47,810 bases of DNA from Candidatus Aegiribacteria sp. Lineage in GTDB: Bacteria > Fermentibacterota > Fermentibacteria > Fermentibacterales > JCC-6. The notes beneath the pieces were generated by a model. That model was not told where the DNA came from and made no database searches. It worked only from the letters and a program-made list of their open reading frames with translations. Position numbers and translations under genes: made by a program. The DNA lies in the NCBI GenBank assembly GCA_030610085.1, contig JAUWSL010000002.1, positions 1-47,810 on the forward strand. The letters run 5' to 3'. Shown in pieces: positions 1 through 47,810 of the stretch; position 1 is the first letter of the stretch; each line of letters opens with the position of its first letter.

Positions 1-1033
1 AGTAAACGGAGTTGGATTTGGGGGCAAGAGCAAGGTAACAGACGGCTTCAGCCAGGGCAAGATCTCCCTCAGGGGATCCCAGGAATCTCCAGGAATCGGC
101 AGCTCTCATTGCGACCGTAAGTGCCGAAGGGTCTGCAAGACCTACATCTTCAGTGGCGAAACGTATCATCCTTCGCGCGATGTAAAGGGGGTTCTCACCG
201 GAAATCATCATCCTTGCCAGCCAATACAGCGAAGCGTCCACATCTCCGGAACGAAGTGACTTGTGAAGAGCACTTATAAGATTGTAGTGCTCTTCACCGG
301 ATTTGTCATAGCGCAGTGGTGAGGACAGAATCGCCTTCTCGGTCATTTCAGCCGTTATGACTTCCCCTGAAGCCATCCCGGCCAGGAGTTCAAGAATATT
401 CAGAGCTCGTCTACCATCTCCATCGGCCGCCAGGGCGATCATGCGGAGCACACCTTCCTGAATACCCCCGGGGTTCATTTCGCTGAATGCAGCATGTCCG
501 GCAGCCCTTTCAAGAATGGAGAATATGGATGATTCTTCAAGCCTTTGAAGTACGTATACCGTGCACCTGCTGAGAAGCGGAGCGATTATCTCGAATGAAG
601 GATTTTCTGTTGTGGCTCCAGCGAGGGTTATTGTGCCGTTTTCTACGTGGGGCAGGAAAGCATCCTGTTGTGCTTTGTTGAACCTGTGAATTTCGTCTAC
701 GAAAAGCAGTGTCTTTATTCCGCTATGCCTGAGCCTTGAAGCGTCAGCCACTATTGCTCTTACCTGCTTGACCCCTCCCGTTACAGCACTGAATCGGACG
801 AAATGCTGTTCTGTGTACTCCGAAACAAGCAGTATTAGAGTTGTTTTGCCGGACCCCGGCGGCCCCCAGAGTATGAACGACCCAAGAACACCCTCCGAAA
901 GGGCTATTCTGAAAGTAGCATCCTCGGACAGAAGATGCTCCTGCCCGGCTACCTCCTCCAGTTTTCGGGGACGGAGGAGATCGGCAAGTGGTGGATTCAG
1001 TTCTTTTCTTTCAACATTTTCTAGAAGGTCCAT
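1..1033 (-). CDS. rarA: Replication-associated recombination protein A (RarA/MgsA AAA+ ATPase). The 3' end runs off the left edge of the window.
   Basis: Manual reverse translation from the ATG at 1033..1031 gives [35 protein letters not shown]...[13 protein letters not shown] (Walker A) and [40 protein letters not shown]. Near the edge it reads [22 protein letters not shown]...[27 protein letters not shown]. The frame is open to position 2. It is absent from the ORF track because there is no stop codon in the window. Confidence 0.88.
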
Positions 1034-1099
1034 TTGCTCTGAAAATAAACTAACAGGAGCATGAAAGAAAGGGAAAGAACAAAATATATCCCGGCGTGA

Positions 1100-1618
1100 T
1101 TACTGGTAGCGTTGCAGGCCGTTTTCGAACGCGAGCAGGTGATTTTCTGAACCTGCTTTCAGGCGCTCAAAAATATCGCGGACATCGTCCGGGAGTTCAC
1201 CGGCAAGAAAGCACTCGTACATCGCGATGTTGGCGATCTCCGCTTCAATGCCGATTTCAAAGGCATTCTTCAGTGATTCCGGTATAACCACGTGACTCGC
1301 GGAGGAATCTGCAGGAAGGTCATAGCCGTACTGCAGGAAAAGCGGTTCGAGGAGAGATATGTGGGTTTCCTCCGCCCGCATGATGTTACTGAACGGGCGA
1401 ATTTCCCCGTATTCTTCCATGATCATCTCGTATTCAGCCCTTGCGGCATACTCATCATCTATCGCGTAGTTGAGCATCTCTTCAAGGGTACGGGATGTGT
1501 CCGCAGCAGCTCCGGCGGCACCAAAACCGGATTGAGCAAGAACCGGTTCAACAGCAATAGTTCCGACTATAAGTACGATCGATACGATCAACAGTGATCT
1601 TTTATCCGTATTCATCAC
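1100..1618 (-). CDS. Secreted ferritin-like, DUF2202-type protein
   Basis: N-terminal signal peptide (LLIVSIVLIVGTIAVEPVLAQS). Two ferritin-like helix pairs: DDEYAARAEYEMIMEEYGEIRPFSNIMRAEETH and EIGIEAEIANIAMYE...GSENHLLAFE. Confidence 0.6.
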   Translation of the reverse strand: MMNTDKRSLLIVSIVLIVGTIAVEPVLAQSGFGAAGAAADTSRTLEEMLNYAIDDEYAARAEYEMIMEEYGEIRPFSNIMRAEETHISLLEPLFLQYGYDLPADSSASHVVIPESLKNAFEIGIEAEIANIAMYECFLAGELPDDVRDIFERLKAGSENHLLAFENGLQRYQ

Positions 1619-1663
1619 TCATACTCCTTATTTTCCGCCCCCTGCAGAACATCTACTGAACTC

Positions 1664-1694
1664 AAAAAATGCCCGGCAATGGAAGGCCGGGCAT
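1664..1694 (-). terminator. Rho-independent terminator after the lipoprotein gene
   Basis: An 8-bp GC-rich stem, TGCCCGGC (1670-1677) with GCCGGGCA (1686-1693), and an 8-nt loop. An A6 run at 1664-1669 on the plus strand becomes a U-run after the hairpin on the minus-strand transcript. It lies about 20 nt downstream of the stop at 1715. Confidence 0.55.
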
Positions 1695-1714
1695 CTTATG
1701 AGAATGTTCTATTT

Positions 1715-2716
1715 CTAGTTCGTGTCTCTGCCCTGACCACCCATCTGCTGCTGCATTCCCTGAAGGAACATCATAGCAGGAATGGTCTGTGCGGGTTCAC
1801 CGGGAAGAAGGTTCTCGGCACCGCTGAAACCGTAGCCTCTTACTTCAACGAAATGAGTTTCACCGTCACCGGTTATCTCAGCGTAAGCCAGCGGTACAAG
1901 GGGGAGTTCCGAAGAAAGGACAGCTTCAGCTTCGCCCTCGGGATGCACTATCGAGAATTCCATTCCACTGACCCTGTTACCCGCAATGTCCACACTGGTC
2001 TCGCTTACGTCGAACTGCATATTATCAAGCTCGGTCAGGATCTCATCGAGGCCTTCCTGTCCACCCTCGGTGTCGAAACCCTCGGCAAAGCCCTGCTGGA
2101 ACTGATCCTTGAATGCGGGATCGTCCATCATTTCCTCAAGGAATTCAGGAACACCGACAAGGTCAATGGCCATTATCATTCCCTGCTGTTCGAATTTAAC
2201 CATTCTGATGGCGCTTATGAATTCAAGGGCCATCTTCATATTGTTTTCGTTGCTGAACATATCGGCCATTCCACCTGCGTCGGACATGTTCTCACGTATA
2301 TACGCAGCCGGATCGGCTGCGAAGGCACCGAGCTGCTCTTCGTAACCCTCCATCGCATTTTCCATACCATCAGGGTCGATAAGTATCTGGCCGACAAAAT
2401 CGGGAACACTGATCTGAACCCAGTAACACTCGGTTCCCTGATTGTTCTCGCTGCCGACTACGGAGATCATGAATGTTTCGAGCATGTCATCCGCACCGTA
2501 TTCGATCCACTGTCCAACGGCGATTTCAGGTGTATCCAGATCAAATTCGGCAATTGCGGCTATTCCACGATCACCGGGATCATCCTCACCGTTGCCGTCA
2601 TCAACAACTTCTCCTCTGTCTCCTACATCACCGTTACCCGCTTCGTCAGCTGCGGAGCCGCATCCGAAGAAGGCAATACCAATTATCATCGTCACTATAA
2701 ATAACAGCTTTGACAT
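1715..2716 (-). CDS. Acidic putative lipoprotein of unknown function
   Basis: Signal peptide with a lipobox-like IAFFGC at the N-terminus. Low-complexity D/E/G-rich linker. Followed by the terminator hairpin. The antisense 341-aa ORF has an implausible composition. Confidence 0.6.
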   Translation of the reverse strand: MSKLLFIVTMIIGIAFFGCGSAADEAGNGDVGDRGEVVDDGNGEDDPGDRGIAAIAEFDLDTPEIAVGQWIEYGADDMLETFMISVVGSENNQGTECYWVQISVPDFVGQILIDPDGMENAMEGYEEQLGAFAADPAAYIRENMSDAGGMADMFSNENNMKMALEFISAIRMVKFEQQGMIMAIDLVGVPEFLEEMMDDPAFKDQFQQGFAEGFDTEGGQEGLDEILTELDNMQFDVSETSVDIAGNRVSGMEFSIVHPEGEAEAVLSSELPLVPLAYAEITGDGETHFVEVRGYGFSGAENLLPGEPAQTIPAMMFLQGMQQQMGGQGRDTN

Positions 2717-2804
2717 GTATTCTTCCTTTCTTTTTGAATATCACGTTATGATTCAACTGCAGATGTATTGAATTATGCGAAACTCAAATCAGTTAGTCAA
2801 ATAA

Positions 2805-3344
2805 CTACTCGGTATCTACTTCAATGAGTTTCACATACGAGATTCCGTTTTCCAGAAGTCTGACCCCTCCACCAAGAAATTTCAGGTCTACGACGAAGGC
2901 CGCACCAGCTACAGTGCAGGAATCCCTGCGAAGCAACAACGCGGCAGCCATAGCCGATCCTCCCGTTGCAATGAGATCGTCTACTATCAGTACCCTGCTT
3001 CCTGCAGGAAGTGAATTCTTATGCATCTCAACTACGTTCGTTCCGTACTCAAGGGAATACTCTTCACTGAAGGTTTCACCGGGCAGCTTCCCCGGTTTTC
3101 GAATAAGGACAAGGGGAATATCCTTCTTTGCCGCCATGACCGAACCAAATATGAATCCTCTTGATTCGATTGCAGCTATCGCATCGTATTCAATACCTTC
3201 ACATGCTTTTTCAAGATGCTTCACCGTATCATTCAAGGCTCCCGGATGGGTAAGAAGCGTCGTTATATCTTTGAAAATAACGCCCTCAACAGGAAAGTCG
3301 GGAATGTTCCTGATTCGATCGCTCAGTTCCTCTACGCTCAGCAT
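2805..3344 (-). CDS. apt: Adenine phosphoribosyltransferase
   Basis: 179 aa. Contains FPVEGVIFKDITTLL, the PRPP-binding loop VLIVDDLIATGGSA, and EYGT. Typical Apt length. Confidence 0.9.
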   Translation of the reverse strand: MLSVEELSDRIRNIPDFPVEGVIFKDITTLLTHPGALNDTVKHLEKACEGIEYDAIAAIESRGFIFGSVMAAKKDIPLVLIRKPGKLPGETFSEEYSLEYGTNVVEMHKNSLPAGSRVLIVDDLIATGGSAMAAALLLRRDSCTVAGAAFVVDLKFLGGGVRLLENGISYVKLIEVDTE

Positions 3345-3805
3345 AAATCCCCTCCGAAGTTCTCAATAATGAAATCCATCGCTTCTTCCGGTGAACTGAC
3401 AGGCACTACTCCATCGATCCGAGCCCATTTGCCAATTGCGCATACGGGCTTTCCAGCCTGGAGAGCATAGGCGATTTCGGACAATGTTCCGTACTTTCCT
3501 CCGACTGCGACCGCAACTCTTCCAGAAAGGGCAATTATTCTGTTCCGCGATGTACCCATTCCGGTCACGATCACTGTCTCTACCCAGTGATTAGCCTCAA
3601 GCGGGTCGGTTCCACGGAGTATTCCGATGCTGTGACCGCCCTTTTCGGCGGTTCCCCGGCATACGGCCTCCATGATACCTTTTCCGCCACCGCATACGAC
3701 GGTAAAGCCGTGATCAGCAAGCAGTCCGCCGAGTCTCTCCGCCCAGCTGATCTCCTCCGGATCAGCAAGTGATCCACCGATTACTGAAATGAGTTTAGTG
3801 AGGAT
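3338..3805 (-). CDS. TIGR00725 / LOG-like (lysine-decarboxylase-like Rossmann) family protein. The start codon is uncertain.
   Basis: The in-frame translation upstream of the tracked Met reads KLISVIGGSLADPEEISWAERLGGLLADHGFTVVCGGGKGIMEAVCRG...GTLSEIAYAL, typical of the family. The frame is closed by a TAG at 3815-3817 and has no ATG, GTG or TTG. An AGAAGG Shine-Dalgarno-like box at 3811-3816 precedes ATT (3808) and ATC (3805). The stop overlaps the apt start by 7 nt. Confidence 0.6.
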   Translation of the reverse strand: MLTKLISVIGGSLADPEEISWAERLGGLLADHGFTVVCGGGKGIMEAVCRGTAEKGGHSIGILRGTDPLEANHWVETVIVTGMGTSRNRIIALSGRVAVAVGGKYGTLSEIAYALQAGKPVCAIGKWARIDGVVPVSSPEEAMDFIIENFGGDLC

Positions 3806-3842
3806 AATAGCCTTCTATTCAGGTGTCATCGTTTTTAAGATA

Positions 3843-3920
<78 letters not shown>

Positions 3921-3980
3921 ACTACAGTTTTCGGTCATGCAAATTTACTATTAATGCAGTTCTTATGCAACGTCCGAACT

Positions 3981-4502
3981 TCAGTCAGCACCGACAAGAA
4001 AACCGATACCTGCCAGTGCTCCGGACATGATAAGTGTTACAAGCACACCTGCTATAGCTACTCCAAGGGCTATTGCTGGAAACGCAAGTCTTTTCGGAAT
4101 TCCGAACAGAAACGCGGCTACAGATCCGGTCCAGGCACCTGTTACCGGTAAAGGTATGGCTACGAAGAGAGTAAGGCCCAGGGCTTCGTACTTCTCGATT
4201 TTTGTCCCGGCACGTTTTCTTGCTTTTTCAAACAGCTTGCTGAAAAACCTGTCGAATACTTTCCATCTCATGAGATATCTGCTGACAGGTTCAAGAAACC
4301 ACAGCAGGAAGGGAACAGGAAGGAGGTTGCCCGCCACTGCAAGAAGATAGATCTTCCACCAGTCCCATGCCCACTCGCTGCTCATCACTGTCCATGCCAG
4401 GGGGATGCTGCCTCTGAGTTCGGTAAGAGGAAAAGCTGAAAGTGTCATCATCTGTATTTCACCGGGAATACCGGCAAGCCAGTTAAGCAGAGTTTCGCCC
4501 AT
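3981..4502 (-). CDS. Small membrane protein, putative small multidrug export protein family (Sm_multidrug_ex-like)
   Basis: Start taken at [11 protein letters not shown]. The longer tracked ORF reads through the tRNA gene. Contains [12 protein letters not shown], four to five hydrophobic helices and [13 protein letters not shown]. Confidence 0.55.
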
Positions 4503-4538
4503 GGGTCCTTTCAGGTAATCGGTATTGAGAATAAAGAA

Positions 4539-4615
4539 TGGTCGGGGCGACTGGATTCGAACCAGCGACCACTTGAACCCCATTCAAGTGCGCTACCGGA
4601 CTGCGCCACGCCCCG
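4539..4615 (-). tRNA. tRNA-Pro (anticodon GGG)
   Basis: The reverse complement reads CGGGGCGTGGCGCAGTCCGGTAGCGCACTTGAATGGGGTTCAAGTGGTCGCTGGTTCGAATCCAGTCGCCCCGACCA. Cloverleaf fold with anticodon loop ATGGGGT and an encoded CCA. Confidence 0.9.
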
Positions 4616-4631
4616 ACCGGAGAGAGCAAAA

Positions 4632-5021
4632 TTACCCTTTATCGTCCTGTTTGTCAACTGCCATCGGATCCCTGTCCAGTATGGCGATTATGTCCGTTAA
4701 CTCAACCTTGACTGAATTAATCATCTCAGCAGAAACCGTGGCTGCGTCCAGCTTCAACTCCATCTGCTGTTCATGGCTGCTCATCTCTTCGATCTTCTGC
4801 CTGGCACCGTCGATAGTATAGCGTTCCTGGTAGAGCAGATTGCTGATCATCTTGATCAGAGCGATATCTTCCTGCGTGTATATCCTGTTGCCAGATTGAT
4901 TCTTGGAAGGTTTCAGCATCGGAAAAGCAGTCTCCCAGTACCTCAGTACATGGGGTTTAAGACCTGTAAGGCTGCAGACTTCACTAATGGAATAATAAAG
5001 CTTCTCGCTGCCTGAATCCAA
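4632..5021 (-). CDS. MerR-family HTH protein (HspR/CbpM-like placement after a J-domain gene)
   Basis: The MerR N-terminal HTH reads [47 protein letters not shown], followed by a coiled-coil tail. Confidence 0.75.
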
Positions 5022-5026
5022 TTCGA

Positions 5027-5770
5027 TTACTCCTCGCGTCTGAAAACTTTCGTAACTTTCTTGAACATCCTCTGTACGGGCGGTTTCTCAGAATCTCTGA
5101 GTGAGCTGATCTTCTTCATCATATTGAGGGCACCCTCATGTTCAGCGTTCCATCCAAGAGCCTCAAGGAGAGCTTTTTCCGCCAGAGCCAGCTGTCCTGC
5201 ATGAATATAGATTTCTCCCAGTCTTACGAAATTTTCCGGATTATGATATTCGACCTTGCAGGCTACTTTCATGTGGTTCACAGCCTCATGGTATCTTTTC
5301 CTTCCCATGGCTGCGGTGGCAAGTACTGTTCTCAGCTTAGGATTATCCGGATGGGTCTTGAGGAATCCCTCCAGTATGCGGCTTGCTTCCCAGAAATTAT
5401 CCTTCCTGCAGAGGCTTTCAGCATCCCTGATGGTACGTTTGAGTCTTGCATCAAGACGACGCATATCCGAGGGCGGGCGGGTGCCCATCCTAATAGCGGG
5501 CTCAGGTTCCTTCTCCTTGATCCCTTCAATCTGATCAACATTGATAGAGGAGTCGTACTCTGCCCGGCTGACGGATTTTGAGAGCACCTGGTATGCCTCA
5601 TTTATAGCCATATACCTTTCGGTAAGTTCAATATCTCCGCCGGTAACATCCGGGTGTAATTTCCTGGCGAGTTCATGATATGCATCTACTATCTCTTCAG
5701 TTGTCACCGTGTATTTAACGCCCAGTATTTTGTAGAAATCCTGCGTTGAATATTCTATGCTGTCAGACAT
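5027..5770 (-). CDS. J-domain (DnaJ-like) protein with C-terminal TPR repeats
   Basis: DFYKILGVKYTVTTEEIVDAYHELARKLHPDV contains the HPD tripeptide. The C-terminal half has TPR-like repeats (WEASRILEGFLKTHPDNPK..., YHEAVNHMKVACKVEYHNPEN..., LALAEKALLEAL). Confidence 0.8.
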   Translation of the reverse strand: MSDSIEYSTQDFYKILGVKYTVTTEEIVDAYHELARKLHPDVTGGDIELTERYMAINEAYQVLSKSVSRAEYDSSINVDQIEGIKEKEPEPAIRMGTRPPSDMRRLDARLKRTIRDAESLCRKDNFWEASRILEGFLKTHPDNPKLRTVLATAAMGRKRYHEAVNHMKVACKVEYHNPENFVRLGEIYIHAGQLALAEKALLEALGWNAEHEGALNMMKKISSLRDSEKPPVQRMFKKVTKVFRREE

Positions 5771-5776
5771 TAAGGA

Positions 5777-7240
5777 TTACCTTAAAACGGTGAATCTCCT
5801 GCTATCGCAGTTTCCTGCAACATCGGAGATCCTGGCGATATATACACCCGCCGGTACTTCACCTGGAATGGCCCAGGTCAGGCTGCTTGTTCCTCCGGCA
5901 AATTCTCCGGTTCCAAAGGAATGAACGATCCTGCCGCTGGTGTCATAGATAGAGACATTAACATTTGAGGACCCCGAAGAAGTAATTCTGAAGGATGCAG
6001 TTGATAGAACAGGATTAGGGTATACTGAGTTAAGTGCGAGAAGCGGTTCGATTCCAATTTCACTCTCTCCGCTGATCCCAACGAACTCCGGCACGGTCAT
6101 GCAGATGAAGATATTCATCGGCCTGCAGTCCGCACAGTTGGCTTCAATTACGGTGGTGTCGTTCTGACCACCCCACCAGCTGGTGCCAACTTCAGGTGTG
6201 AAAACCATTATGCCCTGTTCCTCATTTCCTCCGTACATCCAGTCGTTCTGATCTCCGTTGACAACGTATAGACATTCGGGACAGGTACCGGCAAAGTAGC
6301 CGTTCTCCGCGGTCATTACGGCGGACCACTCTACGAAAGTAGTATGGTCAGGAGTGTAAGTATTCTCTTCGTATCCATAGGGATAAATAAGCCACTGTCC
6401 GGACGAATGGTAGTTCATCGCCGCTATCGGCTCGATTTCCTCTATGAAATCCCTCTGAACCTGGGTTTCAGGTTCTGAAAAAGCTGAGTCTCCACGGTAA
6501 GTCGGATCGTTGGGATATGGGCTTGATCCATAATTATCGTAACCCCACATGTATCCCCAGTTCCGGTTCAGATCAATCCCGTCTCCAAGTGTGAAGTTCA
6601 TGTTCTTTCTGTGATAACCGCCGTTGGGCATGTTGTATTCGTACCCGTCCGGATTTCCGATAGGAACGAAGTAAACGGTTGTATTATCGAGGATATATGC
6701 CGCTCTGGTATCACCGCCATCGTAGTTGCTGGTGAGCCACATCGCAAAGTCTATCAGTACCGAATTACCGCCCGGTTCCCTTGCATGGATAAGTGAAGAG
6801 AAGTAGATGGGCGGTTTGTCACCCGGTATTGAGCTTGTCATTTTGATCATGTATATGTCCCGGTTCTCGTAGGACTGCCCTATCGTGACAGGTGTATCCG
6901 CCAGATCAGTGTAGTTCTCGGCAAGCGAGCACCAGAAAGCCCAGTTCTCCTCAGGGCTGTAATAATAACCGGCGTTATCCGTATTCTCCGGAAGGAGCTC
7001 TCCCCATTCTCTAGGAAGGACCTCGTAATCGTACGAGAGAAGGGCAACCTGATCTATATCTCTCTCCGGCAGCAATATATCCACATATCCGCTTCTCATA
7101 TCAACACTGGCTATATCGTATCCGTCTTCGATCATATTCATTAATGAACCGTGCGGAACATCGTACAGTCTTACGAGTCTATGCGCCGAAACAACCGGTG
7201 CGAATACGCAAATAGAAAGAGCCAAAAACAGATACTTCAC
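5777..7240 (-). CDS. Secreted M14-family zinc carboxypeptidase with a T9SS/FlgD-Ig-like C-terminal sorting domain
   Basis: Signal peptide. The zinc-binding region SLIHAREPGG carries the HxxE motif. Also contains MNFTLGDGIDLNRNW. The roughly 85-aa C-terminus reads VYPNPV...VSIYDTSGRIVHS...GVYIARI...RFTVLR. Confidence 0.8.
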   Translation of the reverse strand: MKYLFLALSICVFAPVVSAHRLVRLYDVPHGSLMNMIEDGYDIASVDMRSGYVDILLPERDIDQVALLSYDYEVLPREWGELLPENTDNAGYYYSPEENWAFWCSLAENYTDLADTPVTIGQSYENRDIYMIKMTSSIPGDKPPIYFSSLIHAREPGGNSVLIDFAMWLTSNYDGGDTRAAYILDNTTVYFVPIGNPDGYEYNMPNGGYHRKNMNFTLGDGIDLNRNWGYMWGYDNYGSSPYPNDPTYRGDSAFSEPETQVQRDFIEEIEPIAAMNYHSSGQWLIYPYGYEENTYTPDHTTFVEWSAVMTAENGYFAGTCPECLYVVNGDQNDWMYGGNEEQGIMVFTPEVGTSWWGGQNDTTVIEANCADCRPMNIFICMTVPEFVGISGESEIGIEPLLALNSVYPNPVLSTASFRITSSGSSNVNVSIYDTSGRIVHSFGTGEFAGGTSSLTWAIPGEVPAGVYIARISDVAGNCDSRRFTVLR

Positions 7241-7260
7241 TGGAATCTCCTTCTTAAAGA

Positions 7261-7289
7261 TTGACTTTCATCGATTCAGGGTTTAGAAT
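7261..7289 (+). promoter_or_regulatory. Sigma-70-like promoter upstream of rpsT
   Basis: TTGACT (7261-7266), a 17-nt spacer, then TAGAAT (7284-7289). An AAAGGAG Shine-Dalgarno box at 7341-7347 precedes the TTG start at 7355. Confidence 0.45.
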
Positions 7290-7354
7290 TCCTCCCTGCT
7301 GACCGAGTATAAACAGAATTCGAGTATTACCAAATTTGTGAAAGGAGTCTGCTC

Positions 7355-7588
7355 TTGGCAAGGAGCAAGCAATCACTAAAACGCAGAAGAACAGATATAG
7401 TCAAGGCACAGAGGAACCGCAGTAAGATGAGGAAGCTCAGAAGCGCTATAAAAAGCGTAAATGAATCGGAGACCCCTGAAGACAGAGAAAAGGCAATGCG
7501 CAAAGCCCAGAGCCTTATTGATAAAGCATCCAGGAAGCATCTTCTTCACCGGAACAGAGCTAACCGCCTGAAGCACTCTCTTATGTAG
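7355..7588 (+). CDS. rpsT: 30S ribosomal protein S20
   Basis: 77 aa, very basic. Reads KQSLKRRRTDIVKAQRNRSKMRKLRSAIKS...KASRKHLLHRNRANRLKH. TTG start preceded by a strong Shine-Dalgarno box. Confidence 0.9.
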   Translation: MARSKQSLKRRRTDIVKAQRNRSKMRKLRSAIKSVNESETPEDREKAMRKAQSLIDKASRKHLLHRNRANRLKHSLM

Positions 7589-7593
7589 TATAA

Positions 7594-7624
7594 CGGACCA
7601 TCCTTCTTACGGAAGGTCCGTTTC
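7594..7624 (+). terminator. Rho-independent terminator after rpsT
   Basis: The hairpin CGGACCATCC-TTCTTAC-GGAAGGTCCG has one internal mismatch and is followed by TTT. Confidence 0.55.
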
Positions 7625-7671
7625 CTGCTAATTATCATCAGACCTTCACGACAACAGCAGTAATTATCATA

Positions 7672-7699
7672 TTGACATTTTTTCTCTATTTGTTAGATT
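7672..7699 (+). promoter_or_regulatory. Sigma-70-like promoter of the dtxR-feoAB operon
   Basis: TTGACA (7672-7677), a 16-nt spacer, then TAGATT (7694-7699). Confidence 0.4.
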
Positions 7700-7708
7700 A
7701 CTCTAACA
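7691..7708. promoter_or_regulatory. Candidate DtxR/IdeR-type iron-box operator overlapping the -10 element
   Basis: The 18-bp near-perfect palindrome TGTTAGATTACTCTAACA has 16 of 18 symmetric positions. It contains the TTAG...CTAA half-sites of the DtxR/IdeR consensus and lies directly upstream of a DtxR-family gene. Confidence 0.45.
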
Positions 7709-7725
7709 GAAATAGAGGTGCCTAC

Positions 7726-8508
7726 ATGTCAGACAGTAAAAACGGTATTACTGGATCACTTGAAGATTACCTTGAGACCATTTTCAGGATACTTGGAAGA
7801 AGTGCAGTCGCGAGGGTCAGGGACATCGCCGAGGAGCTGGATGTAAGCCCGGCATCCGTCACACCCGCTATGAAACGTCTGGCCGAAAAAGAACTTATCA
7901 GATATTCCAAACGTAACTATATAGAACTCACCGAAAAGGGTCTCTTAATCGCACGTCGCACAATGACCAGCCACAAACTGCTTTCCCGCTTCTTAACCGA
8001 AATTCTCGGAATTGACCGCGAACAGGCCGAAAATGACGCTTGCGAAATGGAACATTTCCTTTCTGAAAGCTCTATGGAAAGGCTTGCAGCTTTTTTCGAG
8101 TTCCTCGCTGCCTGCCCTGAGCTTCAGATCCTTATAGATACGGGATTCGCTAACTGCCTTGAAGGTGAAACAGAACATCTTCCCCGCTGCAGCAGATCGA
8201 TCTGCCCGCTTATGGCTCATGATGATGATAACAGTGAGGGGTTTGAACTATTACGCCTTATCGATCTTCAACCGGGGTCTTCAAGAAGAATCGCCAGGAT
8301 AAACGCAGGGATACAGGCAAGAAGACAACTCATCGAATCAGGCTTCATACAGGGAGCGAACGTTATTCTTATCCGACCTGGAGGCAGTGATCTGCCATTC
8401 ATAGTAAAGCTTGACGGGTACGATCAGGAACTGCCTGTGGAGATCGCTGAATGTGTCCTCCTTCATCCTGACTCCCAAGAAATGGGAGAAGATGAAAATG
8501 AGGAATAG
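7726..8508 (+). CDS. DtxR/MntR-family metal-dependent transcriptional regulator with a C-terminal SH3/FeoA-like domain
   Basis: Start chosen at the ATG at 7726, after AGAGGTG. Contains LEDYLETIFRI..., ARVRDIAEELDVSPASVTPAMKRLAEKELI (wHTH), a dimerisation/metal-site region (HKLLSRFL...DACEMEH) and a C-terminal FeoA-like region LIDLQPGSSRRIARI...GANVILIRPGG...IVKLDG. Confidence 0.8.
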   Translation: MSDSKNGITGSLEDYLETIFRILGRSAVARVRDIAEELDVSPASVTPAMKRLAEKELIRYSKRNYIELTEKGLLIARRTMTSHKLLSRFLTEILGIDREQAENDACEMEHFLSESSMERLAAFFEFLAACPELQILIDTGFANCLEGETEHLPRCSRSICPLMAHDDDNSEGFELLRLIDLQPGSSRRIARINAGIQARRQLIESGFIQGANVILIRPGGSDLPFIVKLDGYDQELPVEIAECVLLHPDSQEMGEDENEE

Positions 8509-9127
8509 AAAGGGAATGATTCACAATAGAGGCAGAAGAAGAACAGGAAGAGGAAGAGCCGGTGCTGTCGAGCCCGGTTATCCTCTGACCATGGCTTCAT
8601 CGGATGAATACGTGAGGGTCGTGACAATAACCACCGACCATGCAGCGGAAAGCAGGCTTGTCAGTATGGGTATCAACCCAGGCGCGCTTCTGCATGTTAT
8701 CTCCTCTTCGGGAAGCGGTCCGATCGTAGTAGCTCGAGACGAAACAAGGTTCGGAATAGACAGGAAGACCGCATGGCATGTCAGGGTTGTACCTGCCTCT
8801 CCGGATGCCCTTCATGCTTCTCATCCGCTTTTCTGCGATGACAACTGCAGGGGATGTTCGTACAGAACCACGATGATGAAAGCCGAGTACGGTGAATACG
8901 TTACTCTCAATACGCTTGCGGAAGGAGAAACCGGTACCGTTGTCTCCATCAGGGGTAGAGGTATTACGGTTACCAGACTCAGGGATATGGGGATCAGCGA
9001 GGGAATGTCCGTCAGAATGATCCGCAGCATACACCATCCCGATTCTTCAATCGTGGATGTAAACGGGAATCGGCTGAAGATAGACGGCTGGGATGCCCTG
9101 CATGTTATCGTGGAGAAGAATAGATGA
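8498..9127 (+). CDS. feoA: Tandem FeoA-domain protein
   Basis: Two FeoA/SH3-like modules: VRVVTI...RLVSMGINPGALLHVISSSGSGPIVVARDETRFGI and LAEGETGTVVSIRG...RLRDMGISEGMSVRMIRS...VDVNGNRLKI. They are separated by a Cys-containing linker (CDDNCRGC). The start is uncertain among 8492, 8498, 8516 and 8591; 8498 has the best Shine-Dalgarno spacing. The stop overlaps the feoB ATG. Confidence 0.7.
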   Translation: MRNRKGMIHNRGRRRTGRGRAGAVEPGYPLTMASSDEYVRVVTITTDHAAESRLVSMGINPGALLHVISSSGSGPIVVARDETRFGIDRKTAWHVRVVPASPDALHASHPLFCDDNCRGCSYRTTMMKAEYGEYVTLNTLAEGETGTVVSIRGRGITVTRLRDMGISEGMSVRMIRSIHHPDSSIVDVNGNRLKIDGWDALHVIVEKNR

Positions 9128-11217
9128 ATAATGGCCTTCCGGTGATAACCCTGGCCGGCAATCCAAACTCGGGCAAAACCTCGATATTCAATTCACTGAC
9201 CGGCGCAAAGCAGCATGTAGCGAACTATCCCGGAATCACCGTCGAGATCAAGGAAGGGAAAGCCGTATCGGGTGAACTCACCGCTGAGATTATCGACCTG
9301 CCTGGGACCTACAGCCTCACCCCATACTCCCCCGATGAGGTTGCTGCAAGGGATTACCTTCTGGAACAGCATCCGGATGTTGTAATCCATGTTGTGGACG
9401 CTTCCAATCTGGAGAGAAACCTCTACCTTACCACTCAGCTTATGGAGCTGGGAGTACCTGTAATAATCGCCCTTAATATGATCGATATAGCCGAAGACAG
9501 GGGAATAAGGATCGATTCTGAAGGTCTGTCTAAGATACTGGGAATACCTGTCCTGCGTACGGTAGGAAACAGGGGAACGGGTACCGAAGAACTCCTTAAG
9601 AAAGCGTTGAGCATCGCATGTGAAAAGACAAGCTGGACTCCCATTGAGCTTTCATATGGACAGGCTTCCGACAACGCCCTCCGAATCCTTGAGAAAAGGA
9701 TCATTGAAACAGGGCTCCTCATGGATATGGTACCTCCGGGATGGCTTGCGCTCCGGCTTCTGGAGCAGGATTCCCATACGCTGAACAGGGTGAAGAGACT
9801 GAGTTCACCTGAAGGAAATGATATACTGGAACTGTCAGCTGATCTGGCGGATAGAGTATTCAGGGAGATGAACGATGAGACTGAAGGGGTCATAGCTGAT
9901 CACAGGTACGGATTTGTTGCAGGTGTCGTTAAACGGGTAAAAAGCTACTCGACGGTAAACAGGGTGTATATTTCGGACAGGATAGACAGGTTCCTGACGA
10001 ACCCTTTTCTTGGTCCTGTTGTCATGGTGGCAGTGCTGTTCGGTCTTTTCCAGTTCACCTTCTTCGTAAGCAGTACACCTATAGCGCTTATGGAAGGGTT
10101 TTTCAGCTGGCTCCACACTTTCGCCTGGAGCGCTCTGCCTGAAGGGCTACTCAGATCACTGGTAGTCAGCGGAGCCATCGACGGTGTCGGGGGTGTAGTC
10201 GGTTTTGTGCCCCTGATAATGTTCATGTTCTTTTTCATATCGATTCTTGAAGACACCGGATACATGGCCAGAATAGCTTTCCTGATGGATAGAATATTCC
10301 GGAAATTCGGCCTGCACGGTAATTCCATCGTTCCCTTCATAGTATCAGGGGGTATAACGGGTGGATGCGCAGTCCCGGGTATTATGGCAGCCAGAACACT
10401 GAGGGATCCAAGGGAGAGGATCGCCACGATACTCTCCGTCCCCTTCATGAACTGCGGAGCAAAACTCCCTGTATACGCCCTCCTGATAGCAGCTTTCTTC
10501 TCCGCAAAAGAAGGCTTGATACTGTTCCTGCTTACGCTCATTTCATGGACATTCGCGTTACTTTCCGCGAGGATGCTGCGTTCCACAATACTGAAGGGAG
10601 AATCAACCTCATTCGTTCTTGAGCTTCCTCCATACAGGCTCCCTTCCCTGACAAGTCTCCTGATACACATGTGGGAAAGGACATGGCTCTATCTTAGAAA
10701 GGCTGGAACCGTTATCCTGTTCGCCTCCGTGGTGATGTGGGCTCTGATGACATTCCCTATTCTCCCTGCCGATCACGCTTCATCACTGACTGACAACGAG
10801 CTTGCGCAGGCAAGACTGTCGTATTCCATCGCCGGAAGGGCCGGCAGAGCATTCGAAAGCATCACGAAACCGCTTATGGGATTTGACTGGAAAACCGATG
10901 TAGCTCTTATCGGTGGATTCGCTGCCAAGGAGATTGTGGTTTCCACTCTTGGTACGGTCTATTCGATGGGAGAAATTGACTCGGAGGACTCATCATCCCT
11001 CTCGGAAAGACTGGCTGACGAAGAAGGGTGGAATCCGGTAGTGGCCTTTGCTCTTATCATGTTCACAATGCTGTACATTCCATGCATCGCCACCGTCGCC
11101 GTCATCAAGCGTGAGACCCGCTCCTGGAAATGGGCGGGATTCGCTATCGTCTATACAACAGGTGCTGCGATGATTGTTGCAACAGTTGCGTACCAGATAG
11201 GGATGCTTTTCTACTGA
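9124..11217 (+). CDS. feoB: Ferrous iron transporter FeoB
   Basis: 697 aa. The N-terminal G domain carries GNPNSGKTSIFNSLTG, DLPGTYSL and NMID. It is followed by a polytopic membrane domain with the two gate motifs. Confidence 0.93.
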   Translation: MNNGLPVITLAGNPNSGKTSIFNSLTGAKQHVANYPGITVEIKEGKAVSGELTAEIIDLPGTYSLTPYSPDEVAARDYLLEQHPDVVIHVVDASNLERNLYLTTQLMELGVPVIIALNMIDIAEDRGIRIDSEGLSKILGIPVLRTVGNRGTGTEELLKKALSIACEKTSWTPIELSYGQASDNALRILEKRIIETGLLMDMVPPGWLALRLLEQDSHTLNRVKRLSSPEGNDILELSADLADRVFREMNDETEGVIADHRYGFVAGVVKRVKSYSTVNRVYISDRIDRFLTNPFLGPVVMVAVLFGLFQFTFFVSSTPIALMEGFFSWLHTFAWSALPEGLLRSLVVSGAIDGVGGVVGFVPLIMFMFFFISILEDTGYMARIAFLMDRIFRKFGLHGNSIVPFIVSGGITGGCAVPGIMAARTLRDPRERIATILSVPFMNCGAKLPVYALLIAAFFSAKEGLILFLLTLISWTFALLSARMLRSTILKGESTSFVLELPPYRLPSLTSLLIHMWERTWLYLRKAGTVILFASVVMWALMTFPILPADHASSLTDNELAQARLSYSIAGRAGRAFESITKPLMGFDWKTDVALIGGFAAKEIVVSTLGTVYSMGEIDSEDSSSLSERLADEEGWNPVVAFALIMFTMLYIPCIATVAVIKRETRSWKWAGFAIVYTTGAAMIVATVAYQIGMLFY

Positions 11218-11241
11218 TAACAGCTGAAACCTGAGGTCCTC

Positions 11242-12504
11242 TCAGATCACGAATCCAGGTTCGAGCATGGCGTTTTTAGGTATGACAATGATGCCGTCGC
11301 GAATGCAGAAGAGTTCCGAAGTGTATTCCTGAACACCCTCTTTGTTCTCGAGCCTGCACCCATCGCCTATTCTGGCATTCTTATCGATTATCGCATTCTT
11401 TATGACGCAGTTCTCCCCTATTCCCAGCGGCAGCATCTCCCGTCGTATATTCCTCGGGTCAAGGTAGTGGCCCTCCCAGTAATCCGAACCGATGAACACG
11501 CATCTTTCCATCACAGTTCCGCTTCGAACCTTTCCACGGAGCCCTACAATACAGTCACTGAACGATACACCGCTTACATCGGAAGCATCACATATGATCG
11601 TATTATTCAGGCTGCAGTTATCTATCCTCGCCCCCGGAAGCGCCCTTGCCCGGGTGTACAGCGGGGAGAAGCTTTTGTACATATCAAAATCCGGATCGGG
11701 ACGTGCCATATCAAGATTGGCCCTGAAAAAACTGGAGATGGTTCCGATGTCGGACCAGTAGCCGTTGAACATATGTGAAGCTACTCTGTAAGACCCGATT
11801 GAATGCGGTATGATCTCCTTTCCGAAATCGATTACATCAGGTTCCTTCTCAAGTACTTCCCCCAGAACTCCGGGAGAGAACATATAGATCCCCATACTTC
11901 CCAGATAAGGTCTTGAAGCCGTGGTTCCTTCCTGAGTGCTCACCAGGTCTTCCAGCTCGTCTTCCGACGGCTTCTCCCTGAACTCGGTGATAAAACTGTC
12001 ACCCGTTACTTTCATGATGCCCATAGAGGGAGCCTCAGAAGCTGTGACAGGTTTAGTTGCGATCGAGATATCGGCATTGCAGTTTTCATGACACCTGGCG
12101 AATTCCCTGAAATCCATTCTGTAAAGCTGATCACCGGAAAGGATGAGGACCAGATCCGGATGCTGGCTGTTGATATACTTGAGACTCTGCCTGACTGCGT
12201 CGGCGGTTCCCTGGAACCACTCCCTGTTCTCGCTGGTCTGTTCCGCTGCCAGAATGGAAACAAAACCGTGAGTGAACCTGTCAAATCTGTACGTAAGAGC
12301 TACATGCCTGTTAAGGCTCTCACTGTTATACTGTGTAAGGACAAGCATGTGCCTGATCTGATCGTTGATGCAGTTTGAGATCGGGATATCTATCAGCCTG
12401 TACTTTCCGCCTATCGGAACCGCAGGCTTGCTCCTGTCCCGTGTAAGAGGAAAGAGCCTGGTTCCCCTTCCTCCTCCAAGGATCACCGCTATTATCCTTT
12501 TCAT
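11242..12504 (-). CDS. glgC: Glucose-1-phosphate adenylyltransferase
   Basis: Contains ILGGGRGTRLFPLTRDRSKPAVPIGGKYRLIDIPISNCIN and WFQGTADAV, with a C-terminal left-handed beta-helix. 420 aa. Confidence 0.9.
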   Translation of the reverse strand: MKRIIAVILGGGRGTRLFPLTRDRSKPAVPIGGKYRLIDIPISNCINDQIRHMLVLTQYNSESLNRHVALTYRFDRFTHGFVSILAAEQTSENREWFQGTADAVRQSLKYINSQHPDLVLILSGDQLYRMDFREFARCHENCNADISIATKPVTASEAPSMGIMKVTGDSFITEFREKPSEDELEDLVSTQEGTTASRPYLGSMGIYMFSPGVLGEVLEKEPDVIDFGKEIIPHSIGSYRVASHMFNGYWSDIGTISSFFRANLDMARPDPDFDMYKSFSPLYTRARALPGARIDNCSLNNTIICDASDVSGVSFSDCIVGLRGKVRSGTVMERCVFIGSDYWEGHYLDPRNIRREMLPLGIGENCVIKNAIIDKNARIGDGCRLENKEGVQEYTSELFCIRDGIIVIPKNAMLEPGFVI

Positions 12505-12606
12505 CTGTCCTCCCGAGTTACTTATAAAGCAATAGAATCACCCTGCGAAGCGGAGTCAAGGAGGTTGAAAGCAAGTGATCCAAATATCAATATATTTATC
12601 AAATAC

Positions 12607-12634
12607 TTGACATTTCTTTAAGTTTTCATATATT
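12607..12634 (+). promoter_or_regulatory. Sigma-70-like promoter of the DUF2089 operon
   Basis: TTGACA (12607-12612), a 16-nt spacer, then TATATT (12629-12634). A GGAGG Shine-Dalgarno box lies 6 nt before the ATG at 12660. Confidence 0.5.
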
Positions 12635-12659
12635 TTTTTTAAGATATTGGAGGTTACTC

Positions 12660-13010
12660 ATGGATATTGGTAATGCAAAATGTCCCGATTGCGGTAAACT
12701 TATGACCCCGGTTACCTGCGAGTGCAAGTCCTGCGACATCAGGATGGATGGCAACTTCTCAGTTTCCATTTTATCCATGCTATCTCCGGGCGACCAGGCG
12801 CTGGTAATAGCATTCGTGCGCAGTTACGGTTCGATAAAGAAGATACAGAAACTTCTGGAAGTGAGCTATCCCACTGCCAGAGCCAGGATTGCGGAGCTGA
12901 TAGAGAGGCTGGATTCAACTATGGAAGTGCCTGTTAACATGGAAAGCGAGATCCTTGGGAAACTCGATCGCGGGGATATCTCCTTCTCGGAAGCTATGGA
13001 GGAACTGTAA
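12660..13010 (+). CDS. DUF2089-type protein (N-terminal zinc ribbon plus C-terminal HTH)
   Basis: Contains CPDCGKLM...CECKSCDIRMDGNF, then LSPGDQALVIAFVRSYGSIKKIQKLLEVSYPTARARIAELIERL. Confidence 0.7.
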   Translation: MDIGNAKCPDCGKLMTPVTCECKSCDIRMDGNFSVSILSMLSPGDQALVIAFVRSYGSIKKIQKLLEVSYPTARARIAELIERLDSTMEVPVNMESEILGKLDRGDISFSEAMEEL

Positions 13011-13267
13011 TGCCAGCCTGCATACTTCTGCTCAGAATAAGGAAATTCTTCATCCCGCTGCCCTGGTTCCTCGTCTGGCTTCTTTTAGCGCCTTTTATTC
13101 TGCTGGCGTGGTTCGCGGGGCATCTTTGGCTGATCTTCGATCCTGACAGTTATCCAATGCGGCTGGCCAGCCAGTCATGGAGATTTCTCATACTCATTAT
13201 GTGCCTGGGCGGGACAGAAGTAAGAATCGATACTGATACTGAAAACATACTGATAAGCTTCATTTAA
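13010..13267 (+). CDS. Small hydrophobic protein with two predicted TM helices
   Basis: 85 aa. The ATG overlaps the preceding TAA (TAATG). Two hydrophobic stretches: WFLVWLLLAPFILLAWFAGHLWLIF and WRFLILIMCLGG. Confidence 0.4.
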   Translation: MPACILLLRIRKFFIPLPWFLVWLLLAPFILLAWFAGHLWLIFDPDSYPMRLASQSWRFLILIMCLGGTEVRIDTDTENILISFI

Positions 13268-13288
13268 CCCATACGAAAGGGATATACA

Positions 13289-13702
13289 ATGAAAGATGAC
13301 TCTCACAAGAAAATCCTGGAAATGCTCTCCGAAGGAAAGATCTCAGTTGAGGAGGCAACAGCGCTTCTGTCGAAACTTCAGGATCCAGCTATCGCTGATG
13401 ATGAGATCAGTGAGGTAGAATCCGCGGAAGTTCATAAAAGGACACCAAAGTACCTGAGAGTAGTTGTGGACTCCGCAGACGGGGACAAGGTTAACGTAAG
13501 GGTACCCCTGAGTCTTATAAAGACAGGTATCAAACTGACAGCCCTGGTTCCGGGCAAGGTAGCCGATAAGATGAGCAGTCATGGATTCGACCTCTCACAG
13601 CTGTCCGAGCTTGACAGTGATGAACTCATCGAAGCCCTGAGAGATATGCAGGTTGATGTGGACAGCGCAGATGGAGATAAGGTAAGGATCTTCTCCGAAT
13701 AG
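13289..13702 (+). CDS. SHOCT-like (LiaX/YvlB N-terminal-like) domain protein with an internal repeat
   Basis: The N-terminus KKILEMLSEGKISVEEATALLSKL matches the SHOCT-like helical motif. The two halves repeat VDSADGDKV(N/R)V. Confidence 0.5.
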   Translation: MKDDSHKKILEMLSEGKISVEEATALLSKLQDPAIADDEISEVESAEVHKRTPKYLRVVVDSADGDKVNVRVPLSLIKTGIKLTALVPGKVADKMSSHGFDLSQLSELDSDELIEALRDMQVDVDSADGDKVRIFSE

Positions 13703-13761
13703 AGAAAGTGGATCTTCTTTAGTATATTTCCTTCTCAATTCGATACTGAAGGGAAATATCG

Positions 13762-14751
13762 GTGAAAATAGCCCTTGCCGGAAAACCGGGCTGCGGCAGA
13801 TCCACTCTGTTCCGTGCGCTTGCAGGTTCCGTGGATGCTGACTCGGGAAAACCTCTCACTGTAAAAATACCGGACCACAGACTGGACTTTCTTGAAAGCA
13901 TCCACAACCCGGAGAAAAATATTCATGCAACAGTAGTATTCTTCGATGTCCCTTCACCATCTTTCTCGATTGCGAATCTGGCTCTTATCAGGAATGCCGC
14001 GGTACTGACACTTGTCCTTGATAATTATGCCCTGGGTGATACCATTAACGATTTTAACGAGATCGAAGCAGAACTCATACTTGCAGATATGGCACTGTGT
14101 GAAAAAAGGCTGGCTCGCCTTGTCAAGGAGAGCAAGGGTAAATCCAGAGAAGCCATTCTTCTTGGAAACCTTCAGGGACACATGGAAAGCGGCAGTCCCC
14201 TGCGGCTCCTGAAGATCGATGAAGGTGAGGCAGCAATTCTGGCTCCATACGCCCTTCTGTCCTTAAAACCTCTTATAGTGATATCCAACAGAATGGGTGA
14301 TCCGATAACTCCGGACGAGGAACTCTCCAGTACTGTATCAGAACATGGCGGGATCCTTCTCGATATCGACACAGGCTTCGAGCTTGAACTGACAGAGATC
14401 GATGAAAGTGAACAGGTGCCTTTTCTTGAATCCATGGGATATTCGTCCAGCGGACTCTCCCGGCTCATCGCAGCGTCGTATTCCGCCCTTGACCTGATAG
14501 TCTTCTTCACTATCGGAAAGGATGAAGTAAGGGCATGGCCCATTCGGAAAGGCTCAACCGCACTGGATGCCGCGGGAACCATCCATTCCGATTTTGCCAG
14601 AGGTTTTATCCGTGCAGTTGTAATACCATGGGAGCTGTATCATGAGTATCCCGATGAAACGTTGCTGAAGGAAAAGGGAGAGCTCAGGATCGAAGGCAGG
14701 GATTACACTGTCAAAGACGGCGATCTGATAGAGATCCGATTCAACGTCTGA
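13762..14751 (+). CDS. YchF-like / DUF933 protein with a degenerate G domain
   Basis: GTG start after GAAGGGA. The C-terminal YchF/TGS-like domain is intact (LIVFFTIGKDEVRAWPIRKGSTALDAAGTIHSDFARGFIRAVVI...IEGRDYTVKDGDLIEIRFNV). The N-terminal P-loop reads GKPGCGRST, with Arg where the invariant Lys is expected. Confidence 0.7.
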   Translation: MKIALAGKPGCGRSTLFRALAGSVDADSGKPLTVKIPDHRLDFLESIHNPEKNIHATVVFFDVPSPSFSIANLALIRNAAVLTLVLDNYALGDTINDFNEIEAELILADMALCEKRLARLVKESKGKSREAILLGNLQGHMESGSPLRLLKIDEGEAAILAPYALLSLKPLIVISNRMGDPITPDEELSSTVSEHGGILLDIDTGFELELTEIDESEQVPFLESMGYSSSGLSRLIAASYSALDLIVFFTIGKDEVRAWPIRKGSTALDAAGTIHSDFARGFIRAVVIPWELYHEYPDETLLKEKGELRIEGRDYTVKDGDLIEIRFNV

Positions 14752-14765
14752 TCCCGCGCGCAATA

Positions 14766-15533
14766 CTAACGGATACTTCTCATCGTTCTAGATACATTGC
14801 GCCATTCATGTACGATCTGGCTTATCTCAGCAGCACCCAGCAGTATCACGCACTCCCAGTAGAGAAGGAAAAAAGTAGCCATAACCCTTGCAAGCGAACC
14901 GTAGACCACTCCCCACCCCGGATGACCGATCACCCAGAGGTAGATCTGGGTACCAATTGCTGTGAACACTGCTGCTATAATTGTAGCAAGAAGAGCCTGT
15001 CCGATGTCTATTTTTCTGTTCGGAGCAGCCTTGAAAAGGGTAAAGAACAGCAGCACAGTGAAGGAAATACCAAGTATATGAGCAAGGTCGCCTCCCGTAA
15101 GATGCCCGATGACGGGCCATTGGGAGACAATGTCGCCCACCGGGCTGTCCACGACAAGTCGGGCCATGGTTGAAAATATCAGTGAGAACACAAAACAGAG
15201 TGCCACCAGCAGAGCCAGGAAGAAATCGTACAGTTTCCCCAGAACTATATGACGACCTCTTGCTACTTCGAATACTTTATCGAAAGCAGTCCGTATGGTG
15301 CCGAACAATCTGCTTACAAGCCACAAAAGGAAAAGGAAACCAACTATTCCCGGTATTCCGGAACTGCCTCTGAAGATGGCGCTTTCGATCTCGTTTCTTG
15401 TGGAATCGGGGATCAGAGGATTGGCTGTATCGAGCCAGACCGTGAGGCCCTGCTGCAGACCTTCGTCCTCCTGCAGAGCTATACCGCTGAAAGTGAGTAT
15501 CATCAGGCCAAGGGGAAGGATGGTTATCAGCAC
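14766..15533 (-). CDS. YihY/BrkB (formerly RNase BN-like) family membrane protein. The 5' end is unresolved.
   Basis: Polytopic. Contains LFKAAPNRKIDIGQALLATIIAAVFTAIGTQIY...YGSLARVMATFFLLYWECVILLGAAEISQ. Family-like sequence (FFGRRFYNRWNDDSVFFSAAAISFNVL) continues in frame upstream of the tracked GTG without a canonical start. Confidence 0.75.
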   Translation of the reverse strand: MLITILPLGLMILTFSGIALQEDEGLQQGLTVWLDTANPLIPDSTRNEIESAIFRGSSGIPGIVGFLFLLWLVSRLFGTIRTAFDKVFEVARGRHIVLGKLYDFFLALLVALCFVFSLIFSTMARLVVDSPVGDIVSQWPVIGHLTGGDLAHILGISFTVLLFFTLFKAAPNRKIDIGQALLATIIAAVFTAIGTQIYLWVIGHPGWGVVYGSLARVMATFFLLYWECVILLGAAEISQIVHEWRNVSRTMRSIR

Positions 15534-15703
15534 GTTGAAGGAGATGGCTGCAGCCGAGAAAAATACGCTGTCATCGTTCCATCTGTTGTAAAATCTTCTT
15601 CCGAAGAACCTTATGAAGATCCATGTTCTGTGTAGGTGTCTTCTTACAGTTGCAGATGGGATGATGGAAATATCGCGCAGGGATCTTCCATTACCAGTCA
15701 GAT

Positions 15704-17539
15704 CTACTCCACCGTAACGCTTTTTGCGAGATTTCTGGGTTTATCTATATCACAGCCTCTGGCAACAGCGATATGATAGGACAGAAGCTGGAGTGGGATT
15801 ACACTGAGCAGCGGGACGAGCATGTCGGGCGCTTCAGGGACCCTGATAACCCAGTCCGAGACCGATTCAATATCGGTATCCCCTTCTGTAGCTATAGCAA
15901 GGACTCTGCCTTGCCTTGCCTTAACTTCCTGGATGTTGGAGATTACTTTGTCATAGGCTGCACCCTTAACGGCAATTACAGCGATGGGCATCATTTCATC
16001 TATCAGAGCGATCGGGCCGTGCTTCATTTCCGCTGCTGGATAACCTTCCGCATGAATGTAAGATATTTCCTTAAGTTTCAGTGCACCTTCGAGTGCTACG
16101 GGGTAATTCACACCCCTGCCAAGGTAGAGGAAATTTCTTGCGTATGTAAACTCTTTGGCTATCTCGGCTATGCTGCTGGAATTCTCCAGAATCTTCCTTA
16201 CTTTGTCCGGAATGGCCATGATCTCGCGCGTCAGATCAAGCCCCTGGTCACGATCAAGAATCTGCCTGGCTCTTCCGAGAGCAAAAGCTATCAGGATAAG
16301 AACCATCACCTGTGAAGTGAAAGCCTTTGTTGATGCAACCCCTATCTCGGGACCTGCGTGAATATAAACTCCTGCATCCGTCTCACGGGCTATGGTTGAT
16401 CCAACTACATTTACGATACCAAGAGTACGGCACTTCTTCTCTTTAGCCAGTTTCAGGGCAGCCAGTGTATCCGCTGTCTCACCGCTCTGGCTGATTACTA
16501 TCATCAGCGTATCCGGAGACAGAACAGGATCCCGGTATCGAAACTCGGAAGCATACTCCACCTGGACGGGGATTTTTGAATAGGCCTCTATAAGGTACTT
16601 GCCTATGGAAGCCGCGTGCCATGAGGTTCCGCAGGCAGTTATTACTATCCTGCTTATGGATCTCATGTCCTCCTCGGACATCTGTAAACCACCAAGGTGC
16701 GCGGTACCCTGATCCAGATCCAGCCTGCCTCTGAAAGCATTCGTGAGCGATTCGGGCTGGCTGTAGATCTCCTTCAGCATGAAGTGGGGATAACCGTCCT
16801 TTTCGATATCCGCGATATCCCAGTCCACATATTCGATCCGTTCGCGTATAAGGGATGTATGGCCGTTATCCGATTGAATCCCCTCGAGGTTCACTTCAAT
16901 AACTTCACCCTCTTCGAGGTAGATGACATCCCTTGTATGAGATACAATGGCTGCGACGTCACTGGCTACGAAATACTCCTTATCACCTATACCGGCTACC
17001 AGGGGGCTGCCGTAGCGGGCCGCTACCAGTGTATTCGGTTCATCCGCGGAAAGTACAGCGATCCCGTATGCGCCATGGACCTTTACAAGCGCATCTTTTA
17101 CAGCGGCGAAGAGTTTCTTTCCTTTTGCGATTTCCTGGCTTATCAGCATCGGCAGGACTTCAGAATCGGTTTCCGATTCGAACTTGACCCCTGAGCCGAT
17201 GAGATCCTTCCTCAGTGTCATGAAATTCTCAATTATGCCGTTATGAACAACAGCTATCCTTCCAGCCTGATCGTAATGGGGGTGAGCGTTAGCATTTGAA
17301 GGCACTCCATGGGTGGCCCATCGTGTGTGAGCTATCCCGACAACTGAAGATTCAGCATCTCCGGGATCGACATTCTCCAGATCAATGACCCGACCTTCGC
17401 ATTTCCTTATGAACAAACTGCCTTTGTTCTGAAGCGCGTATCCTGCCGAATCGTAACCCCTGTATTCAAGGCGCTTGAGCCCTGCAAGAAGTATTTCCCT
17501 GGCGGGTTTGCACCCTACATATCCTACTATTCCACACAT
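15704..17539 (-). CDS. glmS: Glutamine--fructose-6-phosphate aminotransferase
   Basis: MCGIVGYVG is the N-terminal nucleophile Cys. Two SIS domains. The C-terminus reads DKPRNLAKSVTVE. 611 aa. Confidence 0.95.
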   Translation of the reverse strand: MCGIVGYVGCKPAREILLAGLKRLEYRGYDSAGYALQNKGSLFIRKCEGRVIDLENVDPGDAESSVVGIAHTRWATHGVPSNANAHPHYDQAGRIAVVHNGIIENFMTLRKDLIGSGVKFESETDSEVLPMLISQEIAKGKKLFAAVKDALVKVHGAYGIAVLSADEPNTLVAARYGSPLVAGIGDKEYFVASDVAAIVSHTRDVIYLEEGEVIEVNLEGIQSDNGHTSLIRERIEYVDWDIADIEKDGYPHFMLKEIYSQPESLTNAFRGRLDLDQGTAHLGGLQMSEEDMRSISRIVITACGTSWHAASIGKYLIEAYSKIPVQVEYASEFRYRDPVLSPDTLMIVISQSGETADTLAALKLAKEKKCRTLGIVNVVGSTIARETDAGVYIHAGPEIGVASTKAFTSQVMVLILIAFALGRARQILDRDQGLDLTREIMAIPDKVRKILENSSSIAEIAKEFTYARNFLYLGRGVNYPVALEGALKLKEISYIHAEGYPAAEMKHGPIALIDEMMPIAVIAVKGAAYDKVISNIQEVKARQGRVLAIATEGDTDIESVSDWVIRVPEAPDMLVPLLSVIPLQLLSYHIAVARGCDIDKPRNLAKSVTVE

Positions 17540-18873
17540 ACACTCTCCATTGCTTCGAGGAAGATACGGAAATCCTCCTCAATGTAACTATTATCCCTGT
17601 TCTCGGCAATGAACCTGACCACAGGCTCGGTACCCGATGGTCTGATATGCATCCAACCGCCATTTCTGTAATACCATAGACCATCCCTTACATCGTCTGC
17701 GGGGCCGTACTTCTCATGAAGTAAAGAACGCAAAGGTTCAAATCCGGTTTTGAGCGGCAGTTTCTTTTTGAACATAGTGTAGGATGGATAACTGTCCGCC
17801 CAGCTTCCAATGCTGGAGCCGGGATTATCTCTGAGAAATGAAACCGCGCAGGCCATTGCTACACCGCTGTCCCTTCCCGCGTGGAAGGCCATGTCGATAA
17901 CACCGCCGTTACCCTCTCCGCCTGTAATGGCTCCGCACTTTTCCATTTCCTCAACTACATTCACCTCGCCCACAGGGCTGCGGTAAAGTCTGCAGCCGTG
18001 TTTCGCGGCTGCATCCTCAGCCAGTCTGGAAGTCGAAAGATTGACAACAGCCGGTCCTGGCCTGACTGAAAGTATAAAATCTAGTGCCAGGGCTACAGTG
18101 TAATCTTCGCCGATGATTCTTCCATTCTCATCTACCAGCGCAAGTCTGTCTCCATCGGGATCAAAGGCAAATCCTAAATCTGCTTTCTCATCGATAACAG
18201 CCCTGGAAAGTCCATTCAGACTTTCGACGGTAGGCTCTGCAACGCGGGGAAAATCTCCCGAAGGCGTCATATCCGGATTGATAACAGTGTAATTCACTCC
18301 AAGTCTTTCCATCAGCATTGAAGCGAATGAAGCGGCAGCCCCACCGGTTACATCAAGCACTGCTTTCAGCGGTCTTCCTTCCCGAACAAGCCACGGTAAT
18401 GACAGTATTCCCTCAATATGTCTTTCCACCGAACCGCTCAATTCCCGTGGTATCCCTGCCGTTCTGTAATGCGCATGCTGCATGTCTCCGTCAAGCAGCT
18501 CCATCAAGCGGTCCCTGCCTTCGGATCTCAGGAAAATACCATCTGCCCCGATAAGTTTCAGTGCGTTCCATTCACCGGGATTGTGGCTTGAAGTAATAGC
18601 TATCCCACCGCGAATCCCATCTCTCATGGCTTCAAGCTGTACCGTAGGAGTAGGTACAATACCAAGAAGAACGGGATCACAACCGACGGACATGAGACCC
18701 GCCGTTACTGCAGCTTCAACAGCAGGTCCGCTCCTTCTGGTGTCCCTGCCGATGACAACAGATCCCCTTCCGGCAAGAATTCCAAATGCTGAAGCGAATT
18801 CCACCACATCAGCAACTGTAAGGGAAACACCGAATATGCCTCTGATCCCGGATCCACTGATAATCGGTTTCAT
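17527..18873 (-). CDS. glmM: Phosphoglucosamine mutase (alpha-D-phosphohexomutase family, FCB-type)
   Basis: Contains the active-site loop GIAITSSHNPGEWNALKL, the metal loop FDPDGDRL and a sugar-binding GGEGNGG. Overlaps the glmS start by 13 nt. Confidence 0.8.
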   Translation of the reverse strand: MKPIISGSGIRGIFGVSLTVADVVEFASAFGILAGRGSVVIGRDTRRSGPAVEAAVTAGLMSVGCDPVLLGIVPTPTVQLEAMRDGIRGGIAITSSHNPGEWNALKLIGADGIFLRSEGRDRLMELLDGDMQHAHYRTAGIPRELSGSVERHIEGILSLPWLVREGRPLKAVLDVTGGAAASFASMLMERLGVNYTVINPDMTPSGDFPRVAEPTVESLNGLSRAVIDEKADLGFAFDPDGDRLALVDENGRIIGEDYTVALALDFILSVRPGPAVVNLSTSRLAEDAAAKHGCRLYRSPVGEVNVVEEMEKCGAITGGEGNGGVIDMAFHAGRDSGVAMACAVSFLRDNPGSSIGSWADSYPSYTMFKKKLPLKTGFEPLRSLLHEKYGPADDVRDGLWYYRNGGWMHIRPSGTEPVVRFIAENRDNSYIEEDFRIFLEAMESVCVE

Positions 18874-18910
18874 AAACCTTCCATAGGAGGCAACCTCCTG
18901 AAATAAGATC

Positions 18911-18986
18911 TGGAGCCGGCGAACGGGGTCGAACCGTTGACCTGCGCATTACGAATGCGCTGCTCTGCCAGCTGAGCTACGCCGGC
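18911..18986 (-). tRNA. tRNA-Thr (anticodon CGT)
   Basis: The reverse complement reads GCCGGCGTAGCTCAGCTGGCAGAGCAGCGCATTCGTAATGCGCAGGTCAACGGTTCGACCCCGTTCGCCGGCTCCA. Anticodon loop TTCGTAA and an encoded CCA. Confidence 0.9.
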
Positions 18987-19033
18987 TCCGGAGCAATGGA
19001 TATTATTGAAATATGCATGGTTCGTCAATATTC

Positions 19034-19660
19034 TCAGAAGATGGACTCGGAGCCCCCGAACAGACTTAATGGAAATGTTATACAGAACTGAGAGCTTCCA
19101 AGATCATATTCCTCGGCAGGATAGACCGATGATTCCTCACCATCAATAATGGCATTGTCCGTCTTGAAGTCGGCAAAAGACCTTCGGTACTCGAGCCTGC
19201 CTGACAGGGGTCCGGCAAGGACAACCTCTGTCCCGACAGCAAAGGTGAAACCTGCTGTATTCCCCCGGGCTTCGACAAATTCCCCAAAATCATTCGTTCC
19301 ACTGTAATTTCCTGTTATGAAAACTCCACCCGCTCCGGCAAAAACGGAGAACTTGTTGAACACTTCGTACTTAGCCAGCGGCATGATCGAGATCACGAAT
19401 GCGCTCAGTTCTCCATCCCATCCGATGGGCGAGGAATTCTTCCAGAAGTACTCGCCTGTTATACGGAAGTCCAGTATCCCCGGAGCATCGATATCCACAG
19501 CAAGACCCGCTGATGTTCCCGGTGTGAGAAACCTGTTTTCGTAAACGGAATCCATCGGAGCCAGATTTGATATCATAGGACCCGCACTGACCGAGATTCC
19601 ATCGGAACCTGAAGCCTGTGCCAGGGAAAGCATAAGCGCGATTGCGGTGACCAGCTTCAT
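19034..19660 (-). CDS. Small outer-membrane beta-barrel protein (OmpW/OmpA-barrel-like)
   Basis: Signal peptide [18 protein letters not shown]. Alternating hydrophobic beta-strand pattern with an aromatic C-terminus. 208 aa. Confidence 0.6.
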   Translation of the reverse strand: MKLVTAIALMLSLAQASGSDGISVSAGPMISNLAPMDSVYENRFLTPGTSAGLAVDIDAPGILDFRITGEYFWKNSSPIGWDGELSAFVISIMPLAKYEVFNKFSVFAGAGGVFITGNYSGTNDFGEFVEARGNTAGFTFAVGTEVVLAGPLSGRLEYRRSFADFKTDNAIIDGEESSVYPAEEYDLGSSQFCITFPLSLFGGSESIF

Positions 19661-20151
19661 ACTTCATCTCCCCTGGTATACTGCTTCTTTATGTGATTGA
19701 GCAACCCGCCATCCTCGAGGATTTCCAGCATTTCATCGGGCAGCGAGGGGAAACTGAACAGTCTGTCTCCTACACGAACTTCACCCGCAACCGGATCAAC
19801 TGCGACCGGATCACCTTCAGAGTAGTGATCCACAGCTCCGGGGCTCTGTATCAGGAGTAGTCCCTGGTTCAGCGCGCTTCTGTAGAATATCCTGGCAAAT
19901 GATTTCGCGATCACAGCGCTCACACCCACATGTTTCAGACCCAGCGAAGGCTGTTCTCTGCTCGATCCGCATCCGAAGTTCTCCCCTGCTATTATTATGT
20001 CTCCTGGTTGAACAGCCCCGGAAAAGTCCGGATCGAGGTCCTCCAGCAGATGTTCCTTTATCTCAGGGCCTGTAGAGCAGGTATATGTGTACTTGCCCGG
20101 AAAAAGCAGATCGGTGTTGATATCGCTCTGAGGGTAGTGGAATACATTCAT
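19657..20151 (-). CDS. leuD: Aconitase-family dehydratase small subunit (LeuD/HacB-type, short archaeal form)
   Basis: Contains [43 protein letters not shown]. 164 aa. Confidence 0.8.
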
Positions 20152-21407
20152 TTGAGTACCTCCCGGGGATCCTGTATCTTACCTGTCAGGGCAGATGCTG
20201 CAGCTGTCTCCGGGCTGGACAGGTATATTTCAGCTTCTTTTTCACCCATTCTTCCCTTGAAATTCCTGTTTGCCGTGGAAAGACATTTCTCACCCGGGGC
20301 AAGTGCGCCCTGATGCGCTCCAAGACAGGGACCACAGCCCGGAGGCAGTACAACCGCCCCCGCACTGACCAGATCCTCAATAATCCCCATCTTCATTGCC
20401 TTGAGGTATTCTTCCCTGGAGGCGGGGGCAACGATCATCCTTACACTGTTATGAACCCTCCTCCCCTTCAGAATATCTGCGGCCAGCTTGAGATCTTCGA
20501 CTCTGCCGTTCGTACAGGTTCCAAGGAATATCTGGTCTATCTTCATGCCGGCTATCTCTTCAATCTTAACAACATTGTCCACCTGATGGGGACATGCTAC
20601 TACAGGTACGATCTCCGAAAGATCGTACCGAAGTGTTCTGGTATATACTGCGTCATGATCGCTCCAGACGGCGCCGGCAACATCCAGACCCAGAGCATCG
20701 TAGTATTTACTCGTCATGCTGTTGGCGGGAAACGCAGCTATCTTCGCCCCCATCTCGATTCCCATATTCGCGATGGTCATTCTGTCGGATATTCTCAGTC
20801 CGCCTACGGCGGGTCCGTTGAACTCAACAGCCATATAATTCGCTCCGCCGGCACCAACATCTCCTATGATGGTCAGAATCAGATCCTTGGCGGATATCCC
20901 GGTAGTAAACGCCCCGGTAAGTTCGATATTGATCGTCTGCGGCACTTTGAACCAGGTTCGACCGGTTATCCATATACCGGCTGCCTCTGTTCTGTCGATA
21001 CCGGTAGCAAAGCAGTTGAATGCACCATAAGTGCAGGTATGGCTGTCACTGCCAACAACAATTGACCCTGGCTTCACAAGCCCCATTTCGGGCATAACCT
21101 GGTGACAAACGCCAGTTCCGATGTCGTGGAAGTCTGTTATACCCTGTTCCCTGACAAATTCCCTGACCCTCTTATGACCCGCGGCATGCTTGCTTGAGGC
21201 AGCCGGAATAACGTGATCCAGTACAATGGCTATCCTGCCGGGATACCTGATCCTGCCTTCTGGAATGGTGGATTCGAACTTGCCTATTATTGCCGCACTG
21301 TTATCGTGGGTCATGATGCAGTCCGGTTCGACAAATACTATTTCACCTTCCCTGACCTTCTTACCGGCAGCCCGGCTCAGGATTTTAACTGCGAAAGTTT
21401 CTCCCAT
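20148..21407 (-). CDS. leuC: Aconitase-family dehydratase large subunit (LeuC/HacA-type)
   Basis: 419 aa. Contains IMTHDNS, GSDSHTCTYGA, and the Fe-S ligand regions GTCTNGR and GCGPCLG. Confidence 0.85.
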   Translation of the reverse strand: MGETFAVKILSRAAGKKVREGEIVFVEPDCIMTHDNSAAIIGKFESTIPEGRIRYPGRIAIVLDHVIPAASSKHAAGHKRVREFVREQGITDFHDIGTGVCHQVMPEMGLVKPGSIVVGSDSHTCTYGAFNCFATGIDRTEAAGIWITGRTWFKVPQTINIELTGAFTTGISAKDLILTIIGDVGAGGANYMAVEFNGPAVGGLRISDRMTIANMGIEMGAKIAAFPANSMTSKYYDALGLDVAGAVWSDHDAVYTRTLRYDLSEIVPVVACPHQVDNVVKIEEIAGMKIDQIFLGTCTNGRVEDLKLAADILKGRRVHNSVRMIVAPASREEYLKAMKMGIIEDLVSAGAVVLPPGCGPCLGAHQGALAPGEKCLSTANRNFKGRMGEKEAEIYLSSPETAAASALTGKIQDPREVLK

Positions 21408-21529
21408 ATACAGAACCTTTCCTCAAGAATATTTCTGTTCCTGTGATCCATTCACTATAGTACGAATTATACAATCTGTTCCGTGAGTAGTAACCCCGAG
21501 CGATTGAAGATAGTTCAAGAAAGGTTCAT

Positions 21530-23038
21530 ATGAGAACGGTAACAGGCAGAGAAAAAGTATCGGAGATGTGTGCTGACCTTCTGCAGGATGAATCGAACCT
21601 GTCCGGAGCATGGTGTGAGGCAGCTGCCTGGCCCCAAAACACCGATGAAGCTCGAGAATATATCACAGAATGTGCGAAGACCGGAATGCAATTAACGGTC
21701 TCCGGCGGACTAACCGGCATAGCCGGGGGAGCTCTCCCGCAGGGGGGTTCTGTAATATCGGCATCAGCTCTGAAGGATATCAGACTTCTTAAAAACGGCA
21801 ATATTACAGCCGGAGCAGGTGTAACAATAGAAGAGCTCAATTCCTTTGTATCTGTAAATACGGACGGTCTCTTCTATCCTCCGGATCCGACGGAGGATAC
21901 AGCTTCTGTAGGAGGAACCATCGCCACCGATGCCTCGGGCGCGGACAGTTACCTGTACGGTGCGACAAGGAAATGGGTGGAAGGACTGGAGATCGTACTC
22001 CCTGGCGGAAGGCTGCTCAGTATAAAGAGGGGCCAGCACACGTTCGAGAACCGTACCTGCACCCACCCTGTTCTGGGTACACTTCATCTGCCGCCTCTCA
22101 GAAGAGAACAGCCGTCGAAGAATGCCGCCGGATATTATCTTCGCGAAGGCATGGACCTGATAGACCTGTTCATCGGTTCTGAAGGAAAACTTGGTTTTAT
22201 TACAGAAGCCGAACTGAAGCTGGCTTCTGAGCCTATGTACGTTATCGATCTTGCGGTATTCCCTGAAAATGCAGGATCATTCTGGGAGCTTTACGGTGCG
22301 ATGCTGCATGCAGATAGACCTCTCCGTATAAGAGCTCTTGAAATGATGGATGACATGTGTATGGATTTTCTTAGATCTCATCCAGGTGAGCTTCCGCTTC
22401 CCCCCGTGAATGCTGTCTTCTGCCTGATTCTCAGAGCGGAAGCCGACAGCGATGAGCATCTTGAGGAAACTCTTGAAACTCTGGATGAGATGCTGGTCAC
22501 ATATGATTCAAACCCCGAGACTGCATGGGGCGGTTTCGAACCTTCCGAAAGAAAGAAAATCAAGGATTTCAGACACGCGCTGCCTGAAGCTGTCAATCAC
22601 TGCATCTCGGAGTCAAGAATGAAATATCCTTCAATCCATAAATACGGTTCAGATGGGGCTGTAGAGCCATCCAGGCTTAAGGAGTACTACACCAGGACCC
22701 GGTGTATTCTGCAGGAAAGCGGGTTGCCATTCCTAATCTTCGGTCACGCCGGAGATGGACACATTCATGCCAATGCGATACCGGAGGATCCACAGCAGAT
22801 GCACAATGCAGATCGCGCCATGAGGGAAATAGCGGCAGCTGCCGTTGCGATGGGCGGCACGGTATCCGCCGAACACGGGCTTGGAAAGATGAAACTCGAC
22901 TATCTGGAGCTGATGTATTCGGAGGATGAGATCAGGGGAATGGAAGCGATCAGGCGTGTTATTGATCCGACTCACCTGATGGGGCCGGGCCTAACATCTA
23001 AACATTTTGATTGTTTATTTAAATATTTTGATTGTTAA
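21530..23038 (+). CDS. FAD-linked oxidase (GlcD / D-lactate dehydrogenase-like)
   Basis: Contains an FAD_binding_4-like region LTVSGGLTGIAGGALP...TIATDASG and a C-terminal FAD-oxidase_C region GHAGDGHIHANA...GGTVSAEHGLGKMK...IDPTHLMGPG. The last 19 codons lie inside the inverted repeat. Confidence 0.8.
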   Translation: MRTVTGREKVSEMCADLLQDESNLSGAWCEAAAWPQNTDEAREYITECAKTGMQLTVSGGLTGIAGGALPQGGSVISASALKDIRLLKNGNITAGAGVTIEELNSFVSVNTDGLFYPPDPTEDTASVGGTIATDASGADSYLYGATRKWVEGLEIVLPGGRLLSIKRGQHTFENRTCTHPVLGTLHLPPLRREQPSKNAAGYYLREGMDLIDLFIGSEGKLGFITEAELKLASEPMYVIDLAVFPENAGSFWELYGAMLHADRPLRIRALEMMDDMCMDFLRSHPGELPLPPVNAVFCLILRAEADSDEHLEETLETLDEMLVTYDSNPETAWGGFEPSERKKIKDFRHALPEAVNHCISESRMKYPSIHKYGSDGAVEPSRLKEYYTRTRCILQESGLPFLIFGHAGDGHIHANAIPEDPQQMHNADRAMREIAAAAVAMGGTVSAEHGLGKMKLDYLELMYSEDEIRGMEAIRRVIDPTHLMGPGLTSKHFDCLFKYFDC

Positions 23039-23074
23039 ATATGTAACAAATGTTTAGATGTTAGGCCCGGCCCC
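22981..23074. repeat. Perfect 27-bp inverted repeat with a 40-nt AT-rich loop. Probably a bidirectional terminator hairpin.
   Basis: Arm 22981-23007 (GGGGCCGGGCCTAACATCTAAACATTT) is the exact reverse complement of 23048-23074. The loop holds a 12-nt direct repeat ATTTTGATTGTT (23004-23015 and 23025-23036). A T4 run follows at 23077-23080. Confidence 0.85.
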
Positions 23075-24814
23075 CCTTTTCCTTACATCCGCGTAATCAC
23101 CGATTATCCTGCAGCCTCTGGTGTGATCCTTTTCTATGCTCATATTGATACTCTCGGTAATTTTATCCTGCATCTCCGACAGGTTTTCAAGGAGTTTTTC
23201 CAATGTTGCACCGGGAAATTCCTCTTCCAGAATGCACTTTCTGAACTCTGACAGTTCCCCAGGGCTTCCTGACAGGCCATCCAGAGCGAAAAACCTTATA
23301 TGGAACCTGTACGTCTCGATCGCCTTCCGCCTGTGCGCTTCAGTAAGATAATTCTTACCCAGACCGCAGATATCAGCATCGGTGTATATCTCCTTTACCG
23401 ATTGCACATCAAGCTTCTCAATAGAAGTCATCATCATTCTAACAGTCTCTTCCCTGATGATATCTCCGCCGGGTTTCCAGTGTATGGCGCGGTTTCTGGA
23501 CCTGTACTTCATCTCATTCCTATGTACCGCGAACAGGTTATCGGACAGACCCCATCCCGGAATGATCTGATTGAATGCAGGCGGAATACCTTCGACTGAT
23601 CTGAATGGCTTGCAGATCAGTGAAAAGGGGAATTCGATCCTCTGGGGCAATGCAGTTACACCTGTTGCAATAATACAGTAGGGAGCCAGTGAATAATCCG
23701 CCGGGAATTTCACGGAGCAGGCCAGCCCGAAGAACATACCCTCTCCCGGTCTTATCTCCTGGTCCGGAAGCCTTGATGTGTGGTTGCTTCCGACGTTGGC
23801 TCCGTAACCTACGTTACCTCTCCCTTCTGGCCATCTGGCAGCTATCAGAAGTGACTGATGATGAGATGAGGTAAATGGACCGGCTAGTGACGCCGTGATC
23901 TCACCTTCTGCAAGTACAGAATTCGGCCCAAGGAAGGATAATGTGATTTTTCCATGTTTTTCAACCACCGAAGCTTCCCCGACAACGGATCTGTCTACTA
24001 TTGCCATCGAATCCGCTCTGGAGCCCCATTTCAATATTGAATCCCTGACCAGGGCTCCATCCAGTATAGAAGTTGGATCCGATCCTCCCCCCAGTACCGT
24101 ACTGTTTCTTACAGCGCAAGAATTCAGAATGGCAACCCGGGACCCGATGAAGCAATTTTCCAGAACAGGTGAGTCCTGAATTCTGCATGCTTTTCCAATG
24201 ATTCCGGCCTTTTTCGATTTCAGCTCCGTCACAAATACATCGAGATACGATTGGTAGACAGCTAGATTGTTATCTCGATCACTGCCTCCTGAAAGTGCAG
24301 ATGCGAGCTCTGTATCAAGGCATGGGGAAGATGGAACATTTCTCTCCCCCGTCTCAACACCGAGTTCAAGCTCGATATTGCAGCCGCACGCTGAACCCTG
24401 TTCGTATACGATCCTGCCGCAGTTCTCTATGACTGTTCCCTCTCCTATATGGAGGTTACGCAGCAGGTCAGTGGATTCGATCCTGCATCCTGGAAGAACT
24501 TCCACATTCTCAAGGCGGCAGCTCCGTAGAATGGGATCAGATCTTCTACCTTCGATTTCGCACGGGATCATGGCAATCCGGACTTCACCTATGAAAACGC
24601 AGTTCCGAACAGAATCAAGTTCGGCATCTCTGAGCACACTTACTCCTGACCAGTCTTCCGATGAGTTACCGTTATCTTCAAGTATTCCGATCTGGTGATC
24701 GGTCAGGGATATCCAGTCTCCCGGACCGGGAGTATCATAGACCGTGAGCATCTCATCCGAGACCAGCTGGAATAACTCACTCAGCCTTCGCTTGAGAATT
24801 ATGTCCTCCTTCAT
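23054..24814 (-). CDS. Large left-handed beta-helix (hexapeptide-repeat-like) protein of unknown function, possibly DUF4954-like
   Basis: 586 aa. Repeated hexapeptide-like turns include IGEGTVIENCGRI, IGSRVAILNSCAVRNSTVLGG and VGEASVVEKHGKI. Also contains SSHHQSLLIAARWPEGRGNVGYGANVGSNHT. The family assignment is from memory only. Confidence 0.5.
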   Translation of the reverse strand: MKEDIILKRRLSELFQLVSDEMLTVYDTPGPGDWISLTDHQIGILEDNGNSSEDWSGVSVLRDAELDSVRNCVFIGEVRIAMIPCEIEGRRSDPILRSCRLENVEVLPGCRIESTDLLRNLHIGEGTVIENCGRIVYEQGSACGCNIELELGVETGERNVPSSPCLDTELASALSGGSDRDNNLAVYQSYLDVFVTELKSKKAGIIGKACRIQDSPVLENCFIGSRVAILNSCAVRNSTVLGGGSDPTSILDGALVRDSILKWGSRADSMAIVDRSVVGEASVVEKHGKITLSFLGPNSVLAEGEITASLAGPFTSSHHQSLLIAARWPEGRGNVGYGANVGSNHTSRLPDQEIRPGEGMFFGLACSVKFPADYSLAPYCIIATGVTALPQRIEFPFSLICKPFRSVEGIPPAFNQIIPGWGLSDNLFAVHRNEMKYRSRNRAIHWKPGGDIIREETVRMMMTSIEKLDVQSVKEIYTDADICGLGKNYLTEAHRRKAIETYRFHIRFFALDGLSGSPGELSEFRKCILEEEFPGATLEKLLENLSEMQDKITESINMSIEKDHTRGCRIIGDYADVRKRGAGPNI

Positions 24815-24824
24815 CCTGAATCAC

Positions 24825-26267
24825 TCAATCCAGGGTTTCCAGCACGTACAGAAAGAATTTCCAGAAACGCTGCAGTGAAGAAATACTTGCCCTTTCTCCC
24901 GGTATATGGACATCCCTGATATCAGGCCCCATGGATATCATGTCCATCCCTCCGACCCTGTCACCTATAATACCGCATTCCAGCCCGGCATGAACGGATT
25001 CGACTTGAGGCTCACGCCCGTATACTTCTGAATAGATCCTGACCAGCTTTTCAAGCAATGGAGAATTCGAATCGGGCATCCATCCGGGATATGAGCCTTC
25101 GGTGCTAAAAGCGCACCCTGAAAGTCGGGCAACAGCCGCAATCCTATCGCCGAGAGCCTTCTTCGCGCTTTCAAGCGGGCTTCTCATGGTAAGCTCGATA
25201 GAAAATTCATCGTTACTCATGGAGACTATGGCCAGGTTGACTGAAGTCTCGACCAACCCGTCGATGACACCGCTTTTCTTCTCGACTCCATGGGGAAGTG
25301 CAAGAAGCAGATCGGTTATTTTCAGACTGGTTTCATGATCCACAGGCCCGGCCTTGACAGACTCATGATCCATCCGGACTTTAATATCATCTTCAATTCC
25401 GCTGTATTCAAGCGCCAATTCCTCGGACAGCTGACTGAGATACTCCCTTGCACTCTCATGATCACGCCGGGGAAAGTGGATCAATGCGGATGCATTTCGA
25501 GGGATCGCGTTTCTCTTTGTACCACCCGAAATACCTGCGATACGGCAGTTGCGGTCAATACAGAGGCTGCCTAGAGTTCTACCAAGAAAACGGATCGCGT
25601 TCCCACGGTTCTTATCTATCTCCATCCCCGAATGACCGCCTTTCAGTCCGGAGATCTCAACGCGATAACAGTCAACCGGTTCAAGGTGTTCAAGCGGCAT
25701 CCTCAGGTTGATATCCATCCCTCCGGCACATCCTATCGTGAACATTCCCTCGTCCTCGGAATCGAGATTTATCAAGCGTCTGTGTTCTATCCATTCCGGA
25801 TCAAGGTTGCCCGCACCGGTAAGCCCTCTCTCCTCATCCGTTGTGAAAAGGCACTCAAGTGGAGGATGAGCGGTGTTCTCAGAATCCAGCACAGCAAGCA
25901 TAAGCGCTACACCTATTCCATTATCCGCACCAAGAGTGGTATCAGGAGTTGTGACCCAGTCTCCGCTGATGACCGGGATTATCGGGTCCTTTGAATGATC
26001 ATGTCTGCTCTCATCCGTTTTTTCAGCGACTATATCGACATGAGCCTGGAGGACGAGACCAGGATGACCGCCCGACTCACCCGAACCCGCAGCACGAATA
26101 AGAACATTATCGAAATCATCTCGACTGTATTTCAGATCCCTTTTTCTGGCGAACTCAACCAGAAAGTCCGCGATCTTCTCCTCTTCACCTGATGGTCTGG
26201 GAATTCTGGATATCTCCTCAAACCAGTACCAGACCTCTTTCGGTTCGATGTTCTCTAATACCCTCAT
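24825..26267 (-). CDS. pepD: Aminoacyl-histidine (Xaa-His) dipeptidase, M20 family
   Basis: The N-terminus reads LEPKEVWYWFEEISRIPRPSGEE. Contains QAHVDIV, GADNGIG and TTDEERGLTGA. 480 aa. Confidence 0.85.
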   Translation of the reverse strand: MRVLENIEPKEVWYWFEEISRIPRPSGEEEKIADFLVEFARKRDLKYSRDDFDNVLIRAAGSGESGGHPGLVLQAHVDIVAEKTDESRHDHSKDPIIPVISGDWVTTPDTTLGADNGIGVALMLAVLDSENTAHPPLECLFTTDEERGLTGAGNLDPEWIEHRRLINLDSEDEGMFTIGCAGGMDINLRMPLEHLEPVDCYRVEISGLKGGHSGMEIDKNRGNAIRFLGRTLGSLCIDRNCRIAGISGGTKRNAIPRNASALIHFPRRDHESAREYLSQLSEELALEYSGIEDDIKVRMDHESVKAGPVDHETSLKITDLLLALPHGVEKKSGVIDGLVETSVNLAIVSMSNDEFSIELTMRSPLESAKKALGDRIAAVARLSGCAFSTEGSYPGWMPDSNSPLLEKLVRIYSEVYGREPQVESVHAGLECGIIGDRVGGMDMISMGPDIRDVHIPGERASISSLQRFWKFFLYVLETLD

Positions 26268-27025
26268 TTATCATACCTTTCATGTATTTCATGTTCAGAG
26301 CCTGAACTGCTTCGATGATCCCTGAATGCGTTGAGAAAATACTCAAAGAAAACTTTTCCGACCTCAATTGATGGTCCGTCATCAAGTACAGACTGCAGAT
26401 CAATGCCATTATCCTCCAGAAGTTCGGCTTCCTTAAGAAAAAGCTGGTTGCCTTCATCGCGGGTGAATTCCGGATGGAATTGCAGGCTGAAAAGGTTCTT
26501 CTCCCAATCGATGAATCCCTGGATTTCCGTATGAGCATTCGTAGCTATTACCTCAGAAGTATCAGGAATTTTCATGACTCTGTCAAAATGCGACTGCAAA
26601 ACCCTTACAACGGTCGTCACTCCGAATATCTCAAGTCCGCTGCCGGTCATCTCAATGTCTATCCAGCCAGCCTCCAGACCGTTGGGACATCTGCTTATGG
26701 CTGATGAACCCAGCAGCGACAGGGAGATGAGTTGATGACCGTAACAGACACCCATCTGAGGAATACCCTCTGAAACACATTTCCTGACAGTATTGCCCGC
26801 CTCTTCAAGAAAATCAGCGTCTGAACATATGGATAAGCTTGATCCGGTGTGCATCACGTGAGAATATTCGAGCGGATCGGGAAAACTGTCACCGGAATAC
26901 AGATACACTGCTGTGGAAGCGCAGTTATCCGGTAGCCATCTTCTAAACAGCTGCGTCTCCGAACGATCCACTGAATAATCGAGTATCAGTATATGTGGAT
27001 CAGAAGAGACTTGTTCAGGATTCAT
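26264..27025 (-). CDS. Class I glutamine amidotransferase-like protein
   Basis: Contains GVCYGHQL (nucleophile elbow) and LQFHPEF (His-Glu of the triad). Overlaps the pepD start by 4 nt. Confidence 0.75.
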   Translation of the reverse strand: MNPEQVSSDPHILILDYSVDRSETQLFRRWLPDNCASTAVYLYSGDSFPDPLEYSHVMHTGSSLSICSDADFLEEAGNTVRKCVSEGIPQMGVCYGHQLISLSLLGSSAISRCPNGLEAGWIDIEMTGSGLEIFGVTTVVRVLQSHFDRVMKIPDTSEVIATNAHTEIQGFIDWEKNLFSLQFHPEFTRDEGNQLFLKEAELLEDNGIDLQSVLDDGPSIEVGKVFFEYFLNAFRDHRSSSGSEHEIHERYDK

Positions 27026-27031
27026 GGTGTC

Positions 27032-27448
27032 TCAGGGCTTCTCAAGAATAATATCGAAGCTGAGTTCCATTTTTCCACGAAGCATTTCGGTGACACCGCA
27101 GTACTTGTCCTGAGACAGTTCTACAGCCCTTTCAATCTTACTCAGTGGAAGATCCTCACCAACGAACTTGTACTCGATCTTTATGTATCTGAATATCTTA
27201 GGATGTTCTTCAGTAAATTCACCACTGGCTCTCACGGTCAGTTTGTAATCTCTGATCTTCATTTTTTCAAGTATGGAAACCACATCCATACCTGTACATC
27301 CGATCAGTGCGGTGAGAATAAGGTTCTTAGGTCTCGGTCCTGAATCCCTGCCTCCGAATTCAGCGGAACCATCTATCGTGAATTCATGATCGTCCTGGTT
27401 TACAGAGAATTCAAGCCCTCCCTGCCAGACAGCTGTACTACTGGGCAT
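27032..27448 (-). CDS. OsmC-family peroxiredoxin-like protein
   Basis: 138 aa. Contains GPRPKNLILTALIGCTGMDVVSIL and KYCGV, carrying the two conserved Cys. Confidence 0.8.
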   Translation of the reverse strand: MPSSTAVWQGGLEFSVNQDDHEFTIDGSAEFGGRDSGPRPKNLILTALIGCTGMDVVSILEKMKIRDYKLTVRASGEFTEEHPKIFRYIKIEYKFVGEDLPLSKIERAVELSQDKYCGVTEMLRGKMELSFDIILEKP

Positions 27449-27497
27449 AACTAACCCCGTTTCTTTGGCATAAATACTACCGGATTTTCTGAGTGAA

Positions 27498-28136
27498 TCA
27501 GGGGAAGCTGTTCAGCCCCATGAAATTTGTTACTTTCCACTGGTTATCTTCTTTTCCAAGGACAGCCTGATAGGGCAGCTCTACCCCCGAAGCAGTTATG
27601 AATAGCAGTGGAATGATAAGCTCGCTGCCATGGTTTGAATAATCACCGATCTGTATTTCGTAAAGAGAGTAGCGCGCTTTCATCACTGGCAGTACTATGG
27701 TGCTGGTCAGATAGTCCATCGGTGACCAGTCATCGATTTCATCAGCGGTTGCCGTATACCCGGCAGCGATTAACCTGGACATCGTAGTCTCTTCGCTGTT
27801 ATCAAGATTCTCCTTCAGAATTTCCAGCATTACGTCTATTTCATCCAGCCCATCACCGGAAATCAGCTGGGATATCATAAAGCTGTCGCCGGTTTTCAGT
27901 GAATGAAAAAATTCCTGCACGACAGATGAAGGGTCATTCGGTACAGTTGTGGCAGTTACATCCTCGGTCGGAATGTCATCCTCGGGGATTTCGGTTTCAG
28001 TAACTTCAGTTTCAGTTACTTCAGTTTCTTCCGTAACCTGAAGAGAATCCTGAGGTGCAACTGCTTCATCAGGCTGTGCGGAAACACCTGCAGCAAATAT
28101 CATCAGCAGTATCGTCAGAAATGGTATCTGTTTCAA
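27498..28136 (-). CDS. Secreted hypothetical protein with a T/E/V-rich repeat linker
   Basis: Signal peptide MKQIPFLTILLMIFAAGVSAQ, then an acidic linker VTEETEVTETEVTETEIPEDD, then a globular C-terminal domain. Confidence 0.5.
   Translation of the reverse strand: MKQIPFLTILLMIFAAGVSAQPDEAVAPQDSLQVTEETEVTETEVTETEIPEDDIPTEDVTATTVPNDPSSVVQEFFHSLKTGDSFMISQLISGDGLDEIDVMLEILKENLDNSEETTMSRLIAAGYTATADEIDDWSPMDYLTSTIVLPVMKARYSLYEIQIGDYSNHGSELIIPLLFITASGVELPYQAVLGKEDNQWKVTNFMGLNSFP
27994..28038 (-). repeat. 15-nt in-frame tandem repeat (about 3 copies) encoding (TEVTE)n
   Basis: GTTTCAGTAACTTCA, GTTTCAGTTACTTCA and GTTTCTTCCGTAACC on the plus strand. Confidence 0.7.
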
Positions 28137-28242
28137 GAGTATCCTCTCCAGTTATCAAAAGGTATTAAACACATAATACAAAATAACGAACTGAAGCAAA
28201 TAGAGCAAACAACCACACTCACCATATTTGAAGCGTTATGCT

Positions 28243-29460
28243 TTACTGCGTACCCCATATCCTGAGCGTTTCGAGAACGATCCCGTACGACAGCTCAAGT
28301 CCCTTTTCCGCTATCCACTCGTTCCTGGAGTGGAAGAGCTCTCCACCTGTCGGAAGGTTCACCGTGGGAATTCCCATGAAAGATAATCTTGACCCATCGG
28401 TACCTCCGCGTATAGAGCTTTCCTCAGGTTCAAGCCCTACTTTACCGGTTGCCTCCAGAGCGAATTCCACAGCCCTTCTGTCCTGCTTGAGGATCTCACC
28501 TGGATTTCTGTACTGCTCCAGCATCTCCAGAGTTATTTCAGCTCCGGGATACCTTGCCCCAATCCACTTTTCAAGGCTCCTCATTGTTTCAATCCTTGAT
28601 CTCATCCCCTCAGAAGTGAAATCCCGCAGAATCATCTTCAGAATACCCTCAGAAGTAACCGATGATATGGAAAGGGGGTAGTAGTATCCCTCGTCCCCCG
28701 AACTGTTCTCAGGCATTTCCTCAGGAAGTATCGATGATACGATATCAGCAAGTACACGTGTGGCGTTCACCATAATTCCTTTTGCGCTTCCCGGATGAAC
28801 TTCTCTACCCTTGACTTTCCAGTCCGCTGACCAGGCGTTGAATGTCTGAGTATCAACTTTTCCAACGGAACCGCCATCGACTGTATAGGCGAAATCAGCA
28901 CCGAATTTCACCGGGTCAAAATTATCCATACCTCTCCCGACCTCCTCATCGGTCGTGAAGGCGATCCTCAGCGGCGGCACCTGTATTTCTCTGTTATTTA
29001 TTAGAGTACCAAGAATTTCCATAATTATGGCAACGCCGGCTTTATCATCCGCACCAAGCAGGGTCGTGCCGTCGGAAGTAATAATTGTATCTCCTGCGTA
29101 CCTGAGCATATCAACGGTTTCTGACGGCTTGATCACCACTCCTTCACAAAGTTCAATGGGATTTCCGTCCCAGTTGCGATGAAGAACCGGCTTAACGTTA
29201 TCACCGGGTGCTTCCGGTGAGGTGTCCACATGGGCAAGAAGACCTATCACAGTGTCACCGCATCCTGTTCCGGGAAAGGAAGCGTAAAGTGTACCCTTTT
29301 CATCGAGTTCAATATCGTCCAATCCCAGTTCGCCAAGCTCAATCTCAAGCAATCGCAGAAATTCGATCTGTCTGGACGAGGAAGGGGATGCAGAAGAGGA
29401 CGAATCGGAAGCCGTGTTTATTCGGGCATACCTGAGGAATCTGTCGGTAAGCTCAGACAT
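28243..29460 (-). CDS. pepT: Peptidase T (tripeptide aminopeptidase, M20B)
   Basis: Contains RFLRYARINTASD, GLLAHVDTSPE, GADDKAGVA and TTDEEVGRG. 405 aa. Confidence 0.88.
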   Translation of the reverse strand: MSELTDRFLRYARINTASDSSSSASPSSSRQIEFLRLLEIELGELGLDDIELDEKGTLYASFPGTGCGDTVIGLLAHVDTSPEAPGDNVKPVLHRNWDGNPIELCEGVVIKPSETVDMLRYAGDTIITSDGTTLLGADDKAGVAIIMEILGTLINNREIQVPPLRIAFTTDEEVGRGMDNFDPVKFGADFAYTVDGGSVGKVDTQTFNAWSADWKVKGREVHPGSAKGIMVNATRVLADIVSSILPEEMPENSSGDEGYYYPLSISSVTSEGILKMILRDFTSEGMRSRIETMRSLEKWIGARYPGAEITLEMLEQYRNPGEILKQDRRAVEFALEATGKVGLEPEESSIRGGTDGSRLSFMGIPTVNLPTGGELFHSRNEWIAEKGLELSYGIVLETLRIWGTQ

Positions 29461-29567
29461 TCTTTCTCCTTTTCAAACAGGGATTATTTGATGTATATAT
29501 ACCCAAGTGCGAATATCGAAACAGCCTCAGATCATTATTATTCCGCAATCGGGAAGAAGGTGTATGA

Positions 29568-30491
29568 GTGGTATCGTTCAGGGGTAGAAGCATAGTATCC
29601 ATAAGAGACATGACACGTGACGATCTGATTAAGGTAGTTCAGACGACAGAGCTTGTGAAACGCGGAGAATTGTCCGGCTTTCTTGAAGGAAAAACTGTTG
29701 CGACACTTTTCTTTGAGCCATCGACAAGAACCCGCCTGTCATTTGAATCAGCCGTGTTCAAAAGTGGAGGTTCCGTTTTCGGTATCGCGAACCCCAAAGC
29801 TTCTTCGCAGAGCAAGGGTGAATCATTCGCCGATTCGATCAGGACCGTTTCCGGTTACTGCGATGTCCTGGTGATACGCCATCCTGTGGAGGGGGCAGCG
29901 CGTATGGCTTCCGAGCTCACCAGTACACCTGTTATCAACGCGGGTGATGGTGCAAACCAGCATCCTACCCAGACATTTCTTGATCTTTTCACCATAAACG
30001 AGAGTTTTGGACGCCTTGATAATTTAAAGATCGGAATGATGGGAGACCTCAAGTACGGAAGAACCGTTCATTCACTTGCCAACGCCCTCTCGCTTTTCGG
30101 AAACGAGCTGACATTCATCTCACCACCGACGCTGCAGATGCCGGAGCATATACTGAAGGAGCTGAGTGACAGGAAAATCAGGTATTCAAGTATTGCAGAC
30201 CTCGAAGAGGCTGAAAACTCCGATCTCGACATCCTTTACGTCACAAGAATTCAGAAGGAGCGTTTTGGTGACCCGCAGGAATATGAAAAAGTAGCCGGTA
30301 TATACAGGATCACACAGGATACAATAAGGATGCTTGGAGAAGATGTACGGGTCATGCACCCTCTGCCCAGGGTGGATGAGATCGCCGAAGAAGTCGACAC
30401 GATGCCTAACGCAATGTACTTCACTCAGGCGCACAATGGCATCCCGACAAGGCAGGCGCTGCTCGGACTTATGACTGGAGGGTTGGACTGA
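29568..30491 (+). CDS. pyrB: Aspartate carbamoyltransferase catalytic subunit
   Basis: Contains FFEPSTRTRLSFE, HPTQ, GDLKYGRTVHS and HPLPR. GTG start. Confidence 0.92.
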   Translation: MVSFRGRSIVSIRDMTRDDLIKVVQTTELVKRGELSGFLEGKTVATLFFEPSTRTRLSFESAVFKSGGSVFGIANPKASSQSKGESFADSIRTVSGYCDVLVIRHPVEGAARMASELTSTPVINAGDGANQHPTQTFLDLFTINESFGRLDNLKIGMMGDLKYGRTVHSLANALSLFGNELTFISPPTLQMPEHILKELSDRKIRYSSIADLEEAENSDLDILYVTRIQKERFGDPQEYEKVAGIYRITQDTIRMLGEDVRVMHPLPRVDEIAEEVDTMPNAMYFTQAHNGIPTRQALLGLMTGGLD

Positions 30492-30949
30492 TGACGAGAG
30501 CTTACAAGGTTTATTCTATAGAAAACGGGACAGTGATCGATCACATTCCTACCCCCCTTGCCCTCAAGGTGATAAGTATACTCGGGCTTGGGAGCGAGGG
30601 AATAATGACGATCGGGATCGGCTTCAACTCCAGGAAACATCCTTACGGCAAAGATATTCTGAAGATCGAGAACCGCGAGCTCTCACATGATGAAACGAAC
30701 AAGATCGCCCTGATAGCCCCGGATGCGACCATCAATATCATCAAGAACGGAGAAGTGTCGGAAAAAAGGCAGATCACACTGCCCTCGGAAGTCAGAGATA
30801 TACTCTCCTGTCCAAATCCCAACTGCGCAACCAACATGCTCGGAGCAAGAAAACACTTTATGCTGGAGAACAAAGAGACGGTTACCTACAGGTGCAGATA
30901 CTGTGAAAGAGCCACGGTTGTAAACGCCGATATGCTATCAAAAAAGTAA
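30491..30949 (+). CDS. pyrI: Aspartate carbamoyltransferase regulatory subunit
   Basis: Contains IENGTVIDHIP and the C-terminal zinc domain CPNPNC...YRCRYCE. The start overlaps the pyrB stop. Confidence 0.9.
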   Translation: MTRAYKVYSIENGTVIDHIPTPLALKVISILGLGSEGIMTIGIGFNSRKHPYGKDILKIENRELSHDETNKIALIAPDATINIIKNGEVSEKRQITLPSEVRDILSCPNPNCATNMLGARKHFMLENKETVTYRCRYCERATVVNADMLSKK

Positions 30950-30993
30950 GAAGTAACAGAATAGCAGCTGCCTGGATTCGTAGGTATTTCTCA

Positions 30994-32049
30994 TTAGAAT
31001 TTGTATATCTCGCTGCCGAATTCTCCGGAGATCTCGGGGCATACTGCACAGTTACCTGTGAATACGCCATCTTTTATCCTTTTTCGTAATGCCTGATACT
31101 TAGAACCATCCCAGATATCATTGAAGCTCATGAGGTTCAGATTTCCAAGGGGTTCTGTAGTATCCCAGTGAGGACATGGATTGATCATCCCATCGGGATC
31201 GATGTAGACCCAGTTCTCCAGATAATGACAGGAAACCTGTCTACCGGTGAATTGAGTTGGTGGTGGATTGAAGATCAGACCAAGTTCCGCCGCAGTGTTC
31301 GATGCCAGTCTGATCTGTTCTGAAACTTCCGGAGAAGTCAGGTCGATAGTCTCACCGGTCAGATCAAGTCCCTCGTAAGGTACCAGTGGTATCGCACAGA
31401 CGGATACCGCTCCCACATCGTGCGCCAGCCTGACGATACCAGTAAGCTCCTTGAAGTTCTTCCGCTGCAATGTAACGCTTATGGAGAGCATGGGATATTT
31501 CATACCCATCCCGTCACGCCGGGAGATCAGCTCTTTCATGTTGTTGGTGATCTTTTCGAGATCAGCTCCCCCTCTTATCTCAGCGTGTGTTTGCGGAACA
31601 GCCCCGTCTATCGATACGAAAAGGGATGTGGGAGGGGTTTTCAGAAGGATGGATATATTCTCCGAAGAGAGCAGAACACCGTTGGTAACGACCTCTCTGA
31701 CGGGAACATCGGCACTGTACAGGCGCTTGAGGTACGTGCCAAAATCCGGATTGACAAGGAGCTCAGCCCCGCAGGACAGCCCCACGACGGACGCTCTGGG
31801 GAACACTTCATCAGCAATCCTGTCGAATAGAACGGGATCTATATCATGCCATTCACGTTGAGTATCCAGATCGGACAGGCGCATGGCGCACATCGAACAT
31901 CGAAGATTGCACCTGTTCGTTGTGTCCATCCGCAGGATCAGATTCCTTCTTCTCCTCAGCTGTACCCATGGAAACCTGATCGATCTCTGCAGGAATCTGC
32001 CGAGAAATTTCTTAAATCTCAAACTCGCACCCCGGGCTTGAGCTTCCAC
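30994..32049 (-). CDS. Radical SAM protein with a SPASM/twitch-like C-terminal Cys cluster
   Basis: TNRCNLRCSMC carries the CxxxCxxC motif. The C-terminus has CHYLENWVYIDPDGMINPCPHW and GNCAVCPE. The start could be an internal Met. Confidence 0.75.
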   Translation of the reverse strand: MEAQARGASLRFKKFLGRFLQRSIRFPWVQLRRRRNLILRMDTTNRCNLRCSMCAMRLSDLDTQREWHDIDPVLFDRIADEVFPRASVVGLSCGAELLVNPDFGTYLKRLYSADVPVREVVTNGVLLSSENISILLKTPPTSLFVSIDGAVPQTHAEIRGGADLEKITNNMKELISRRDGMGMKYPMLSISVTLQRKNFKELTGIVRLAHDVGAVSVCAIPLVPYEGLDLTGETIDLTSPEVSEQIRLASNTAAELGLIFNPPPTQFTGRQVSCHYLENWVYIDPDGMINPCPHWDTTEPLGNLNLMSFNDIWDGSKYQALRKRIKDGVFTGNCAVCPEISGEFGSEIYKF

Positions 32050-32095
32050 AAGTCAGATAATTCAGCTTTACCGGTTGGTTGCTTCTGAACACCGT

Positions 32096-32653
32096 TCAAA
32101 CCTGCCCTGGCGATCGCAGTTTGAGATATCTGTCCCGTTCGCTGAAAACGCAGCCGCAGTAAGGCTGCCGGTACATTTCCTCTTCGCGAGATATCCGTAC
32201 GGATTCCCGGTAGGATTCCGTGAAATCTCTGTATATGAACCGCACACCGGTTTTCTCTTCAGCCGCACTTCCTGCTTCAATTATGAATGACTGATTCTGG
32301 TAGGGGCTGACAGAAAGAGTTGTTGAGAAATTCTCTATCCCGAGTTCCGCCGCTTTCAGAGCAGTAGCTGACAGGCGGTCTTCAAAGCAGGCGCAACATC
32401 GATTCTCAGCATCCAGCAGCATCCTGATATTCTCTTCAAGCGGATATTCTTCATCGATCACGAGAGGAATACCCATTGAATCGGTGTAATCCGAGAGCGT
32501 CCGAAGTCTTCTCTCCCTCTCCTTCCACGGGTGTATGTTGGGATTGTAGAAAAAGGCGGTTATTGCGAAACCCTCGCTCTGAAGCTGCTCATATACAGTG
32601 GTCATACAGGGGCCGCAGCATGCATGAAGAAGGAGGGGTTCGTCTGTTCTCAA
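32096..32653 (-). CDS. queH: Epoxyqueuosine reductase QueH (DUF208)
   Basis: Contains LLLHACCGPCMT, FYNPNIHP, RCCACF and YRQPYCGC. Confidence 0.8.
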   Translation of the reverse strand: MRTDEPLLLHACCGPCMTTVYEQLQSEGFAITAFFYNPNIHPWKERERRLRTLSDYTDSMGIPLVIDEEYPLEENIRMLLDAENRCCACFEDRLSATALKAAELGIENFSTTLSVSPYQNQSFIIEAGSAAEEKTGVRFIYRDFTESYRESVRISREEEMYRQPYCGCVFSERDRYLKLRSPGQV

Positions 32654-33681
32654 AGAGGAAGTTCTTCCTGGCTGCTTCGCTTCAGCCCCAGGTGGCGGTA
32701 GGCTTTCATGGTTGTCATTCTGCCTCTGCTGGTCCGGTTGAGAAATCCTGATATCAGCAGATACGGCTCCACAACATCGATCAGGGTATCCTTCTCTTCG
32801 TTAAGTGTTGCAGCCAGAGCTGCAACTCCCACCGGACCGCCGGTATACTGTTTGATGATGATGCTGAGGTACTTTCTATCCAGGCTGTCCAGTCCCGCTT
32901 CATCCACACCGTGAATATCCATGGCCTCAACGGCGACATCCTCGGTAACCGCGTCTTTACTTTCGACCTGGGCGAAATCCCTCGCCCTCTTTAAAAGTCT
33001 GTTGCAGATCCTTGGAGTTCCCCGTGACCGGAGAGCAATGGTCTCGGCTCCACCGGCGGTTATCTCAAGGTTGAGGATACCCGAAGATCTTCTGATAATT
33101 TCCGCAAGTTCACCAGGATTGTAGAACTGCATGTGCAGGGATAAACCAAATCTGTTCCGCAGGGGGCTGGTTATCAGACCCGCGCGGGTGGTGGCACCAA
33201 CGATAGTGAACTCGGCAAGGTCGAGTCTTACAGTCCTGGCAAACGGTCCGGGATCCAGCACAATATCCAGTTTAAAATCCTCCATTGCGGGATACAGGTA
33301 CTCCTCCACCACCCTGGGAAGCCTGTGGATCTCATCTATAAAGAGGATATCCCCCTGCTGAAGGTTGCTCAGAATCCCGACCAGGTCCGCCGCTCTTTCA
33401 AGGGCAGGTCCTGAAGTGCAGACCAGACCGGCATTCATTTCTTTGGATACGATATGGGCCAGTGTGGTTTTTCCCAGTCCTGGAGGTCCGTGGAACAGGA
33501 TGTGATCGAGAGGTTCTCCTCTGCCAAGTGCAGCCTTGATCGCAATTGAAAGCTTCTGTATGACAGCTTCCTGACCGACGTATTCACTCAGATTTTCAGG
33601 CCGGAGAGAAGCCAGTGTACTTTCATCAGCTAACTCATCGATCCTCCGGGATTCGCCGGAGATGATTGATTCTCTGCTCAC
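32650..33681 (-). CDS. ruvB: Holliday junction branch migration helicase RuvB
   Basis: Contains LRPENLSEYVGQE, GPPGLGKTTLA, LFIDEIHRL and GATTR. Confidence 0.95.
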   Translation of the reverse strand: MSRESIISGESRRIDELADESTLASLRPENLSEYVGQEAVIQKLSIAIKAALGRGEPLDHILFHGPPGLGKTTLAHIVSKEMNAGLVCTSGPALERAADLVGILSNLQQGDILFIDEIHRLPRVVEEYLYPAMEDFKLDIVLDPGPFARTVRLDLAEFTIVGATTRAGLITSPLRNRFGLSLHMQFYNPGELAEIIRRSSGILNLEITAGGAETIALRSRGTPRICNRLLKRARDFAQVESKDAVTEDVAVEAMDIHGVDEAGLDSLDRKYLSIIIKQYTGGPVGVAALAATLNEEKDTLIDVVEPYLLISGFLNRTSRGRMTTMKAYRHLGLKRSSQEELPL

Positions 33682-34286
33682 TGTGTGTTCCTTATTCTCA
33701 TGGCACGCTTAACAATTTCCGCTGCTCTGGCATTTTCGTCCAGCTCGCTGCAGGCTTTCTCAACGAGCTCATCAGCCTCAGTCACATGCACGCCAAGCTG
33801 TTTCAGAACTGCTTTTGCCTCACTTGCGGCATCGGAAAGTATTCTCCCGCCTGGGATCACTCCGTACATTTTCTTCATCTGTTCCTGAAGGCCCGCTACT
33901 ATCTGTCTTGCCCTCTTCTTTCCTATTCCGGGCAGGGTCGCAAGGTAGTCGTAGTCCTCGGAAGCTATTGCCGAGGCAATTGCGTGGGGTGGTTTTTCAA
34001 GAGCTTTTACAGCTGCCTTGACTCCCACTCCAGATACCGAAATAAATTTCTCGAAGAATTCTCTGTCTCTAACTTCCCCAAACCCCACTATCAGAGGGAC
34101 AACACGGTTCCCCTCCATCTGAAGATGCAGGTAGACCGGAATATCCACCTCCTGGCCCGCAGATACACTTCTGAAAAAATAACCGGGTGCCAGAATACGT
34201 AATACAATCGGACCGGTCCGTATATAAATAGTGGAATCAGCCGTCTTATCTACTGAGCCTCTAATACTTTCTATCATACTTTTCAC
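33678..34286 (-). CDS. ruvA: Holliday junction DNA-binding protein RuvA
   Basis: Contains MIESIRGSV..., an HhH region LATLPGIGKKRARQI and a C-terminal domain III. The start is probably Met4, at 34277. Confidence 0.9.
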   Translation of the reverse strand: MKSMIESIRGSVDKTADSTIYIRTGPIVLRILAPGYFFRSVSAGQEVDIPVYLHLQMEGNRVVPLIVGFGEVRDREFFEKFISVSGVGVKAAVKALEKPPHAIASAIASEDYDYLATLPGIGKKRARQIVAGLQEQMKKMYGVIPGGRILSDAASEAKAVLKQLGVHVTEADELVEKACSELDENARAAEIVKRAMRIRNTQ

Positions 34287-34767
34287 TTTCGTAAGCAGCT
34301 ATGGCAATTGCAATCGCGTCCGTAACATCATCCGGTTTGATTTCAACGGTCAAGCCCAGCAGATGCCTTACCATGCCTGAAACCTGTTCCTTGCCTGCTC
34401 TTCCGTTACCTGTAACAAGTTTTTTTATCATTGTCGCAGGCAGCGAAACAACAGGCACATTCCGCCGGGCTGCGGCAAGGCAGAATATACCCCTTGCATG
34501 CGCCATTTTTATCGCAGTAGCCGGATGCTTGTAATGAGCAAAGATCTTCTCCAGCCCCATGGCAACGGGTCCGTATTTATCAAGAATCTCCAGAGTTCCG
34601 CAATAGAGTTCATCCAGCCTTACCGGAAGAGGATCATTCGCTTTCGATCTTATCGTGTCACCATCCAGAAGTTCGATGGATCCGGTGGTAAAACGAAGGA
34701 CTCCGTATCCTGTAGTACCAAGTCCGGGATCTATGCCAAGATAGATGGCAGATCCAGATTCAGGCAA
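34261..34767 (-). CDS. ruvC: Crossover junction endodeoxyribonuclease RuvC
   Basis: Contains LGIDPGLGTTGYGVL and a C-terminal DVTDAIAIAI. Confidence 0.9.
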   Translation of the reverse strand: MPESGSAIYLGIDPGLGTTGYGVLRFTTGSIELLDGDTIRSKANDPLPVRLDELYCGTLEILDKYGPVAMGLEKIFAHYKHPATAIKMAHARGIFCLAAARRNVPVVSLPATMIKKLVTGNGRAGKEQVSGMVRHLLGLTVEIKPDDVTDAIAIAIAAYESEKYDRKY

Positions 34768-35496
34768 TTATTCGTCCTGCATTTCAAAATTGGTATGAAT
34801 CGCCTGAACATCATCACTATCCTCAAGTATCTCGAGGAGTTCAAGAGCCTTATCAGCTTCCCTCGCGTTTAATCCGATGTAGATCTCCGGCTCTTTCGTG
34901 ACCTCTGCGCTGTCAGGGATCACACCCATCTCAACCAGTGCGTTCTTCACCTCAAAAACATCTGAGGGAGATGTTGATGCGATGATCACTTCATCAACTT
35001 TCTGGACATCTTCAAGTCCGGCTTCAAGTCCGGCTTCAAGTACCTGATCCTCAGTATAGCGGGTTCCATCAATGACTATCTTTCCAACTCTGTTGAACAT
35101 GTACGCTACACTGTTTCTTGAACCGAGATGACCGCCATGCTTAGAGAGAAGATGTCTTACTTCCGCCGCGGTTCTGTTTTTGTTATCGGTCAGTACTTCG
35201 ATGATTATGGCGACTCCGCCAGGACCGTAGGCTTCGTACGTTATTTCCTCGTAATTGATTCCTTCAAGGTCGCCTGTTCCTCTTTTGACAGCCCGTTCAA
35301 TATTGTCCGAAGGCATATTCTGGGATTTCGCGGTTTCTACCGCAACCCTCAATCGTACATTCGTTTCAACGTCTCCCCCACCCTCCCGTGCGGCAACGGA
35401 TATCTCCTTGACAAGTCTGCTGAAAATTTTACCCCTGGCTGCGTCAGCCTTCTGTTTCTTGTGCTTGATGCTGCTCCATTTATTATGTCCTGACAT
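34768..35496 (-). CDS. yebC: YebC/PmpR-family DNA-binding transcriptional regulator
   Basis: Reads MSGHNKWSSIKHKKQKADAARGKIFSRLVKEISVAAREGGGD...NMPSDNIERAVKRG. Confidence 0.9.
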   Translation of the reverse strand: MSGHNKWSSIKHKKQKADAARGKIFSRLVKEISVAAREGGGDVETNVRLRVAVETAKSQNMPSDNIERAVKRGTGDLEGINYEEITYEAYGPGGVAIIIEVLTDNKNRTAAEVRHLLSKHGGHLGSRNSVAYMFNRVGKIVIDGTRYTEDQVLEAGLEAGLEDVQKVDEVIIASTSPSDVFEVKNALVEMGVIPDSAEVTKEPEIYIGLNAREADKALELLEILEDSDDVQAIHTNFEMQDE

Positions 35497-35585
35497 GCAC
35501 TGCTCCTGTTCAGTAATAATATCTGATTTCTGTCATCTGTAATCTCAATATTAGATATCCAGCCTTCATCAGTCAAGCAGCAGGG

Positions 35586-36281
35586 TCAATCGGAAAAATC
35601 CTTGTTCTGCTTGAGTATCTCATCGAAATCATTTATAGCAGCAAAGAGTATTCCAATCTCAGAGCCGTTTATTTTTAAGACTTGCTTTTCGGGCGTGCAC
35701 CCGATGGCGTAAATACCCGCGGAGTGGACTTCTATCTCAAGATCAACGGATGCAAGGAAATCCGATCTATTCACTTCAACACCCAATGCAACCGCACGGG
35801 CAAGCAATGCAGCATCATCCTTTCCAACAGAACCACCGATAATCCTGAACCGCTTTCCATGCTCCGTCTTTTCAGGCAGGAAATTCTCTACGTGCATTCT
35901 TACACCTGTGGAAAGAACTAAGCCAGTTGAAAATGCAGGGAAGACGAACCTTACCTTACGTGAACCGGTATCGGATTCGGCAAGACCTCTTTCGCTGCCT
36001 GTAAACTCCCTGAACCCGCTTCGGGCTGCCATCGAGGATTCCTGACGTATTATACGGTTCCTGATAGTAACGGAAGCATCAACTTTCCAGAAAGGCATTA
36101 AAATTGAATCTGAGCCACCGAGCCGCACGAATTCTATACTGATCGGAGTGAGCTGCTCACCGGAAATCCAGCACCTGCCGCACTCGGAACAGTAGAATAT
36201 CACATCTGTGGAAAGCCCGTCCAGATCACTGCCGCAGTTTGCGCATCTTAGAAGCGTCAGTTCTGAAAGGTCATACCTCAT
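35586..36281 (-). CDS. Zinc-ribbon protein of unknown family (cassette member 4, soluble paralog)
   Basis: C13-x2-C16-x14-C31-x2-C34 (CANC...CSEC), then LMPFWKV. No TM helix. Follows the preceding paralog after a 24-nt gap. Confidence 0.55.
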   Translation of the reverse strand: MRYDLSELTLLRCANCGSDLDGLSTDVIFYCSECGRCWISGEQLTPISIEFVRLGGSDSILMPFWKVDASVTIRNRIIRQESSMAARSGFREFTGSERGLAESDTGSRKVRFVFPAFSTGLVLSTGVRMHVENFLPEKTEHGKRFRIIGGSVGKDDAALLARAVALGVEVNRSDFLASVDLEIEVHSAGIYAIGCTPEKQVLKINGSEIGILFAAINDFDEILKQNKDFSD

Positions 36282-36305
36282 TTAAGAATATCCAACCTTG
36301 TACCT

Positions 36306-37382
36306 TTAATAGATAACATGATCGTTGCCCCTGTCCGTTATTCTGGTAAGTATTTTGAGAAGATGCCAGGTTCCGTAAGCCATGGCCCCCAGAATGAGAA
36401 GAACTGCAGGGAGACAGCTGGACTGTCCTCCCGACATTGTTCTATGATTCAACTTGCCGCTGAATAGAATATCAAATGTGTAGGGCAGAATACCGGCCCA
36501 CAGGAGCGCGGCGGCAACTGTTATTATTTTCCTGTCCCTTCCTGAAGATGGAAATCTTCCCCTTAGAACATTCCCTGAGCGTCCATCAACAACTACCTGG
36601 TACGATCCATCAACGGTTCTGAAATCGGTTATCCACAGAGGATAGTAGACAAGGGCATCCCGATATCCGGAGATAACGATATAATCCCACCTCTCCTCAA
36701 GCCCGAAACCGACACCTGTTCCAAGTCTTCTGAAATATCTGTCTGTCTGAGCATGTGCTCCGGTAACGTTAACTAACGGATCAACGAATACACCATCTCT
36801 GGAACCCTCATCCCCCAGGATCTCCAGCCCGTCAGGAAGAGCATTGCGTTGAATATCAAGCCCCTGTATGGAAAGCTGCGAATCCGCTGAAAGAGTGGGA
36901 ATCCCAAGTGGTTCAAGGTCGGCTGCGCTGATGTTCACGCTTCCGGATAACTGAATCTCCCTTTCAACAGCATTTGATCCTGTTCGGGTTTTTATCTTCC
37001 TTGTGATAGAGACTGAATATCCAGTGGAAGACTGTCCTTCATAATCGACTGCGGGAATCTCTCTCTCATGGTAAACAGGCTCAACTCCAAGTACGTATCC
37101 GTTTACCTGTGCGCTGCAGTGCCAGAAAGGTACATAATAGAGCACCGGTTTGCTTACCCTGGCGTTCTCAATGCTGTCAGGGTTGCTTTTTTTGAGTTCT
37201 CTTCTCACTGACCGCAGAACATCTATACCTGCTGTTTCCGAAGGCAGTACGTACCTGCGTACTGCATTCGGAAGCAGCAGGCTGCTTGCACAGCTTGGGC
37301 ATACCGTGTGTGTATCCCCTTCACGAATACTGAGGGGTCCCGCGCACGATGGACAGGTAAGTGCCACAGATACTTTCTTCAT
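36306..37382 (-). CDS. Zinc-ribbon membrane protein of unknown family (cassette member 3)
   Basis: C10-x2-C13-x14-C28-x2-C31 (CPSC...CPSC). Motifs YYVPFWH and YYPLWITDF...VVVDGRSGNVLRG. Two C-terminal TM helices. The ATG overlaps the upstream stop (ATGA). Confidence 0.6.
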   Translation of the reverse strand: MKKVSVALTCPSCAGPLSIREGDTHTVCPSCASSLLLPNAVRRYVLPSETAGIDVLRSVRRELKKSNPDSIENARVSKPVLYYVPFWHCSAQVNGYVLGVEPVYHEREIPAVDYEGQSSTGYSVSITRKIKTRTGSNAVEREIQLSGSVNISAADLEPLGIPTLSADSQLSIQGLDIQRNALPDGLEILGDEGSRDGVFVDPLVNVTGAHAQTDRYFRRLGTGVGFGLEERWDYIVISGYRDALVYYPLWITDFRTVDGSYQVVVDGRSGNVLRGRFPSSGRDRKIITVAAALLWAGILPYTFDILFSGKLNHRTMSGGQSSCLPAVLLILGAMAYGTWHLLKILTRITDRGNDHVIY

Positions 37383-38074
37383 CTTCTCCCGGCTCTTATC
37401 CTGGAATAATAAAATGCTACTGCCAGAGGGATAATGACTATGAATGTCCAGATCCTGGAAAGCCAGGAATGATCCATATCTTTTGTAAGGAAATAGATGG
37501 GAATCGTGAATACAAGACCGGCACTCAGGGTTACGAGAAAGGTCCTGAAAAGGTTCTGCGCTGAAACCCTCCGTTCTTCTGTAACCGGCAACTCACCTAT
37601 AAGCTTGCCTGATACAGCATCTGCCAGCAATCCCTCACTGTAACCCTCCAGATTCAGCATGACAACATAAAACGGATGGAAGATCACTCTGCCGCAGCTC
37701 TTGCAAGCCATATCTCTGTCAAAAGGAATTAGCTGATCAGGTTCGACCAGGCTTTCATCGAAGACCCTCATGTTTCCTGAAGGAGGAATATAATCCTCGA
37801 GATCCTGCCATGGCTGGTTAAAACAGCGCTGGACCTTCCTGTCAGAGGATATGTCAGTTTCAAGGTAGGGGAAGTACTTCATCTCTACCGACGAGACCAT
37901 ACCAGATGGAAAAAGCCTCCTGACATGCTCCCTGGCAACTGATGGTTCTACCAGCGCCGGAACATTCTCGGGAGGATCAACTATGATCCTGGCTTCACAG
38001 TACGGACACCGCATGAAGAAATCACTCTCGATAACTACCTGCTGAGCTCCGCACTGCGTACAGTTAATTATCAC
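37379..38074 (-). CDS. Zinc-ribbon membrane protein of unknown family (cassette member 2)
   Basis: C5-x2-C8-x14-C23-x2-C26 (CTQC...CPYC). Motifs KYFPYLE and FHPFYVVML...LLADAVSGKLIG. Two C-terminal TM helices. Overlaps the 3' end of the kinase-like gene by 11 nt. Confidence 0.6.
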   Translation of the reverse strand: MIINCTQCGAQQVVIESDFFMRCPYCEARIIVDPPENVPALVEPSVAREHVRRLFPSGMVSSVEMKYFPYLETDISSDRKVQRCFNQPWQDLEDYIPPSGNMRVFDESLVEPDQLIPFDRDMACKSCGRVIFHPFYVVMLNLEGYSEGLLADAVSGKLIGELPVTEERRVSAQNLFRTFLVTLSAGLVFTIPIYFLTKDMDHSWLSRIWTFIVIIPLAVAFYYSRIRAGRR

Positions 38075-39575
38075 TTCTGCTGTCCGCCGAAACGCCTGCA
38101 GGCCTTGACCAGGCCTTCTCAGCTATAGCCACTGCAATGCTGTCGCTCCGGAGAGGTCTTCTTACATACACAATATTCGGATCAGGATTATCAGGTGTAT
38201 GGTAAGATTCGTTAATGACCGCGATCACCTCATGCTCCGTGATAACAGAGCCTTCCAGCCGATCGATCGCCGACAAATAATAATCGTGATCGGCCAGCAG
38301 CATGTTATACTCCGGAACTTCCGTATCCAGTGTAATCGTATCGATATTTATACTTCCCGATGGCAGCTGAGATACTGTACAGCCTATGGCTTCCAGAATT
38401 ATTTCGAGAAATTGAGATTCATGTTCGGCAAAACCTGCGATTGAAACTTTCGGGAAAATATCCCCGGCGGTCTCGGTTACGATCTTCCCGGCTGCGGGCA
38501 GATAGATCGAAAATGTGGATCCCTTCTCAAGTTCAGATTTGACAGTAATATAACCATGATAGTTATTCACAATTGAATATACGGCAGATAATCCAAGACC
38601 TCCCTTCTCACGTCTTGTGGAATAGAAAGGATCAAATATCCTGGTAAGGTTCTGATCGGAGATGCCGCATCCATCATCACTGATAGATATCAAAACGTAA
38701 CTTCCGGCATTCAGAGGTTTGATATCCTCAGATAGATCGACTCTGCAGGCAGCGATTCTTACCGTACCACTCCCGGAGGCAGCTTCAGCGGCATTGATAA
38801 GGAGGTTAACTACTATCTGCTCCACGAGTCCCGGAGGAACACCGGCATAACCCGTTCTGTCAGGGTAAGCCAGTTTGACATCCAGCCCCGGATAAGCGGC
38901 GGTGAGGATATCAAGGCTGCTCCCGATGATATTCCCGACAAGGCATATCTCCGAAGCGATATCAACTGCGTGCTCTCCGGGAGAAAGACTTGCTACCATA
39001 GAGCCGATCCTGCCGATGATCTTCTTTGAATCACGTATTGATCTGAAGACGGCAGCTCTGTCCCTGTGATTTCTGCTTATCCCTGAAAGGCGTGCCATAA
39101 GAACTGTAAGAAGATCATTCAGCCTGCCTGCAATTCCTCCAGCGAGAATCCTTATGGTATCAACTTTCTGGCTTCTCTGAAGTGCAGTGTCTATAAGCGA
39201 TCTTGAACTGGCATTCCTGAAAACCACACTCTCAATGACATTTGAATCCCTGCGCGAACCATAGGCCAGGAAGACAGCTCCCCTTACAAGTCTTTCATCT
39301 CCCTCCCGATGAACGATCACAGAAGCACCTGGAAAATTATAGTATCCATCAGTTGAGAGAACCTCACCTATATCATCAACCAGGGATTTACGGGTATTCT
39401 GATCAATGAAGACACAGACGTCCCACAGATCCTTCCCTTCTGCATCCGAAGTACTGATTCCAGTAAGGCCCTCCGCCTCGGGATTCATAAAGGAAACTCT
39501 TCTATTGGAATCCACAAGTACGACCGCGTCAGTTACTGCTGATAGAAGGGTCCTGATTCCCCTGGATGGCTTCAC
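38064..39575 (-). CDS. PAS-domain histidine-kinase-like protein lacking the phospho-acceptor His, with a degenerate receiver-like C-terminus
   Basis: N-terminal PAS (AVVLVDSNRRVSFMNPEAEGLTG). The DHp helix reads ILAGGIAGRLNDLLTVL, where the consensus is GGIAHDFNNLLT. HATPase_c is intact: N box VNLLINAAEA, G1 DDGCGI, F box FDPFYST, G2 GGLGLS. The roughly 130-aa C-terminal tail resembles a receiver domain but lacks the acidic pocket. GTG start. Confidence 0.75.
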   Translation of the reverse strand: MKPSRGIRTLLSAVTDAVVLVDSNRRVSFMNPEAEGLTGISTSDAEGKDLWDVCVFIDQNTRKSLVDDIGEVLSTDGYYNFPGASVIVHREGDERLVRGAVFLAYGSRRDSNVIESVVFRNASSRSLIDTALQRSQKVDTIRILAGGIAGRLNDLLTVLMARLSGISRNHRDRAAVFRSIRDSKKIIGRIGSMVASLSPGEHAVDIASEICLVGNIIGSSLDILTAAYPGLDVKLAYPDRTGYAGVPPGLVEQIVVNLLINAAEAASGSGTVRIAACRVDLSEDIKPLNAGSYVLISISDDGCGISDQNLTRIFDPFYSTRREKGGLGLSAVYSIVNNYHGYITVKSELEKGSTFSIYLPAAGKIVTETAGDIFPKVSIAGFAEHESQFLEIILEAIGCTVSQLPSGSINIDTITLDTEVPEYNMLLADHDYYLSAIDRLEGSVITEHEVIAVINESYHTPDNPDPNIVYVRRPLRSDSIAVAIAEKAWSRPAGVSADSRSDN

Positions 39576-39597
39576 GGTATCTAGCAGTCTATTTCGA

Positions 39598-41781
39598 TCA
39601 AGGCTGCCTCACAACGACAACTTCCCTGACCTGTCTCAGGTCCGGCGCATCGATCAGGAAGAAGTAGATACCTCCAGGAACTGTATCTCCACGAACATCG
39701 CAGCAGTTCCACTGGACGGTATGTGATCCCACCGCTTCGATCTGAGACGACAGGTCTGCGACCTGCCTGCCTGCGAGGTCATAAACTGCAAGTGAAGTCA
39801 TTCCCTCCGCCGCAGAGGAAATCGTTACAGGAATCGAAGTCATACCTGAGGCTGGATTGGGGCTGACATGGCCGAGGCGGGTCACTCCGACTTCTATTTC
39901 CCCCTCCGAAATACCGGTTGGGTATACCTGCGCCATAACTGCATCTGAAGGCCAGCCTGGGCCGAAATCCGGATCCATCGCCACTGCCCTGTACCAGAAT
40001 TGACCGGTTTCATGGCTTGCGAAAGTATAGGAGTTAATCGGGATACTGAGATCTATGAATTCGTTCTCATCCCAGACCTCGATCTTTATATCATCGATAT
40101 AAAGGTCACTTGAGCTTCCGTTGGTCTCCCATCTGAAACTCAGTGTTTCCCCCTGCCATTCATCCAGTTCATGTATGTTGAGTCTCCAGGTTTCATCTTC
40201 ACGGGTAAAAGTCTGAAGGTAGTACCAGTTGGCTCCGCCGTCGGTTGAAACTTCGATACTGCCCTGACATGAGCCATTGGGAATGTCGTAATAGGCCCAG
40301 AAACTCAGTCTTCCTCCGCCGTTCTCTGGGATTGCGGAGGTGTCGTTCCAGGTCATGGTTCCTGTTCCGGTGGACAGGTAACTGTGCGTTCCCGAGTGGT
40401 GCTGCGAAGTTGTTAAAGTCCAGTTATTGAGTGTGAAAGGCCCACCTGTGCCGTTATCATCAAGGAGGACTTCGTATCCTGCAAGCTCCTGAAGAGCGTA
40501 CGAGTCTGCCTCGGGAACATTGTTCCAGTTAACCGTAAATGGCGGGTTAACCACTCCAATAGCCTCGATCACCGGAATGCCCGGAACATGGGGGTCCGTG
40601 GGGCATCCTGCCAGGAAAGCAGTTACAAGATAGCTTCTGAGATTCCTTCTGGTGAGTTTGACCGTTTCTACAAGAGATGGCCAGAAACCGGCGAAATCCG
40701 CTCCGGTCTCGTGATTCCAGCTCAGGGCGCCGTACAATCCATAGGCGTGATCACGGGTGTTCCCGGCAGACATGTACAATATACCTGCGGACTGCCCGTA
40801 GACCTCACCCGTGCCCCACTGGACCATTATCTCCGCTTGTGTATCGTACACGGCATCGTCAGGAGGAGGATCGTACGTGTAACCCCATGGTCTGATGAGG
40901 ATGTTGCCATAGGTATGCGTAGAATGCATCTGGACGGGAGGATGATCCTGCCAGAAGCTGTCTATGTTACTGGTCTCAGGTTCACTGATGGGACCTTCCC
41001 CTCTGTAGGTGGTGGAGTATGGATCACCGCTGGAGCCTGCACCTCCCCACCCAACCGACCAGTTCCTGTTAAGGTCGATACCATCACCCAGAGTCCAGTT
41101 CATGTTCTTGCGGTGCATTCCTCCGCCGCTCGGAGATATTGTCTCGTTGTAAACGTAGCCGTCAACATTGTTACATGGCAGGCACCAGATCTCACGGTTG
41201 TCAAGCAGCCAGGTAGCCTGCAGACCGCAGAATCCGTTGCGCTCGTAATTATCACAGAGCCACAGCATGAAGAAGCGTACGTTTCGCATGCTGGCAGGCT
41301 CCCTGGCGTGAATGAGGCCGTCGTACCAGACATTCGGGAGAGTGGGGTCATCAGTCCAGAAGTCGTTATTTGAAGAAATTTTGACCACGGTTTGTGGTCT
41401 TCCCTCGAAAGTATCCCCGATCGAAGTAGGTGCGCTCGTAATATTCGGAAAGGTATCGTGCAGGTCATCGAGCCAGAGCGATAGCTCATCCCAGGTTAAG
41501 TATCCTCCCATGGATCTTCCATCGAACCTTCTGCTGTAGAATCTCTCGAGATCATCTATGCGTATATTAAAAGGCATGCCGGTTGCAAGAAGTGAGGCGT
41601 AATCGTGCTCGTTGGCAATACAGTCTACCGAACCATCTTCGTAGACATGCACAACTTCACAGCCTGAACCGATCAGTCTCTGGATCTCGATCTCGTTAAC
41701 GGGTCTGAAGTTCAGAAGAGAATAGCGTTCTGCGGCAACGACAGTGACCGCAACGAAAAGGAACAGCATCAGTTTTCTCAT
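39598..41781 (-). CDS. Secreted multidomain M14-family zinc carboxypeptidase with a T9SS/FlgD-Ig-like C-terminal sorting domain
   Basis: Signal peptide, GLIHAREPAS (HxxE) and MNWTLGDGIDLNRNW. A middle beta-rich domain of about 250 aa. The C-terminus reads VSPNPASG...LAVYDLAGRQV...GGIYFFLI...VVVVRQP. Paralog of the gene at 5777-7240. Confidence 0.8.
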   Translation of the reverse strand: MRKLMLFLFVAVTVVAAERYSLLNFRPVNEIEIQRLIGSGCEVVHVYEDGSVDCIANEHDYASLLATGMPFNIRIDDLERFYSRRFDGRSMGGYLTWDELSLWLDDLHDTFPNITSAPTSIGDTFEGRPQTVVKISSNNDFWTDDPTLPNVWYDGLIHAREPASMRNVRFFMLWLCDNYERNGFCGLQATWLLDNREIWCLPCNNVDGYVYNETISPSGGGMHRKNMNWTLGDGIDLNRNWSVGWGGAGSSGDPYSTTYRGEGPISEPETSNIDSFWQDHPPVQMHSTHTYGNILIRPWGYTYDPPPDDAVYDTQAEIMVQWGTGEVYGQSAGILYMSAGNTRDHAYGLYGALSWNHETGADFAGFWPSLVETVKLTRRNLRSYLVTAFLAGCPTDPHVPGIPVIEAIGVVNPPFTVNWNNVPEADSYALQELAGYEVLLDDNGTGGPFTLNNWTLTTSQHHSGTHSYLSTGTGTMTWNDTSAIPENGGGRLSFWAYYDIPNGSCQGSIEVSTDGGANWYYLQTFTREDETWRLNIHELDEWQGETLSFRWETNGSSSDLYIDDIKIEVWDENEFIDLSIPINSYTFASHETGQFWYRAVAMDPDFGPGWPSDAVMAQVYPTGISEGEIEVGVTRLGHVSPNPASGMTSIPVTISSAAEGMTSLAVYDLAGRQVADLSSQIEAVGSHTVQWNCCDVRGDTVPGGIYFFLIDAPDLRQVREVVVVRQP

Positions 41782-41870
41782 TGGTATCTTCTCCTGTTAA
41801 AAAGAAATAACGTTGATTATTATTAATCATACTATATCAGACATCATGAATATATACATGGGAGGTTTTC

Positions 41871-43886
41871 ATGTCAGTCAGTTTCCGCAGACAGGTTTCT
41901 CATGGAATCCCTGATTCTATCCCTCCTTTCCCCCCCGACCTTCCGGGGGTAAATCATGCACCGTCCAGACCGGATGTATTGACCAAAGAGGAAAAGAAAC
42001 TGGCATTGAAAAATGCATTACGTTATTTCCCGAAGAGATGGCACTCGAAGCTTGCTCCGGAATTCGCGGCTGAGCTGAAGAATGACGGCAGAATATATAT
42101 GCGCAGGTTCAGACCGGATTACGAGATGAAAGCGAGACCAATAAGTGAGTATCCTGCCAGTACACCTGCCGCAGCGGCGATAATGCTGATGATCCAGAAT
42201 AATCTTGACAGCGCGGTTGCCCAGCATCCGCAGGAGCTGATAACCTATGGAGGCAACGGAACGGTTTTCCAGAACTGGGCGCAGTACCTCATTACGATGA
42301 AATACCTGTCAGAGATGACAGAGTATCAGACCCTGGTACTCAACTCGGGGCATCCACTTGGCCTGTTTCCTTCACATCCGGGGGCACCCAGGCTGGTACT
42401 TACGAACGGCATGGTAATACCGAACTACAGTTCAAGGGAAGACTACGACAGAATGGCTGCCCTTGGTGTAACATCGTACGGACAGATGACCGCAGGAAGT
42501 TTCATGTACATAGGTCCCCAGGGAATCGTTCACGGCACAACCATCACGCTTCTGAATGCCGGAAGAAAGTACCTCGGATTGCCGCCCGAAGCGGACCTTT
42601 CGGGCAAACTGTTCGTTACTTCAGGACTTGGAGGCATGAGCGGAGCCCAGGCGAAGGCTTCGGTTATTGCAGGTGCGGTCTGCGTAATCGCCGAGATCAA
42701 CCCCAAAGCGATAAGAACAAGATACGAACAGGGATGGCTTCAGGAGATTGAGAACGATCTTGACAGGGTTCTTCGAAGAATTGAGAAGGCGCGCAGAGCA
42801 GGAGAGGCTCTCTCTCTAGGGTACACGGGAAATATTGTGGACCTGTGGGAAAAACTTGCTGAAGAAGGTGTTCCCGTTGACCTTGGGAGTGATCAGACCT
42901 CACTTCATAATCCGTTTCTTGGCGGTTATTATCCAGTCGGTCTCACCCTTGCGGAATCGAACAGCATGATGGTTGAGAATCAGGAGGGATTCAGAGAAGC
43001 GGTGCGCGAATCACTTCGAAGACAGGTCAGGGCGATAAACACACTTCATGAGAGCGGGATGTTCTTCTGGGATTACGGCAACGCCTTCCTCCTTGAAGCA
43101 TCCAGAGCCGGTGCGCAGGGCATTCTCCGTAAGGATGGAACATTCGCTTACCCCTCCTACGTCGAGGATATCATGGGTCCGATCTGTTTCGATTACGGAT
43201 TCGGTCCCTTCAGATGGGTCTGCACTTCCGGTGATCACGAAGACCTTGAGAAAACCGACATGATCGCTGCCGGTGTGCTTGAGGATATGGCGAAGGAAGC
43301 CGACCAGGAGATAAAACTTCAGATCCTGGACAATATACGATGGATAAAACAGGCTGATGAAAACAGGATGGTGGTGGGCTCCCAGGCCAGGATACTCTAC
43401 GCTGACAGGCAGGGGAGAATTAAAATCGCAAAAGCCTTCAACGACGCGATCGCAAGTGCCCGGATCACTGCTCCGATAGTCCTCGGCAGGGACCATCACG
43501 ACGTTTCCGGAACGGATTCCCCCTTCCGCGAAACCGCGAATATAAGGGACGGAAGCATGTTCACAGCTGACATGGCTGTTCAGAATGTCATCGGTGATTC
43601 ATTCAGAGGTGCAACCTGGGTATCCCTGCATAACGGTGGAGGAGTAGGCTGGGGTGAGGTGATCAACGGTGGATTCGGCCTGCTTCTTGATGGTTCGCCA
43701 GAAGCGGCGGAACTGGCATCGGGCATGCTCAGCTGGGATGTCTCCAACGGACTGGCAAGAAGATCCTGGGCCAGAAATCACGGAGCCATCTACGCTGTAA
43801 AGAAAGCTATGGAAGCGGAGCCCAATATGAAAATAACCATACCATCAATTGCCGATGATGCTGTACTTGAAGGTCTATTCGAGTGA
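41871..43886 (+). CDS. hutU: Urocanate hydratase (long form)
   Basis: 671 aa. Contains ELITYGGNGTVFQNW, GQMTAGSFMYIGPQGIVHGT, TSGLGGMSGAQ, SLHNGGGVGWG and RDHHDVSGTDSPFRET. A GGGAGG Shine-Dalgarno box precedes the ATG. Confidence 0.92.
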   Translation: MSVSFRRQVSHGIPDSIPPFPPDLPGVNHAPSRPDVLTKEEKKLALKNALRYFPKRWHSKLAPEFAAELKNDGRIYMRRFRPDYEMKARPISEYPASTPAAAAIMLMIQNNLDSAVAQHPQELITYGGNGTVFQNWAQYLITMKYLSEMTEYQTLVLNSGHPLGLFPSHPGAPRLVLTNGMVIPNYSSREDYDRMAALGVTSYGQMTAGSFMYIGPQGIVHGTTITLLNAGRKYLGLPPEADLSGKLFVTSGLGGMSGAQAKASVIAGAVCVIAEINPKAIRTRYEQGWLQEIENDLDRVLRRIEKARRAGEALSLGYTGNIVDLWEKLAEEGVPVDLGSDQTSLHNPFLGGYYPVGLTLAESNSMMVENQEGFREAVRESLRRQVRAINTLHESGMFFWDYGNAFLLEASRAGAQGILRKDGTFAYPSYVEDIMGPICFDYGFGPFRWVCTSGDHEDLEKTDMIAAGVLEDMAKEADQEIKLQILDNIRWIKQADENRMVVGSQARILYADRQGRIKIAKAFNDAIASARITAPIVLGRDHHDVSGTDSPFRETANIRDGSMFTADMAVQNVIGDSFRGATWVSLHNGGGVGWGEVINGGFGLLLDGSPEAAELASGMLSWDVSNGLARRSWARNHGAIYAVKKAMEAEPNMKITIPSIADDAVLEGLFE

Positions 43887-43931
43887 TATTAACATCAATG
43901 AATTGTTTATACTTCAGTAAAGGGGTTTAAG

Positions 43932-45020
43932 ATGCACAGATATATATTCGTCTTTGCTATTATTCTCATGCTTCCGGCAATCGTCCTCGCCTGGGGATTC
44001 CATGATGGGATAGGAAATGGTTCACCCATTGTATGCTTTACACCGAAATCAAGCGCGATGGGAGGAGTCTGGTCACTTCCATCCAGCGGAGCAGCATCCA
44101 TTTTCCTCAATCCGGCGGAGCTGTCCATGCTGGACGGAACTTTAATCAACCTTACAACCGCTATTGTACAGTGGAATTCGATAGTACTCAGTGTGATGGA
44201 TTATGATCAATTCGCTTCGGGCAACACCGGAGCGGTGACGCTTGCCGCGGGAACTGAAATATCCGATGCCGTATCAATCGGCGCAGGAATCGCAAAAGTC
44301 TCTGATTTCAGATTCAACGGTGTGATCAATATCCTTGAGGAGATCGGACTGAACAGTTATCAGGTCTTTGCAATCGATATACTGGATTCCCACGGTTCCC
44401 TCTGGGAGGCAAACACAGGCATTTCGATGGTTATGACCGACTGGCTGACAGCAGGTGTATCCGGGGGAATAAGGTTCGGAAAAGGATCATCGATCCGAAG
44501 GCATGACATTGTAGATCCCACGGCTGTTGACGATACCACCGAGGTGGAATGGAAAGAGAGCGATTTCTGCGTTCATGCAGGAATTCTCATGCCTTTTGAA
44601 TTCGGAACATTCGGCTTATCCGGCACCAATGCTACCGGCAGATACAGATCGAGGATCGCCGTTGGGTTCCAGAGGGAACTGGCTATTCTTAACGGCAGCA
44701 CGATGGGGATGGAGCTCGACATTCAGTCCCTGGAAGAAAGCAATCCCGCCATATCCGGCAAGTTGTTCGTATACCTGGCTGAAATGTGGCCGAATGTTCG
44801 ATCCACTTACAGCGTCGGTTTCAAGAGAGCTTCCGATTACCATCGCGCGTCCCTCTGTCTTGGAACAGGAGCCTGCATCGATTTCGGAAGGGTGGATATT
44901 GATCTGGGAGTATCATGGATGAGCAGAAGCAGGGCTGGATTTGCCTTCCCCGAGCCTTTCATCCACAATATCGATGACGCCGGAACATATTACTCCGTCG
45001 GGTTATCCTGGAGGCCGTGA
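43932..45020 (+). CDS. Putative outer-membrane beta-barrel protein (PorV/FadL-like N-terminal motif)
   Basis: Signal peptide MHRYIFVFAIILMLPAIVLA. Contains SSAMGGVWSLPSSGAASIFLNPAELS and alternating beta-strand patterns to the C-terminus (YYSVGLSWRP). Confidence 0.5.
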   Translation: MHRYIFVFAIILMLPAIVLAWGFHDGIGNGSPIVCFTPKSSAMGGVWSLPSSGAASIFLNPAELSMLDGTLINLTTAIVQWNSIVLSVMDYDQFASGNTGAVTLAAGTEISDAVSIGAGIAKVSDFRFNGVINILEEIGLNSYQVFAIDILDSHGSLWEANTGISMVMTDWLTAGVSGGIRFGKGSSIRRHDIVDPTAVDDTTEVEWKESDFCVHAGILMPFEFGTFGLSGTNATGRYRSRIAVGFQRELAILNGSTMGMELDIQSLEESNPAISGKLFVYLAEMWPNVRSTYSVGFKRASDYHRASLCLGTGACIDFGRVDIDLGVSWMSRSRAGFAFPEPFIHNIDDAGTYYSVGLSWRP

Positions 45021-45281
45021 AAACTTTGCAGCCATCAGTTTTCCAAGCGACACCGAATACTTCCGCAGATCCTTTTCAGAATCTTTCCAGTTGCCGCTTA
45101 CGAACATCAGAAGGTCTGAACCCACAGGAAGTCTCAATTCATCGATTCTGACCTGTGAAGTATCACCCGCAAGGTGAGATATCCTTTTCCCCATTTTAAT
45201 GCAGAAGCGTACCTCCAGACGGGGAAACAGTTTCTGAAATTTTCCGATCTCGTTCTCAAGATATTCTTTATCCAACGACAC
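45003..45281 (-). CDS. Candidate small protein (92 aa) downstream of hydG, function unknown
   Basis: GTG start preceded by AAGGAG with an 8-nt spacer (reverse complement of 45290-45295). No family recognised. Overlaps the convergent OMP gene's 3' end by 18 nt. Confidence 0.35.
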   Translation of the reverse strand: MSLDKEYLENEIGKFQKLFPRLEVRFCIKMGKRISHLAGDTSQVRIDELRLPVGSDLLMFVSGNWKDSEKDLRKYSVSLGKLMAAKFSRPPG

Positions 45282-45483
45282 AGCGAATTCTCCTTGTGGA
45301 CTGGATGTAATGCAATAAGTACAATGTTCGTATACAGTTGCGGATCAACCTCAAACAGATAACGTTCATGGGTGAGACCCAGGCTCACACAATTGACATG
45401 ATAAAAGAAGACAGCCAATGGAAGGTTACCGGTTCGAGATGAACATGTAACAGATTCTTATCCGTCATATCGGTCAATGTGAA

Positions 45484-46947
45484 TCAAAGGTAAAGGTCCC
45501 GCTCACCATTTCTCACCCGTTCAAGCAATCCGGATACTTTGATTCTCAGATCTTCACCGGGCAGCCTGCCGAGCTCTTCCTCCAGAAGTCTCCAGCCCTT
45601 AACCTTCGTTTCCGCAGAAGCGTAATCACCAAGGTACTCCCCGAATGTCAGTATGGCATTCGGCATGCAGAGTGCATGCACTTTACCGCTCTTAGCGACA
45701 TCCATGAAGTATTGCCCCGTTCTGCCGCATCTGTAACCGGCGGTGCAGAAGCTGGTGATCATGCCGAGATCCACAAGATCGGAAATTACCTCCTCAAGCG
45801 ATCGGTTATCGGCGAGTTCGAACTGCTGCATCTCCCCCTTCTTCTCCCCGGATGCGTAACAACCCACTCCTATATTGGAACCGGCGTCCAGCTGTGTTAC
45901 GCCCAGAGGAATGACTTCCCGGCGGATACTCTCAGGCTCTCTCGCGGTGAGTATCATTCCTGTATATGGAACGGACAGCCTGATCACTGAAACCAGTTTC
46001 TTGAAATCATCATCGCTGACCAGATGGGCGGGGTTTTCAACAAAAGGTGTATTAAGCGCTGGTTCCAGCCTTGGAAAACTTATGGTATGCGGACCGACAC
46101 CACCGAATCTGTTTTCAAGATCGATGGTATGCAGAAGCAGAGCCATAACTTCAAAACGGTAATCGAACAGGCCAAAAAGGGCTCCTATCCCGACATCGTC
46201 GACTCCTGCTTCCATCGCCCTGTGCAGAGCGTAAAGCCTCCAGCGCATGTTCCCCTTCAGTGTATCGGCTGGATGAACCCTGCCGTAGGTTTCATGATGG
46301 TAGGTTTCCTGGAAAACCTGAAACGTACCTATTCCGACCTCGGACAGCTTCCTTAGATCATGAATTGATAGAGGCGCAGCATTGATATTGGCCCTTCTTA
46401 TCTCGTCACTGCCATACTTTGTATCGTATACGACTTTCAGAGTATGCGCAATGAAATCGGCTCCGCTTGATGGATGCTCGCCGTAAACCATGATAAGCCG
46501 CTTGTGCCCCTCGGCGGTAAGGGTTTTTACCTCTGCCCTTATCTGATCATCTGTAAGGCAGGTTCGTGCAACCGCTCTGTTTTCACTTCTGAATGCGCAG
46601 TACGCGCAGTTGTTCACACAGTAATTGGATATGTAAAGGGGCGCGAAAAATACGACCCTTCGTCCGTAGACCTTCTGTTTGATCGAAAGGCCTGCGGCGA
46701 ACATCTCCTCCCACAACTCATCGCTGCGGCAGTTAAGGAGAGCTGCAGTTTCAGCCGGTTCCAGCCTTTCCAGCTCCATTGACCTGGCAATGATCTCACG
46801 GATCTCAGAATCGGATGGATTCCTCTGTTTCTCAAGCTGATCCCATATCAGTTCCTCATCAACGAAATCCCTGCCGTTAACAAGATACCTGTCTATCTCA
46901 TCCTGCAGAACGACGGAATCGACCCACTTTCTATCACTGCTGCTCAT
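45484..46947 (-). CDS. hydG: [FeFe]-hydrogenase maturase HydG (radical SAM tyrosine lyase)
   Basis: 487 aa. Contains LYISNYCVNNCAYCAFR (CxxxCxxC) and the C-terminal cluster region SFCTAGYRCGRTGQYFM, typical of HydG rather than the shorter ThiH. Confidence 0.85.
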   Translation of the reverse strand: MSSSDRKWVDSVVLQDEIDRYLVNGRDFVDEELIWDQLEKQRNPSDSEIREIIARSMELERLEPAETAALLNCRSDELWEEMFAAGLSIKQKVYGRRVVFFAPLYISNYCVNNCAYCAFRSENRAVARTCLTDDQIRAEVKTLTAEGHKRLIMVYGEHPSSGADFIAHTLKVVYDTKYGSDEIRRANINAAPLSIHDLRKLSEVGIGTFQVFQETYHHETYGRVHPADTLKGNMRWRLYALHRAMEAGVDDVGIGALFGLFDYRFEVMALLLHTIDLENRFGGVGPHTISFPRLEPALNTPFVENPAHLVSDDDFKKLVSVIRLSVPYTGMILTAREPESIRREVIPLGVTQLDAGSNIGVGCYASGEKKGEMQQFELADNRSLEEVISDLVDLGMITSFCTAGYRCGRTGQYFMDVAKSGKVHALCMPNAILTFGEYLGDYASAETKVKGWRLLEEELGRLPGEDLRIKVSGLLERVRNGERDLYL

Positions 46948-46948
46948 A

Positions 46949-47810
46949 CTAGTGTGCCTTATCAGAGGTGACTTTCTCTACTATGTCCGTCACAATATTC
47001 TCAAAATCGCCGGCGTATTGTGAATCTCCGTTATGGTATACAAAGGGTTTTCCGCTGTCTCCGGAGGAGACTATTTCAGGTTCTATCGGAATTCTTCCGA
47101 GGAAGGGAACTCCCATCTCATTCGCCATGCTCTCCCCCCCGCCGGAACCGAAGAGTTCCGTTCTTTCGCCACAATGCGGGCAGACGAATCCGGACATATT
47201 CTCTATGACTCCAAGCACCGGCAGTTTAAGAGCGTGGCAGAACTGAATTGAGCGCCTCACATCGGAAAGGGACATTTCCTGAGGTGTAGTAACGATAACA
47301 GCTCCCGCAGGCTCAGGTATAAGCTGAACAACAGAAAGAGGCTCGTCACCTGTTCCAGGGGGACAGTCCACTATCATATAGTCCAGTTTCCCCCAGTTCA
47401 CGTCTTCAAAGAGCTGCTTGATAACGTTCATTTTCATAGGACCGCGCCAGATCACAGGATCGGTCCTGCTGCCGAGCATGAAATCCACCGAAATAACCTT
47501 CATGGACCCGAACTCGGCCGGGTTCAGCTTTTTCCCGTCGAGTGATGTCAGTCTCGTCCCTTCCATTCCAAGGAGTTTTGGAATACTGGGACCGTGAAAA
47601 TCCGTATCGAGGAGTCCGGTAGCATATCCCTTCAGTGAAAGTGAGATCGCAAGGTTGGCGGCAACGGTACTCTTGCCCACCCCTCCCTTACCGGAAAGAA
47701 CAAGCACCTTCTGGCCAATGTCCCTCATACGGTCTTGCAGGATCAACTCTTCCATCTGGCGGCTCGCTTCATCGCTCCCCTGTACTTGTGAACAACCCTG
47801 TTCCGCATTC
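46949..47810 (-). CDS. Mrp/NBP35 (ApbC) family Fe-S cluster carrier ATPase. The 5' end is probably beyond the right edge of the window.
   Basis: Contains VLSGKGGVGKSTVAANLA (deviant Walker A), DCPPGTGDE and the CPHCG cluster-bridging CxxC. The frame stays open upstream of Met47755 to the window edge (NAEQGCSQVQGSDEASRQ). Confidence 0.85.
   Translation of the reverse strand, partial: NAEQGCSQVQGSDEASRQMEELILQDRMRDIGQKVLVLSGKGGVGKSTVAANLAISLSLKGYATGLLDTDFHGPSIPKLLGMEGTRLTSLDGKKLNPAEFGSMKVISVDFMLGSRTDPVIWRGPMKMNVIKQLFEDVNWGKLDYMIVDCPPGTGDEPLSVVQLIPEPAGAVIVTTPQEMSLSDVRRSIQFCHALKLPVLGVIENMSGFVCPHCGERTELFGSGGGESMANEMGVPFLGRIPIEPEIVSSGDSGKPFVYHNGDSQYAGDFENIVTDIVEKVTSDKAH

Follow-up and report, generated by a model that had tools for sequence, protein, structure and literature searches.

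The closest described counterpart of the genes analysed here is YdjG (SamG) of B. subtilis, which is encoded in the sigmaW-controlled pspA-ydjGHI (samGHI) operon. YdjG and YdjH interact with each other and are needed for the membrane foci of YdjI and PspA (PMC8581546). YdjG has been described as a protein of two zinc ribbons, a YpeB-related NTF2-like domain and a transmembrane (TM) segment (PMC11237479; Ravi et al. 2024). For SamGH, a function as a sensor of membrane stress has been proposed, with the SPFH protein restraining it, and an analogy was drawn between SamGH and PspB/PspC (bioRxiv 10.64898/2026.02.06.704340). In E. coli, envelope stress is sensed by the small membrane proteins PspB and PspC, which control a soluble effector on the inner face of the membrane. 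For the locus described below they are functional analogues only, as they display neither sequence nor architectural similarity to its proteins, and neither PspA nor PspF is involved here.

The window analysed is the whole stretch of 47,810 nucleotides from Candidatus Aegiribacteria sp. Four co-directional genes on its minus strand encode a kinase-like protein and three further proteins, designated A, B and C (Table 1). There are overlaps of 11 nt between the kinase-like gene and A (38064-38074) and of 4 nt between A and B (37379-37382), and a gap of 24 nt (36282-36305) separates B from C. A gene for an M14 peptidase lies on the same strand 22 nt (39576-39597) upstream of the kinase-like gene, and C is followed, after 89 nt containing a promoter-like site, by yebC. 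The ORF coordinates thus bear out the layout given in the first-pass annotation, including the overlaps, the gaps and the neighbouring M14 gene.

Table 1. Features of the locus, in positions of the window
Feature	Position	Strand	Description
Kinase-like protein	38064..39575	-	503 aa; soluble PAS-DHp-HATPase protein, degenerate CckA/hybrid-type histidine kinase; no TM segment
PAS domain (aa 8-63)	39387..39554	-	PF00989 E 3.7e-7, PF13188 E 7.9e-5
Codon 150 (Gly), position of the H-box phospho-acceptor His	39126..39128	-	Alignment to CckA 5IDJ
HATPase_c (aa 251-361), catalytic/ATP-binding	38493..38825	-	PF02518 E 4.3e-21; retains the N, G1, F and G2 boxes
C-terminal domain, about 120 aa, possibly degenerate receiver-like	38091..38453	-	Profile and conserved motifs
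Protein A	37379..38074	-	231 aa, GTG start; zinc ribbon, YdjG-like alpha/beta domain, two TM helices
Zinc ribbon of A	37997..38062	-	C5, C8, C23, C26; invariant columns in the A-family alignment
Protein B	36306..37382	-	358 aa; zinc ribbon, YdjG-like alpha/beta domain with two Y-x-P-h-W strands, two TM helices
Zinc ribbon of B	37290..37355	-	C10, C13, C28, C31; invariant in 44 very diverse B-family members
Protein C	35586..36281	-	231 aa, soluble; zinc ribbon and one 'PFW' strand in common with B, then a family-specific C-terminal domain
Zinc ribbon of C	36180..36245	-	C13, C16, C31, C34; invariant in the C-family alignment, nearly invariant across phyla

A, B and C each begin with a zinc ribbon of identical spacing, CxxC-x14-CxxC, located exactly where the first-pass annotation had placed it. 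Judging from the invariance of the cysteines in the family alignments, these patterns are not due to chance. The three proteins had also been proposed to be paralogs. They are indeed related, but not equally so: A and B are paralogous over their full length (hhalign 97.4%, E 1e-11, 182 columns), whereas C matches B only in the ribbon and the first 'PFW' strand (hhalign 94%, E 1e-7, 69 columns), and a direct hhalign comparison of the A and C profiles gave no significant match. In a cross-phylum alignment of C, residues W65, A116, E169 and D174 are invariant. Hydropathy analysis placed a pair of TM segments at about 175-196 and 203-226 of A and another pair at 289-307 and 327-345 of B, and none in C or in the kinase-like protein, in agreement with the earlier view of A and B as membrane-anchored by two hydrophobic helices each and of C as soluble. 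The AF2 model of B (pLDDT 77.5) consists of a helix and a long hairpin followed by a helix and three strands; a Foldseek check of this model against the PDB revealed no significant neighbour (best E 0.12), and the AF2 model of C was unusable (pLDDT 43.7). No model in Pfam, NCBIfam, PADLOC or PHROG covers A, B or C.

The B profile matches the verified B. subtilis YdjG ("PspA localization factor") both in hmmsearch (44.9 bits) and in hhalign (96.8%, E 2e-10, 236 columns, about 19% identity), a remote likeness between the profile and one Bacillus sequence. The alignment is collinear over YdjG residues 51-312 and includes the ribbon, 'YIPFW' and 'LLPVW...NGQTGKVVGKPP' directly before the TM segment. 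The features in common with YdjG comprise the N-terminal Cys4 zinc ribbon, found in A, B and C alike, a central domain that aligns collinearly and contains two Y/L-x-P-h-W strands, a 'DG/NG-x-[ST]-G-x-V-h-x-G-x-x-P' motif directly before the membrane anchor, and the C-terminal TM anchor itself, which is present in A and B and lacking in C. A is linked to YdjG only through B (97.4%), its own family profile having no match to YdjG in hmmsearch, and C shares, again via B, only the first strand of the YdjG-like central domain. YdjG differs in having two ribbons and one TM helix, whereas A and B have one ribbon and two TM helices. Furthermore, YdjG of B. subtilis is the product of a single gene paired with pspA and the gene for the TPM-domain protein YdjH, whereas the trio consists of three paralogous genes (two for 2-TM proteins and one for a soluble protein) with neither pspA nor ydjH. 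On the strength of these profile comparisons, A, B and C are distant relatives of YdjG/SamG and the trio is not an orphan, which overturns, if only mildly, the initial statement that the proteins belong to no named family. The trio represents a variant of the known YdjG type for which no Pfam model exists. No Pfam PepSY match was found in A, B or C and, with the B model lacking a PDB neighbour and the C model being unusable, the NTF2/PepSY-like fold of the central domain is an assignment derived from the literature. Overall, the best reading of the trio is that of a scaffold or sensor of the YdjG/SamG type which is cytoplasmic and anchored in the membrane.

Of the loci fetched for comparison (numbered L001 etc.), 80 are free of truncation by a contig end. 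The order and strand of A-B-C are kept in 79 of these 80; C follows B in every one, and the position of A upstream of B is conserved. The trio spans five phyla including archaea, namely, Fermentibacterota, Ignavibacteria, Chloroflexota, Acidobacteriota and Methanoperedens/ANME archaea, and relatives of B are found in 366 GTDB species genomes and among 5,221 protein cluster representatives (50% identity clusters). The kinase-like gene is distributed differently. With phmmer, orthologues at the corresponding site were identified in 13 species loci of the Aegiribacteria clade, where B identity is 61% or more. The remaining Fermentibacterota loci (L003, L004, L022-L032) lack the gene, as do all 55 loci from other phyla. 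Thus, the conserved unit, a real module extending from bacteria to archaea, is the A-B-C trio and not the four-gene cassette that had been described: A, B and C co-occur, and the kinase-like gene is a late, lineage-specific add-on found with them only in the Aegiribacteria sub-clade.

This distribution makes it unlikely that the four genes constitute a novel signalling machine, with the PAS/ATPase pseudo-kinase as an integral and defining subunit of a zinc-ribbon membrane complex, because the absence of the kinase-like gene at the other trio loci implies that the trio works without it. The 11-nt overlap with A, the constant position of the gene in the 13 loci and the conserved ATP-binding motifs of its product would all fit such a machine, as would the pairs of an OmpR-type response regulator and a HAMP kinase that lie no more than one to three genes away from the trio at several loci (L001, L006-8, L061, L064, L069, L085 and L088). 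However, the two-component systems near the trio in other phyla involve ordinary His-containing TM kinases, a type distinct from the kinase-like protein, and are no more frequent than chance could account for.

NCBIfam kinase models align over residues 119-368 of the kinase-like protein, and its DHp and CA regions can be aligned to CckA 5IDJ (E 6e-24). In this alignment 'GGIAGRLNDLL' of the kinase-like protein corresponds to 'GGVAHDFNNLL' of CckA, so that Gly150 occupies the position of the phospho-His; the PAS/HATPase protein therefore lacks the phospho-acceptor, as had been noted at first pass. The orthologues have G, A, D, S or Q at this H-box position, and His is found in 3 of the 12 aligned (L017/L018/L026, a single branch). 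By contrast with the acceptor site, the HATPase_c motifs (NLLINAAEA, DDGCGI, FDPFYST and GGLGLS) are conserved in the orthologues. A profile built from the C-terminal 120 residues of 11 orthologues has its best PDB match, at an E of only 0.1, to 2B4A (deposited as BH3024), which we take to be a receiver-domain structure. In this domain the orthologues conserve an Asp after a hydrophobic strand ('LLAD') and '[KR]P' after a later strand, and the kinase-like protein has no Pfam Response_reg match. The PAS input is a further similarity to CckA-type hybrid histidine kinases, and a degenerate receiver-like tail may be another. The protein also matches the His-less pseudo-kinase DivL (4Q20), which has Tyr where the phospho-His would be. 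It differs from both CckA and DivL in the Gly at its acceptor site, in being soluble and in having no response regulator gene adjoining its own; moreover, the receiver-like tail is devoid of an acidic pocket. The kinase-like protein is probably an ATP-binding pseudo-kinase that may be docked on or regulated by the trio, rather than a phospho-relay kinase.

In 31 of the 55 loci outside Fermentibacterota, the trio is immediately preceded by a gene for a YdjI/SamI-type SPFH protein (Band_7_1, PF13421), with this partner found in Ignavibacteria, Acidobacteriota and Methanoperedens. The Ignavibacteria neighbour contains Band_7_1 (E 2e-55) together with SHOCT, and that of Methanoperedenaceae combines Band_7_1 with a C-terminal double zinc ribbon, the same architecture as in YdjI. 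The genomic linkage to a Band_7_1 gene is thus another feature which trio relatives from other phyla have in common with YdjG. By contrast, neither the 47.8-kb window nor any of the Fermentibacterota loci examined contains an SPFH gene. Nor is there an SPFH, cluster-2 helical or PspA-like gene in the window or adjoining the trio in Fermentibacterota and Chloroflexota loci, and the functional link is consequently drawn from the other phyla. No match to PspA was detected among all locus ORFs in a weak phmmer search with a single B. subtilis PspA sequence, the ends of which match published primers, and a conserved neighbour cluster of TPM-like (YdjH) proteins was not found at the trio loci.

On balance, we favour the view, somewhat more probable than its opposite, that A, B and C are the three subunits of a conserved cytoplasmic assembly, anchored in the membrane and belonging to the YdjG/SamG family, with a role in membrane docking or sensing. 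The N-terminal zinc ribbon of A and B would be cytoplasmic and is followed by the alpha/beta domain, which may be composed of two 'helix + Y-x-P-h-W hairpin' units, and then by the two-helix membrane anchor. C would be the soluble partner, in which the same ribbon and one hairpin unit precede a domain peculiar to C. By analogy with YdjG/YdjH, the trio complex would most likely serve as a platform for docking or sensing on the inner side of the membrane. In B. subtilis, YdjG/YdjH anchor YdjI, an SPFH protein, and through it PspA, and are proposed to act as a membrane-stress sensor; the trio may likewise recruit or regulate soluble SPFH/Band-7-type membrane-maintenance proteins. In the Aegiribacteria lineage, the gene for the soluble PAS-DHp-ATPase protein was inserted directly upstream of A, and the phospho-acceptor His has been lost in most species. 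A broader proposal, possible but clearly more tentative, is that the trio is an ancient, self-sufficient membrane-stress sensing or anchoring complex of bacteria and archaea, predating and independent of PspA, to which lineages have attached soluble output modules of their own. These would be the SPFH protein in Ignavibacteria and Methanoperedens, the His-less ATP-binding pseudo-kinase in Aegiribacteria and, rarely, Ser/Thr-kinase or STAND-ATPase fusions. If so, the trio would constitute a general 'docking hub' family still absent from domain databases.

Other roles can be envisaged for the trio. It is very unlikely to serve the secreted M14 carboxypeptidase, for example in membrane processing or export (T9SS cargo handling). 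Although M14 lies ahead of the trio, or of the kinase-like gene and the trio, in essentially all Fermentibacterota loci and its product has a weak T9SS sorting tail, the trio has no adjoining M14 gene in Ignavibacteria, Chloroflexota, Acidobacteriota or archaea; M14 and the trio are set apart by glycosyltransferase or pyruvyl-transferase genes in L003 and L027-L032, and the ribbon domains are expected to be cytoplasmic. A shade less probable still is a function together with YebC-RuvC-RuvA-RuvB in DNA recombination or repair. The corresponding genes lie downstream of the trio in the same orientation throughout Fermentibacterota, and zinc ribbons often bind nucleic acids, as those of the trio would have to do. 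However, this synteny is confined to Fermentibacterota, and the 89-nt gap with its promoter-like site separates C from yebC. Moreover, A and B are membrane proteins, and their homologue YdjG acts at the membrane (PMC8581546). Least probable of all is a membrane system for anti-phage defence or abortive infection: the zinc ribbon and 2-TM effector-like architecture resembles that of some defence effectors and L006 and L045 have PemK toxin genes in the vicinity of the trio, but PADLOC gave no match above noise, the trio was not found in viral contigs, and it resides in a stable housekeeping neighbourhood that is vertically conserved through a phylum.

Genes A, B and C and the gene for a 503-aa kinase-like protein lie in tight succession on the minus strand, and rechecking of the coordinates confirmed all four ORFs with their lengths, as well as each junction quoted in the first-pass annotation. 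An M14 peptidase gene lies upstream of the kinase-like gene, with a 22-nt gap between them.

Genes and junctions of the A-B-C trio and the kinase-like gene in the window
Feature	Position	Strand	Size
Gene C	35586-36281	-	231 aa
Gap B/C	36282-36305	-	24 nt
Gene B	36306-37382	-	358 aa
ATGA overlap A/B	37379-37382	-	4 nt
Gene A	37379-38074	-	231 aa
Overlap kinase-like gene/A	38064-38074	-	11 nt
Kinase-like gene	38064-39575	-	503 aa

The N-terminal CxxC-x14-CxxC pattern was likewise found in A, B and C at exactly the nucleotides first proposed. Its cysteines are invariant both in homologue alignments and across 44 very dissimilar members of the family, implying a real zinc ribbon and not a chance pattern. 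Hydropathy and AF2 modeling place two C-terminal TM helices in A and two in B; by hydropathy, C and the kinase-like protein are free of TM segments. In public gene calls, protein A frequently begins 12-20 codons too late (forms of 211 and 219 aa, e.g. P0145), whereby the first ribbon CxxC is lost; the GTG start at 38074 gives back the complete ribbon and the 11-nt overlap. A promoter and terminator scan of the locus stayed at chance level and gave no information on operon limits.

Profile-profile comparison identified A and B as full-length paralogues (97.4%, E 1e-11). C resembles B only in its ribbon and in the first 'P-F-W' strand (94%, 69 columns), and the comparison of A with C was not significant. 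The C-terminal domain specific to C has W65, A116, E169 and D174 invariant across phyla. Within B, a weak alignment between the two cytoplasmic halves (aa 40-160 and 196-282; hhalign local 60%, E 9e-5), each with a helix and a 'Y-x-P-h-W' strand, suggests an internal duplication. Searches of A, B and C against Pfam, NCBIfam, PADLOC and PHROGs returned only sub-threshold zinc-ribbon matches, the shared region of the 44 diverse family members matched no Pfam family besides zinc ribbons, and profiles A1, A6 and A5 found only zinc ribbons or coiled-coil noise among PDB sequences. Searching exhaustively with the B-family profile gave 5,221 cluster representatives at E <= 1e-3, 1,517 of them at E <= 1e-10, and marks out a large family, some 5,200 clusters in size, that has no annotation.

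The source organism, Candidatus Aegiribacteria, belongs to Fermentibacterota. B homologues were traced to contigs and, with a single genome taken for each GTDB species, 366 species were found to encode a B relative. When A, B and C profiles were used to score all ORFs of 88 fetched homologous loci, the A-like, B and C-like genes were found in the same order and on one strand in all loci not truncated by a contig end, except L055. Bacterial loci come from Fermentibacterota, Ignavibacteria/Bacteroidota, Chloroflexota and Acidobacteriota, and archaeal ones from Methanoperedens, ANME-2 and Methanosarcinales. The trio is a genuine, widespread module that is unannotated in databases. In one Ignavibacteria locus, a Uma2-family endonuclease gene (L002:7362-7937) sits between A and B.

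To our knowledge, YdjG (SamG) has so far been known from Bacillus genetics only, and we know of no Pfam model for its central domain. The B-family profile matches YdjG with 44.9 bits and, in hhalign, at 96.8% (E 2e-10, 236 collinear columns). The aligned part of YdjG comprises the second ribbon, 'MYIPFW' and 'LLPVWMVSYDY...NGQTGKVVGKPP', reaching the TM helix. The YdjG sequence used was identified by exact-sequence look-up as 'PspA localization factor YdjG, YDJG_BACSU', and its ends agree with published cloning primers. This match to a known family counts, in a mild form, against the earlier reading of a novel machine: the trio belongs to the YdjG/SamG kind and reveals no categorically new kind of machine. 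Ravi et al. assign to YdjG a pair of ZnRs, an NTF2-like domain related to YpeB, and a TM segment (PMC11237479). As to an NTF2-like fold in B, its AF2 model (pLDDT 77.5) had no significant PDB match in Foldseek; its long hairpins drew matches to beta-pore-forming toxins, all at E > 0.1. For C, AF2 modelling on Fermentibacterota sequences alone reached a pLDDT of 43.7.

Among the 55 loci outside Fermentibacterota used for neighbourhood clustering, 31 have a Band_7_1 SPFH gene immediately upstream of the trio, and in 25 a conserved all-helical gene of ~176 aa also lies upstream of the SPFH gene (L086:3377-3907, L081:2436-2966 and 23 other loci). The helical protein bears only a weak resemblance to LIMLP_15305, an NCBIfam family from Leptospira whose function is unknown; its identification as PspA found no support, and hhalign does not detect it as PspA. 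The C-terminal tail of the SPFH partner differs between lineages (L045:4047-5228 compared with L050:4108-5109). The Ignavibacteria SPFH partner combines PF13421 (E 2e-55) with a C-terminal SHOCT tail. The partner in Methanoperedenaceae has Band_7_1 and a C-terminal double zinc ribbon, the same architecture as B. subtilis YdjI, with Band_7_1 and a C-terminal zinc finger. No SPFH gene and no PspA-like gene (phmmer, with a single B. subtilis PspA sequence as query) was found near the trio in the Aegiribacteria genome. Relatives of YdjG make up a three-gene module of strict gene order that occurs in hundreds of species of at least five phyla, including archaea, and the module is frequently coupled to a YdjI-like SPFH gene, which places Bacillus PspA/SPFH anchoring in a much broader evolutionary frame.

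In B. subtilis, pspA-ydjGHI encodes both YdjI and the zinc-ribbon membrane protein YdjG (PMC8581546, PMC9239133). YdjG and YdjH interact with each other, and YdjI, a soluble SPFH protein, depends on them for its membrane foci, as does PspA via YdjI (PMC8581546). A 2026 preprint proposes that SamG-SamH is a membrane stress sensor restrained by the SPFH protein (10.64898/2026.02.06.704340). Given the homology to YdjG, the recurrence of SPFH linkage in distant phyla and the make-up of the trio (two anchored paralogues, A and B, and one soluble paralogue-like subunit, C), we infer that A-B-C is a membrane platform facing the cytoplasm, where soluble membrane-maintenance factors are docked or regulated. 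Conserved targets for mutagenesis are the ribbon's four Cys, both P-h-W strands, the DG-x-SG motif and, in C, E169/D174.

The kinase-like protein has a PAS and an HATPase_c domain, and its DHp and CA domains align with CckA (PDB 5IDJ; E 6e-24). Its H-box reads 'LAGGIAGRLNDLL' against 'LAGGVAHDFNNLL' in CckA, so that Gly150 stands in place of the phospho-acceptor His and the protein is indeed His-less, as initially claimed. Across twelve aligned orthologues, G, A, D, S or Q occupies this position; His is kept in one Aegiribacteria branch ('EGVAHNLDD'; L017:2062-3594, L018:3772-5307, L026:3772-5307), implying that the phospho-acceptor was lost recently, in a repeated or relaxed manner. Throughout the aligned orthologues, the motifs for ATP binding (N, G1, F and G2) are kept. 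To judge by sequence, this is the pattern of a recent loss of phosphotransfer with nucleotide binding retained, a natural case of a histidine kinase losing its phospho-acceptor while His survives in one branch. The C-terminal 120 residues, with a conserved Asp behind a hydrophobic strand and '[KR]P' behind a later one, look receiver-like; their best PDB profile match, a weak one, is 2B4A (deposited as BH3024; E 0.1), which we take to be a receiver-domain protein. In L004 a large GAF/PAS kinase is encoded upstream of M14; its identity to the 503-aa protein is only 34% within the ATPase domain, and it was therefore rejected as the ancestor of that protein.

Orthologues of the kinase-like gene directly upstream of A are limited to the Aegiribacteria sub-clade (phmmer; 13 loci, B identity of at least 61%) and are missing from the remaining Fermentibacterota and all other phyla among the fetched loci. 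In L004 and L022-L025, M14 adjoins the trio without a kinase-like gene, and in L003 and L027-L032 glycosyltransferase genes lie between M14 and the trio. A true four-gene signalling machine that includes the kinase-like protein is contradicted by this phyletic pattern, and the four-gene cassette does not hold as a unit. The original interpretation holds in part: the genuine, database-unannotated trio stands, and the new machine with an integral kinase is not supported. The pseudo-kinase is a lineage-specific accessory to the trio; in Aegiribacteria, this translationally coupled, soluble, His-less PAS-ATPase would most plausibly be a client or regulator of the trio.

Around the trio, a conserved, phylum-wide synteny (window:32650-35496, 39598-43886) comprises, in this order, urocanase (opposite strand), the M14 peptidase, which has a weak T9SS tail, the trio and YebC-RuvC-RuvA-RuvB-QueH. 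The case for the trio acting alongside the M14 peptidase, or alongside YebC-RuvCAB further downstream, depends on gene neighbourhoods seen within Fermentibacterota only. A defence role has no support, with sub-threshold PADLOC matches and no B relatives in viral contigs.

OmpR-type response regulator and HAMP histidine-kinase pairs lie 1-3 genes from the trio in several unrelated phyla (L001:11328-13573, L006:4067-5971, L061, L064, L069, L085 and L088), which may be chance, such pairs being common. Among predicted viral structures, the B model has two strong Foldseek matches in giant viruses (259-349 aligned columns), Yasminevirus A0A5K0UBJ7 (E 1e-8) and Edafosvirus A0A3G4ZSZ8 (E 4e-7). Both proteins bear the name 'DnaJ-like subfamily C member 3', and the models raise the prospect of fusions between a YdjG-like fold and J-domains in Klosneuvirinae. 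Finally, one Ser/Thr protein-kinase domain and one AAA_16 STAND-type ATPase domain occur among the 44 diverse B-family members, presumably in the longer ones (500-600 aa: P0240, P0243, P0274, P0326 and P0313).
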